A DNA stretch of 64,000 bases, from assembly GCA_023213395.1 (NCBI GenBank), contig CM041465.1, forward strand, positions 164,927,741 through 164,991,740, in the 5' to 3' direction. The stretch comes from Cycas panzhihuaensis (taxonomy: Eukaryota; Plantae; Cycadophyta). Below the pieces are notes generated by a model. The model had not been told where the DNA came from. It worked only from the letters and a program-made list of their open reading frames with translations, and did no database searches. The stretch's first letter is position 1; every line of letters starts with the position of its first letter. Shown here in pieces: positions 1-64,000 of the stretch. Both the position numbers and the translations under genes were made by a program.

Positions 1-1345
1 ATCAATCCTTGCCGATAATAGTTCGTGGAGACATGAGTTGCCCAACAAAAGGTATGGATAATGTTATCCTGGTTTGTGTTGACAAGTTGATAGGAAGAAT
101 TCAATTGGTGACAGGTCATACAGTAATTTGCATGTATTGGAAAATATCCATGATCTTCCTCAACTCAGTTACATTCTCCACTCTCATCTTTGAGAAGACC
201 AAAATTATAACAGCATATCCTAGAACGGCGCTAGGAAGTTGCTGTCAAAGGAACATAAGGAGGATATCATGTCACCAGGATCTTGCTTATCGAAATCATA
301 TTTCCTTTTGGATAAGTTACATGATTATGAAAGTCAATCAGATTGAAATAATGATCCATGTATGTATATCCATAATCAGGAATCATATGCGTGTGAGTAT
401 CATAGAAATACTCATTATACTTAGTTCATGGAATTCCTTGAGCGACACAGAGAAAGCAAGGTACATCACAGTTACAGTGAACTCTACTCAATAAATCCAT
501 TGCTTCAGGGGAGGATAGTGATGATATCTCATTGCTACATTTGGATAACGATGATATTGCTAATATCTATTTTTTTGGTCACTCACCCCCTAAAGAAAAT
601 GGAAGTAAGCAGTGATAGATGTCTTTGATGAGTACATGCAGATCATGTGCAATTAGCCATCATCCACCACTTGTTTAGCATGTCAAAGGATTCTCAACTA
701 TGTATGAAGCTGAAAGAAGCAAAGCTCGAAGATCGTCAGTTCAAAGGACAGATTCAGAAAGGACACTACAAGGTTGAAAACCAAGACCATGCCCAAGACA
801 TGGTGTTCAAAACCTTTCCAAGATCAAGGCGGTGGAGATTCAAAGAAGACAAAGTGCATTAGAGTCTGTTGATAGTCATGTCAGCCTTGTCATGTTGTCT
901 TTAATGTCTATAGTCTCAAATTCATGTCAAGTGTCAATGTATGTCAAATTGTCATTTGTTCAAACATTAAACATTAAGGGGAGGTGTTAGAAATAATGTT
1001 TAATGTGTGTGGGTCCTAGAATGATAAGTGATAGTCCTAAGTCTTAGGGTCAAAAGGTCATTATAATACTATGTAAAAGGATATAAGTTTATTGGTCAAG
1101 TTTGTGGTGTAATGCTATTGGTCAGGACAAAGGTATTTGTCCCACATGCATTACTTGGGATGTATTGTCTCCCACCTCTTTGGTATATAAAGGTGGTTGA
1201 GGTAGTATGTAATCACATCACATCAAGGCTCACCTTGAGTCCTTGGTGCTTTTGGTATATTAATACATTCTGATTATATTGTGTGATTCTCTGGATGTTG
1301 ATATTGTTCTTATAGTTGAATGTTCTCCATGTTAAAATCTCAACA
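1..1345 (+). mobile_element. Element D: 3' part of a non-autonomous Copia-derived LTR element (novel-module ORF, RNase H-like tail, PPT, 3' LTR 985-1345), inserted into the RT of another Copia
   Basis: PPT AACATTAAGGGGAGG abuts TGTTAG...CTCAACA (985-1345). The LTR shares blocks with element B LTRs (TTGTCCCACATGCATTACTT, GTATATAAAGGTGGT.GAGGTAGT, CCATGTTAAAATCT). Copia RT resumes at 1346 ([15 protein letters not shown]). Confidence 0.85.
9..494 (+). CDS. Element D ORF segment: unknown hydrophobic module X, homologous to 56336-56790
   Basis: Manual alignment with the 56195-56995 ORF gives about 71/150 identical residues (GHTVICMYW, IFE..KI.TAY, FW..Y.IMK). Both copies are stop-free. Confidence 0.7.
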   Translation: MPIIVRGDMSCPTKGMDNVILVCVDKLIGRIQLVTGHTVICMYWKISMIFLNSVTFSTLIFEKTKIITAYPRTALGSCCQRNIRRISCHQDLAYRNHISFWISYMIMKVNQIEIMIHVCISIIRNHMRVSIIEILIILSSWNSLSDTEKARYITVTVNSTQ

Positions 1346-3159
1346 TTTTGGCCTTAGCTGCTTAATGCAAGTGGCTAATCTACCAGATGGATGTGAATAG
1401 CGCCTTTCTCAACAATGATCTTCAAGAGGAGGTATATTTGGAGCAACCTCCTAGTTACATTGTACAAGGCAAAGAGCATTTGGTTTATCACCTCAAGAAG
1501 GCTTTGTATGGTTTAAAACAGGCCCCTAGAGCATGGTACTCAAAAATCAATGATTATTTTTTGAGAGATGGATATTATTGATTCACATCAAATCCTAACT
1601 TGTATATAAAAGTTAGGGAGAACCATGTAGTCTTTGTTGTCTTGTATGTTGATGACTTAGTGATCACTAGAAATGACACTAAGATGATAGAAATTCTCCA
1701 AGGTGATCTTAAGAGGAGTTTTGAGATGACCGATCTTAGACTTCTCCATTATTTCTTAAGCTTTGAGGTATGGCAACAACCAAGTCATATCTTCATTTCC
1801 CAAGCAAAATATTCTTGGAACATTTTGCAGTGCTTCATAATGGAGGACTGCAAACCAACACCTACACCTATGGAGAATGGCACTAAATTAACAATTGATG
1901 AGGAAGCAAAACCAAAAGATCCACTTTGTACTGGCAACTAGTTGATAGCCTAATCTACCTCACCAATACTAGACCGAACATTTCATTTGCAGTTCGATTT
2001 GTTCAAGGTACATGTCTCAGCCTAATTAGAGACATTAGAATGTAGCAAAGTGTGTATCGAGATACATCAAAGGCACATCGCAGCATGGCCTTCAGTATAC
2101 TCATAATAAGAACTTCATCTTAAAGGGGTTCTCAAATTCTGATTGGGTAGGTTGCTAAGATAGCCGCATATTAACCTCGAGATATTGTTTCACCCTTGGT
2201 TCAAGAGTCATTTCATGGAGTTGCAAGAAGCAACCCAATGTTACCTTGTCATCCACGGAAGTAGAGTGCAAAGTTGCAATCAGCACAACTTGTGAGGCTA
2301 TTTGGCTTAGGAGGATTCTTGAAAAGCTTGGACTTGAGCAGGATCACCCCACCAGACTATATTGCGACAATCAAAGCATTCTCAAATTAACCCAGAATTC
2401 AGTTTTCCATGAACAGACCAAGCACATAGAGGTTCATCACCATTTTATTAGGGTGCATGTTCAGAATAGTGAGATCAACCTCTTTTTCAAACCCACAGAC
2501 CAACAGATTGCAGATCTCTTTGCCAAGCCACTTGGTAGAGAGAAGTTTGAGGAATTCAGAGATGGTCTTGGTGTCCGACTTGACATTGTAAACATTAAGG
2601 GAGGGTGTTAAACCTTTATGTTTACATGTTAAGTAATGTATTTTATATTATTTCATTATTATACTTTATATCAATGTAACTTATCACATAAGTGATAAAG
2701 TGCACACCCACATTCTTTCTAATCACATAACATTGTAACTTAAGGGTCAATGTACCCCTCATGCATCTTGACTCACATGAGAGCCCAAGGGACACTTGTC
2801 CTTCATGCAGTTGTCATATCTTGCATGTTTGACATTCATCAAACATGCAATCTCTCAAAGTCTCTTCTCATAATCTATATATTGAGACCAATTCTCATGT
2901 ATGTAGATATAAGAGTGTGTGTATTGTTATGTTGTTGGTTTGCTAATCAAATATTCTTTTTTATTTGGAGATTGTATCAATTCCTTCTCCTCCATATTGG
3001 CGTCCTTATGCTTGTGATCTCTATGCTCATGCTTGCTCATAGTGTTTATCTCCATACTCGTTCTCATAGATGCTAATCATTTTTATTCTCATAGTATTTT
3101 CTGCTCTCTTTTAGATCCTTAAGGCCTTTGGCTTAATACCCGTTCAAAATTTTCTTACA
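1346..3159 (+). mobile_element. Degenerate Copia E1: RT-RNase H, PPT and 3' LTR (2606-~3159)
   Basis: [22 protein letters not shown] and terminal NIKGGC* motifs with stops. PPT GGGAGGG is followed by TGTTAA. LTR end is approximate. Confidence 0.85.
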
Positions 3160-5789
3160 TCATAAACTTTCCATCAAGTGCAAGATTTCAAGATTTCATT
3201 AAGGATTGTTGAAGATATGAGAAAATTTGTGATTTAAACCCTAGCCGCCCTTTTTTTATTTCAAGTAATTTTTCTCCCAGTTAAAACTTTTTTTCAAAAT
3301 CTAACATCAAATCATTGTACATGAAGTTAATACCTAAATTTTGAGGGGGTTATTTTAAGGTCTTGTACGCCTATACATTTTCTATACATCCATATGGATT
3401 TAGACTATCACAATCATCCAAAAATCAAAATCTGCATTTTTTCTTTTTGAGCACTAAAAATGGCCTCACTTTATTCTTTGGGAGAATCAGATAAGCTAAT
3501 AGGCCAGAATTCTGCTACCTAGAAAATTAAAATAGATGGGATTTTAATTGCCAAGAATACATGGGATATCGTTACTGAAAAAGAAAAGAAACCAACTACT
3601 GATGGTGCAAAAATAGTCAGTTAAGAAGAAAGGGATAGACAAGCTCTAGCTATAGTTACCTTATCCATAAGTGATTCAATCCTAACATATATCAGTGAAG
3701 CCACTTCCTCACTAGAAGCCTAGAAAGCTTTTGCCTCACTTTATAGCCAAAAGAATGAAGCTCATATTATCACTCTGAGAGAACAACTTTATTAGCTTCA
3801 CTTATGAAAGGGCGAACAAGTTACAGACTTTACTACCAAATTGGTAGGAATTAAAGACAATCTAGCCTCTACAAGTGGATCAATATCAAATACTGATATT
3901 GTTTCCCTAACACTTAAGAAATTAGCAAAATTTTTTGATAATTTGGTAAACACTCTTATTGTTGGAGGGCAAACTAGAACCATGTCATTTGATACCTTAT
4001 GCGGTCATCTTCTTCAACAAGAGCAACAAATCCATAGATATGAAGAGGACATAGAAGTCAAAGAAACCTTTGTCTCAAAGCTCAGGATCAGTGATCGAGG
4101 AAGAGGTACAAGAGGAAGATCAATTGATACAAGAATTGGTAGAGGGAGATTTAATAGAGGATCAGGCAAAGGAAGATCATCAAATACATAGGTATGCTAT
4201 CATTGCGAAAGAACTAGTTATATTGCAGTAGAATATAGGACAACAAAAAGACATCCTTGCTATTATTGTGGCAGGTATAGACATCTCTTGAGCAACTGTT
4301 TTTATAAAAGAGTTGACATTTCAAAAGGAAAGCATGTTGAAGGCAACTATAGTAAAGAACAACCCAAGGATGAAGATGAATAAGAGATTGCCTTTGTTGC
4401 TACCCTAGTCTCATGCGCTCGATACAGTGAGTATTGGTTTGTTGACTCCAACGCCTCAAATCACATGACTAGGAAAGAAGATTGGTTCGAAACCCTGCAG
4501 CCATATCCGACAAACAAAACTGTAGAGTTGGGTGATGATTATTCTTTGAAAATTAAAGGCAAGGAAACCATAGCAATTCAAATCAAGCAAGATGTCAAGA
4601 AAATTCGCAATGTTTTGTTTATTCCAGGTTTGACTAAACATCTTCTTTCTGTATCACAATTAAGAAAGGAGAAACATCAGGTAATTTTTCATGAAGATGG
4701 AAAATGTTATATTCTTGATATTAAAAAAGGAGGAAAAATCATTGCTTAAGGAATAGAAACTGACAATCTTTATAAGTTAGTTTCTATTCCTATTATCTCT
4801 TCTATAAAAACTCTTGTTGTTCAGACTAATGATAATGAAATCTGGCATTCTTGCTATGGACACATTGCAGATGATAGATTAAAAATGCTAAAAAATCTTG
4901 ATATGGTTGATGGATTGCCTACTAATTTCACAATAAATTCCTCTGTCTGTAAAAGCTGCATGTTAAGCAATAACATATAATGTCTTCCCAGGAACATAAC
5001 TGGAGATTGAAAGAAAAATTGGAATTGGTTCACAGTGATATATGTAGACCAATCACATCGAACTCTGTAAATGGTGCTAGGTACTTTATTACTTTTATAG
5101 ATGACTTCACCAGAAAAGCTTGGGTGTTTTTCATCTTCAATAAATCTGAAGCTTTTGATTGCTTTCAAGAATTTAAAGCTCAAGTTGAGCTAGAAATTGG
5201 GCACAGAATAAAAATTCTTAGAAGAGATGGAGGTCGAGAATATGTTTCAAATGAATTTTCAATTTTTTGTAAAATTCATAGTATTCTCAGATAAATCACT
5301 ACTCCATACACACCACAATCAAATGGAATAGTTGAAAGACTACACAGAGCTATAACAAAAATGGCTCGTTGCATGATAAAGAAGAAAGATGCCTCAAATA
5401 TATATTGGGTTGAAGCAGTTAATATTGTTGTTTATTTAATAAACATATGTCCTACAAAGGTGCTTGACAAAGTCATTTGAGAGAAAGCATGGACAGGTCG
5501 AAGACTAGACGTAATTCATCTAAGAACCTTTAGAAGAATTGCTTATGTGCATATTCCAACTCAAAAAAGAGCAAAATTAGATGATAAAAGCATTGAATGC
5601 ATTATGGACGAATATAGTACAAAATCAAAAGCCTATTATTGCATAGATGTGAAAATAAAGAAAATCTATGTAAGTGGAGATGTAACCATTGATGAAAGTA
5701 TCTCAATCAATAAAGATACTACCTGTTCTAAAAAAGGCATAATATTGGAGGAAAATGCAGAAACTACTAATAAAAATAGTCCAACTGAG

Positions 5790-5875
5790 GAAGAATCAAC
5801 TTCTCAGGAAGACACAAAAGAATCAACTTCTCAAGAAGACACATAAGAATCAACTTCTCAAGAAGACACAGAAGA
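5790..5875 (+). repeat. 27-bp tandem repeat x3 (EESTSQEDT) in the E2 INT-RT linker
   Basis: AGAATCAACTTCTCA(G/A)GAAGACACA occurs three times. Confidence 0.9.
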
Positions 5876-6098
5876 ATAAAAAACATTGCTTGAAGAAGAA
5901 AGACAGGAGAATATCTTAGAAAAAAGATTACCTAAGTGGTATCTAAAAACGGTTGAAGAATCAAAAGGAGATGTGTTTGAGCACAAAACAAAATCTCAAA
6001 GGCATCAAGCTTTGGCCTGTTCAATAGAACCTCAAAGTTTTGAAGACGCCTATCAAAAAATAGAATGGCAAGAAGTCATGAACAAAGAAATTGAATTA

Positions 6099-6614
6099 TG
6101 TATGCTGGCCAATCTACTTCATCTTGATTCATAAAAGAATTCACAGTAGAATAGATAGCACAAGACACAGAATTGAGCATGTAAACCAAACTTCATTATT
6201 ATGAAGGCCCTGCATCTGGTCCTCTCACAACCAGACACAGGCCGGAGCAATGTACAACAAAAGGCGTGTAGTGCAGATGGTCAACAGAAAGAACAAGAGA
6301 GATTCCCAAATCTACACACACATCCTGATGCAAGATGTCGCTATTTCACTTAGTCATTTTAGTTACATTATACATTTGATTATAACTACCATCTATTATA
6401 TAACAGTTTAAACTATTAGCAGCTAATCTCCGCCATTAGATTATCATTTACATCATAATTAAATTATCAAAATGTGAATTGGTCGCAGCTGGCCACACCC
6501 TTGCCTGCAGTCGGTCGCACCGTTGGTCACAACTAGTCGCACCTGGTCATAGTTGGTCACACTTGGTATGACCGACTACTATCAAAATAGTATGTTCCTT
6601 TCTACTCGCACACA
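6099..6614. mobile_element. Solo LTR inserted in E2 pol
   Basis: TG...CA ends with TSD AATTA/AATTC. Removing it restores EIEFINQNNTWE. Its reverse complement matches part of 34842-35472. Confidence 0.8.
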
Positions 6615-8339
6615 AATTCATAAACCAAAACAACACTTGGGAATTGGTTTCTCTGCCAAAAGATAAATTTGTTGTAGGTTGCAAATGGGTATATAGAATA
6701 AAAGAAAAGCTAGATGGAAGTATTAAAAAGCATAAAACTCGACTTATAGCAAAAGGATATACTCAGACAACAAACATTGACTATGAAGAAACGTTTGCTC
6801 TTATGGCAAAGGTAATAACTATCCACATAGTTATAGTAATGGCAGCCCAACATGGATGGGAACTTGTGCAATTAGATGTAAAAAGTGCCTTTCTAAATGG
6901 TGATATCAGTGAATAAGTCTATATGGAACAACCACTTGGATATATAAAGAAAGGAGAAGAACAACTGGTCTACAGATTAAAAAAGGCATTGTATGGCCTA
7001 AAACAAGCACCTAGAGCTTGGTATGCTAAATTGGATCATAATCTTTGAAAAATTGGTTTTAATAGATGTGAAGTTGATCCAAGTCTTTACATATAAAAAC
7101 AAAAAGACTTGATCACCATAATTGTGACATATGTAAAATTGTCACAGGCGATAATCAAGAAACCATCAGCTAGGTGAAAACACAAATGAAAAATGACTAA
7201 CATGGATGCACTTCACTATTATCTTGCCATAGGAATTAAACAAGCAGAGAGTGGGATCTTTATCTCACAAACCAAGTATGCCAAGAATCTTTTAAAAAGG
7301 TTCAATATGGAAGAATACAATCCATGGGCTACACCTATGGAAGTAGGTTGTGTTCTAAATGCTAGTGAAGACAAATATTAGGAGGCAAATGAAACTCTCT
7401 TAAAAAAACTAGTTGGAAGTCTCATTTACTTAACAACTGCTAGACCAAACATATCTTTCTCTATTGGAGTCATCTCCAAATTCATGTACAATCCAAAAAC
7501 CATTCATTAGAATCCTGCCAAGAGAATCTTAAGGTATATCAAAGGTACTTTGAATCTTGAACTATGATATGTCAAGGTAAATGAACCATGCTTAATTGGA
7601 TTCACTGACTCTAACTTGGCTTTAGAGTTTCAGGAACAAAAATCCACATTAGGATATTACTTCAATCTTGGAACAACCATGACATCATGGAGTAGCAAGA
7701 AACAACCAACAATAGCCCTGTCCTCAACAGAAATGAAGTATAAAGTTGTAGTAAGTGCAACTTGTGAAGCTGTTTGGCTGAGATAGCTCTTGAATGATTT
7801 AAATCAAGGGTGTCAAAAAACAACTACAATCTATTGTGACAATCAAAGGGTGATCAAACTCACCAAAAATCTTGTCTTCCATGCAAGGACCAAACACAAA
7901 AATTCATCATCACTTCATCAAAGAAAAGGTCCAAAACAAAGAGATTGACTTACAATATTGCAGCAATGATCAACAAGTTACAGATATCTTCACAAAACCA
8001 CTGTTAAAAGATAAATTTTAGTATTTCATGGATCTGTTTGGAATGAAGAACAAAAGATAAAACATTAAGGGAGGGTGTTAGAATATTAATATTTTATCCT
8101 AAACTTTGTACTATAACATTCTTTATGTAAGTCGAGGGTTAGGTGTCATTGTCCCTCTTTTGTCTTAAGTCGACACTTGTTACATAAATTGACACTTGTC
8201 ATTCATATATAAATCAGTTATGTAAATTTGTTGTATATAAGAGAGATTACCCTCTCTCATCAATCAATGAAGAAAGATTCATTTTCATCATTTTTGGCTT
8301 GTTATCAAACATAGATGGGTACATAGAAATAACAAGGAA

Positions 8340-10053
8340 AGACTTCAAGAGAGTTCTGTGGAAAAATATAACTCTTGTATTACACTCCAAGGATATAAAC
8401 ATGGTTGGCTAGAAATACCTTACTCTTATAATCTTATGAGTTATGATTTCAGTTGCAAAATGGCCTTCACACAAGCCTTCATGGAATTCATCAAGTATCA
8501 ATGTTGCCTCTTCCTTTTTTAAGCATTTTAAAAGAATATCATCATATCCTTTCCTATACAAATGTCCTTCAATCAAGGCATATGGTTTAGATTTTAATTT
8601 TAAGGATGGCCTTCCCCTTTTGTTTAGGGACTTGGGCAAAAGCCATTCTTGAGGTAGAAGATTATATTTTACAAGAAAAGGTTGAATTCAATAGAATCAT
8701 CAACTCCTTATGCCAAAGTTAAATCACTTGCTTCATATTTTGTTTTTCCTATTCCTCTCCAACTTGCATAAGTTTCTCTATTTCACTTTCTAAAAATTAA
8801 TCGACAAAGACCTTGTCCCTTCATCATCTTGGTTGGTTTGACCTCTAGATCAAATTCTTGGATTTTGGCCAACCATTTAACCCATCTTCTTGTTGGCTCT
8901 ACTTCTTTTAGCATCATTTTAACTAGGGATTGGAATATGTAGGCCATGGTATGATTATGAATAATATAAGGCTTAAAGTCTTCAATTGCTTTCATCAGAG
9001 CGCATGCTTGATTTTCTGTAGTGCTATACCTCAACTAATAATCTTTAAGAGATCTTCTTAGAAATGACACCAATCTTTCTTTTCCTTCATCATCTTTCTG
9101 AACTAGCATAGCAACATAAGCACCTTCTAAGACATATGAATATATAATAAATTCTCTTTCAAAATTAGGGCTCACTAATGTAAGAACCCTAGCAATCCAA
9201 TCCTTGATTTGATGGAAGGCTTCTTTAGCCTCATTGGTCCATTTGAAGTTGACATCCTTGCATAGCAAGCCATTGATGAGCAAGGGTATCCTCACAAAAT
9301 CAAGAATGAATCTCCTCAAAAGGTTTATCCTTGTAAAAAAAGATTGAACCCCTTTTTTATTAGTTGGTAAGGACAAGTTCTTGATAGCTCTAATTGTATC
9401 TAAGTCAACATATGTTCATTTTTTGTCACTATGTGCCCTAAAAATTTTCCAACAATAACTCCAGGTACTATCTTCTTAGGATTTAGTGAAATCCTGTATT
9501 GCCATCATCTTTTGAATACTAACCTCAAATGTTCTATGTGACTTGCTCTTTTCTTGGAGAATACAATCATATCATCTAGATATATCACAATTATCACTTC
9601 AATCAAATCCTTGAAAGCATAGTCCATAGCTCTTTGAAATGTGACTCCTACATTAATCAATCCAAAGGGCATTTTTTCGTTTGCAAATGTCCCCAAGACT
9701 ATCATGAATGTTGTTTTATGCCTATCTTCTTCAACTACTGAAATTTGATTGTAGCTTGAAAAACCGTCTAATAAATACATAAATTCTAAGCCTATGACAA
9801 CATGAAGAATTTGTTCCATCCTTGGCAATGGATAGTTGTCCTTTATAGAGTCTTTATTTAAATTCCTAAAATCAACATAGAGCCAGATATTCGCATTCTT
9901 TTTCTACACAGGTACTAAGCTAGCTACCCATGTTGAAAATCTAACTAGAAAGATGATTCTTGCATCTCTAAGCTTTTGAAGTTCATTCCATATCAAATTT
10001 TAGATTTAGGGTTCATGACACTTCATTTTTATCTAAGAGGCTTTACTCTTGAT
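8340..10053 (-). mobile_element. Degenerate Gypsy (Tat/Athila-like) pol fragment: RT, RNase H, start of integrase
   Basis: LDGFSSYNQI, MPFGLINVGVTFQRAM, YLDD, YSTTENQ..AL..AI and LDEFHEGLCEGHF motifs. Confidence 0.85.
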
Positions 10054-12450
10054 TGTTAGAATGTAATGTTTAATCTAGGGTCTCTAGAGGAAGTTCGATG
10101 GTTGTAACCGAAGGACACATGTCATTATGTAATGTGTCGGTTACAAGGTAGTTCAAAGAGGGTTACAAACCCTAATTGTATATATACTCTTGTACTCTCA
10201 ATAATGATAATCAAGCATTCTTCATTCTTGATCTATCATTGAGGCATCCATCCAACATGGTATCAGAGCAGGATACTCTGCATGATTAAGAGAGGGTTTC
10301 TTTGAAATTATGAGAAGAAGATGAGTATAGCTTCAGTCAGGGCAAGCTGAAAAAGAAAGGAAAAAGCTTTAGGTGAAGACGGAAGCCAAGAAGGATCCAA
10401 ACAGATTAAAGGACCAATGAAGAAGAGAAATAGCAGAATCGTACAGACTGGTACGAAACCATACGGCTGTACAGACGGGAAAATTTCAAAATCTCAGAAT
10501 AAAGTGAAACTTGGCCAGAATATAGATCTCAACTTCCTCTTCGACTTTTTCTTTTGCATTAAAGGCATCTTGAAGGTCTTTTTCGAATTTTTACCAGTGC
10601 ATGGGTTTGAGGAGAAGGTACTCATTTTCTGGCAAAAATCTCTCAGATTTTCACTCAAAATACTTCTACAATCCTCTATAGATTATATTTGATCAATTTT
10701 GGGCAAGTTTCAAAGATTTTCTATGGAAGATTTTCTTGTTTTAAGCATTTTTGTGAAGAAACCCTGGTCGCCCGTCCTCCTTTTTGAGCCAGTTTTCTCC
10801 CATTTCAAAATTTGTTTTTAGAAAAGGACTACAAATCCTTACTCACCTCATCGAGACCTTCGATTTGAGGTACTTTTTTGTACCATCAGTACAAGTCAAG
10901 TGCCGTATGAAAATCCGTACAATTGTACGGCCTAGGATAGTTTGAACATTATTTTTCTCTCCAAGATGGCCTCATCTATCTTAGCCCTTTCTGATAGTGA
11001 TAAGCTCACTAACACCAACTACCATATTTGGAAAATAAAGATAGAGACACTTTTGAGTGCAAAAAATGCTTGGAGAATTGCAACAGGAGATGAAGCCAAA
11101 CCTAAGGATGCTAGGACTAATTTAACCAACTGGGAAGAACGGGATAGTACAGGGGTTATAGTACTGAAATTATCAATATTTGATCTTCTTCTTATAAATG
11201 TTGAAAATTTGTACTCCACTAGAAGTATTTGGAAATGCCTAGAGAACTTGTATGGACAATAAAACAAGGCCAAAATAATAGTCCCAAAAGAAGAACTGTT
11301 CAAACTCCACATGAAGGAGTCTAAAACCATCATTGATTTCTTGCATAAAGTGATTTCACTAAGAAATGATCTCTTTAGTATGGGTGCTCCAGTTACAAAT
11401 CAGGAGTTAGTAGAACTTATGGTCAGCAAATTACCCAAGTCGTTCAATGTGATAATAAATACCATCACCAATACTGATCAGATAGCAACAATGACAATGG
11501 ATACTCTGACAGGATTGCTGCTATGACAGGAGCAAAGGAACAGATGATATAAGGATACAGGAGAACTTGAGGATGCATTGGCCTCCAGACTAAAACTGGG
11601 ATCCAGAGGTTGAAGCAGAGGAAGATGAAGAACTCTTGAAGGTCGTGCTCCATCACGAGACCATTGGCAAGATGCAAGAGGATGAGGATGTAGTACTACT
11701 CCAAGAATCTGTTATAATTGCAGTAAGAATGGTCATTTTGCAAGTTCAGGTAGAGCTTTTGATATGTGTTATCATTGTGGCCAATCAGGACATTTTCCAT
11801 ACCAATGCCCAGTCAAGAGAGTAGACATTCAGAGAGGGAAGCGCCCAATGGAGAACTACAACAAGAAATAGACGGGTGATGACGATGAGGAGGAGGAGGA
11901 AGAGGAAACAACCTTCATCGTTGCACTTGCAGCAAGCCTCCAGGACAAGGACGTGTGGTACATTGACTCAGGAGTGTCACGCCACATGACCAGCCAAGAA
12001 GAATGGTTTGAAAGCTTGCAACCATACTCTTCAGACAAATCAGTGGAGTTAGGGGACAAATATCCCCTTAAAATAAAAGGAGTGGGGACCATAGCCGTCA
12101 AAATGGAGGACAAGATTGAAAAAATTGGAAATATACTCTTGGTTCCTGGTTTTAAAATGAACCTACTGTCTATCTCCCAACTTAGAAAAAAGGGGTTGCA
12201 TACTATTCATGATGAAAAAGGATTTTGTTATATCCTTTATATGAAAAATAATGACCATGTAATTGCAAAAGGGGCTAAAAGTAATGACCTATATGGGCTA
12301 CTTTTGCATCTTGTTTTGCCTGATGTAAAAGCACGTACTGCAGTGAGTCATAGTAATAAAATGTGGAATTTGAAGTATGGTCATCTTCCCATAGACAAAC
12401 TAAAGAATATGGAAAAAGAGGGTCTAGTAAAAAGTGGCTTATTGAGGATC
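10054..12450 (+). mobile_element. 5' half of a Copia: LTR 10054-10257, PBS-Met, gag-PR; truncated at ~12450
   Basis: TGTTAG...CCAACA followed by TGGTATCAGAGCAG. Gag NYHIWKIKIETLL and protease WYIDSGVSRHMT. Ends abruptly in the GAG-pre-integrase region. Confidence 0.9.
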
Positions 12451-15400
12451 TAGTAAAAAGGGTCAAGCATCAATGATCGTCAAGTGGCTTATTGAGGGCT
12501 TGATGCAATAATCATTTCCAAAATTAGAAACCAGCATGTTGTATAAGCAAATTTCTTAATTGTTTATGAATCAATTGATCAACTTAATAGTCATCCACGT
12601 CAAAATTCCAACATTCAACATATCATCAACCTCCTTTGAACCAACCTTATATTATTGTTTATATTATAAACTTAAGTAGAAGTGTGCCCTACCATGCTGA
12701 AACATCTTCTCTAATTTATCAATGTCCTCATTTGTCTTCACCAAATATAGAAATCACACACTTCTATAACCAACCACAAACAAACTCAAGGGGTGTTATC
12801 ACAAGCACAAACTCCAAATAAATCCCAACAATAAAACCAAGCTTTTGCATTAAAATTTTCTTAGCACAATGAATGCATCCTCCAAGAAATTGAGTATGAC
12901 TATGTGCTAAAATCCTCACAACAGAATATGCATGAAAGTACAGAGAGAATAGCTTCGATGGTGAATATGTTGTTACATCTTACCAAAATTTGTGGCAGTG
13001 GTATCATATGTAACAACTTTACAAACCACAACCACTTGTAGAAGAAGAAATTTGAAATAGATAGAATGTAAGGATCCTTTAAAGATTCAGTTCCTTAACC
13101 CAACCATGGACAAACCACAAGTAGATCAAGGCATCAACTATAACAGAGCATAACTCCACCAAATATGTAACGTATAACTTTTTCTTTCCTTTTTTCTAGT
13201 TGTTCATTCCATGTAAGGTGAATGCCTATTTGTGTAACACTAGGTGTGGGGATGCACCATTTTAATCTCTTAACTTAGCAAGTAGCTTGGTATCTCTTTT
13301 CTTTCAATACTTCATTTGATGTAAATTTTCTCTTTGTTGTGCCTTGCATGATACAAAAGCCAACCAAATTACTTAGATGGGTAGTATAAATGAGGGAGCA
13401 CATGATATGAACAAAGGAGGAATAGAGAGGAAAAGCAAATGTAAGGATGGATGATAGAAATTTCATGACTTCTTTCGGGAATAGGAATCTAGTTGATGAA
13501 CACATTGAGTTTCTGGGCAACAGGTTTCTCATAATTTCGCAAGTGAGCCAACAAGTTTTGGTGCCTAGTGAACCAACTCCAAAGTTGTAAACTAAAGGAC
13601 AAGGGAAAAGCCTCGCAATTTCGCAAATGAGCAGTTGAGTGGGGAAAGCACAAGGGGACACCCTTTGCATTTTCGCAAATGGGTCACTAAGCACGTAAGG
13701 GCACAAAAATGTAGAAACAAGGAATTGCAATGTAAAACCTTGATGTTTAAGGCCCCATGGATGGATTGAAACTCACACAACACAGAATGAATTCAACAAA
13801 TCTTGGAGACGTTGGTGCAATTGGCAAGCACTCGTAGGCGCCCAACACCAATCCACTAGGAAGACAATTAATGCCAAAATAGATCTGTTAAGCATAGATG
13901 GAAGACACTAGCACACTTAGGTAAAAAGGTGGAGGAACGAAAACACTCACACAGACATACTTTGGATTCCTACCTAAACACGAAGACTGGAACAATTGCT
14001 TTGATTGCAATAACTGCGGGCCTTCGATGCATCCACCACAAAGCAAAGCCACCCACCGAGCCTTAATGGCATTGATGACGGAAAACTGACTCGCCCTAGG
14101 GCATACATAAGGGCGGAGAAGGAAGAAGAAAAGGTATTCTATTCTATTTTATTTGAGGGGATGCTAATATTCATTATCTCTTCGCAATTTAGACTCGATC
14201 TTTTGCTTTTTGGCACTTTTCTCTTCATCTCAAAAAGAGTAGTATTGGGCTAAGTTGCACAAAGTAGATAAATTCTACATCAATATTGTTTAGTTCAGTT
14301 TTTAAAGCAAAGAAGCTCTACATAAATAATCTTGGGTTCAATTTCACAGGGAAGAGTAAGTTCTGCATAGATATTTATGGGATTGTTTCAAGGAGCAGAG
14401 TGGATCTTGCATAGTCATACTCTAGGATAGTTTCACAGAACAAGAAAACCTGCACTCGAAGAAATCTCTTTGGATTTTATCTCCACCTCATACAAGGGAT
14501 AGGTTTGGTAAATGGCATGAGCATGGGTATACATTACTATTTCAATCTCCTTGGACTATCTTGAAGGTGCTAAGTTATAGTCTAATTATTTTTTATGTGT
14601 TGCGAGGTTGGGTTTGGGTTGAACAAGTCCCCATTCCCTAAGTTTTGAGAAAACTCTTTTGGTTATTTTTATGCGCATTGCCACAAGGTGGGATTGGGTT
14701 AAGTAAGTCCCCATTCCTTAAGGGTTGAGCAAGTCCCCTCTTTGTTACTTTTTTGTGCACAAGGGCTACGCAAGTCCTCTCATGATTATTTTATTTTTAC
14801 TTGCATGAATAAGGCCTATAGGGTTTGGATTCACACCCTCATGCTTGGTGAGTGTTGTGTGGTATGAAACACACAACCCATTAAGGTGAGAACCTCATTT
14901 TTGGTGCAGTGTTGTGCAGTATGAAACACACAACCCACTAGATGATAAGCTAGTGTCAACACATGCAGGACTACTAGCATGCATCGCATGGAATGAATCA
15001 CACAAACCATGGAGAGAGACTCCAAAGAGATTTACTTAGTGGCAGAACATATGTGGAATGGCATTCCTAGATTGAGTGCATAAATTGAATGGTAGCAAAA
15101 AATTCAAGAAAAATGCAACAAGGTTTGTGGTTTTGTTATTTTTTGATAGAGTGCATATATTGAAATGAAGTAAGAAGTTTAGAAACCAGGCCAGCAAGAT
15201 TTTGTTGACATCTCTAGACAAAGTTACATAAATCCAGTGCAGTACAATGTTCAACCATAGCTCAGTAGTGTTTTGTTGTTGTTTGTGACCAAAGAAGTCA
15301 CTGGAATAGGTTAAGGGCTATGAGCAAAGTGACTTACCAATACTCCAACATTCATACCATATGCTCCAGCTCGAGGGCACTTCGTTGGGCAGTGAATCCA

Positions 15401-16034
15401 TATGAAGTAATATGGGTAGTCAAGTTTGTGATCATAACAATTGTCCTAATAGTGAAATATATTATTGTATCATTGGTTATATTTTTCTAAGATTTATTAA
15501 GATTATGTTTTAAAAATCTATATTCAACATCACTGACCTCTTCAACCTGTAGCATCTCTGGGCATATGTTCTTCTACTAACTTTGTTTTCAACTTTCGTA
15601 GTTCAGTTTGATGTTGGCTTGGTTGGTAGACTCAAGTGAATCACAGCTAAGCAGTGTCACAACTAACTCTCAAGTAAGGGGTATTGTCATGATAGCTTAG
15701 TATCAGAGCAACAAGGTGGAAGCATAGATTATTAGAGCAAGTTCCAGATAGAGGTGAACACTTACCTTCATCGTGCTCTGATTGACCATTGCAGTTGTTG
15801 TATCAAAGAACAATGGAAGCTTACATGAACAACAAAGAATCTGACAAAGCTCTAAGATCAAACTTATGTGCAACGACAAGAAGCTAGCAGAGCTTCAAGG
15901 TTGAAGCTTACATAACCAATCGAGAACTGGACAAAGCTCTAAGGCTGAGCTTAAAAGCTTCCAAGACTCGATAATTTGTTAGAAAAACCTCATATAAGTT
16001 AACCAAGAATCATGATGAGAAGAGAAAGAATATT

Positions 16035-16735
16035 GTATTTGAATGGATGAGAAGTCATGAGCATCACAAGTCAAATAGACAAGTAATTGTAGCAACGATG
16101 AAGACTCTTGGTAGAGGAGAACTATATGAAGAAGCAATAGAGATTTTCAAAGAGATGAAACCAATAGGGTATACTCTTAGTAGAAGAGCATACAATGTTC
16201 TTCTGAATGTGTATGGAAAAGTGGGATTTGGCCCTAATCTTTCCACTTACAATGCTCTTTTAAATGCATTAGCGAGAAGAGGTTGTCGAGTGGAACTAGA
16301 GGTCGTTTTTCATATATGAGAAGTAGGGGTTATAAACCAAATGAAAATGCATATGTTGCATGCTTATGCAAATGTTGATCATACAAAGCATTTGAAGGCT
16401 CTTGCAGAAGATGTGTATTCCAGAGTCATTTTATCCCAGTTGGTTACTACTCAAAACCCTTGTGCTTGTCAATAGCAAGTGCGGTTTGTTGAATGAGAGA
16501 AAGTATGCATTCTTAGAGTTGAAAATAAAATGGGATTTTCCCTAGACTTAATTATTTTCAATGCAATGATAGGTATATATGGGAAATATGGTCTAGTTGA
16601 TCAAGCCCATGATATATCACACTATATGAAGCAAAATGGGTTGAAGTCGGGGGTTGCTACATACAATTGCTCGATGAGTTTACATGATAGAGAAGGCAAT
16701 TGCTGGAAATTTGAATAAGTGTTTAGAGAAATGTA
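16035..16735 (+). pseudogene. Captured P-class PPR gene fragment (At5g02860-like) inside element H
   Basis: PNLSTYNALLNALARRG, HAYAN..ALAEDVYS, LKTLVLVNSKC, GFSLDLIIFNAMIGIYGK, VATYNCSM. Contains frameshifts and internal deletions. Confidence 0.85.
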
Positions 16736-17289
16736 GGTTGGTTGGAAAGAAAGATGGCAAGCGAGGCAAGGGCCACCAAGGAGAGACTCCAGACCTCCTT
16801 GATAGAATCAAGATGTGAGGACATACAATTAGTATAAGATAATCAAAGACCAAACTAGACCTATAGGAATTTGCCTAGACTACTGAACAACAAAAGTATT
16901 TTTAATGCAATGAGCCAAGGCATTTTACAAATAAGTATATGCATGGGCAAGGTGCAAGAGAAGGAGCTTTTAATGTGGAAGCACAACCAACTATGGTTGA
17001 TGCAATCTAGTAAGGGAGGATGGCTATAGTTTGGTAGTGCGGATTCCAAGTTGTGGTCATAGAGACCTAAACATGTACATGAACAATTGCAAGCATTGCG
17101 TAATGATGTCAGTCTAGTTCAATAGTGAAGTGAAGAATGACTCTGCCAAAGAAAGGAATGAAGTTTGAATGGACTGAAAGAATGTGAAGAGAGACTTCAA
17201 TAAATATCAACTACACAGATAAAGAAAACTTTGCAAAAAGGTTGTCAAGTTTGTGTAGCTTATGCTCATATGGAAGGTGCTCATATTCA

Positions 17290-17582
17290 ACTATTAATCT
17301 ATCCACCCATTTATCCATCAAACTCTCAATCGATCTACCAATACCAGTCTATCAACCTATCTGTCACTTTGTTCATTGATCTATTTATAAATTTGTCGAT
17401 CTATTACTATATCAATCTATTTATCAGTCAATCAATATATCTATCCATCTAAATGTCAATTAATCAATCAATCTAGCTGCATATCTATCTATTAACCAAT
17501 CTATTCATCTAACTTCTTTTTTATCCATCAATATATCTACATATTTATCTACCTATTTGATGACCTATCTGCCTACCTACCC
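17290..17582. repeat. Degenerate (ATCT/ACCT)n simple repeat
   Basis: Run of ATCT/ATCA/ACCT tetramers. Confidence 0.75.
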
Positions 17583-17584
17583 AT

Positions 17585-19970
17585 ATAAGCATGACTTCCA
17601 AGTGCTGCACATAAGATGCAATGAAAACAAAGTAGTTGATGCTCTTGTCCAAAGAAGGTACATGGCTCTAATGAGCATTCCTACCTCAAATTTAAAGGAA
17701 AGCATGAGGCAATGGTTACCCAACAATGAACTATACAAAGGAGTGAAGAAGTTCCTAGAAAAGGAGGAATTAGAACTGGAGAATGCTAAATTGCTATGTA
17801 TAGATGGAGACTATAAAATGTTTAATGATGGGTTGCTCATACTTTAAACGCAAATCTACATACCAACAAACAAGGGACACATACAGCCTAGTTCATCCCC
17901 ATGTAGATCCCTAGTTCTACTAGTTACCAAAAGGGATGGAACTTAGAGGCTATGCATTGATCACAAGGGATGTAACAAGATAACAGTATTGAGCTGCTAT
18001 CCATTACCAAGGATAGATGATCTTTTAGATCAATTGCAAGGAGCCAACTTCTTCTCCAAGATGGATCTCAAATTTGACTACCATCAAGTAAGAGTCAAGG
18101 AGTAGGATGTTTGGAAAACCACCTTCAAGACAAGGGAAGGCTTGCTCAAGTGGTTGGTAATGCCATTTGGCTTAACCAACATGCTTGCTAAATTCATGAG
18201 AGTTGTGAATGATATTATGAGACCATTCTTGGACAAGTATGTGGTGGTGTACTTGGATGACAACCCCATTTTCAGTAGAACATGGGAAGAACATCGTCAT
18301 CGCATATGGCAAGTATTGCAAATGCTACGGGAACATAAGTTGCAAGCCAATCTTATTAAGTGTTCTCTTGCTATGACTAAGATTTTCATACTTGGGTTTC
18401 ATTATGGATGAAAGCAGCGTGAGAAGGGATCCCACTAAGCCATACGACAATATTCGCTTGAGGAGCTAAAGAAAAGATTATGCTTTGTGCCGGTGTTGGC
18501 ATTATTGCATCTACAACAAGGATTCAAGGTTGAAACCAATGCTTCTAACGTTGCCATGGGAGTTGTTCTTAACCAACATAGGAGACAAATTGCATACCAT
18601 TCAGAAACGTTTATGGGAGCAATCAAGAACTACTCCACTTATGATAAGGAGTCGTATACTATCAAACAAGCAATGAAGATGTGGAGACACTAGCTCCTTG
18701 GAAAGAAAACAATTATTCATTCCAACCACAAGCCTCTTCAATTCAAGCAAACACAATCCAAGATCCAAAATAGCAAACATGTCAAGTGGATGACATACTT
18801 GTAACAATTTCATCTTGTGATCAAATACCATAAAGGTTCCACAAACAAAGTTGCAACATGCTTAAGCAGATGAACAAATGCAATGACATCTACCATGCAA
18901 ACCAGGTACTTTGCATTTGATGATTGGATTCCTTTCTATGCTAATGACTCTATTTTTCATGAAGTATATGAAGCAACAAATTTCTATGGTTCCAACCAAG
19001 AAAAGAGAGCATGTGGATTATCATGTGAAGGATGGCATCTTGTATAAGCTGGGCAAGATTTATGCACCTTCTGAAGGCAACCATAAACTCATGCTAATTC
19101 GCAAAGCTCACCATTTCCAAGTAGCTGACCACTTTCGTGTGGAAAGGACTTTGCCCCATTTGCAACAACATTTTTATTGCCAAAAATTTCAAAGGAAGAA
19201 AAATGAGGAGAAAATCAATTGGTATTTAGGATTATAAGCTTGCCTTATTTTACCAAATTTTATTCTATGAAATTCTATGTTGATTTCATATCAAAAAAAT
19301 TTTATTTGTCAAAAATTTGAAACAAGAATGCCTTCAAAGTTTATGTGTAATGACACTGTTGTTGATCAATTCTAAAGGTAAAAACATTAAGATCAATTCT
19401 CAATCTAAAAGCAGCAAAGGACTAGTTGCAGGAAATTGGCTCAACAAGGGCAATTATCAATTGAGAGGGAGAATTGCAAACTTAGACCCAAGAGACAAAA
19501 GAAGTAAAAGGAGGAGGAAATTTCAGACCAATTCTAAGAATTAGAATACATCAATTCTAGAAATTAAAGAAAGGGCAAGCAACTAGCATAAGACTGTGTT
19601 ATTAAAGAAGAGAGTCAATTTTAGTTGGTAAATTTTCAATGTATAAATTATATACTGCAAGTTTGGCATCAATTGCAAGGCTTGTTGGTTATTAGTCTAC
19701 ATCTTCAAATTCATGTTGTTTTTCATGTTTAATTATTAAAGAAGTATGTGCCAAACTCAAAGCATGTATTCGAGTGGACTAATCTTATAGTAGGACCAAG
19801 CATCAACTTTGAGGAAGAACCCTTAAGAATATTGGACCAAAGGGAAAGAATGTTACAAAACAAGAACATCAGGCAAGTGAAAGTATAGTGGAAGCACTTG
19901 ACACCAGAGGAAACAACATGGGAGTTGGAAAGCAACATGAAGCAACAATACCCCTATTTGTTTGCAACAG
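17585..19970 (+). pseudogene. Element H Gypsy pol remnants (RH-INT linker, RT, RH, partial INT, chromodomain)
   Basis: PLPRIDDLLDQLQGA, MPFGLTN, YLDD, FKVETNASNVAMG, KAHHFQVADHF, chromodomain-like C-terminus; many stops. Confidence 0.85.
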
Positions 19971-21195
19971 AATGAACCCACATCAAGGGCGATGCTTTTG
20001 TGAAGGGAAGGGGATGTAATGCGCTTGTAAAGATTCAAATGCTTAACCCAACCATGGACAAACCAAGGCACAAACCACAGGTAGATCAAGGCATCAACTA
20101 TGGATAGACCATGACTCCGACAAATATGTGACATATAACTTTTTCTTTCCTTCTTTCTAGTTGTTCATCCCATGTAAGGTGAATGTCTATTTGTGCAACA
20201 CTAGGTGTGGGGATGCACCATTTTAATCTCTTAACTTAGTGACTAGCTTAGTATCTATTTTCTTTCAATACTTCATTCCATGTAAAATTACTCTTTGTTG
20301 TGGCTTGCATAATACAAAAGCCAACCAAATTACTCAAATGGGCAATATAGATGGAGGAGCACATGATATAAACGAATAAGAAATAGAGGAGAAAAGCAAA
20401 TATAAGGGTGGATGATAGACTTAGAGATTTCATGACTTTTTTGGGGCATAGTAATCCAGTTGATCAACACATTGAGTTTCCAGGCAAAAGACTTCTTGCA
20501 GTTTCGCAAGTGACCCAACAAGTTTTGGCACCTAGCAATCCAACTCCAAAGTTGCGAAACAAAGGGCAAGGGAAAAGCCTCACAATTTCGCAAATAAGCA
20601 ATTGAGTGGGGAAAACACAATGTAGCACCTTTCACATTTTCACAAATGGGTCATTGAGTGCATAAGGATGCAAAAATGTGGATACAAGGAATTGCAAGGT
20701 AAAACCTTGATGTTCAAGCCCCCATGGGTAGATTGAAACTCATGCAATAGAGGACGAATTCAACAAATCTTGGAGACATTGGTGCAACTAGAAAGCACTT
20801 GCAAGCACCCAACACTAACCCACCAGGAAGATAATTAATGCCAAAATAGGTCCGTTGAGCAGAGATGAAAGATGCCAACACGCGTGGGTAAAAAGGGGTG
20901 GGGGGGGGAACAAAAACGCTAGCACAAAGATGCTTTGGATTCCTACCTAAACAAGAAGAGTGGAACAATCACTTCGACTGCAATAATTGTAGACCTTGGA
21001 TGCGTCCACCACAGAGCAGAGCCACCCACCAAGCCTTAATGGCATTGATGAGGGCAAACCAAGTCGCCTTGGGGCATAGACATGGACAGAGAAGGAAGAA
21101 GAAAAGGTATTCTATTATATTCTATTCGAGGGGATGCTAATATTCATTATCTCTTGTCCATTTGGACTCGATCTTTTGGTTTTTAGCATTTTCTC

Positions 21196-21248
21196 TAAAA
21201 AGATCAATAATGATGATAAGTGAATTCTCTATGTCTTTATTGATCAAT

Positions 21249-21303
<55 letters not shown>

Positions 21304-24300
21304 GAAATGAACGGGACAATTGGCAACCGCTCAACAAGATTGTTCCGCTTGTCACCCTGAGAGTGAATGGGGGTAATGATGTGTGACCCTCACAAAATAC
21401 TTCAGACATAAGTCATTACCCTAGATAAAACGTTATCTTCTACATTCTCTTCATCTCAAAAAGAGCAGTATTGGGCTAAGTTGCACAGAATAGATAAATT
21501 TTGCATCAATATTCTTTGGTTTAGTTTCTCAAAGTAAAGTAGTTCTAAAACATTAGCTTCTACACCCCCTCTTAATGTTTTATCTGTCTTAGTCCTAATT
21601 GATTTCTAAAATTAATAAATTTTTCCCTGCCAAGGGATTTGATAAGGTTATCAACAGTTTGATTTTCTGATGTGTAGTGCTGGAGCTCGACTTCTCTGTT
21701 TTACACTTTTTCTCTGATGAAATGGTGATGCACTTCTATGTGCTTTGTTCTTGCATGTAGTACTGGATTTTCAATCATTTTGATTGTACTTTGATTGTCG
21801 TAGAATATCGAAGTGGGCATTATCTGTTCTATCCAAGATCTTTAAGGAGTTGTCTAACCCATATTCCTCCACATGTTGCATTGATTGCTGACTTGTATTC
21901 TGTTTCTGTTGAGGATAGAACAATTGTATGTTGCTTTTTACTGCTCTAGGAGATCAATGATGTTCCCAGAAAGAAACAATACCCCAAAGTTGATTTTCTG
22001 TCTGTCCTATCTTCAACCCAGTCGAAATCGCAGAAACCTATCAATTGCATATTGTTGTCTTTTCTATATTCTAAGCCAAGATTTATGGTACCTTTTAGAT
22101 ACCGTAAAATTCTTTTTGTAGTATTCCAGTGAGGTACCGTAGGATTTTCCATAAATCTAGAAACAACACCAACTGCTTACGAAATATCTGGTCGTGTGAC
22201 TGTGAGATAAATTAAGCTTTCGATCAATTGTCTGTACAGAGTTGTATCAATAGGTTGTGCTTCTTGTTATGTGCTTAATACACATCCAGTTTCCATTGGT
22301 GTGATGACACTATTGCAACTTTCCATTTTGAACTTGCTCAGCAAGTTTTTGACATATCTTGATTGTGAAAGAACAACAGAGTGATTGTTCTATTCTATTT
22401 CTATTCCGAGATAATAATGCAACGTTACCAGATCTGTCATTTCAAAGACCTTTTCAAATCGTTTCTTGATGGATGTGATTGAATCTTCGTCATCTCCTAT
22501 GATTAGCATGTCATCTACATAGACCACTATGATAGAAGTTAATCCTTGATTGGATTTTACGTACAGACTATGATCTGATTCACACCTGTGAAATCCGTTT
22601 TGAGTTAGATACGAGTCCAGCTTAGCATACTAGGCTCTTAGCTCTTGTTTGAGTCCATACAATGCCTTTGTTAATTTACAGACCATATTCTCTTGTCCTA
22701 GTTTTATGTATCCTTTTGGTTGATACATATATACTTCTTCCAATAAATCTCCATTTAGGAAAGCACTTTTAACATCCATTTGGTAAATCTTCCATCACTT
22801 TTAAGCAACAATTGCAATCACAATTCTTACTATGTTTAGCTTGGCTACTGGTGAAAATGTTTCTTCATAGTCAATTATGATTGTCTGTGTGTAGCCCTTT
22901 GCCACCAGTCTTGCCTTGTATTTCTCAATTTGACCATTTGGCTTTTCCTTTACTTTATATACCCGTTTACAATTTACAATGGGTTTATGTTCAGGAGCCG
23001 TTACCAAATCCCATGTTTTGTTTCTATGAATAGCTTCAATCACTGTATCCATTGCTACTTTCTAGGCTTGAGAACTACTTGCTTCTTCGTAAGTACTTGG
23101 TTCGATGGAGCAAATCAGGGCCTGTGGTTTTTGAGATCTTGTTTGTTGTTCAAATATTTCTCCTTTTGTTTCCTCAAGTGTTTTGAGGTACCATTTTGGT
23201 ACTCTTTTTGAGATTTGTTCTTGTGGTGATCTGGTTTCTTCATCTTCTGAATAAGTATTTGAATCATTGGCTTGTTGCATATCAGACAGATGAGTATTGG
23301 ATTCACTTGCTTGTTGGATGTCTGAAGACATCTCCCTTGAAATATCATTTTCTGCTTCAATGCTTTCAGAAGTGATGTCTGACTTGTCTTCTGGCTGAAC
23401 AATTTCTAGGCTTTGATCACTTAGATTTATTTCTTGATGAACTGCTTTAGCAAGTTCTTTCTTCTCATCAAAGATTACATCTCTACTTACATAAAGTTTA
23501 TCTATCTTTAGGTCAAGACAGTGGTATGCTTTTGATCTACTACTATACGCAACCATTATGCATTCTATGCTCTTATTATCTAACTTGGTTCTTTTCTTGT
23601 CAGGAATGTGTACATATGCCTTGCAACTGAAAATATTGAAGTGACTTACATTTGGCTTATGTCCTGTCTATGCTTCTTCAAGTGTTACATTGTTTAATGA
23701 TTGAGTTGGACTTCTATTAATCAAATACACAGTTGTGTGCACAGCCTCTACCCAATACTTCTTAGCAACCTCACTATTGTTTAGCATGCATCGAGCCATT
23801 TCTACAATTGTTCTATTCATCCTTTCTACGAACCCATTTGATTGAGGTGTATATGGAGTTGTAATTTATCTGCAGATTCCATGTATTTTACAGAAATAAA
23901 GAAATTCATTGGACACAAATCCCTCCCCCCCCCCCCATCTGAATGAATATATTTAATTTTTTTACTGCTATCTAGTTCCGCTCCAGCCTTGAACTCTTTG
24001 AAACAACTGAACACTTCTGATTTAATAAACAAGAAATATACCCATGTTTTTCTAGAGAAATTATCAATGAAAGTTAGGAAATACCTTGCCCCATTTGTTG
24101 TGATTAGCGTGAATGGGCCACACCGATCAGTATGTACTAGATCTAACTTGTCTTGAGCATGCCATGTGCTTTTTGAAAATGGAATCCTGTGTTGTTTCCC
24201 CATCATACAGCCTTTGCATACGAAAGAATTGAATGAAATGCCTGGCAAGCCATTTACCATCTTTGAATTCTTTAGTTTCTCTAACCTATCATAGGAAATA

Positions 24301-26667
24301 TGGCCATCCTTCAAATGCCACATTTCATTAGTATCAACGCTGGTTACAACGAATGAATTTACATCAGAAGAGGATTTTGTGGGGCCTTTATCAGGCAGTA
24401 CAGGAGTAGAGAGAAGTTTATACAGCCTATTACACTTTTCTCCTTTGGCTATCATAGTACCATTCTTTTTCATATCAAGAATGTAACAGTGACCGTTTTC
24501 ATCAAAAACTGTTCTCAGCCTTTTTTCACTCAACTAAGATACGGACAAAAGATTCTTCTTCATTCCTCGTATAAAGAAAACATTGCCTATACGTTGAATT
24601 TTTCTATCAATTTTTATGGCAATTTGACCAATTCCTTTTATATGCAAAGGAAAATTGTCTCCTAACTCTACAGATTTATTGAGATCGTATGGTTTGATGA
24701 TTTCAAACCATTCTTCAATCCCTGCCATCTTATGTGATGCCTCTGAATCAACATACCAATTTTTTGCTGCGTTGGCATTTGCTACTAATGTTGCAATGAA
24801 GGTTGTTTCAACATCTTCTTCTGCTATGTCTCGTTCTCTACTGTAGTTTCCAGTCACCTGATGCTTTCCCTTTTGAAATTCAGTTCGTCTTTGGTGACAC
24901 TGGTATGGAAAATGACCCACGTGTCCGCAATAGTAGCAGACATCGAAAGCTCTATAGTTGCTCGAAAAATGACCTGGTTTGCCACAATTGAAGCATAGCC
25001 TAGCATCATGAGGTGGATTGATAGTCGTTCTTCCTCGTCCCCTTCCTTCAGTCCAATGTCCTCTGTAAGAAGTTGTTCTTCTTCCTCGTATTTTGGAATT
25101 ATATTGCCTTCATCCTCTGTTTCCCAGATGAAGCTCAGTGATAAGTGCTTCTTCGACTTCTAAGTCTTCTTCATATCTCTGATTCCTCTGTTCCTAGCTG
25201 AGCATATGACCTGTGAGAACATCAAAGGTCATCGTAGTAGTTTGCCCTCCTCCTATCAACACATTTACCATGTTATCAAAGGATTTTGGTAATTTGTTGA
25301 GCACAAGATGTATTAACTCAATGTCGAACAATTTGTCTCCTGTCGTGAGGAGCAATTTTAATATTGGTTAATTTGGTTATGAAATCAAATGCAGTTTGGC
25401 CTTCCTTTATTTGAAGTTTATAAAGTTCTTCTCTTAAGGCCACAATTTTGGCTTCATTCTTTCTACTAAACATGGAAGACATTATTTTCCAGATTTCACT
25501 TGCATCTTCTACACCATCCACATATACTAACAAGGAATCAAAGATTGAAAGTTTAAGCATAGATACAACAGTATTATTCCTTTCTTCCCAGTTCATTAAA
25601 TCTACAACATCAAAGGGTTGTATCTCATCTTCGATAGTGACTTTCCAGGCATGTTTTGCCCTTAGAAGACCCTCTATTTTAATCTTCTAGATATTGAAGT
25701 TCATCTCAGTTAGCTTATCACTTTCAAGTAGTGATCCGGCAGAGGAGGCCATCGTTGTTTCAAATCTGGTTTTTTATGAAAGCAGAAATGGTATTGTACA
25801 GCTATACGGAATACTGTATGACCTGCTGTGCGGATTTCCATACGGACCTCAAAGTGTACGGTCGGGGGGAAAAAGGGTCTTAAATGAGAGAACTCACAAA
25901 TGGGTATCCAGATGTTAGTTTCTTGATACTGTTTCAGATCTAAGAGATACGACCAAAAATAGGTCCAAACCCGCACCCTAAGGATTTTTGGAAAAATGGA
26001 GAAAAATTTTTGAAAAATGAGATAAAACCTTGAAAAGACAAACTTAAAACCTTTGTTCTGAGATGAGAAGAGATTCAGAAGCTTTGTACCAATGTTTTCT
26101 TCTGAATTTTTAAAGAAAAAATGTGAAAGGAGGCCTCAAACTCGCACGCCCATAAAACTGCTCGAAAATGCCTCAAGATGACTTCAAATGACATCGGCCT
26201 TGAAGGAAGAAATGTAGAGGAGGCTCCGATCTACAATCTGGTGAGTTTCGTTGAATTATGAGCACTTCGATTTTTGGCGTCCGTGCAATTCCGTATGACC
26301 GTACAATTCCGTACGATTCTGGTTTGTTCTCTGATCCAGACTCTTATGATAATGATTTTGACAACAGACTAGCTTCAATTCTTCTTCTTCTTTGGAAATC
26401 CTAGCTTAACTCTTTCACAGGCAGGAAGACCCAATAGCCTACTCTGATACCATGAAAAGATCAATAATGATAATAAGTGAATTCTCTATGTCTTTATTGA
26501 TCAATTACATGTATATACATACAGTTGAAATGAATGGGACAATTGGCAACTGCTCAACAGGATTGTGCCACTTGTCACCCTAAGAGTGAATGGGGGTAAT
26601 GATGTGTGACCCTCACAAAATACTTTAGACATAAGTCATTACCCTAGATAAAACATTATCTTCTACA
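21196..26667 (-). mobile_element. Full-length degenerate Copia (LTRs 21196-21444 and 26453-26667) nested in the H 3' LTR
   Basis: Paired LTRs, PBS reverse complement CTACTCTGATACCA, PPT reverse complement CCCCCTCTTAATG, TSD TTCTC/TTCTC, gag-pol fragments on the minus strand. Confidence 0.92.
21254..21300. repeat. (TA)n microsatellite, expanded in one LTR only
   Basis: Perfect TA run; the sister LTR reads GTATATACATACAG at this position. Confidence 0.95.
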
Positions 26668-27258
26668 TTCTCTTCATCTCAAAAAGAGCAGTATTGGGCT
26701 AAGTTGCACAGAACAGATAAATTTTACATCAATATTCTTTGGTTTAGTTTCACAAAGTAAAGTAGTTCTACATAAGTAATCTTGGGTTTAGTTTGTCAGC
26801 GCAAAATAAGTTCTACATAGATATTTCCTAAAACAATTTCATAAGGCAGAGTAAGTTTTGCATAGATATTTCCGAGACTGTTTCAAGGAGCACAGTGGAT
26901 TCTACATAATCATACTCTAGGATAGTTTCACTAAACAAGAAAACCCACACTCAAAGAAATCTCTTTGGATTTTATCTCCACCCTATATAAGAGATAGGTT
27001 TGGTAAGTGGCATAAGCGTGTGTATGCATTACTATTTCTATCTCCTTAGACTGTCTTGAAGGAGCTAAGTTGCAGTCTAGTAATTTTTATATGTCGTGAG
27101 GTTAGGTTTGGGCTAAGCAAGTCCACATCCCCTGAGAGTTGAGTGCGTCCCCTCTAGTTATTTTTATGTGCACTACCATGAGGTGAGATTCGATTAAGCG
27201 AGTCCCCATTCCGTGGGGGTTGAGCAAGCCCCCTCTTCTATGCACAAGGGTTGAGCAA

Positions 27259-30200
27259 TGTTGAACAAACATGAATGAATCTCCTCAAGAGAGATAATTT
27301 TCATTAGATACAACAAGTACATATAAACATGTAATACAATGTAACTGACACTTATAATGACATGTGTCACACACTTGTCACTAAGTACATAAAGAGGGAA
27401 TATGACCCTCAATAACAAAGATCCTAGGTGAAACATTATAATTTAACACCCTCTCTTAATGTTTCACTCTTTTAATCCCAATTTGTCTTTGAGAAATAGG
27501 AACCTATCTTTGTTGAGAGGTTTCATTAGAATGTCTGCAATTTGTTCAGTTGTTGAACAGTATACTGAATCAACCTCTTTGTTTTGCACCTTTTCTCTTA
27601 TAAAATGATGATGAACCTCAATATGTTTTGTTCGGGCATGAAGAATAGGATTCTTGGTCAGTTTAATAGCGCTCTAATTGTCACAGAAAAGAGTCATCGG
27701 TTCTTCCTGTTGTCAATTTAGATCTGATAGAAGCTATCTGAGCCATACCGTTTCACATGTTGCACTAACAACTGACTTGTATTCCGCTTTTCTAGATAAA
27801 AGAGCAACTATAGCTTGTTTTTTACTACTCCAAGAGATTACTGCTAGCCCAAGAAAGAAGCAATGACCACTAGTAGATTTCCTTTTTTCTCTGTCTCCAA
27901 CCCAATCTGAATCACGGTAACCAACTAATTTTTCTGTTTTGTTTTTGGATATACGAGTCTTAAATTGATAGATCCCTTTAAATACCTAAGGATCCTTTTT
28001 GTTGCTTTCCAATGTTTGATCCTGGGATCCTGCATATATCTTGAAACTAGACTCACTGCATATGAAATGTCTGGTCTGGTTGCAATAAGGTATATGAGAC
28101 TACTAATTAATTGTTTGTAGAGAGTTCCATCAACACTTTGTTCATCTTCACTGGGAGAGAGATCACAACCTACTTCCATAGGTGTGACGCAGGTATAACT
28201 TTCTTCCATTTTGAATCTGGACAACAAATTTTTGATGTATCTGCTTTGAGATAAGGAGACTGAATCTTTTTCTTGTCCTATTTCGATTCCTAGATAGTAA
28301 TTTAATAAACCCTAAATCAATCATTTCAAATCCCCTTTTTAGTTGAGCTCTTATGTTTTCAATTGATTCAGTGTTATTACTAGTGAGAATCATATCATCA
28401 ACATCAGTAGTTATGATTGTAATCAAACCTTGTCTTTTTTTGGTGTATAGGTTGGAATCTGAACTGCATCTGTTAAACCCATTCTAGATGAGATATTTAT
28501 CTAGTTTAGCATACCAAGCACTGGGAGCCTGTTTTAATCCATACAAGGCCTTTTTTAATTTGTATACAAAGTTTTCTTTACCGATCTGAACAAAACCTTC
28601 AGGTTGCTTCATATAAACTTCTTCTTCAAGATCATAATTTAAGAATGTACTTTTTACATCCAATTGATATATTTTCCAATTATTTTGAGCTGCCAAAGCT
28701 ATTACAACTCTTACAGTATCAAGTTTAGCTATTGGAGAAAATCTTTCTTCGAAATCTATTCCATGAGTCTGAGTGTAGCCTTTGGCAACTAGTTTGGCTT
28801 TATATTTGCTTATTCCTCCATCTACATTTTCTTTGATTTTGTATACCCATTTATAGTTGACTATGGATTTCCCTGGAGGCGGATTTACTAAATCCCAGGT
28901 CTGATTCTTGGTGATCAACTCCATTTCTTCGTTCATAGCAGCTTTCCTTTCTTGGTGATCTTTAGCTTCTTCAAATAACTAAGGTTCTACATATGTGAGG
29001 AGAGCATGAGGCTTTTGACTTCTTGTTTTATGAGCATACACGTCTCCTTTGCTTTCTTCAATGGTCTTTAGATACTGCTTTGGTATCTTTTTCCTTTCCT
29101 TGCTTTCTTCATCATCAATTCTAGTTTCAACTTCGTCTGATGATGTTTCTCCTTCTCTATTAATAGAAATATCTTGAGATTCCCTCTTTGCCTCATTTGT
29201 CTCTATATTCTCTGAAGTGATTTCAAAGATTTCTTCAACTGGGAATTGAGGTTGCACTAACCTTTTAGAGGTTTCTTCTATCAATTGTTGCACTCCTGCG
29301 CTTTTAATGTGTTCAAGCTCATCAAATACAACATCTGTGCTAATATAGACCTTATTTGTCTTAGGGTCTATACATTTGTAGGCCTTAGAGCTTTTACTAT
29401 AGCCTACCATAATACATTCTATACTCTTGGAATCCAATTTTGACCTCTTTTTATCTGGAATATGAACGAAAGCTTTACATCCAAAAATTCTCATGTTACT
29501 TACATCTGGTTTGACATTGGTCCAAGCTTCCTCTGGAGTGATGTGATCTAGAACTTTTGTAGGACTTCTATTTATCAGATATGCAGCTGTGTTGACTCCT
29601 TCGGCCCAGTAGATTTTTGAAACCTGATTTTCTTCGATCATGCATATGGCCATCTCCATGATTGTCCTATTCATCCATTCAACAGCTCCATTTGACTAAG
29701 GAGTGTAGGGAGTAGTCATTGGTCTCTTGATCCCATGAGACTTGCAGAAGTGTAGAAAGTCGTTTGATATGTATTCGCCACCGCCATCTGACCTGATACA
29801 TTTAATTTTTGTTCTGAATTCCAATTCGGCTTCTACTTTGAATTCTTTGAATTTTTCAAACATCGCGAATTTACAATATAAAAAATAAATCCAAATTCTC
29901 CTAGAGAAGTCATCAATGAAAGACACGAAATATCTCGCACCGTTGATGGAGCAGGGTATGAGAAGACCATAGAAATTAGTGTGAATCAATTCTAGCTTAT
30001 TTTGAGCTTACCATTGACTGGCTTTGAATGGAAGACAATGTTGTTTTACTAACATACAACTTTTGCACATGAGGTGTTGAAAAGAGATGTTAGGAAGACC
30101 ATTAACCATTTTAAAACTTTTTAACTGCATCAATCTATCAGAGGAGATGTGCCCATACTTCAAATGCCACAATTTATTATTATCATCGTTAACAACAGTA

Positions 30201-32491
30201 CATGCCTTTTCATTGATGTAGATTGGTTTTGAAAGTAACTTTTAGAGATCATTACTTTCTATACCTTTAGTAATCATTGCACCTCCATTTTTCATATCTA
30301 AAATATAGCAGAAACTGTTTTCATCAAACACGGTTCTCAATTTCTTTTTTCTCAGCTAAGAAATAGAAAGGAGATTCTTTTTTAGCGCTTCAACAAACAA
30401 AACATTGCCGATTTTTTGTATCCCTTCTTTTATTTTGAGAGCAATGGTACCAATTCCTTCAATATGCAAAGGATGTTTATCTCCTAGTTCAACAAACTTA
30501 TGAGAGGTAAAAGGTTTTAATGATTCCAACCAGTCTTTTCTTCCAGTCACATGCCTGGATGCTCCTGAGTCAATGTACCAGATTTCTTCATCTCTAAGGC
30601 AGGTGGTGAGAGCAACCAGGAATGTAGTTTCCTCCTCATCATCATCATCTTGTACTTTGCTAAAGTTTCTACCAGGTTGTTTTCCCTTTTGAATTTTGGT
30701 TCTTTTTTGAGGACATTGATAAGGATAATGTTTAGATCAATCACAATGACAACATACATCGAAGGCCCTACAGTTGTTGGAATAGTGACCAAGTTTTTTG
30801 CAGTTGAAGCATACTCTGACCTCTCTAGTAGGTATGCTGCGTCCTCTACCATGGTTGTCTTAACTTCTTCCTCGAGACATGCTTCGAGGGTCAAATGTTC
30901 TACTATGCCCACGTGATTGGCCTCAGCCTCTGGGTCCCAAGTGAAGTTTGGAAACAAAAATGTCTTCAATTTTTGTCATATCCTCATAACATTTGTTTCT
31001 TTATTCTTGTCTAAGGAGAAGACCTGTCAATGTATCAAGAGTCGTGCCACTGATTTGATCACTATTAGTGATTGTATTAATCATTACATCAAATGATCTG
31101 GGCAACTTGCTTGCCACCATCTCTACCAATTTTTGTTCTTCCATTTTGGCACCTACACTTAATAAGTCATTTCTAATGGAAATAACTTTATGGAGAAATT
31201 CAAAAACTGTTTCAAATTCCCTCATATGCAATTTGAATAAATCTTCCTTGAGTGCTATGATACGAGCCTTAGTTTTTTGGCCTTATAAAATTTCAAACAA
31301 CTGCCACACTTCTGAAGAAGAAGAATTTACATTTTCAACATAAACTAGAAGAGGGTCTGAAATGGAAAGTTTCAGAGTGATTAAGCCTACATTGTCTCTT
31401 TCTATCCAACTAGGATAATTCAAACCATCTTCATCTGGCTTCGGTTCCTTGCCTGTAGCAATCTTCCAGGCATTTTTTTTACTCTCAAAAGGATCTCTAT
31501 TTATTTTTCCAGACATGATAATTATTGGAGGTCAGCTTGTCTTGATCTGATAGAGCTAGAACTGAGGAGGCCATTTTAAAATTACTGAGATGACTGAAAA
31601 AATAGATCAAATACAGTCTTGGTCGTACAGCTATACGAAAATCCGTACATAATCAAAGTTGTACGGATGAGAGAGAAAATGGTCCCAAATTCAAGAATGT
31701 GAAAAGGGGTATCCAAATATCTAAATATTTCTTTGAGATTCAGACTGGTCAATGAGAAACAACAAGACAAAGTCGAAAACCCGTGTGGCTAGGGTTTTAG
31801 TAAAAACAATTAAAAAACCACAAAAAAGGAAGAAACTCTGCAAATATGGTATGAATCCCTTCGTATTAACTAGAGAGAAGGATCAGAAGCTAGATACCCA
31901 AATTTTAAGTGGATTTCGTCAAGAAATTTTGAGCAAAAAGGCTCAAATCTGTGCACCTGGTAAAGTGGTTGAATGACCCCCGAAACGAGCTCGAATCAAA
32001 GTGCTTCAAAAATGAAAAATGATGAGGAGATTGAGATCTACAATCTGGCAAAATTTGGCGTAATTCTGAGAACTTTGATTTTGAGGTTCGTACGAACGTA
32101 TAGATCCGTATGCAGGCCATATACAGAGAGTATTGAAGATGGCCTCCAAGATATATGGACCCCTTTCATAAATTTGACTTTGTCCTTAGTCCTTATCTTC
32201 ACTTTGAAACATGCCCTGACTGATACTGCACTTGCCTTTCTCTCACAGATTTGAAAAAAAACTCTCTCAATCAAGCAAAGTAACTTGCTTAGACACCATG
32301 TTGAACAAACATGAATGAATCTCCTTAAGAGAGATAATTTTCATTAGATACAACAAGTACATATATAAATGTAATATAATGTAACCGACACTTATAATGA
32401 TGACATGTGCCACACGCTTGTCACTAAGTACATAAAGAGGGAATATGACCCTTAATAACAAAGATCCTAGGCGAAACATTATAATCTAACA
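27259..32491 (-). mobile_element. Full-length degenerate Copia (LTRs 27259-27448 and 32299-32491) nested in the H 3' LTR
   Basis: Paired ~190-bp LTRs, perfect TSD AGCAA, PPT reverse complement CCCTCTCTTAATG, gag/PR/INT/RT/RH fragments. Confidence 0.93.
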
Positions 32492-32711
32492 AGCAAGTCC
32501 CCTCTTGATTATTTTTTTTTATTTGCATGAGTAAGGCATATAGGGATTGAATTCACACCCTCATGCTTGGTGAGTGTTGTGTGGCATGAAACACACAACC
32601 CATTAAGGTGAGAGCCTCATTTTTGGTGCAGTGTCATGTGGTATGAAACACATAGCCCACTAGTATGAACACATGTAGGATAACTAACATGTGTTACATG
32701 GTATGAATTAC

Positions 32712-33248
32712 CGTTAGAACCTTCATTCCTAAGCATTAAGTCTTGACCTTGTGTATTAATATTTTTGTCACTTTAGGCCCTTTATCCTAAAGTGTTCATT
32801 TGTTGGATTATAAAATTGTCTTTTGTCTTGTAGTAACTTTTCTCACATGTGCTTGTGAGAAGTCAACTTTTGTGGGCTCTATCCTTATCCTTGGAGATAG
32901 AAGAGTCCCAATCAGATTTGTCTCTTAGTGTTGATCGGTGACATGTGGAGAAATCTTAATCATCCAAACTCCTTTATAAGGAGCCCTATTCTCATGTTTT
33001 GGTATGTAGTATTTTAAGTAAGAGTTATGCTGCTGTAAGTGTCTCTTGTAGGTGAAGTGTTGAGAGGAATTCTCCTTCATACTTGTATGTTGTGATAGGT
33101 TGAGTTGAGGTGCAATACTCCTCCCTATCATCTTTTATGTTGTACTACATCATTTCATTAATCTAAGTGTATTGTCCTTCATATTTCGATGTCCTCACTA
33201 GCTTCTCAATAGATTCTGGCACCTGTATCGTCTCCATTTCGTCTTTCA
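32712..33248. mobile_element. Solo LTR in the H 3' LTR
   Basis: (C)GTTAGAA...TTTCA, absent from the H 5' LTR; TSD ATTAC/GTTAC. Confidence 0.75.
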
Positions 33249-34665
33249 GTTACATGAGCCACAAAGAGATGGTCCAAGGAGATTGACTCAATGGTGGAAC
33301 ATGTGGAATGACAATTCCAAACTGGGTGCATAAATTGAATGGTAGCAAAAGATTCAAGAACAATGCAGCAAGGTTTGTGGTTTTGTTATTTTCAAATAGA
33401 GTGCGTATATTGAAATGAAGTAGGAAGTTTAGAAAACAAGCCAACAAGGTTTTGTTGACATCTCTAGATAGAGTTGCATAAATCTAGTGCAGTAGAAAGT
33501 TTGGCTACAATTCAATAGTGTTTTGTTGTTGTTTGTGACCAAAGAAATCCTTAGAATAGGTTAAGGTTTGTGAGCAGAGTGACTTACTAGTACTCGAATG
33601 TTCATATCATGTGCTCCAACTCAGGGGTGCTTTCCTCTTCAAGCTTGCAATTGGTTGGATAGTGAATTCTTTTGAAGTAATCTAGCTAGTCCTCTTCTTC
33701 AATCAAGTTTGTGATCATAACAATTGTCCTAATAATGAAATGTATTGTTGTATCACTTGTTATATTTTTTTGAAATTTATAATTGAAAAAATTATGTTTT
33801 GAAAATCTATATACAACATCATTGACCTCTTGAACCTACAACATCTTTGGGCATACATTCTTCAGCTAACTCTATTTTCTGCTTCTGTGGTTCTGTTTGA
33901 TGTTGGCTTGGTTGGCTGACTCAAGAGAGCCATAGTTAAGCAATGTTACAACTAACCCTTGGGTAAAGTAGGCGGTTGGTCTTTGACATAGGACAAACAT
34001 TCTAAGAAACAATACACGCATCTAATAAAACTTAATTGAGAGTTGAAACAAAAATACATGTAAATATCCCAAGATGCAAGCACATCTTCATCAAAGGAGA
34101 GCAATAGTCATTAGACACAACGTATAAAAGATGCCTTTAAACTTATCTACCAACTAAACCAATCTCACACACATGATGTGAATTTACCTGTGGAATTATT
34201 AAGAGAGAGCATCTCTACAAAGCCACCAAAGAGTGATATAGGAGATATCATTGCTAATACAAATTTAATGTTTCCTAACATACAGAAGCTAACAACATGC
34301 CAAGGACAAGAGATTCAATGCCAAATAATAATTAATGTCAAAGAGTAATTGTCCAAAACTTGAATATAATGGTGAAAGCCAAGTCCTCTATTGAACTATC
34401 ATTGCTTACTCTTCAATAAAGTAATCACACATACTACCATAACTTGGTAGGCGACGACACAAATAAGTCTATCATTACAATTATCATATTATGTTAAACA
34501 ACGCTACCTCCTTGCCGATAGAAAACTCTAATCTTAGCTTCAGAACAAGCACAATAAGAGTAGAAACAATCATGTTTTCCCATCGATTTGCATGGGATTT
34601 ATATGAGAAAAGCACCTGTCAACTACCATAATTGTCAACTGCCCTAACTATCATGATGTCTATCT

Positions 34666-37600
34666 TGTTAGAGATAATGTTTATCCCTATGTATATAACT
34701 TATGCCCCTAGGATTTTAACTTATGTTTGTATCTTAGATAATTAAGGGTTATGTGTCATTTCCCCTCTTTACCCATGTAAAGTGTCTTCTCTTGTGTTTA
34801 TGCACATTCTCACAATGGATTAATCAATGAATGATTACTCAAAAATAAAGAAATCATAGGAAGAGAAGCAGAAGAAAATGGGCTTTATAAATTTGTAGCT
34901 ACTCCTACAACTTGCGTGCAAGAGAAAAAGGCATGTAACTCTGAAAGAAATGACTATAGCTTAATGAAGTTAGGTCATACAAAGTGTGACCAGAAATAGA
35001 GTAAGGCCGTACTAAGCGTGACCAAGTATGACCAGGTACGACCAAACGTAGCCAAAGGTGCAGCCAAGTATGACCAGATGTGACCAAAGGTGTGACTTAG
35101 TTACAATCAGGCACCCAAAATATGATTGGAATTGTAATTTAATGGTGGAGTTGATTGCTAATGATATGATTAGTTATGTAATAGTTGACAATTGTAACCA
35201 AGTATGTAAAATGTAACTAAATGACTTAAGTTAAATAGTTCTATGATGTATCAAGTATGCACGTGTGTAGATCATAGGAATTCTTGGGCATTCTTGATAC
35301 TGTCTGTATCGCAGGCTTTTCCATCATGTACTGCTCTAGCCTGCGTCTGGTTGTGGGAGGACTAGATGCAAGGCCTTTATATCAATGACGTATTGGTTTG
35401 CATGCTCAATTTTATGTATCTTGTGTTGTCTTATTTTGTTCTAGTTAGATGTGAATAATTAGCACCACACACAACTGCAGTCCTCAAGCCCTCTCTATAG
35501 ATCTTGACAATAAGAGTGAAATATGGCATTTAAGGTATAGGCATCTCTCTTATGATTGCTTGTTTCAACTAAAAACACACAATATGGTAGAAAGTCTTCC
35601 TCCCATTAAAAGACCTAAATCAATATGCAAAGGCCGCATGCTAGGAAAATAACATTAGCAAAGATTTCAACCAAGCTCTTGGCGATCTTAGAACAAGCTT
35701 GAGCTTATTCACAATAATATTTGTGGGCCTATTACTCCTTTCTCAATAGCAAGAGCCAAGTACTATTTTGACATTTATAGATGATTGTACAAGGAAAATT
35801 TGGATCTACTTCTTCAAAAGCAAATTTTAAGCATTTCATATCTTCAAGGAATTCAAAACCCAACTTGAAAAGGAGGGTGAAAGAAAGATCAAGATCTTAA
35901 GGACAGATAATGGAGGAAAATTCACCTCCAATGATTTCTACAAATACTATAAGGTAGATGGGATCAAAAGACAACTCACCACAGCCTACACCCCTCAATC
36001 CAATGGGGTTGCAGAACAAAAGAATAGAACCACTACCGAGTGGCTAGAGCCCTCCTCAAAGGAAGCAACACTTCAAATATATACTAGGCAGAAGCTATTA
36101 ACACAACTGCTTATCTTCTCAATAGGAGTCCCACTAAAGCCTTGGTAGGGATAACTCCTGAAGAACCTTGGACAAGGAAAAAAACAAATATCTTGCATCT
36201 CAAAGCTTTTTATTGCACTACATTTGTTCACATTCCTAATGAAAAAAGGAAGAAACTAGATGATAAAAGTCAAAAATGCATTCTTGTAGGCTACAATGAA
36301 AAATCCAAGGCATACATATGCATGGATCCCAAAAGTGACAAAATAATCATAAGTAGAGATGTCACCTTTGATGAGTCTTTGTCCAATAATTTAGTTCAAG
36401 AATCAGAATCCTCCCCTCTTTACTCATTAGATAAAGAAGAAATTGGAAAAGACTCTCATTCTAAAATTCAAACAAAAGAAGCTCAAGTAGGTACTCAAGA
36501 AGCCACATCCAGCATGCAAGGTAGTCCAACAAATGGACAACATACTGCAGCAAGGAGAGTGCCTAAATGGTAGGTTAAGACTCTACAAGAGTCAAAACTC
36601 CAAAATATTGAAGATTTAGAAAGCGGAAGGACTAGAAATCAAGTCCAACATTCTCTCCTATGTAACATTGAGTCTATAACTTATGAAGAAGCTAATAAAA
36701 ATAAAAATTGGGTGCAAGCCATGGACGAAGAAATTAACACAATCGAAAGGAATAATACTTGGGATCTAGTTCCACCACCACTAGGTAAACCCATTATAAG
36801 ATGTAAATGGGTCTTCAAAACAAAAGAAAAGGCAGATGGAACTATTGAGAAATACAAGGCCCGACTAGTTGCCTGAGGCTTTACTAAAACCAAAGGAATC
36901 GGCTCTGACAAGACTTTTGCTCCTGTAGCAAAAATGATCACCTTTAGAATTGTCCTAGCTACTACTACACAACATGGATGGAAAGTGTACCATATGGACA
37001 TTAAAGGAGCATTCTTGAATGGTAACCTATCAGAAAAGGTCTACATGGAACAGTCGTATGGTTACATAAAAGATGGGGAAGAGCACTTGGTGTGTAAATT
37101 TAAAAAGGCCCTATATGGCTAAAACAAGCACCAAGATATTGGTATGACATGATAGACCAACATCTAAAGCAATGTAGATTCTTTAGATGTGAAACTAATC
37201 CAAGTCTTTATATACACAAAGCAACAAATGGAAAAATAACCATAATTGTTTTGTATGTAGATGATCTCCTCATCATTGGAGACAACACAAAAAAAATATC
37301 AGAAACAAAACACAGCATGAGCACATCCTTTAAGATGACGAATTTGGGGTTGCTTCACTACTACCTAGGAGTGGAGGTGGATCAACAACAAAACAAAAGT
37401 TTTCTGTTGCAAAGCAAATATGTCAGAAGATTGTTGCTTGGCTTCAACATGGGAGATTGTAAGTCGACAGTTACATCAATGGAAATAGGGAGCAAATCTA
37501 CTACAAATGATGAAGGGCAACTAGTAAATGAAACCTTATATAGAAGGCTGATAGGAAATCTTATTTATCTCACAACAAACAGACTTGATATTGTATGTTA

Positions 37601-38429
37601 TTGGAATAATCTCTAGGTACATGAAAACTCTCAAGGAGATTCAGTGAACAATGGCCAAAAGAATACTTAGATATATCAAAGGAACTCCTAATTTAGGGTT
37701 ACCATATTCAAAAGCCCAAGCGTTCAAACTGATTGGACACACAAATTCTGATTGGGTAGGAGATGTCAATGATAAGAAATCCACCACTGAGTATTATTGT
37801 AGCCTAGGCACGGGGATCATTTCATTGTACAACAAAAAACAACCAACTATTGCATTGTCCTCAATAGAAGTTGAATAGAAGGCTACAGTGAACACCTCTT
37901 GTGAAGCAATCTAGCTTAAAAGGATGATGGAAGAGCTAAATCAGTCACAATTTTCTCCAATTCCAATATGCTATAACAGCTAGAGTGCAATCACAATGAC
38001 AAAACAACACAGTTTTTCATGCCAAGACAAAGCACATCGAAGTTCATCATCATTTGATTCCATAAAAGTTCAACAGAAGAAAATAGAACTACTATATTGT
38101 CCATGTAAAGAAGAATTAGCAAATATCTTCACCAAAGCACCAACGAAACAAAAATTTTAGTATCTCAAGCAACAGATTGGGGTAGGATTAAGGGAATAAA
38201 CATTATGGGGGAATGTTAGAGATAATATTTATCTCTATGTATATAACTTACGTCCCTAGGATTATAACTTATGTTTGTATCTTAGATAATTAAGGGTTAT
38301 GTGTCATTTCCCATCTTTACACTTATAGGACACTTACCGCTTATGCAGAGGGTCTTCTCTTGTATTTATGCACATTCTGACAATGGATTAACCAATGACT
38401 CATTACTCATTCTGTCTTCATATCTAACG
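34666..38429 (+). mobile_element. Internally deleted Copia: truncated 5' LTR, foreign LTR piece 34842-35472, INT-RT-RH, 3' LTR 38214-38429
   Basis: LTR homology TGTTAGAGATAAT. PBS and gag missing. INT/RT motifs (LRTDNGG, YVDD, SDWVGD). No clean TSD found. Confidence 0.85.
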
Positions 38430-39151
38430 CTGCCTTTCACTATCTTTCTTCTCTTTATGTTTGTTGATCTACCTAACCTGCTATCCAAATGAGTTTGGAA
38501 CTGTGTGACTACTACCATGCTTCTTCATAAGTATCAGATTTCTAGCTTTTCTTATTTGTACATATCATAATTGTAACATCATATAAGTGCAATGCTAGCC
38601 ACAAACAGAATAACTAGCATTTACAATATACACAACACTGAACAATTATAAGAACAAGTCACATGAAAGTGTAGAATCATTCTTAGGTTCCAAGTTGCAT
38701 AAGTTTGATATAATGTTGGGATTAGGGTATAAGCAATTAGTATGTCTATAGTAAATTTTTAGCAAGATACTAAGACAAGCTTGATTGAAGCTAGTATTCA
38801 AAGCAAACTAGTGCCATAGCTTAATTATAGAGTGTCATGACAAACGATGGATGTAACTGTGTTTTCGATCAGTATAAGCAAGCATGTTTACAACAAAAAC
38901 AGAAAAAAACAACTACCGTTTTTATGTACGTATAGCTACTTCCATACAAGTCACTTCACCAACAGATACCATTCAGTAGTTGAGACAGTACAAACAATTG
39001 CCCATTGTCGCCAGTGCAAACAATCATATCCTTGAAAAGGACCTCAGAGACTGGTCAATACATAAGCAAATGAATTTAATTATGTGTGCACTTCATTGGC
39101 AACCATAGAAATACAACCAAGTTCATATAGATACAGCAAAGATATTCTCAC

Positions 39152-39340
39152 CTCTGATGGATGGAACACCAGATTATCGATTCGATAGTCTCCATGAACA
39201 AGGCCAGTCTTTGACCCCTTTTTAGAATCTTCAGCTGGTATATGCTGCCTAAGCCAGTCAATGAGTTCTAGCAGCTTAGGATTTTGATCTGGTTTTCCTT
39301 TGCCAGTTGAAGCTAAATATTGCTTTGCCCATCTTTCTAC
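39152..39340 (-). CDS. IBR3: Internal exon (63 codons, phase 0) of an IBR3/ACAD10-11-type acyl-CoA dehydrogenase, aminoglycoside phosphotransferase-like domain
   Basis: tttatag|VERWAKQYLASTGKGKPDQNPKLLELIDWLRQHIPAEDSKKGSKTGLVHGDYRIDNLVFHPSE|gtgag. Canonical splice sites, no stops, HGDxRxDN motif. Not in the ORF track because it has no start codon. Confidence 0.92.
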
Positions 39341-42300
39341 CTATAAAGCCATAAAAATAATGGCAAACCAAAATTGAATAATTACTTTATTTTTGGTTTG
39401 AGAAAATAGAGTTATAGAACAAATCCTCTGATAAAATACTGTGATCCTCTCTCCTTGCCTTGATATTATATATACAATTACTACAGTCCTTTAAGGATGA
39501 GATGCCCACCAGTTCAGATTTAAGATCTATTTTCAAGACCAGACAAATTGCTTTTAGAATACCAGAAATGAATTACAATAAATACCAGGCCAAAATCAAT
39601 AATAATCTTCTAGAGTCTTTGTCCTCTTCGCCCAGTAAAAAATGGATATTTATGAACAAGAAGTTTGATCAAAACGAAATAGAAATGATAGAATAGACGC
39701 ATATTGGCGCATGCTTTTTATAGAAAAATGAATGGCCTTAAGAAAAAACAGAATTGGTAGTACATTATTTTGCCCATTAATTTATAGGAATATAGCCCAC
39801 CTAAGGCAAAAGCAAGGTCTCATACAAAAGGTGAAATATATAGAAGCATTTAAACAAGATACAAGATCAAGAATTTCCAACCCGACAGACCTATTACAAC
39901 ATTGAAAGTCTAGTGTCTCACAAAAGATATTAATGACTTTACCATGATCTAGAAGTGACTGTAGGAACCAGTAGCATGCAGGCAGACTAAAACTTCTCTT
40001 GAAGATAACAAAAGCTCAAGACAATAGTCATGCACAGTACCACTAGATCAGCAACTCTGAAATGCATATTTAAGGCTGGAATGAAAATATTAATGGTCCA
40101 CATTGTCTTCCGCATAGACAACTGGGCTAAGTTATATGTGACATAAATGTGTGCATCCATAAGAGAGCTGCTCTTGTGAACAATATGCATCAGCCTATGT
40201 TGTTACAACCATGTGACCATAAGCTGAATTTATGCCATGTTATGGCCAGATAGACATTAGTATCATACTTGATCCTAACTATTTGACTTCCAGCCAAATA
40301 TTAGCCATATGACCGTGGGCTACCCAATTAGAGAACTGTAGTCTAGTCAATCAGAAAGAAAGAATCAAAGAAACTATATTAACATCCTCAAATGATAAAA
40401 AGTGGTCAATGGAATTAGCAGAACAATATAAAGTTGCAATACATTGAGGGGTACCTAGAGCATCTCCAATGTAAATCTGAGTAGGTACACATGAATAGTA
40501 TGGTATAGAAAAACTCGAAAAATGTTCCATGACAAATGTCCAAATCTCAATGCACATGATCTTGTATAGACAGTACAAGTAGCCATTGTGGATCGTATGC
40601 CTGCCATCCCACTCAAGATGTCTTTGTGACCTCATTCTCCCTATCAACAACTGTAAAATCTCCAACCACTTGCCACATAAAATCATTAAGTGAAGCTTGA
40701 TCTATGGCAGAAGAGAAGCTGATGTGTCCTTGTAGAAACCTAGGGAGTTGTCTCCCCCAAGGTCAAGCACTATCTTCCCAGACACTCAATGCTGAGGTGC
40801 AAATATCACATGAAGAATGACTAGTGGAAAGGGCTTGAAGCAGAGCTAGAGCATCACACCCTTAGTCTAGTAGTTTTTCTCACTTTGTTACCCCACTTTC
40901 TACATAAGGGTCATGTAGGAAATGGACCAGTGATTCAGGTGTGTGGACAATTTTTGACTACAGAATGGCACACCAACTGTCCCAAGGCTGCCCGTTTGCT
41001 CCATGGCCAAATGTCATCTTCAATTTGTCCTTGGTTAGCTCTGTGTGACTTGATATCTTCAAGGCTCCACCTCTGCAAGTTAGGCTTCATATGCATATAG
41101 AAATCCTCAACCAAGAATATGCACACATTCCCAATAATACACATAATGTTTGTCATAACTTAATATTGCATTAAATGATGACTGAATACATGATTGGCTA
41201 CCTTTGCTTAGGTATACATTGACTAGATCAGTTCTCACAGTGAAATGGGGTGTGAAATGCCCTATTTATACCCTAAAATAGGTGCCATAATACAAAAGGT
41301 GTGACTTTGGAATTGTGACCTTTGACTCTTCAAACTAAATGACACAATTACATAATACAACTTTAACAAATGATGATGCTTCACAGTTCCATACGTTTGT
41401 ATGGTTCTAGCATGTTAGAATTAATGTTTACAATGTTAAGGACATAACTTAATGTTCTAGGTCCTAATACATCTTAGAGTGAGCTTGGTGAGTCATAAAA
41501 ATCATCACTTGATGGATGACGACTGTCTATGGTAGTTAAATATTCCCTTAATGAACGTGTGACAAGCACCAGTACAGTTACAAGTTTGTGTGACCATTAC
41601 CAATCCTGAATTGTATTAATATCTATATCATGGTTTGTACATATCATCAAGAATTCCTAATAAATTGAAATCTTCGAAGGTAGACCAATTCTACCAAGAA
41701 AAGATCCTATGTGCAATACTATTCTTGGTTCATTTTAACTCACTCACATTTGGTATTAGAGCTAATTTGTAAGATGAGAGCCAGACTTAGAAAATTTAAA
41801 AGTGGAACTTGTTCTTGGGTTTGTTGAGCTATAGTGAGTCTTCAAAATTCAAAGAAAAAGGGGTTTTTGGAGCTAAAAAATTAGATTGTAGGAGTTGCAT
41901 GCTTAGGGCATCATAAATGCCAGGAATGTTGTGGTGTTATGTTAATTATTAAGAAAAAAGGAGAGGAGGAAAATTTTTGCTACGGAAATCTTTTCTAGCA
42001 TGGTGCTTCTCTAGGTTTTGCATATTACTGTAGTACCCATTCAATTTTTTATCTAAATTTCAAATTTGAATTGAAGAGGATGTTAACAAGTTCAAACTCG
42101 AACATGAATTCAAAGTTCAAAAAAATACAAATAAAAAACTGCAAGCCGAAAATGCCCAAATGTAACTCCCACTCAATTAAGAAGGTGATTGAGCATCTTA
42201 GAGGCTGACCCTAAAAGAACGAATGTAAGAAGGGGACAAACACAGAAGGGCTGAAAGCTTAGAGGAAAGCATGAACAAAAGATGCCATTGAATGTAGACA

Positions 42301-43581
42301 TGAAAACACCCATCACATGGTCAACAAAGGTGTGAAGCATGTGTGGAGGCCATACCCATAACCATCCATTGTGCAATGTCAAGGGGTGGACATGAGCAAA
42401 ACTGCCATTGAACGTAGACCTGGAGGAATCACAAGCCAAAATGCAAAGGAATGTAGTTTGAATTTGAAAATTCAAATCCAAGAATTATCGCCAAATTTGA
42501 AAATCAAATATATATTTATTTTTTCTAAGGTTGCCATTTGATTAAATTGTATTTCACAAATTTTGGAGTTCAATTTTGTAGCCCTCAACTCTTAAACCCC
42601 TAGACATATGGTGTAAAAGGGCTAAACCCATTTATAGCCCTACATTATTCCCTTTTTTTTAATTCTAAAAATGTTGGTGTTAATGTAATTAAATTTTCTA
42701 TCTTATAGTTGTAGTTACATGATGAAATTTAGGCATCCTCCATGGTGACCAAAGATCTTGTTATTTTCTAGTGCTCCGTGTAGTGACTAAAGTCCAAAAC
42801 ACAAAAAAATAAATAAACATAGTAGTTTCTTATGGTGTGCATGGGCTATTTAATTCCCACTATTTTGTTTTTAGTGTTTTTGGCGTGTTTTTATAATTTT
42901 CTGCAAAGATGATGGGTGGAAACATGTTCAATTCTCTCACAAACTAACTCATGGTAACTATGGCAACTGGAAGCATCAGATGAAAAGCCTATTGATGATG
43001 AATGGGCTTTGGCCTTATGTTGAGGGGAAGGTTACTATACTAATAGATGGTACCCCAAAAAAGGTTGAATATGATGTTAAAAAGTCTTTCATTGGGCTTC
43101 ATAAATTTGTCAATCAATGGTAATCTGATTGAGAATGCAACTACAACCAAGCAAGCATGGATGCCATTACATCTCTCTTTGAGACTAGAAATGATGCACG
43201 GATTTTCATATTGAAGAACCAACTTTACAGTTTGAGGTTGATTGGTTCAATGGGGGACCATATCCAACATGTGAAGGTTAATTATAAATCAATTAGGGAA
43301 TATTAGAGAAATCGTCACCGACAAAGACATAAACATTGTTGTTTTGAGAAGTTTACCCAAATTGTATGAGAGCTTTGTAACAAGCCCCATGATGACAAAG
43401 AAGTTGATTCTACCACATTCAATGATCTGGAGGGTATGTTGTTGCAACATGAACAATTGCTTAGGGACAATAATAAAGGAGAATCTTCTAGAGCTTCACA
43501 ACCAAGTTTAAAAGGAAAAAGCCCTTTATTCCCAAGAAGAATAATATTCGTAAGGAACAAAATGTTTAGAAGGAGGACCTT

Positions 43582-44022
43582 TGTTTGAAAATGCACCAAG
43601 AACATTATAAGATCATGTGACGAATTATGACTAAGCTCAATAAATTCAAAATAACAAGTCACAAATATGAGGTGTAAAATACTAATATAACATGAAATAT
43701 GAAATACATAAAAATGAAATATGCATCATAATGCAAGACAATAAGTTTTGGGGAAATGATCATCCCCATTACTGTATAATGACAGAATACATATTTATAG
43801 ATGTAGTTTGCCTCGTAGATGTCAAATGATATTGGATAACCTCTAAGATAACCTATGATGAATACATGAGTATGTGAGCTCTAAAAATACACATTTTAAT
43901 AATGCTCACCAATTAATCTTTGCACAAGCGTGCACCTCTTTATGATGACTATGCACAACATTTGAGGGATAACTATTACAATAATTATGGATTTATCATC
44001 GATTAAACACTATTCTCCAATA
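43582..44022 (-). mobile_element. Solo LTR in the F gag
   Basis: TGTTTG...CCAATA interrupts gag just before the CCHC knuckle. TSD GACCT/GTCCT is approximate. Confidence 0.65.
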
Positions 44023-44719
44023 GTCCTAAGAGCCAAATTAAACTATGTTACTGTTGTGGCAAACTAGGTCACTTTAAGAGGAATTGCAAAAAGTTGAAGG
44101 TTGATCAACAAAATTTAAAAAAAACAACGTGATTAGTAAAATTAGGGAGAGGAAAAAGTAGGAGTATTGACACTTTTTTGGTCATTCTTCCAATGAAGGT
44201 GATGAGCAAAAAACTCTTTGTACCAGCATCTCAAAATGGTCATGGATCAAAGGATGTATGGTATATAGATTTAGAAGCTTTCAAACACATGGCAAGTAGA
44301 TTAAAATGGTTCAGACATGTGGAAAACAAATGATCAAATAGTGGCACTCAGTGGCAACAAGGAGTTGAAGGCAAAACATATAGGAGAGGTTCCCATCATC
44401 GCAACAAATGGAGAAGAGTACTACATTGATAATGTTCTGTACATGCTAGGGCTAAAAAAAAACTTATATCTATCAGTGAGATTAAAGACAACAAAATAAG
44501 TGCTATTTTGGAGAATGGTAAATGTATCATCAAAGATAGTGACAAAAAAATTGTTGTAGTAGGAATTAGAGATGATGATCTTTGTAGGAATTATAGATGA
44601 TGGTCTTGTCCACTCAAACATAAGTGGTTAGATGTTGATGACTTCAATTGGAAGTGTAAGACATTTCTTGACCTTCACTAATGAATAAGAAACTTTAGAC
44701 TTTCACTATCTTTAAGGAG

Positions 44720-47700
44720 TGTTAATGTGGCAGTTAATTATTAAGCCACTTAGTTAATATTAATGTGGTTTAATTAAGTGAAAAGGTGCGAAGCCAAAAG
44801 GTGTGACTTATTCAGAGGGTCACAACCCTAATTGAGTGACAGGCCTTGTGCATTCAACATCTAAAGATCATTGTATCAATCCATTGTGCAATAATCTAAG
44901 ATATCCATCAAGGATCCTTTTGTGGTGGGTTTTTTCTCGAAAGGGTTTTTCTACATAAATCCTATGTACTGTGCATCTGTTTTCTGTGTGTATATTTGTT
45001 TGCTTGCTGTGTATGGTAAAAGATTTTGCAGTTGGGAACATTTGTGTATGATTTCATGTTCCCGAACATGGTATTAGAGCCGTAGGGTCCTACACAGCTA
45101 AGGCCTGGCGTTGAGCAGAGCGGTGTGATCGTTGGTTGCCGGGTAACGCTGTCTAACCCAATACGAGTCTTGAGGGTCCATCAACCCCAACAACGTACAG
45201 AATCAGGCACAGTGTATTGGTGGAGGTTAAAGCAGTGAAGATCACTATTCAACAAAACATAAGGGTTATTGGAGTCAATATTCAGGTGTAAAGTCCACAT
45301 TTGTAGTCAGAGTTGGCTCGTCGAGGGCCATCCGAAGCCGATTGAAGGTCTGTTGCAAAGATTGATGCTTGTACAGCACGCATTGATGGTGATTCAGCGA
45401 CTTTAAGGACAACCAAGCGTGTAGGTTCATTATATTCCTCATCAAAATACCATAAAAATCGATAAAAAAGGGGTAATTTTTGGTACTGCTTGCTATCAAA
45501 CCTTCGTGCAAGCACCAGTGGACATGATTGAAGCCCGAATTGGCAGTTTTCTATCTAAATATAAGTGTTGGGTTGAAATTTACAGCAGTAAAAGGCTATT
45601 TTTATTGAATTTTCTCCATATTTATGAGGATTTTGGAGACTAGTGTACACATATTGAGCCTAGAAACAACCATATTGAGGTTGGCCAGGTACTTATTAAC
45701 ATACTTGGGCGAGTTTGAGTAGTCACTGGGTTGTGTTTGTGTTGTTCTGGCTCTCTTAAGTGTTGGTTGGGCGGAATTCAAGTTGGTTAGGCACTATTTA
45801 AGGTGATTGGGCGCTAATTACGTTGATTGGGCATATAAAAACTGTGGCTGGGTGTCTATCTTTGTTGGCTAGGTTGTCCAATGCATGGCTGGGCTGTGTG
45901 CGAGTCTCTAACCAGCCGTACAAAGTCAATTGAAGGTCTAGTTTCTACACGCAGTCCATGTATACTCAGCAGCAGCCGCACCTTCATATTTCTCCACGTG
46001 AAGAGTAGGAGATATCATAAGTGAAGATATTTGGAGTGTTTTTGGTCCGTTCTGAGCACGAATCGAGGGGATTTTTTGTGTTTTTGACTTGGTGACCATG
46101 CACTATAGCGGTGTGGATCCGTCCTTGGTTTTGGCGCACATGTTTTTTAGCCTTTGTTAGTGTCAATTGTGACATTTAATGGCTATTTAAGGTCGCTTGT
46201 TGACGGTTGAGAAGGCATAAACAGTCGATGGCTCACTTAACGTGGGTATAGTAGGTGTTGGGTGCCTTTGGAAGCGTGCTCGTGAGGCAGAGGAAGACAC
46301 AGGGGTCCAATTTTGTCCTGCATACGTTCGTTTTGGTGTTGTTAACCCATATTGAAGCCTGTTTCTCGAGATGGAGTGCATTATGCCCAAAGTTATCTTC
46401 AATGGTAACAATTTCAGCGAGTGGAAGGCCAATATGGAACTTATTCTGATGGTGAATCAACTATGGGGAATCACCAAGGCAAAAGTGGACGCGATTCCAT
46501 TAGACCATAAGGAGCGTATTCATCTCAAATAGAAGCAATTTATAGCCGTGGGACTGTTGAAACTGTCACTGGCGCCGGACCACAGAGCGTTGGTTCACAA
46601 TCTAGACGAACCAGCTGAGATATGGAAAAAACTGTGTGATACATTTGAAAAGAAGCAAACAAACAAACGTCTGGCACTGATGTTGGAATTACTCAACTCG
46701 TGTGTGGAGGATGAGAACATCAACTCCTACCTTAACAAGATTACTAACTTGAAGAATAAGCTAAAGAAACTAAAGCCAAACTCGATCGATGATGCATTGC
46801 TATTCACAATAATCATGTTGAAATTGCCGGCTGCCTTTGCCACATTCCAGACCATTTATGGTAGAGATGAAGTGATAGAAGTAGAGACGTTTGATGGGTT
46901 TAAAAACCTGGTTCTAGTAGAGAATGCCAAGCTCAAACATCATGGTATGCTTGGAGGTTCTGGTTCAAGTTAGGCCCTAGCCATGAAAACTCAGAGGAAA
47001 GAGGCCACTAAGGAGAAGATCACACAGAGGTCAGGAGAAAGTTCTCAAGACAAAAGGAAGTTCAAAGGGAAATGCAATTACTGCAAGAAGGATGGTCACC
47101 GCGAGAAGAACTATTGGTTCAAGCGTCGTAACAAGCACAAAATCAACCAGGATGATAAAGGGAAGAACATTGCTGCTCACTGTATCTGAGCAAAAGCCTT
47201 ATCAGTCGAATCCGATCAGAGAGATTATTGGGTGCTTGACTCTGGAGTGCAGAAGCATATTTCTTACTAGAGGCGGAACTTTGATACGATGACTTCAAAT
47301 CAAAGTGGTGCTCAGATTGTCCTTGGTAATGCTCACGTCTTGCCGGTAGAAGGTATCGGTGAAGTTTCCATTGTAGGACGTAAATTTACCGGAGTATATT
47401 ATGTACCAAAGATGCAGTTGAACCTTCTTTCAGCCCAGGAGATCTGCAAACAAAGTATGAAGGTAGAGCTCTATGATGACAAATGGCTGATTAAGGATTC
47501 GAAATAGAACTTTGTTGTCATAGCTACTGGGAAAGTCCAGAACAACTTCTAGGTGTTTGAAATGTTTCAGTCTTAGAAGAAGTCTTACACCTTTGTTGCC
47601 AGTGCGAATGACGTAAGTTGTGGTACAACCACCTCGGTCACCGTAATTATAGGAGTATTGCACTATTGAAGACGTTGAAGATGGTGGAAGGATTGTCATC

Positions 47701-50700
47701 GGTTACTTGCTCAAATGGTGTGTGCGAAGGGTGTATGTATGGCAAGCATCATCGCTACCCTTTTGCTCAGGATAATGCCTAGACAGCCAAGCAGAAGCTG
47801 GAGCTTGTGCATTTAGATCTAATGGGCCCTCTTCCTAACCCTCCGATATCTGGAGCCCATTATACCCTTGTATTTGTAGATGACTATACTAGGAAGGCCT
47901 GGGTTTACTTTCTCAAGAACAAGTCAGACGTATTTGATTGCTTTCGTGACTAGAAAGCAATGGTTGAAAATGAAAGTAATAAGAAAATAAAGTCGTTAAG
48001 AAGTGATAATGGCAAGGAATACGACAACAATGCATTCAATTAGTTTTGTCGCGATCATGGTATAAAGAGGGAATTTACGGTCCCATATACCCCACAACAG
48101 AATGGAGTTGCTGAAAGAAAAAACCGTACCATGATGGAGATGGCGAGGTGTATGGTGCATCTTTGAAAACACCGCCTTTGAAATTTTGGGCAGAAGTTGT
48201 GGTGACTGTTGTTTATATTTTGAACCAGGTACCCACTCAAGCAGTTCGCAACATGACCCCCGAAGAGAAATGGACCGGTCGTAAACCTATCATTAGTCAT
48301 TTAAGAACGTTTGGGTGTATTGCATACGCCCACATCCCAGATGATACCCGAAAGAAGCTGGATCGGAAAAGTCTAAAGTGTATATTCATGGGTATTGCAT
48401 AGAGAACAAAGCCTATAGACTATGGGATCCACAGGGGAAGAAGATTGTGGTTAGTCGGGATGTCAAATTTGATGAGACATCGACGTATCATGCTGACCAA
48501 TCATCAAAGGAGCCTTTTTACCCCCCCTACTCCCATTCTCAGATTCATCAAGCGAAGAGGACAATGAGCCAGCCGCTGAAACACCTAAGGAAGCAGGATC
48601 GAGTGGGACGAGTAACAGTAAGGAGCTGTTGCGAGTTGAAGTACCTCCAGCAATGAGTCCTTCAATACCTTTATGGGCAAGGAAGACTATAGAAGATTCC
48701 GGTGTGGCGATGCAAACCTTAACTCATGATCGAAGAACACAAAGTCAACATGCCAATCGAACTCTGTTGGTAGACACCAATGACTCCAGTGATCCGGATT
48801 TATTCGATGAAGCGAAAGGAGATCCAAGATGGAGAGCTACAATGGAGGAGAAGTATAGTTCTTTGCTAAAGAACAACACGTGGGATTTAGTTCCACTACC
48901 TCTGACAAAGAATCTTGTAGGATGCAAGTGGGTCTACAAGACAAAGTTCCACTCTAATGGAGAGGTGGACAAGTTTAAGGCCAGACTTGTTGCACAGGGA
49001 TTCAAGCAAAAAGAAGGAATTGACTATGAGGAAACATTTGCACCAATCTCCAGAATGACAACGATCCGATTGTTGATTTCCTTAGCAGCAGCTTATGGTT
49101 GGGAGTTACATCAAATAGACGTAAAGTCTGCATTCCTTGATGGAGATCTAAAGGAGGAGATATATATGTCGTAGCCTCTAGGATTCGTTAAGGATGGCCA
49201 AGAGCATCTTGTGTGCCGTTTGAAGAAGTCGATCTATGGCCTGAAACAAGCACCCTGTGCTTAGTATGAAAAGATGGATGCAAAGTTGAAAGTTGAAGGT
49301 TTCAAGATTTCTGAACTCGACCTAAATCTGTATGTGAAGAAAAGAGGGACTTCAATAGTAGCTTGTGTAGTGTATATGGATGATTTGATCATCAGCGGTA
49401 ACTGTGGCAAGGCTATTGCTAAAGTCAAATCCAATCTGAGAGCTTCATTTGATATGACAGACCTTGCGAGACTTCACTACTTCTTGGGCATTCAAGTCAG
49501 GCAGATGGATGATAGGATTGTGTTGCTGCAGTCTCAATATGTGAAGAACTTGCTGGAGAAATTTGGAATGCAGAATTGCAAACCAATTGCAACACCATGT
49601 GTAAAAGGCGCTAAGTTGCAGAAGGATATGGCCAAGCACTCTCTAGATGGCACAAAGCATCGCCAGTTGGTAGGGAGTCTGATCTATTTGACTCGTACCA
49701 GGCCTGATATCGCACACATTGTCGGGTTGGTTTCCCGCTACATGCAAAATCCTCAAGAGCCTCATTTGGTTGCAGCGAAGCGGATTCTGAAGTATTTGAA
49801 GGGGATTATCAATCTTGGTCTCGAATACCATCAAGGTGAAGAGATACAATTGCACGACTACACAGATGCTGATTGGGGAGGAGATTCCAACGATCAGAAG
49901 TACACTGTTGGATACCTGTTTGGTGTTGGCAATGGATTTGTTTCGTGGCAATCGAAGAAGCAGCAGACAGTGGCACTCTCTTCTACAAAAGCAGAATATC
50001 AAGGACTCAGTGCAGGTGCGAAGGAAGTCGTATGGTTGCAAGATCTCTTGGAGTTTCTTGGAGTTTCAAATGGACACCCGATTATCATTGTTGATAACCA
50101 AAGTACCATTCGCCTATCAAAGAATCTAGAGTTTCATGCGCGTACGAAGCACATTGAGATTTAGCACCATTACATTCATGAACAGATCAAATCAGGGAAG
50201 CTGCAGGTCGGCTACTATCCGAGTGAATTCCAGCTTGCAGACGTGTTCACCAAATCTCTCACTGAAAATCAATTCACGAAGATGTGTACCAGACTTGGAC
50301 TCACCAATGTTATCCTTGAGGGGGGATGTATCGACAAGGATAAAGAAGCTGCCAGATAGTCTCAGCCTTTGTGATAGCATAACTGTTGCAGTTGGCAGGC
50401 TCCTCACATTCACATTAAGGGGGATGTTAATGTGGCAGTTAATTATTAAGCCACTTAGTTAATGTTAATGTGGTTTAATTAAGTAAAAGGGTGCGAAGCC
50501 AAAAGGTGTGACTTATTCGGAGGGTCACAACCCTAATTGAGTGACACCTCTTCAAAGAGTATAAATGCCTTGAGGCCTTGTGTATTCAACATCCAAAGAT
50601 CATTGTATCAATCCATTGTGCAATAATCTAAGAGATACATCAAGGATCTTTTTGTGCTGGGTTTTTTTCCGAAAGGGTTTTCCCACGTAAATCTTGTGTA

Positions 50701-50800
50701 CTGTGCATCTGTTTTTTGTGTGTATATTTGTTTGCTTGCTATGTATGGTAAAAGATTCTGCAGTTGGGAACATTTGTGTATGATTTCATATTCTCAAACA
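44720..50800 (+). mobile_element. Copia G: full length, degenerate (LTRs 44720-45068 and 50425-50800)
   Basis: Paired LTRs, PBS TGGTATTAGAGC, TSD AGGAG/AGGAT, complete gag-PR-INT-RT-RH order with stops. Confidence 0.95.
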
Positions 50801-51495
50801 AGGATTTAAAAGAAAATGTGGAGAATGAAAGTGGTTAAAGGTTGGAAATCCTCAAATCAAATAATGGGGGAAAATACATCTCAAAAGAATTTATGCAATA
50901 TTATAAAGACCACAAAATCAACAAACAATTGACTACAATATACACACCTCAGCAAAATGGAGTTGTGGAGAAGATGAATGAGACTTTGGTAGAAAAAGCC
51001 AAGACCATGATGAAAGGTAAAAATCTCCCATAATCATTTTAAGCAGAAGCTACATATACAACTTATCTGACAAATCAAAATTCCACAAATGTTGTCTGTG
51101 TTGAAATATTCAAAGGAGATCATTCAAGATTCAAGAAAAATGAAACAAAATTCATGGACATAATATGATAGCATTAACTCATAATGAAAGTGATTACATC
51201 ACAATGTCTCCACAACAATAATATCATAATGGATTACATATTGACTCAATGCGAACTACTCTACCTCAACCACTTATTTATATATCATAAGGGAGAGAGA
51301 GTAGTAAGACTTGTGTTACATGTGGGACAAATGACCTCCAATACAACTAATGACATATAACTTACTTATTGACCAATAACCTAATGACCACTTACTTGCA
51401 CAAATATGCATTACATACTTAGACATTAACACATTAAACATTATCTTCCAACACCTTCCCATAATGTTTAATGTCAAGACAATAAAAATTGAATT

Positions 51496-52608
51496 CTAAG
51501 ACACCATGACACTAAGTATTGTGGACTGACTAAAACTGACATATGACTCCACATGAAGCATCGTTTTGAATTTACAATGCTTTGATCTTGGAATGGTCTT
51601 GAAGACAATATCTTCACTTTGATCTTCATCTTGATTCCTACAACATTGTCCTTGAGGTAGTCTTTTGGGGTGATGGTCCTTGAGATTAACTTTCTTTATC
51701 TTCATGTGCAAGAATGAATCCTTTGTCATGTGAAATGTGTAGTAGATCCTAGTCAAATCAACTCGAGCTTGGTGTAGACCTATCAAGAGATCCTGTATGT
51801 ACTCATCAAAAACATCTTGGAATTTGAGGTGTATATCAAGTATGTCTTCAGTCACCGGTTCAGTCATCACTTGCTTGTCTTCATTTTCTTCAACATATGA
51901 GTGATCAACATCTATTGAACCAATGTCAAAATTTAAAGATATGTCAACAAAAGAAGAACCAATATCACTTGAAATATGAGTATCAACATCTTGTATGTGT
52001 TTCTCCTCTTGATTAGTACTTTCAATAATAATTCCTTCAACTTTTAGTAGAAAATCTTCATGAACTTGTGAGCAATTTGGATTAGAACCAATAATCGAAT
52101 CAAGAATTGACTCGATAACATTTTCAAAAGAACAAACAGATTTGACTTCATCCTCCCTTGAAGCAATAGATTCATTTAGGGAAATTTTTATTACATGATT
52201 ATCTTCATTAGTGGCCAAATCATCAACCTCATTGTGCTTACCAATCTCAACAACACATTCAAGAGTAGTTTCATCACCTTTATTGGTAATCTTTTCAATT
52301 TCTTGACATACCTATACATTTGCATCACCTATATTGTCTTTATCATCTTTCTTATCTATATTGTAGTCATCAACAACTCTGTTTGCTATTTGGTTATTTT
52401 TCTTAAAACTTTCCTCCTCTTCTTCATTAATCAATGCAATACCATCAAGAATAACTTCCCATAACCCTTTAGCACTAAATATGCATTCCATTTTAATTTC
52501 CTAAAAACGAAAATTTGTCCCCATATACTTGGGTAAAGGGAAAGGATAATCTGTCAACCAATATTCATTTCTTTCAGGCAAAAAAACTATGACGTCACTC
52601 AACTCCAT
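51496..52608 (-). pseudogene. Element A single ORF (370 codons, 2 premature stops, no frameshift): gag N-terminus, acidic module, RNase H-like tail
   Basis: MELSDVIVFLPERNEYW...NFRF*EIKMECIFSAKGLWEVI; acidic middle; C-terminal TRIYYTFHMTKD...EDQSEDIVFKTIPRSK. Confidence 0.8.
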
Positions 52609-54454
52609 GATGTTTGAATGAGCTAATCAAAAGTACATTATGCCGGATTCATGCACCCTCTTCTACCTAAAAAAAATTTGTCAAATCAGTAGAAAAATAC
52701 CTCAAATCACATACTAAAACGTCCATCTTTGAAATACGGTTCCAACACCTTAGACAATTTAGAAAATGGATTCTTGGACGGAGAGATATAAAGCAAAATG
52801 TGCAAGAACCCCTTTTGAAGAACAATTTCAAGTTAATAGAAGATTAGTCCCTATAATAAATTAGAAACTGGTCATACTAAGCCTTCATATGACCACTAGC
52901 TTAACGACAAGGGAGCTAGCAGATTTCAACCTGAATTCCAATCCAATTTAATTCAGTTCAACTTTGCAAAAATAATTAAATTCGCCCTAGTGGACTTGAA
53001 GTCCATGGATTCCAAACTGAGTTTCAATTTAATTAAATTAATCTTATAATTTCAAAAAATAATTCCCCTTTTGCATCGAATTGCAGAAGATTCGTAAACC
53101 ATATTAGCCGAGGAAGAATTGCAGTACCGAGATATGTGGGTCTGTGCATTTCCAAAGTTTCCTGATTCCATCACGGAAATCTCCGATGTCTCTGTTGGAG
53201 TCGCAAAGCAATGATACGCAGCGTGGAATTTTACAAAGAGAGGAAGACGTTGGGGTTGACGAAACCATGGTTGGTCGTCATTTCCATGGACTGCATTACT
53301 TCATCCCACGTCTCGTGTTCGATCTGTGATCTGTCATTGACCCATGGTCTATTTCAAGAGGTTTGCAACGAAGGCTACTGATGTTAGAATATAATGTTTA
53401 ATGTATATGTGTCTAAGTGTCTTAAAGTCAATAGTCACAGTCTTAAGTATTAAGGTGTAGGAGTCATACCTTATAATAATATTGTGTGGAAAGTTAGAAG
53501 GTCATTAGTTGGTAAAATGTCATTGGTTAAGTTAAAGGTAATTGTCCCACATGCATTACTTCTCTTATGTGTCCTCCCACCTATTTTGTATATAAAGGTG
53601 GTCGAGGTAGTGTATAGAAACAAGTCATCATTGGGATTCTTGTTGAGTCTATGGTGCATTAATGTTCTGATATAATCTGTTTGTGTTATGTTAATACAAG
53701 CATTGCTTTGTTCATTGATATTGTTGGAGTTGAATGCATTCCATGTTAAAATCTAATATGGTATCAGAGCAGGCCATCCTGCAGTAAGAAGAAGATTGAG
53801 AGAGAAGAAGCCCAGTAAAGGACAAAGTGTTTAAGCAAGGAGGTGGCTCCATCAAGTCAGTTACCAGATCTGGAGATCAAATTAAAAGAGAAGGTTCAAG
53901 GCCCTATGTGCCAGACAATATCACTTCTTTATTGTGTTATCATTTATCTTGGAGATTGAGGCCAGCATGTATGGGAAAGCAATGACATTAAAGTTGTTTT
54001 TAAGAATTGATATTCGAGGTTGTTCATTGGATCAATGTTTTTTATAACACATCCATGGAAATCCACCTACCTGTGTTTGTTAGTTGATTTAGGGTTTGGT
54101 GAAACCCTAGCTTTCCACTAGTCCTAAGTAAATATTGGGATGAAAAAGGTAAATACTCCTTTACCTTTTATGACCATTAAGGCGAAAGAATTGTTGTTGC
54201 CTAGGCTTGCTATGAGGAGGTTTTGTTTGTGAGCTGCCCAGATTACTCCATCTAAGCATCTCTCCTTCTTAGCTAATAGAGGATTTAGACGCTCCATTAT
54301 TAACAAAGGTCTGTCCAGTGTGCCAAGCTTCATTTCTAGACCCACATTACAGTCACCAATAATATAAGGCTCGGGTTGAGTAAAAGTAGATCGCAAACTG
54401 TGGTGCAGAGAAACCTTGGATCAAGTTGTCTACTGTTGAAGACATTTACTCAGG

Positions 54455-54612
54455 TACTATCAACCATCATGCCATTTGGAGCAATTACCTTGGCTTTGTA
54501 AGTCGATGCAGGAGGGCCCACATTGGTGACAATTCTTATGAAGAACGTCAAGAGTTTGGAAGATTTGGTCTAATCAAAAACTACAAAGAATGAAGGATAA
54601 TTGAGTTTTCCT
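54455..54612 (-). pseudogene. Captured subtilisin-like protease (SBT1-type) C-terminal Fn3 fragment
   Basis: Reverse complement translates KLNYPSFFVVFD*TKSSKLLTFFIRIVTNVGPPASTYKAKVIAPNG, matching the LNYPSF...RTVTNVG subtilase motifs. Confidence 0.85.
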
Positions 54613-55150
54613 AGATGTCCTCTAGAAGTAGGGTACTTGACAGGCTTATGTGCAATAATAAGAATGACTTGTATGGATTCTACAATTTGGGCAGTGCTCC
54701 GTTTCTGTAGGCACTGTTAATTCCACTGAAGAAGCTCATCTCCTTTCCCTGGTTTGTTTGAGTGGAACATTCGATTCATATATACTTTCTCAAGGTCCAT
54801 TCAAGTCCTATTCTGATTCTGTATACTGTTCGTATGTTGACGTTTGGAGCGTTTCCAACATTCACTTGCCCTTCACCAGCATTCAGCTTGTCATCTAAGC
54901 ATTCACTTGACCAGCATACAACTTGTCGTCTGGGGTTGATATTTGAAGGAGGTTCTACTGGAATGGCTGGATTGCTAGCCCTCACATATATAGTTGTTGT
55001 TATTGTCGAAATCATGTTTCCCATCATGATGATGTAATTTCCAAAGACTTCGAGGATAAGGAGAGTCTGATTATTAAGGACAGTTGTATCCACGTCATCC
55101 CCTTCCTTGATGTTTTTATTGTTCAAGTTGAGCACAAGTTCAATCCATTA

Positions 55151-55350
55151 ATGAACAGATCACATAACTGAAGCTTTATGTAGACAATTTGGAGAAGGAA
55201 AGAGATTTCTACCTTACTAAACTTTGGGATATTGAAATTCTTTGCCAGGACCCGGAATTGGAACATCTTCCAGTGACAATAGCTGTTCAAGAAATTTTGT
55301 ATGCTGCAGATAATAATAATTCTGTACTTGTTGAAACTCAAGCCATAGTT
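55151..55350 (+). pseudogene. EB1: Captured EB1 (microtubule end-binding protein) C-terminal fragment
   Basis: [52 protein letters not shown] matches the EB1 LEKERDFYFxKLRDIEILCQ motif. Confidence 0.92.
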
Positions 55351-55831
55351 AGCAGAGCTTCATTAGCAGGCATTTCTAGCAAACTATTATAACTTGATGA
55401 TTTTGCAGTGTCTCTTCAGTAGCAGTTATAGTGAGATCTGTCCTACTAGTATACAGTTTTTCAACCTCCAGATTTCTTGCAGCATGATATATTTTGTCTG
55501 TTCCATGTGAAGTGGAAGCATCTAACATGACTACTTCTGATGTATGAGCCTCTGAGATGATTTGTGATGTATTATGGGAGCTCTTGGTGTCTCACATAAT
55601 CTATCACTCTCAACAATAGTGTGGCCTATATTAACTGCCTCATGAGAAGATGTTTTGTTTCCATCCCCTGTGACTTCAGATTTGTCTAAGGTAAGCAAAG
55701 AAGATTTTGACCAAAATTTGATCGATAGCAAGGGAACAAGGACAAATTATTTAGTAGAGATATTTGGCTTATCATAGCTATGAAGACATAAATTTTGGGG
55801 AATGTTCTTTTGCTCATCTTAACCACACAAT

Positions 55832-57259
55832 ATGGAGTTAAGTGAGGTCATTACCTTTGTGCCAGAAAAGAATGAACATTGAGTAATAGACACCAACATA
55901 GTTTTGCCTAAATATGTTCGAGTCAATTTTCGAATTTGGAAAATTCAAATGGAATGTGTTTTTAGAATAAAAGGATTATGGAACATTGTTCTTAGAAGAG
56001 TTTTAATTAATGAAGAAGGGGAGGTAACCTTTAAAAAGAAAATTAGGGTAGTCGTTGATGCAATGGCTGCAGCTTTCAACAAGGAGAACCTTCATCCTTC
56101 ATACCACTTCCTTGTCTAAACTCTTCAAAATATTGACTCAGCTGAAGACGCCTGGAATCTGCTAGTAGAAGTATATGAAAAGGGTCCTGAAGAAGTGCAA
56201 AAGAGTATCAGAAGTATAAGGAACCAAAGGAAGAAGCTGAAGAGGAAAGCCAAAAATCAGCTTGATTTTGGAAAGCCCACATCTGGGGTTGTTGGAAGAG
56301 TGAAAGTTGAAGAACCTAAACCCCAACTCTTACAAGTAATTCTTCATGGAGACACATGCACCCTAACAGAAGATATGAGCAACATTGTCCTAGTTTATGT
56401 TGACAGATTGGTAGCCAGGATTCAAATGATGTCAGGACATACAGTGATATGCATGTATTGGAGACTATTTATAATTCCTCTCAACTTAGTCACATCTTCT
56501 ATTTTCATCTTTGAAAGAATCAAAATTGTGACAGCATATTCTACAGCAACTCTAAAAAGTTCCTTTAAAGAAAAAAAGAACATAGGCAAAATACTATATG
56601 ATCAAAATCTTGTCAATCAAGGTCATCGTATGTTTTGGGTAGGTTACTTAATCATGAAGTTCAATCATGTCAAAATAATGTTCCATCCTTGTATAACCTT
56701 AATCAGGAAATGTGTGCATGTAATCATTATAGAAATCCCCATCATACATGGTACAAAGAATTTTTTGGATAATATGGAGAAAATAAGACATCTTGCTAGT
56801 TTTGCACACGCATCTGAACAAGTAAAGTTAGGAAAAGGATCACTGACACTCCTTTCCTTTCAACGGGGTGATCATTGGCTCAAGAAGTCAATCATCCTAG
56901 CAGACTTGACGACAAATAAGGAGGAATCTACTCGCTTCATGGAATCGAAATCACATGTAATCATATTTGATCCAGGAAGACCACGCCTTCACTAGGAACA
57001 CACAGGAAGATTCGTCAAACAGGAAACAGGAAGTAACATAGCAGACAAGACATACAAGTTTTACAGCATTTTAGTTGAAGACAAGGCTTATGACATCATC
57101 TTCAGAAAAATTCCAAGACTTAGGAAATGGAAATTCAAACAACACTTCAAAGTCAAGTCCTATGTCAGTTTGTGTTAGTTTTGTCAGTCCTTAGCACTAG
57201 GTGCCATGTTGTCCTCAGTTTTTGTAGTCTCAACATTAAACATTAAGGGGAGGTGTTAG
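55832..57259 (+). pseudogene. Element B single ORF (476 codons, 4 internal stops, no frameshift): gag N-terminus, module X, RNase H-like tail
   Basis: MELSEVITFVPEKNEH*..NFRIWKIQMECVFRIKGLWNIV..SAEDAWNLL; module X; EDKAYDIIFRKIPRLRKWKFK; ends LNIKGRC* across the PPT/LTR junction, like Copia pol. Confidence 0.82.
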
Positions 57260-58260
57260 AATATAATGTTTAATGTATATGTGTCTAAGTGTCTTAGAGT
57301 CAATAGTCATAGTCCTAAGTATTAAGGTCTAGGAATCATACCTTATAATAATATTGTGTAGAAAGTTAGAAGGTCATTAGTTGATAAAGTGTCATTGGTT
57401 AAGTTAAAGGCAATTGTCCCACATGCATTACTTCTCTTGTATGTCCTCCCACCTATTTTGTATATAAAGGTGGTCGAGGTAGTGCATAGAAACAAGTCAT
57501 CATTGGGAGTCTTGTTGAGTCTATGGTGCATTAATGTTCTGATATAATCTGTTTGTGTTATGTTAATGCAAACATTGCTGTGTTCATTGATATTGTTGGA
57601 GTTGCTTTCCATGTTAAAATCTAACAACAGAGTGGCGGCCATCGAAGAGTCTTTGGTTTTCTACGGAGGAAAGAAGTTGACGTCATTGAGAGGTTCTGAT
57701 ATGGATTTAGATTCAAGCATCTTCAGATCTTAGCGTGCACAAGAATACTAGAATAGGAGGAGGAAAGAACTTCTCTCTTCATTGATTTCTTGAAGAAATG
57801 ACTTACGTATTTATACAATCTTGAGTTGGTTATATGTAGGACACATGCGTGTTCCATATAGGACGTGTCACCTATGTACCTAATTACTAATTAGGTTCCT
57901 TAAGTATCTTTAAAATGATACTTAAAGAGTATTAAGACTAAGATTACATATGACTATGCATAAATACTTATCATTTCCTCCCTGCTTAAGAAGAAATTGG
58001 CCCCAATTTCTACTAAAGATGGAGACATATTCTTGGATAGTTGCTTCAAAGTCTTTTTGATGCTTGGTTCGCCGTTGTCGTAAATGGTGTTTGTTGAACT
58101 GGAAAATCTAGAATGGTATAAAGATGAGCAACAAGTACATCAAAGGTAAGGTGGCCCAAATCACTTGAGTTGACTGTTGCGACCAGCTTGAAAAGAAAGC
58201 TGTGAAGTGAAGTTGATGTTGAATTTGTCGTGAGCATCCTGTCATGATTTGTTTATACAG

Positions 58261-58665
58261 GGTATGCCTGCCTATGGAGAGGGCTCATGGCAATATGCCC
58301 ATAAAAGAAAACTATAGAGTATGCCTGCCTAAGGAGAGGGCTTATGGCAATATATCCGTTGTACAAGAATTGCATAGGGTTTGTCTGCCTAATGAAAGGG
58401 CCTATGACAAAAATGGTATGAGGTATGTCTGCCTAGTGAGAGGGCTTATGACAAGTATGGGGTATGTCTGCCTAATGAGAGGGCTTATGGCAATATGCCC
58501 CAAATTAATGCTGAAGGGGATATATCCTTGACTACCAATGAAGGAGTGTAAGGGACATGTCTGCCTAGAGAGAGGGCTTATGACAATATTCCCGTAGTAA
58601 AATAAATACATCTACCAATGTTTGAGACATGCCTGCCTAGAGAGAGGTCTTATGGCAATGTGCTT
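58261..58665. repeat. Array of 7 copies of a ~35-bp motif with variable spacers in the 3' region of element C
   Basis: GYATGYCTGCCTANNGAGAGGGCTTATGRCAA at ~58261, 58319, 58378, 58422, 58461, 58554 and 58626. Confidence 0.9.
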
Positions 58666-58896
58666 TAGAAGGTAGTCTGAAGATATATCAGAGGTTCTTT
58701 GTTGAAGGCGGTGATATTGTTGTGTCGTGGTCATGCTTGTTGTTGGATTGCATGTATTTGCAAATGTTAACTTTCAGTATGCTAGGATCATGCCGCAGAT
58801 GTAGGAGCAACAGTTGATGTACCTAAGGCTAAGAAACTAGCAACCGCTCATACAACACTTGCTATGAAGCAAGTAATGGTCCGAAATGACTTCTTT

Positions 58897-59301
58897 GTTG
58901 TGTGAAGGTCTTTGCTTGGTCCCTGAGGATCCATGGTAATATAGAGCTAGGAGAACATGTGGCGTAACACTTTCTTGAGTTAGATTCAAAAAGTGTTGCA
59001 TGTTACGCATCGGTGTCAAACATATATGCACGGTCGAGGCGTAATAATGTACAAAAGGTGCAAGAATGAAAGTCAGGAAGGTGAAATAGAATCCATGATG
59101 CAGTTGGACTGACGTCAATAACAAGGTGTATACCTTCCTCGTAGGACAAATCACACCCACAAACACATAAAATCTATGTAGAGTTGAAGAGATTGTCCTG
59201 GCAAATGAAGGAAGCAGGGTATGTACCCAACACAAACCTAGTGTTGCATGATCTGGAGGAGGAGCAAAAGGAACATATGATTTTCCACCATTGTGAGAAG
59301 A
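58897..59301 (+). pseudogene. Captured PLS-class PPR E/E+/DYW-start fragment, antisense to element C
   Basis: V*RSLLG..RIHGNIELGEHVA, SNIYA, CSWTDVNNKVYTFLVG.KSHPQ..IY.ELKRL..QMKEAGYVPNT..VLHDLEEEQKE...HCEK. Confidence 0.92.
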
Positions 59302-60120
59302 TCCAGAAGGACAACCTCATAGTCAGATATCGTCTCCTCTTGTCATGGATTTCCATCTCTACTCATTTTTTGGAGGTACGTAACCAAAGATTCCCGCAAT
59401 ATCAATGCTGACATGGGTTTCTGGCGCTTATCGGATCGTCGGGGCCAAAATCAACCACCCTTAGCTCAAAGTCTTGGTCAAGGAGAATATTGTTGGCCTT
59501 CATGTCTTTGTGAATAATGTGAGGGATGGAGTTGTAGTGTAAGAACGCCAATGCCTAAGCGGCACCCTGTGCAATTCTAAAACGTTTTGGCCAGTCCACG
59601 ACTTCTAGTACATCGGCTCTGTTGCACAGCCACTGGTCTAAGCTTCATAACTCAGTAACTTTTCTTCACCAAAGGAACCTGTAGATTCATTTTCCCTAGA
59701 GTTTCCATCTCTGAAAATTTCTCTGTTTCCCTACACGTGGAACTGCCCAAGTTTCTTCACTGCAACGACTCTTCCGTCGGGTAGGACCACCTTGTATCTG
59801 CTCAATCCCCATCCCCAATGATGTTCGTTTTACAGAAACTGTTGGTGGCCTTGAGAATGTCAGCCAACGTGAGGCGTAAAAGAGGTCTCTGGAATGTGGC
59901 CATATTGATGCTCAGGGGCTCTTTGATACTGCTTCCCACCATTAATTCAAACCGATTGTTGCCAGTATTATTGCTACATTTTTCTGAAATTTTGGAGAAA
60001 TAATCTCACCTAGCCACCTTCCATCACATCAAAAAAATGATGAGCGCAAAAAAACATCTATGTGCTTCCAACCAAAATAGTGAGAAGGGTCCCCAAGTTG
60101 AGGAAGATAATCCTTCAGTA
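59300..60120 (-). pseudogene. EMS1: Captured EMS1/EXS-like LRR receptor kinase fragment (TM, juxtamembrane, kinase up to ~subdomain IX) with microdeletions
   Basis: [105 protein letters not shown]. Confidence 0.85.
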
Positions 60121-60169
60121 ATCCTCCCCACTACGCAATGAACTGGTTGTGGAGGAAATATTGTTGTAG

Positions 60170-60302
60170 TCGTTGAGGCGATTGTTTGACAGACTGAGAA
60201 ATTCCAGCTTCACATTACAGAGCGCCCATGGGATCTCTCCTGTGAGATGATTCTCAGAAAGATCGAGGAAGGATAAGATAGAGAGATTGGTCAGTCCCTC
60301 TT
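60170..60302 (-). pseudogene. Captured LRR fragment of a receptor-like kinase (possibly HAESA-like)
   Basis: GLTNLSILSFLDLSENHLTGEIPWALCNVKLEFLSLSNNRL fits the plant extracellular LRR consensus. Confidence 0.75.
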
Positions 60303-61609
60303 TAACTTAAATTCCACGATCGGAGGAACATAAGAGGTGCAGTACTCCTTAGTGTAAGGATCGTCTTTGGTATAATATTCCAGCGTCATTGGTGCATTCT
60401 CAGCTTCATCCTCGTCAAAGATGGTGTAAGATTGAAATTTAGAGATGCTACATTTCTCTTCATCCCCTTCGTTGGGAACCCTATATATCCTTATGTAGGG
60501 CTCCTAGTGCTAGCACTCGAACTGATAACCGGGCCCGTACTCAGACTCATCTTCGCACGTCTCTTTAGTTGTGTAGCCGACCAAGAACATTCTGTTCATG
60601 AATGTTTGGCTTAGTTCTAGGGGTAGGCCGGAGGACTTGACCATAGAGGGCTCTTCTTTTGCATTTAGGAACCGAAAGACCTCCTGATAATATGTGTCAT
60701 GGTGCCATTGTCTTCCTCGCATTCAAAATCAAGTAGCAGTGTGCTTCTGTATCACTCCCACAAAGCATCGATGGATAAAAGACACTCTAAAACTGCACTG
60801 AGAAAACACGTTCCTTCACGATTCCTTATGCCTTTTACAGTATAATAGTATTTAGGTCCGTGAGCAGATGGACCCTTTAACCACCCGGGCGCCTGTAAGG
60901 CTTCAAGTTTGGCCCTTAATAGGGCTTGACTTGTGTAGAAATAATTCTCATAGAAATCGGCTAGCCTAGAGGACTTAAATCTACATCATCGAACGCTAAA
61001 TTATCCTCACTGGAGGCCTCGCCTTTTTTCTTTATCCAAATTTAAATTTAAAAAATTCGGCAAAGTTCTGCGAAAAGAACATCATATTTTCTTTACTCTC
61101 TTCTTTTGCAATCCCTCAAGCACTTCTCCACGGGCTCTATGCACTTGCAAAACAGATCCATGTTCAGCTCCTCAAACTACGTACAAGTTATCATGGAATA
61201 GAAGAAGAAAAATTTTTAGCAAAAGTTAAGGAGTGAATGAAGAGAGAGAAAAATATTAATGCTAAGATCCTTAGAGACCGACTAGGCTATGATACCAATT
61301 GATCTGGATTTAGATTCAAGCATCTTCAGATCTTAGAGTGCACAAGAATACTAGAATAGGAGGAGGAAAGAACTTCTCTCTTCATTGATTTCTTAAAGAA
61401 ATGACTTACGTATTTATACAATCTTAAGTTGGTTATATGTAGGACACATGCGTGTTCCATGTAGGACATGTGTCACCTGTGTACCTAATTACTAATTAGG
61501 TTCCTTAAGTATCTTTAAAATGATACTTAAAGAGTATTAAGACTAAGATTACATATGACTATACATAAATACTTATCAGGCTCTTGCTGGAAACAAGGAG
61601 AGATTCAAA

Positions 61610-61840
61610 CGCAAAATTGGTAGTGGCTCCTTGGGCGTTGAAGCTGATTATAATGTCCTTGTGATGGACTTACTGGAACTGAGTCTTGAAGATCTCTTTA
61701 ACTTCTGCAGTCAAAAATTTTCCCTAAAGACCATTCTCATGCTTACAGATCAGATGATAAACAGGGTTGAGTATTTGCATTCAAAGAGCTTTCTTCATAG
61801 GGACATCAAACCTGATAATTTTCTAACGGGTCTTGGTAGG
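61610..61840 (+). pseudogene. CK1: Captured, intronless casein kinase 1 fragment, antisense to element A
   Basis: RKIGSGS(L)[69 protein letters not shown]. Confidence 0.93.
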
Positions 61841-63435
61841 TGGAACAGACCGAATATATACTCAAAATGTACCAATTAAATGGAAGAACGGATCTCAACG
61901 TGGTTAAATCGACACGAACCCCCTCCTCTTATTATAGGATTAACAAACAACAAATTCAGGATTTCTGCTTTACAAAGGTGCAGGTTTCCAGTCCCAACCT
62001 TACGCAACCTATCCTCTTAAGAGCCTCCACATGACCTCTACAGGTTTCATAGTCTATGATGGGCTCTTTACACAACTGTTTTTTTTTGTCATTGAGTAAA
62101 CGATGGGCAAATTTCCTTTCTTTATGAGCAGATAATATCGTGTGGCAAAATTTTTCAGAAATAATTCACTCCAATTCCAATAATATTTCCAATACAAATC
62201 CTAACAAGAATTTGTGGGAACAAAAACAACACCTCAACTAGAATTTTAGATTCATGGAAATAATTTCAGGTTATCACCAATCAATTAATTTTTATAGAGT
62301 AAACCCTGTCACACAACTTTCTATCCGAAGCAAAGCAAAGAAACAATGTTACCCAATGAAAGATCTGCATTGTATCAACCACGGTCACGACTATCATAAC
62401 TTGCAACAACAATGGCCTTGAAGTTTCACCCTCTACAAACATAACCACAAACTGGCAAACGGCTCTATGAAGCGACCTCCACAGTTATCAATAACTTGGT
62501 GAACCTGCACAACAATGAACTTGACAAGCAACCTACTTTGATACCATGTTGAAATATTCAAAGGAGATCATTCAAGATTCAAGAACAATGAAACAAAATT
62601 CATGGACATAATATGATAGCATTAACTCATAATGAAAGTGATTACATCACAATGTCTTCACAACAATAATATCATAATGGACTCCATCTTGACTCACTGT
62701 GAATTACTCTACCTCAACCACTTATTTATACATCATAAGGGAGAGAGTAGTAAGACTTGTGTTACATGTGGGACAAATAACCTCCAATACAACCAATGAC
62801 ATATAACCTATTTATTGACCAATAACCTAATGACCACTTAATTGCACAAATGTGCATTACATACTTAGACACTTACACATTAAACATTATCTTCCAATAG
62901 TTTGGAACATAACACCAGAGGAAACCTAATCAAGTGGAAAGCCTACAATGAGCCATCTGAATATCTTTGGGTGCATTGCATACATGCACATTCCAAAGGA
63001 TAAAAGACAAAATTTTGATGATAAAAGTTCCAAGGGTATTTTGGTCAAGTATAGTGAAGAAGGCAAAGCATACTAGGTATTCAAGTTGAAAACCAAAATG
63101 TTTCATACGACTCGAGACGCCGTCTTTGAAGAAGGTAATAAGGAAACAAAGTTGGGCTCTTTATAGATGTGGTAGGACAAAGGGGAGCATATCAAGGAGA
63201 AACTAGTGTCAAGTTCTTCAAGGGAAGTTGTCATGCTAGAAACTTAGCCAAAGCCAACCAATACGTTGACTGAAGCTAATGATGAGAAGGAGTATGAAGA
63301 TGTTCAGCTTGAAGAATAGCAGCCTATGGTTGAAGTACTAGTAAAAAAACTACCAAAATGATGTTTGGAGACCATCATTAAGGCTTAGTTACCTGAGACT
63401 GAAGGAAAAGGAAAGTCGAAGATGAGACCTTATTC

Positions 63436-64000
63436 AATCCCCTTAGATACCTAAGAATCCTCTTTGCAGCTTTCCAATATCTGATCCTGGGATCCTGCAT
63501 ATATCTTGAAATTAGACTTACAGCATATGAAATGTCGGGTCTAGTTGCTGTGAGATATATGAGACTACCAATTAACTGCCTGTAGAGAGTTCCATCAACA
63601 CATTGTTCATTTTTACCTGGAGTGAGATCACAACCCACTTCCATAGACATGACGCAAGGATTACTTTCTTCCATTTTAAATTTTAATAGCAAGTTTTTGA
63701 TGTATCTGTTTTGAGACAAGAAAACTGAGTCCTTTTCTTGTCCTATCTCTATTCCCAAATAGTAGTTCAATAACCTTAAATCAATCATTTCAAAACCCCT
63801 TTTTAATTGAGCTCTTATATTTTCAATTGATTCAGTATCGCTACCAGTGATAATCATATCATCAATATAAACAGTGATGATTATAATCAAACCTTGTCTC
63901 CTTTTGGTTTATAAGCTGGAATCCGAACTACACCTGCAGAATCCATTCTGGATGAGGTATTTATCCAACTTAGCATACCAAGCTCTAGGGGCTTGTTTTA
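63436..64000 (-). mobile_element. Copia RT fragment, same family as 27259-32491, truncated against F
   Basis: YIDD and TRPDISYAVS motifs; near-identical protein to 27925-28480; no LTR at the junction. Confidence 0.88.

What the first reader, a model, noticed from the sequence alone, without database searches (positions are those of the whole stretch)
9..494. Unknown ~150-aa module X apparently under purifying selection in two diverged elements
Seen: 9-494 and 56336-56790 are only ~47% identical as protein (hand count), yet both are stop-free in the element-sense frame. They differ by an in-frame 6-nt indel and show many synonymous (AAT/AAC, GGT/GGA, GTA/GTG, GAG/GAA) and conservative (K/R, I/V, L/M) changes. 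The codon-aligned antisense frame has several stops but reads D/E/Y-rich (..FYD.H.H.IPDYGYT.M.HYF..). Inference: a host coding fragment may have been captured in antisense and then exapted in the opposite frame as a new domain of the Gag fusion. No known TE domain was recognised.
Basis: partly seen in the sequence, partly recalled or inferred. Interest (0 to 1): 0.8.

Follow-up and report, generated by a model that had tools for sequence, protein, structure and literature searches.

The report
Open-frame filler in Gag-stub retrotransposons
Two related, pol-less plant retrotransposons share a stretch whose amino acids change about as freely as non-coding DNA but which has no stop codons or frameshifts, so it is likely a spacer kept translatable behind a short Gag piece rather than a new conserved protein domain.

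Summary
The homology is real: 3-494 and 56324-56818 are 44-47% identical as protein, both stop-free, with one 6-nt indel. The claim of purifying selection on a domain is not supported. DNA identity (70%) equals that of the two elements' LTRs (71%); differences fall 47/42/48 on the three codon positions; dN/dS is 0.73-0.93 (not different from 1), 0.59-0.70 after masking sites that vary within the families, against 0.05-0.07 for the Gag start and at most 0.16 for pol controls. What does look selected is openness: 0 stops against 3-5 expected, and no frameshifting indel against 7 in the LTRs. X lies in a single frame that runs from a truncated copia Gag start to the 3' LTR of a multi-copy non-autonomous element; a third element in the window has the same ends but an unrelated acidic middle. 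No host, Pfam, PDB or antisense match was found. Best reading: an exchangeable spacer that keeps a Gag-stub fusion translatable, working in cis for the element's own RNA (inferred, untested). Mild constraint (dN/dS about 0.6) is not excluded.

The parts
3..494 (+). Module X, copy in element A (163 codons, open at window edge, stop 492-494)
495..984 (+). Element A tail: similar to the tail of element C (39% over 71 aa at 632-844), with the basic motif near 773-847; this copy changes frame near 466-478, 611 and 640, where other family copies differ in length; PPT just before 985
985..1345 (+). 3' LTR of element A (TG...CA); 71% identical to B's LTR, 8 gaps
53382..53758 (+). 5' LTR of element B; preceded by ACTGA (3' side ACAGA, 4/5 target-site match); 95% identical to the 3' LTR
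53759..53770 (+). Primer-binding site TGGTATCAGAGC (initiator-Met type, name recalled)
53771..55831 (+). About 2 kb leader of B with 41 ATGs; holds a host EB1 C-terminal motif fragment in sense at about 55189-55305
   Evidence: (PF03271 E 7.6e-14)
55832..56200 (+). Truncated copia Gag start (DUF4219-like motif plus first helices of Retrotran_gag_2); stops at 55880 and 56117 in this copy; dN/dS 0.05-0.07 against element C
56201..56323 (+). Lys/Arg-rich linker (NQ.KKLKRKAK also in P0003, P0004)
56324..56818 (+). Module X, copy in element B (165 codons, stop-free, in frame with the Gag start)
56819..57259 (+). B tail in the same frame: stops at 56993 and 57176 in this copy, basic motif at about 57068-57142, frame ends NIKGRC* with the stop inside the first LTR bases; PPT at about 57245-57253
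57254..57626 (+). 3' LTR of element B
51452..52608 (-). Element C ORF: same Gag start and related tail, but an unrelated D/E/N-rich middle where A and B have X; 370 codons, 2 internal stops, no frameshift
51099..51451 (-). 3' LTR of element C (5' LTR at 62547-62897, 95% identical); B and a further element are nested inside C

Best explanation
X is the variable middle of one long reading frame in pol-less copia-type LTR elements, where it is likely kept free of stops and frameshifts so that ribosomes would run from a short conserved Gag start to the 3' LTR, while its amino acids drift almost freely. Shown: the element anatomy, the single frame, near-neutral dN/dS in X, strong constraint on the Gag start, a deficit of stops and frameshifts, and an unrelated middle in sister element C. 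Inferred: the RNA is translated; the benefit is in cis (the Gag stub marks its own RNA for packaging by an autonomous helper, and a stop codon close to the 3' end spares the RNA from nonsense-mediated decay, as it does for the parental gag-pol frame, which also ends at the PPT). The origin of X is unknown; its codons are A-rich at position 1 and T-rich at position 2, which halves the chance of a stop and fits an inverted hydrophilic coding piece, but no donor was found.
For: dN/dS of X 0.73-0.93, LRT P 0.22-0.78, kappa 7-8; codon-position differences 47/42/48; degenerate 21/71 vs zero-fold 39/145, whereas RT gives 51/102 vs 15/120; no constrained block stands out in six 25-codon windows. X DNA identity 70% vs LTR 71%. 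Gag start B-C dN/dS 0.05-0.07, P<=7e-6; 9 of 9 pol control pairs <=0.16. Stops 0 vs 3.1-4.6 expected, P 0.005-0.025 in six permutation nulls. Indels 1 in 450 nt (in frame) vs 8 in 352 nt of LTR, 7 frameshifting; P 0.008 and 0.003. B keeps one frame for 475 codons and C for 370 with no frameshift; both stay in register with the NI(K/M)GRC end at the LTR, like the pol end at about 2600. 3 of B's 4 internal stops sit on rows where most laid depth reads another letter in 4 of 4 runs (the fourth is not among the 40 of 532 rows shown, and P0002 has a residue there). In 13 of 15 possible X protein pairs, 48-74% of differences are one transition apart, vs 32-53% in 6 pol pairs. Precedents: non-autonomous mouse IAP 1-delta-1 makes a Gag-Pol fusion that helps in cis (PMC6466679, PMC7411935, passages); copia Gag RNAs with long stop-rich 3' UTRs are proposed NMD targets (PMC5580714, passages).
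Against: Only one DNA pair could be tested; masked dN/dS is 0.59-0.70 with lower bounds 0.35-0.4, so mild constraint remains possible. The stop test is open to ascertainment (the pair was picked for being stop-free), its two directions are not independent, and P0001-P0004 are ORFs by construction. The Gag ATG lies 2,075 nt behind the LTR with 41 upstream ATGs, so translation needs splicing or an internal start, and such a leader could itself trigger decay. No RNA evidence was obtained. In family A minority 7- and 10-nt deletions occur at 906-910, in the last codons before the LTR, and 1 of 3 listed contigs spanning 466-478 has the window copy's length. The basic tail motif shows no significant constraint in three pairings. 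The Gag-start constraint could predate the loss of pol.
Confidence: 0.55

Rival explanations
1. X is a real but loosely constrained protein domain (for instance a membrane-associating or oligomerising part of the Gag fusion) under composition-level selection, with dN/dS about 0.6 blurred by decay after insertion.
For: Masked dN/dS 0.59-0.70; six diverged sequences align with very few indels; strong three-base periodicity (P 5e-4 and 8e-4); hydropathy peaks >=1.6 near alignment columns 176-179 in 3 of 5 and 252-258 in 3 of 4 covering sequences; B's listed private sites are 14 of 15 non-synonymous, so decay does inflate the raw value.
Against: Intervals include 1; zero-fold sites change as often as degenerate ones; B's LTR pair (95%) implies only a few percent decay since insertion, too little to hide pol-like constraint; replacements follow transitions, not chemistry; copy A has no hydropathy peak >=1.6; element C thrives with an unrelated acidic middle.
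Confidence: 0.22
2. X is a relic of an additional ORF (env-like or other 3' aORF) of a lost autonomous parent, joined to gag by a deletion, now under no selection at all; the open frame survives through stop-poor codon make-up and ascertainment.
For: Sense aORFs between pol and the 3' LTR are common and of unknown origin (PMC7264820, part 1 of 3); X's position-specific composition lowers expected stops from about 12 to about 6; near-neutral dN/dS.
Against: Even with codon position held fixed, 3.1-3.2 stops are expected and 0 seen (P 0.02-0.025); no frameshift in X vs 7 in the LTRs over the same divergence; the Gag start is strongly constrained; autonomous copia copies in the window end pol at the PPT with no room for an aORF and none contains X.
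Confidence: 0.13
3. One reading: a host coding fragment was captured in antisense and then exapted as a new functional domain of the Gag fusion.
For: Antisense frame is hydrophilic with T-ending codons (complement of the A-rich first position); sister elements carry host pieces, including a kinase fragment in antisense in C's leader; TE capture of exons is very common in conifers (PMC13477047, passages).
Against: No donor: 0 hits; no similarity to C's middle or B's leader on either strand; exaptation as a domain needs constraint, which is not seen. Capture as origin is compatible with the best explanation and is not what this rival is scored on.
Confidence: 0.1

Closest known systems
TR-GAG elements (Chaparro et al. 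2015, PMC4350172; parts 2-3 of 6 read)
   Same: Non-autonomous LTR element with LTRs, PBS, PPT, 5-bp target site, one long ORF starting with copia Gag, no pol, multi-copy.
   Different: TR-GAG1 carries a recognisable UBN2 capsid and zinc finger; here only about 70-120 residues of Gag remain (Retrotran_gag_2 E 0.085), followed by an exchangeable, near-neutral middle; B is 4.2 kb and has a 2 kb leader with host gene pieces.
Mouse IAP 1-delta-1 (described in PMC6466679 and PMC7411935, passages; the primary paper, Saito et al. 2008, was not held)
   Same: Non-autonomous LTR element whose deletion leaves one in-frame Gag fusion said to help retrotransposition in cis.
   Different: Different superfamily and kingdom; its fusion partner is pol-derived, X is of unknown origin; the cis effect was tested there and is only inferred here.
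Modular non-autonomous LTR families of sugar beet (PMC13570524, passages)
   Same: Families share regional modules and reshuffle them; Gag remnants retained; often no traceable autonomous parent.
   Different: The passages seen do not describe a frame kept open through an unconstrained module.
Sense additional ORFs / env-like ORFs of plant LTR elements (PMC7264820, part 1 of 3)
   Same: Unknown-origin sense coding sequence upstream of the 3' LTR, with some hydrophobic stretches.
   Different: Those follow pol as separate ORFs; X is fused to a Gag stub in a pol-less element and is not conserved like element proteins.

Membership tests
TR-GAG | LTRs, PBS, PPT and 5-bp target-site duplication | tested here: met
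   B: LTRs 95% identical, PBS 53759-53770, PPT before 57254, ACTGA/ACAGA 4/5
TR-GAG | No protease, integrase, RT or RNase H | tested here: met
   No pol family in B's long frame or in three + frames of 54100-55400; no tblastx match of B to the window's pol copies beyond gag. Minus frames of the leader were only read by eye and by one ORF scan.
TR-GAG | Gag capsid domain (UBN2/Retrotrans_gag, E<1e-5) | tested here: not met
   DUF4219 E 1.1e-5, 25.5 bits (cut-off 27); Retrotran_gag_2 E 0.085 over 75 of 172 positions
TR-GAG | Length under 4 kb (1-6 kb in the paper's automated search) | tested here: inconclusive
   B spans 53382-57626, 4,245 bp
TR-GAG | Two or more copies | tested here: met
   7,464-8,369 contigs laid on B and 1,257-1,745 on A per run, 4 of 4 runs each, most 80-99% alike; contig counts are not copy numbers
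Ty1/copia superfamily (non-autonomous derivative) | RT phylogeny and INT-before-RT order | not testable with these tools
   No pol present; assignment rests on the DUF4219-like Gag start, weak match to a copia gag at 46365-46652 (E 1e-4) and a PPT like that of copia copies at 2596 and 8066
Conserved protein domain under purifying selection | dN/dS significantly below 1; third-position excess | tested here: not met
Env-like sense aORF | Separate ORF between pol and 3' LTR | tested here: not met
   Fused to Gag start, no pol
Env-like sense aORF | Transmembrane segments | tested here: inconclusive
   Kyte-Doolittle 19-residue maxima 1.45-1.95; copy A 1.56
Cis-acting Gag fusion (IAP 1-delta-1-like) | Translation of the fusion raises the element's own transposition | not testable with these tools
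   No RNA or ribosome data

The most novel reading that the evidence does not exclude
A large class of pol-less copia parasites in giant plant genomes is selected for translatability as such: a short conserved Gag stub plus any stop-free filler, swapped between families, read to the 3' LTR so that each RNA escapes decay and is licensed in cis for packaging. Such fillers would be nurseries of long de novo ORFs that look like domains but carry no sequence constraint.
Probability: 0.3. Interest if true: 0.65.

Novelty: new variant of a known kind. Interest (0 to 1): 0.33.

Why it matters
It separates two things usually read as one: selection for an open frame and selection on the protein. If it holds across copies, it explains why some non-autonomous LTR families keep long ORFs without recognisable domains, gives a plant parallel to the cis-acting Gag fusion of mouse IAP elements, and warns that 45% protein identity with 'conservative' changes in methylated repeats is what neutral transition-rich drift gives. 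As a new conserved domain, the finding does not stand.

Tried and rejected
No genome is held for this window, so copies could not be collected. Viral contigs: 2 pattern matches, 0 confirmed; metagenomes: 66 matches, 0 confirmed; a degenerate DNA pattern gave 2 loci, both unrelated bacterial-looking genes. Pfam: nothing above noise for X in sense or 6 antisense translations (one E 0.03 hit below cut-off). PDB: 1 hit at E 0.71, 0 for antisense. ESM Atlas best scores 0.79 and 0.75, chance level. AlphaFold2 mean pLDDT 41.6 and 33.3 with 6 and 3 sequences, and the two models disagree (helical vs beta): uninformative, so no fold search was run. No RNA holder listed among 22 runs: no evidence either way. 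Selection on another frame: none of 6 frames differs from 1 (lowest P 0.077). Family variants shown in X make 0 stops in 41 rows (26 of A's 40 shown of 130; 15 of B's 40 shown of 532), but only about 1 is expected, so this has no power. X as inverted copy of C's acidic middle or of B's leader: scores within shuffles. Earlier findings: none. Literature searches listed no paper on this family or on open-frame-only selection in plant non-autonomous elements; the library lacks most subscription papers, and no supplements were read.

Full report
Observation. The window is repeat-rich plant DNA at 33-44% GC, full of decayed copia pol pieces. The frame at 3-494 and the frame at 56324-56818 are homologous: 73 of 165 residues identical, about 70% at DNA level with one 6-nt gap. 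Both are stop-free on the + strand; the codon-aligned minus frame has 4 and 10 stops in 150 codons.

Anatomy. The second copy lies in element B (53382-57626): LTRs 95% alike, a 4/5 target-site match, PBS and PPT. One frame starts at ATG 55832 with a copia Gag start (DUF4219 E 1.1e-5, faint Retrotran_gag_2), runs through a Lys-rich linker, X and a tail with a basic motif, and ends NIKGRC* with the stop in the first bases of the 3' LTR, 475 codons without a frameshift. It holds 4 internal stops; 3 of them sit on rows where most laid depth in 4 of 4 public runs reads another letter (40 of 532 rows shown), so they look private to this copy. There is no pol. The first copy belongs to element A, of which the window holds only X, a tail and the 3' LTR (985-1345). 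This copy changes frame near 466-478, 611 and 640, and family contigs differ from it in length at those same places. A third element, C (minus strand, LTRs 62547-62897 and 51099-51451, with B nested inside it), has the same Gag start as B and a tail most like A's, but an unrelated D/E/N-rich middle, again in one frame of 370 codons with 2 stops. X is shared by A and B, the tail by A and C, the Gag start by B and C: the middle is an exchangeable module. Both A and B are multi-copy families (thousands of diverged contigs laid per run), and 207 of 403 variable places in run X1 are C>T or G>A, the signature expected from methylated repeats (general knowledge).

Is X under purifying selection? Not detectably. 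Differences by codon position are 47/42/48 over 150 codons; a pairwise codon model gives dN/dS 0.73-0.93 with kappa 7-8 and no rejection of neutrality (interval 0.5-1.2 or 0.6-1.6). Degenerate and zero-fold sites differ equally (21/71, 39/145), unlike an RT control (51/102, 15/120). The same model gives 0.05-0.07 for the Gag start of B versus C and at most 0.16 in 9 of 9 pol pairs from the window (overlapping, not independent). X is no more conserved as DNA than the LTRs of the same two elements (70% vs 71%). Synonymous and conservative changes match a permutation null. Across the two copies and four unnamed homologues, replacements follow single transitions more than chemistry (13 pairs vs 6 pol pairs). 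Masking 36 codons that vary within the families lowers dN/dS to 0.59-0.70, intervals 0.35-1.0 and 0.4-1.2, so mild constraint is possible but pol-like constraint is excluded.

Is the frame kept open? Probably. The permutation nulls expect 3.1-4.6 stops and 0 are seen (P 0.005-0.025), and X has one in-frame gap in 450 nt where the LTRs have 8 gaps in 352 nt, 7 of them frameshifting (P 0.008 and 0.003). Caveats: the pair was chosen for being open, and X's codon make-up (A at position 1, T at position 2) already halves the stop rate.

Mechanism. The pattern, constraint on the Gag stub, openness through the middle, stop at the LTR as in the parental pol, is best explained by selection on translation of the element's own RNA. 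Two inferred benefits: the Gag stub acts in cis to bring its RNA into particles made by an autonomous helper, as reported for the Gag-Pol fusion of mouse IAP 1-delta-1 (secondary passages only), and a late stop avoids the long stop-rich 3' UTR proposed to expose copia Gag RNAs to nonsense-mediated decay. Against this: the ATG lies behind 2,075 nt with 41 ATGs, so splicing or an internal start must be assumed, and no RNA data were obtained. I put this reading at 0.55, a loosely constrained domain at 0.22, an unselected relic at 0.13 and exapted antisense capture at 0.10.

Origin. Unknown. No match for either strand in the protein collections, Pfam, PDB or the Atlas. Antisense capture remains a fair guess, since B's leader holds an EB1 fragment in sense and C's a protein-kinase fragment in antisense, and exon capture by TEs is frequent in conifers; that this host is a gymnosperm is my impression, not tested.

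Comparison and verdict. The elements work like TR-GAGs but fail the capsid-domain criterion, and resemble the modular non-autonomous families of beet. I file this as a new variant of a known kind. The headline of a new conserved domain does not hold; the open-frame filler reading is modestly interesting and directly testable with an assembly. Interest 0.33.

Noticed in passing
window 55189-55305 (+): EB1 C-terminal motif (PF03271, E 7.6e-14) with flanking EB1-like sequence inside the leader of element B, in sense; whether all family copies carry it was not checked.
   Followed up: partly
window 61571-61828 (+): Protein-kinase fragment (Pkinase E 1.6e-9; looks like casein kinase I by recall) in the leader of minus-strand element C, so captured in antisense; reads without interruption over 86 codons.
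   Followed up: partly
window 57697-61578: A further LTR element (279-bp LTRs, 96.8% alike) nested in C, carrying a PPR E/E+/DYW fragment (+, about 58930-59305) and an LRR receptor-kinase fragment (-, about 59400-60290): two host genes in one element.
   Followed up: partly
window 58255-58620: Short degenerate tandem-like repeats (about 45-50 bp, 'TGCCTGCCTA..GAGAGGGCTTATGGCAAT') inside that element.
   Followed up: no
window 773-847, 57068-57142, 51562-51636 (-), and P0002: Basic motif D.(I/V)F(R/K).(I/F)P(R/K)...(W/C)(R/K)FK about 100-140 nt before the 3' LTR in all three elements; no family match; constraint borderline.
   Followed up: partly
window 56216-56257; P0003, P0004: Lys/Arg-rich NQ.KKLKRKAK stretch shared by three diverged relatives just before X; resembles a nuclear or nucleolar signal (recalled), and is part of the only confidently modelled helix.
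   Followed up: no
window 51099-62897: Two non-autonomous elements (B and the 57697-61578 element) inserted within about 70 bp of each other inside C's leader.
   Followed up: no
window 56324-56818: 10 of the 15 listed family-variable sites in B's X fall on codon position 2, which is unexplained.
   Followed up: no
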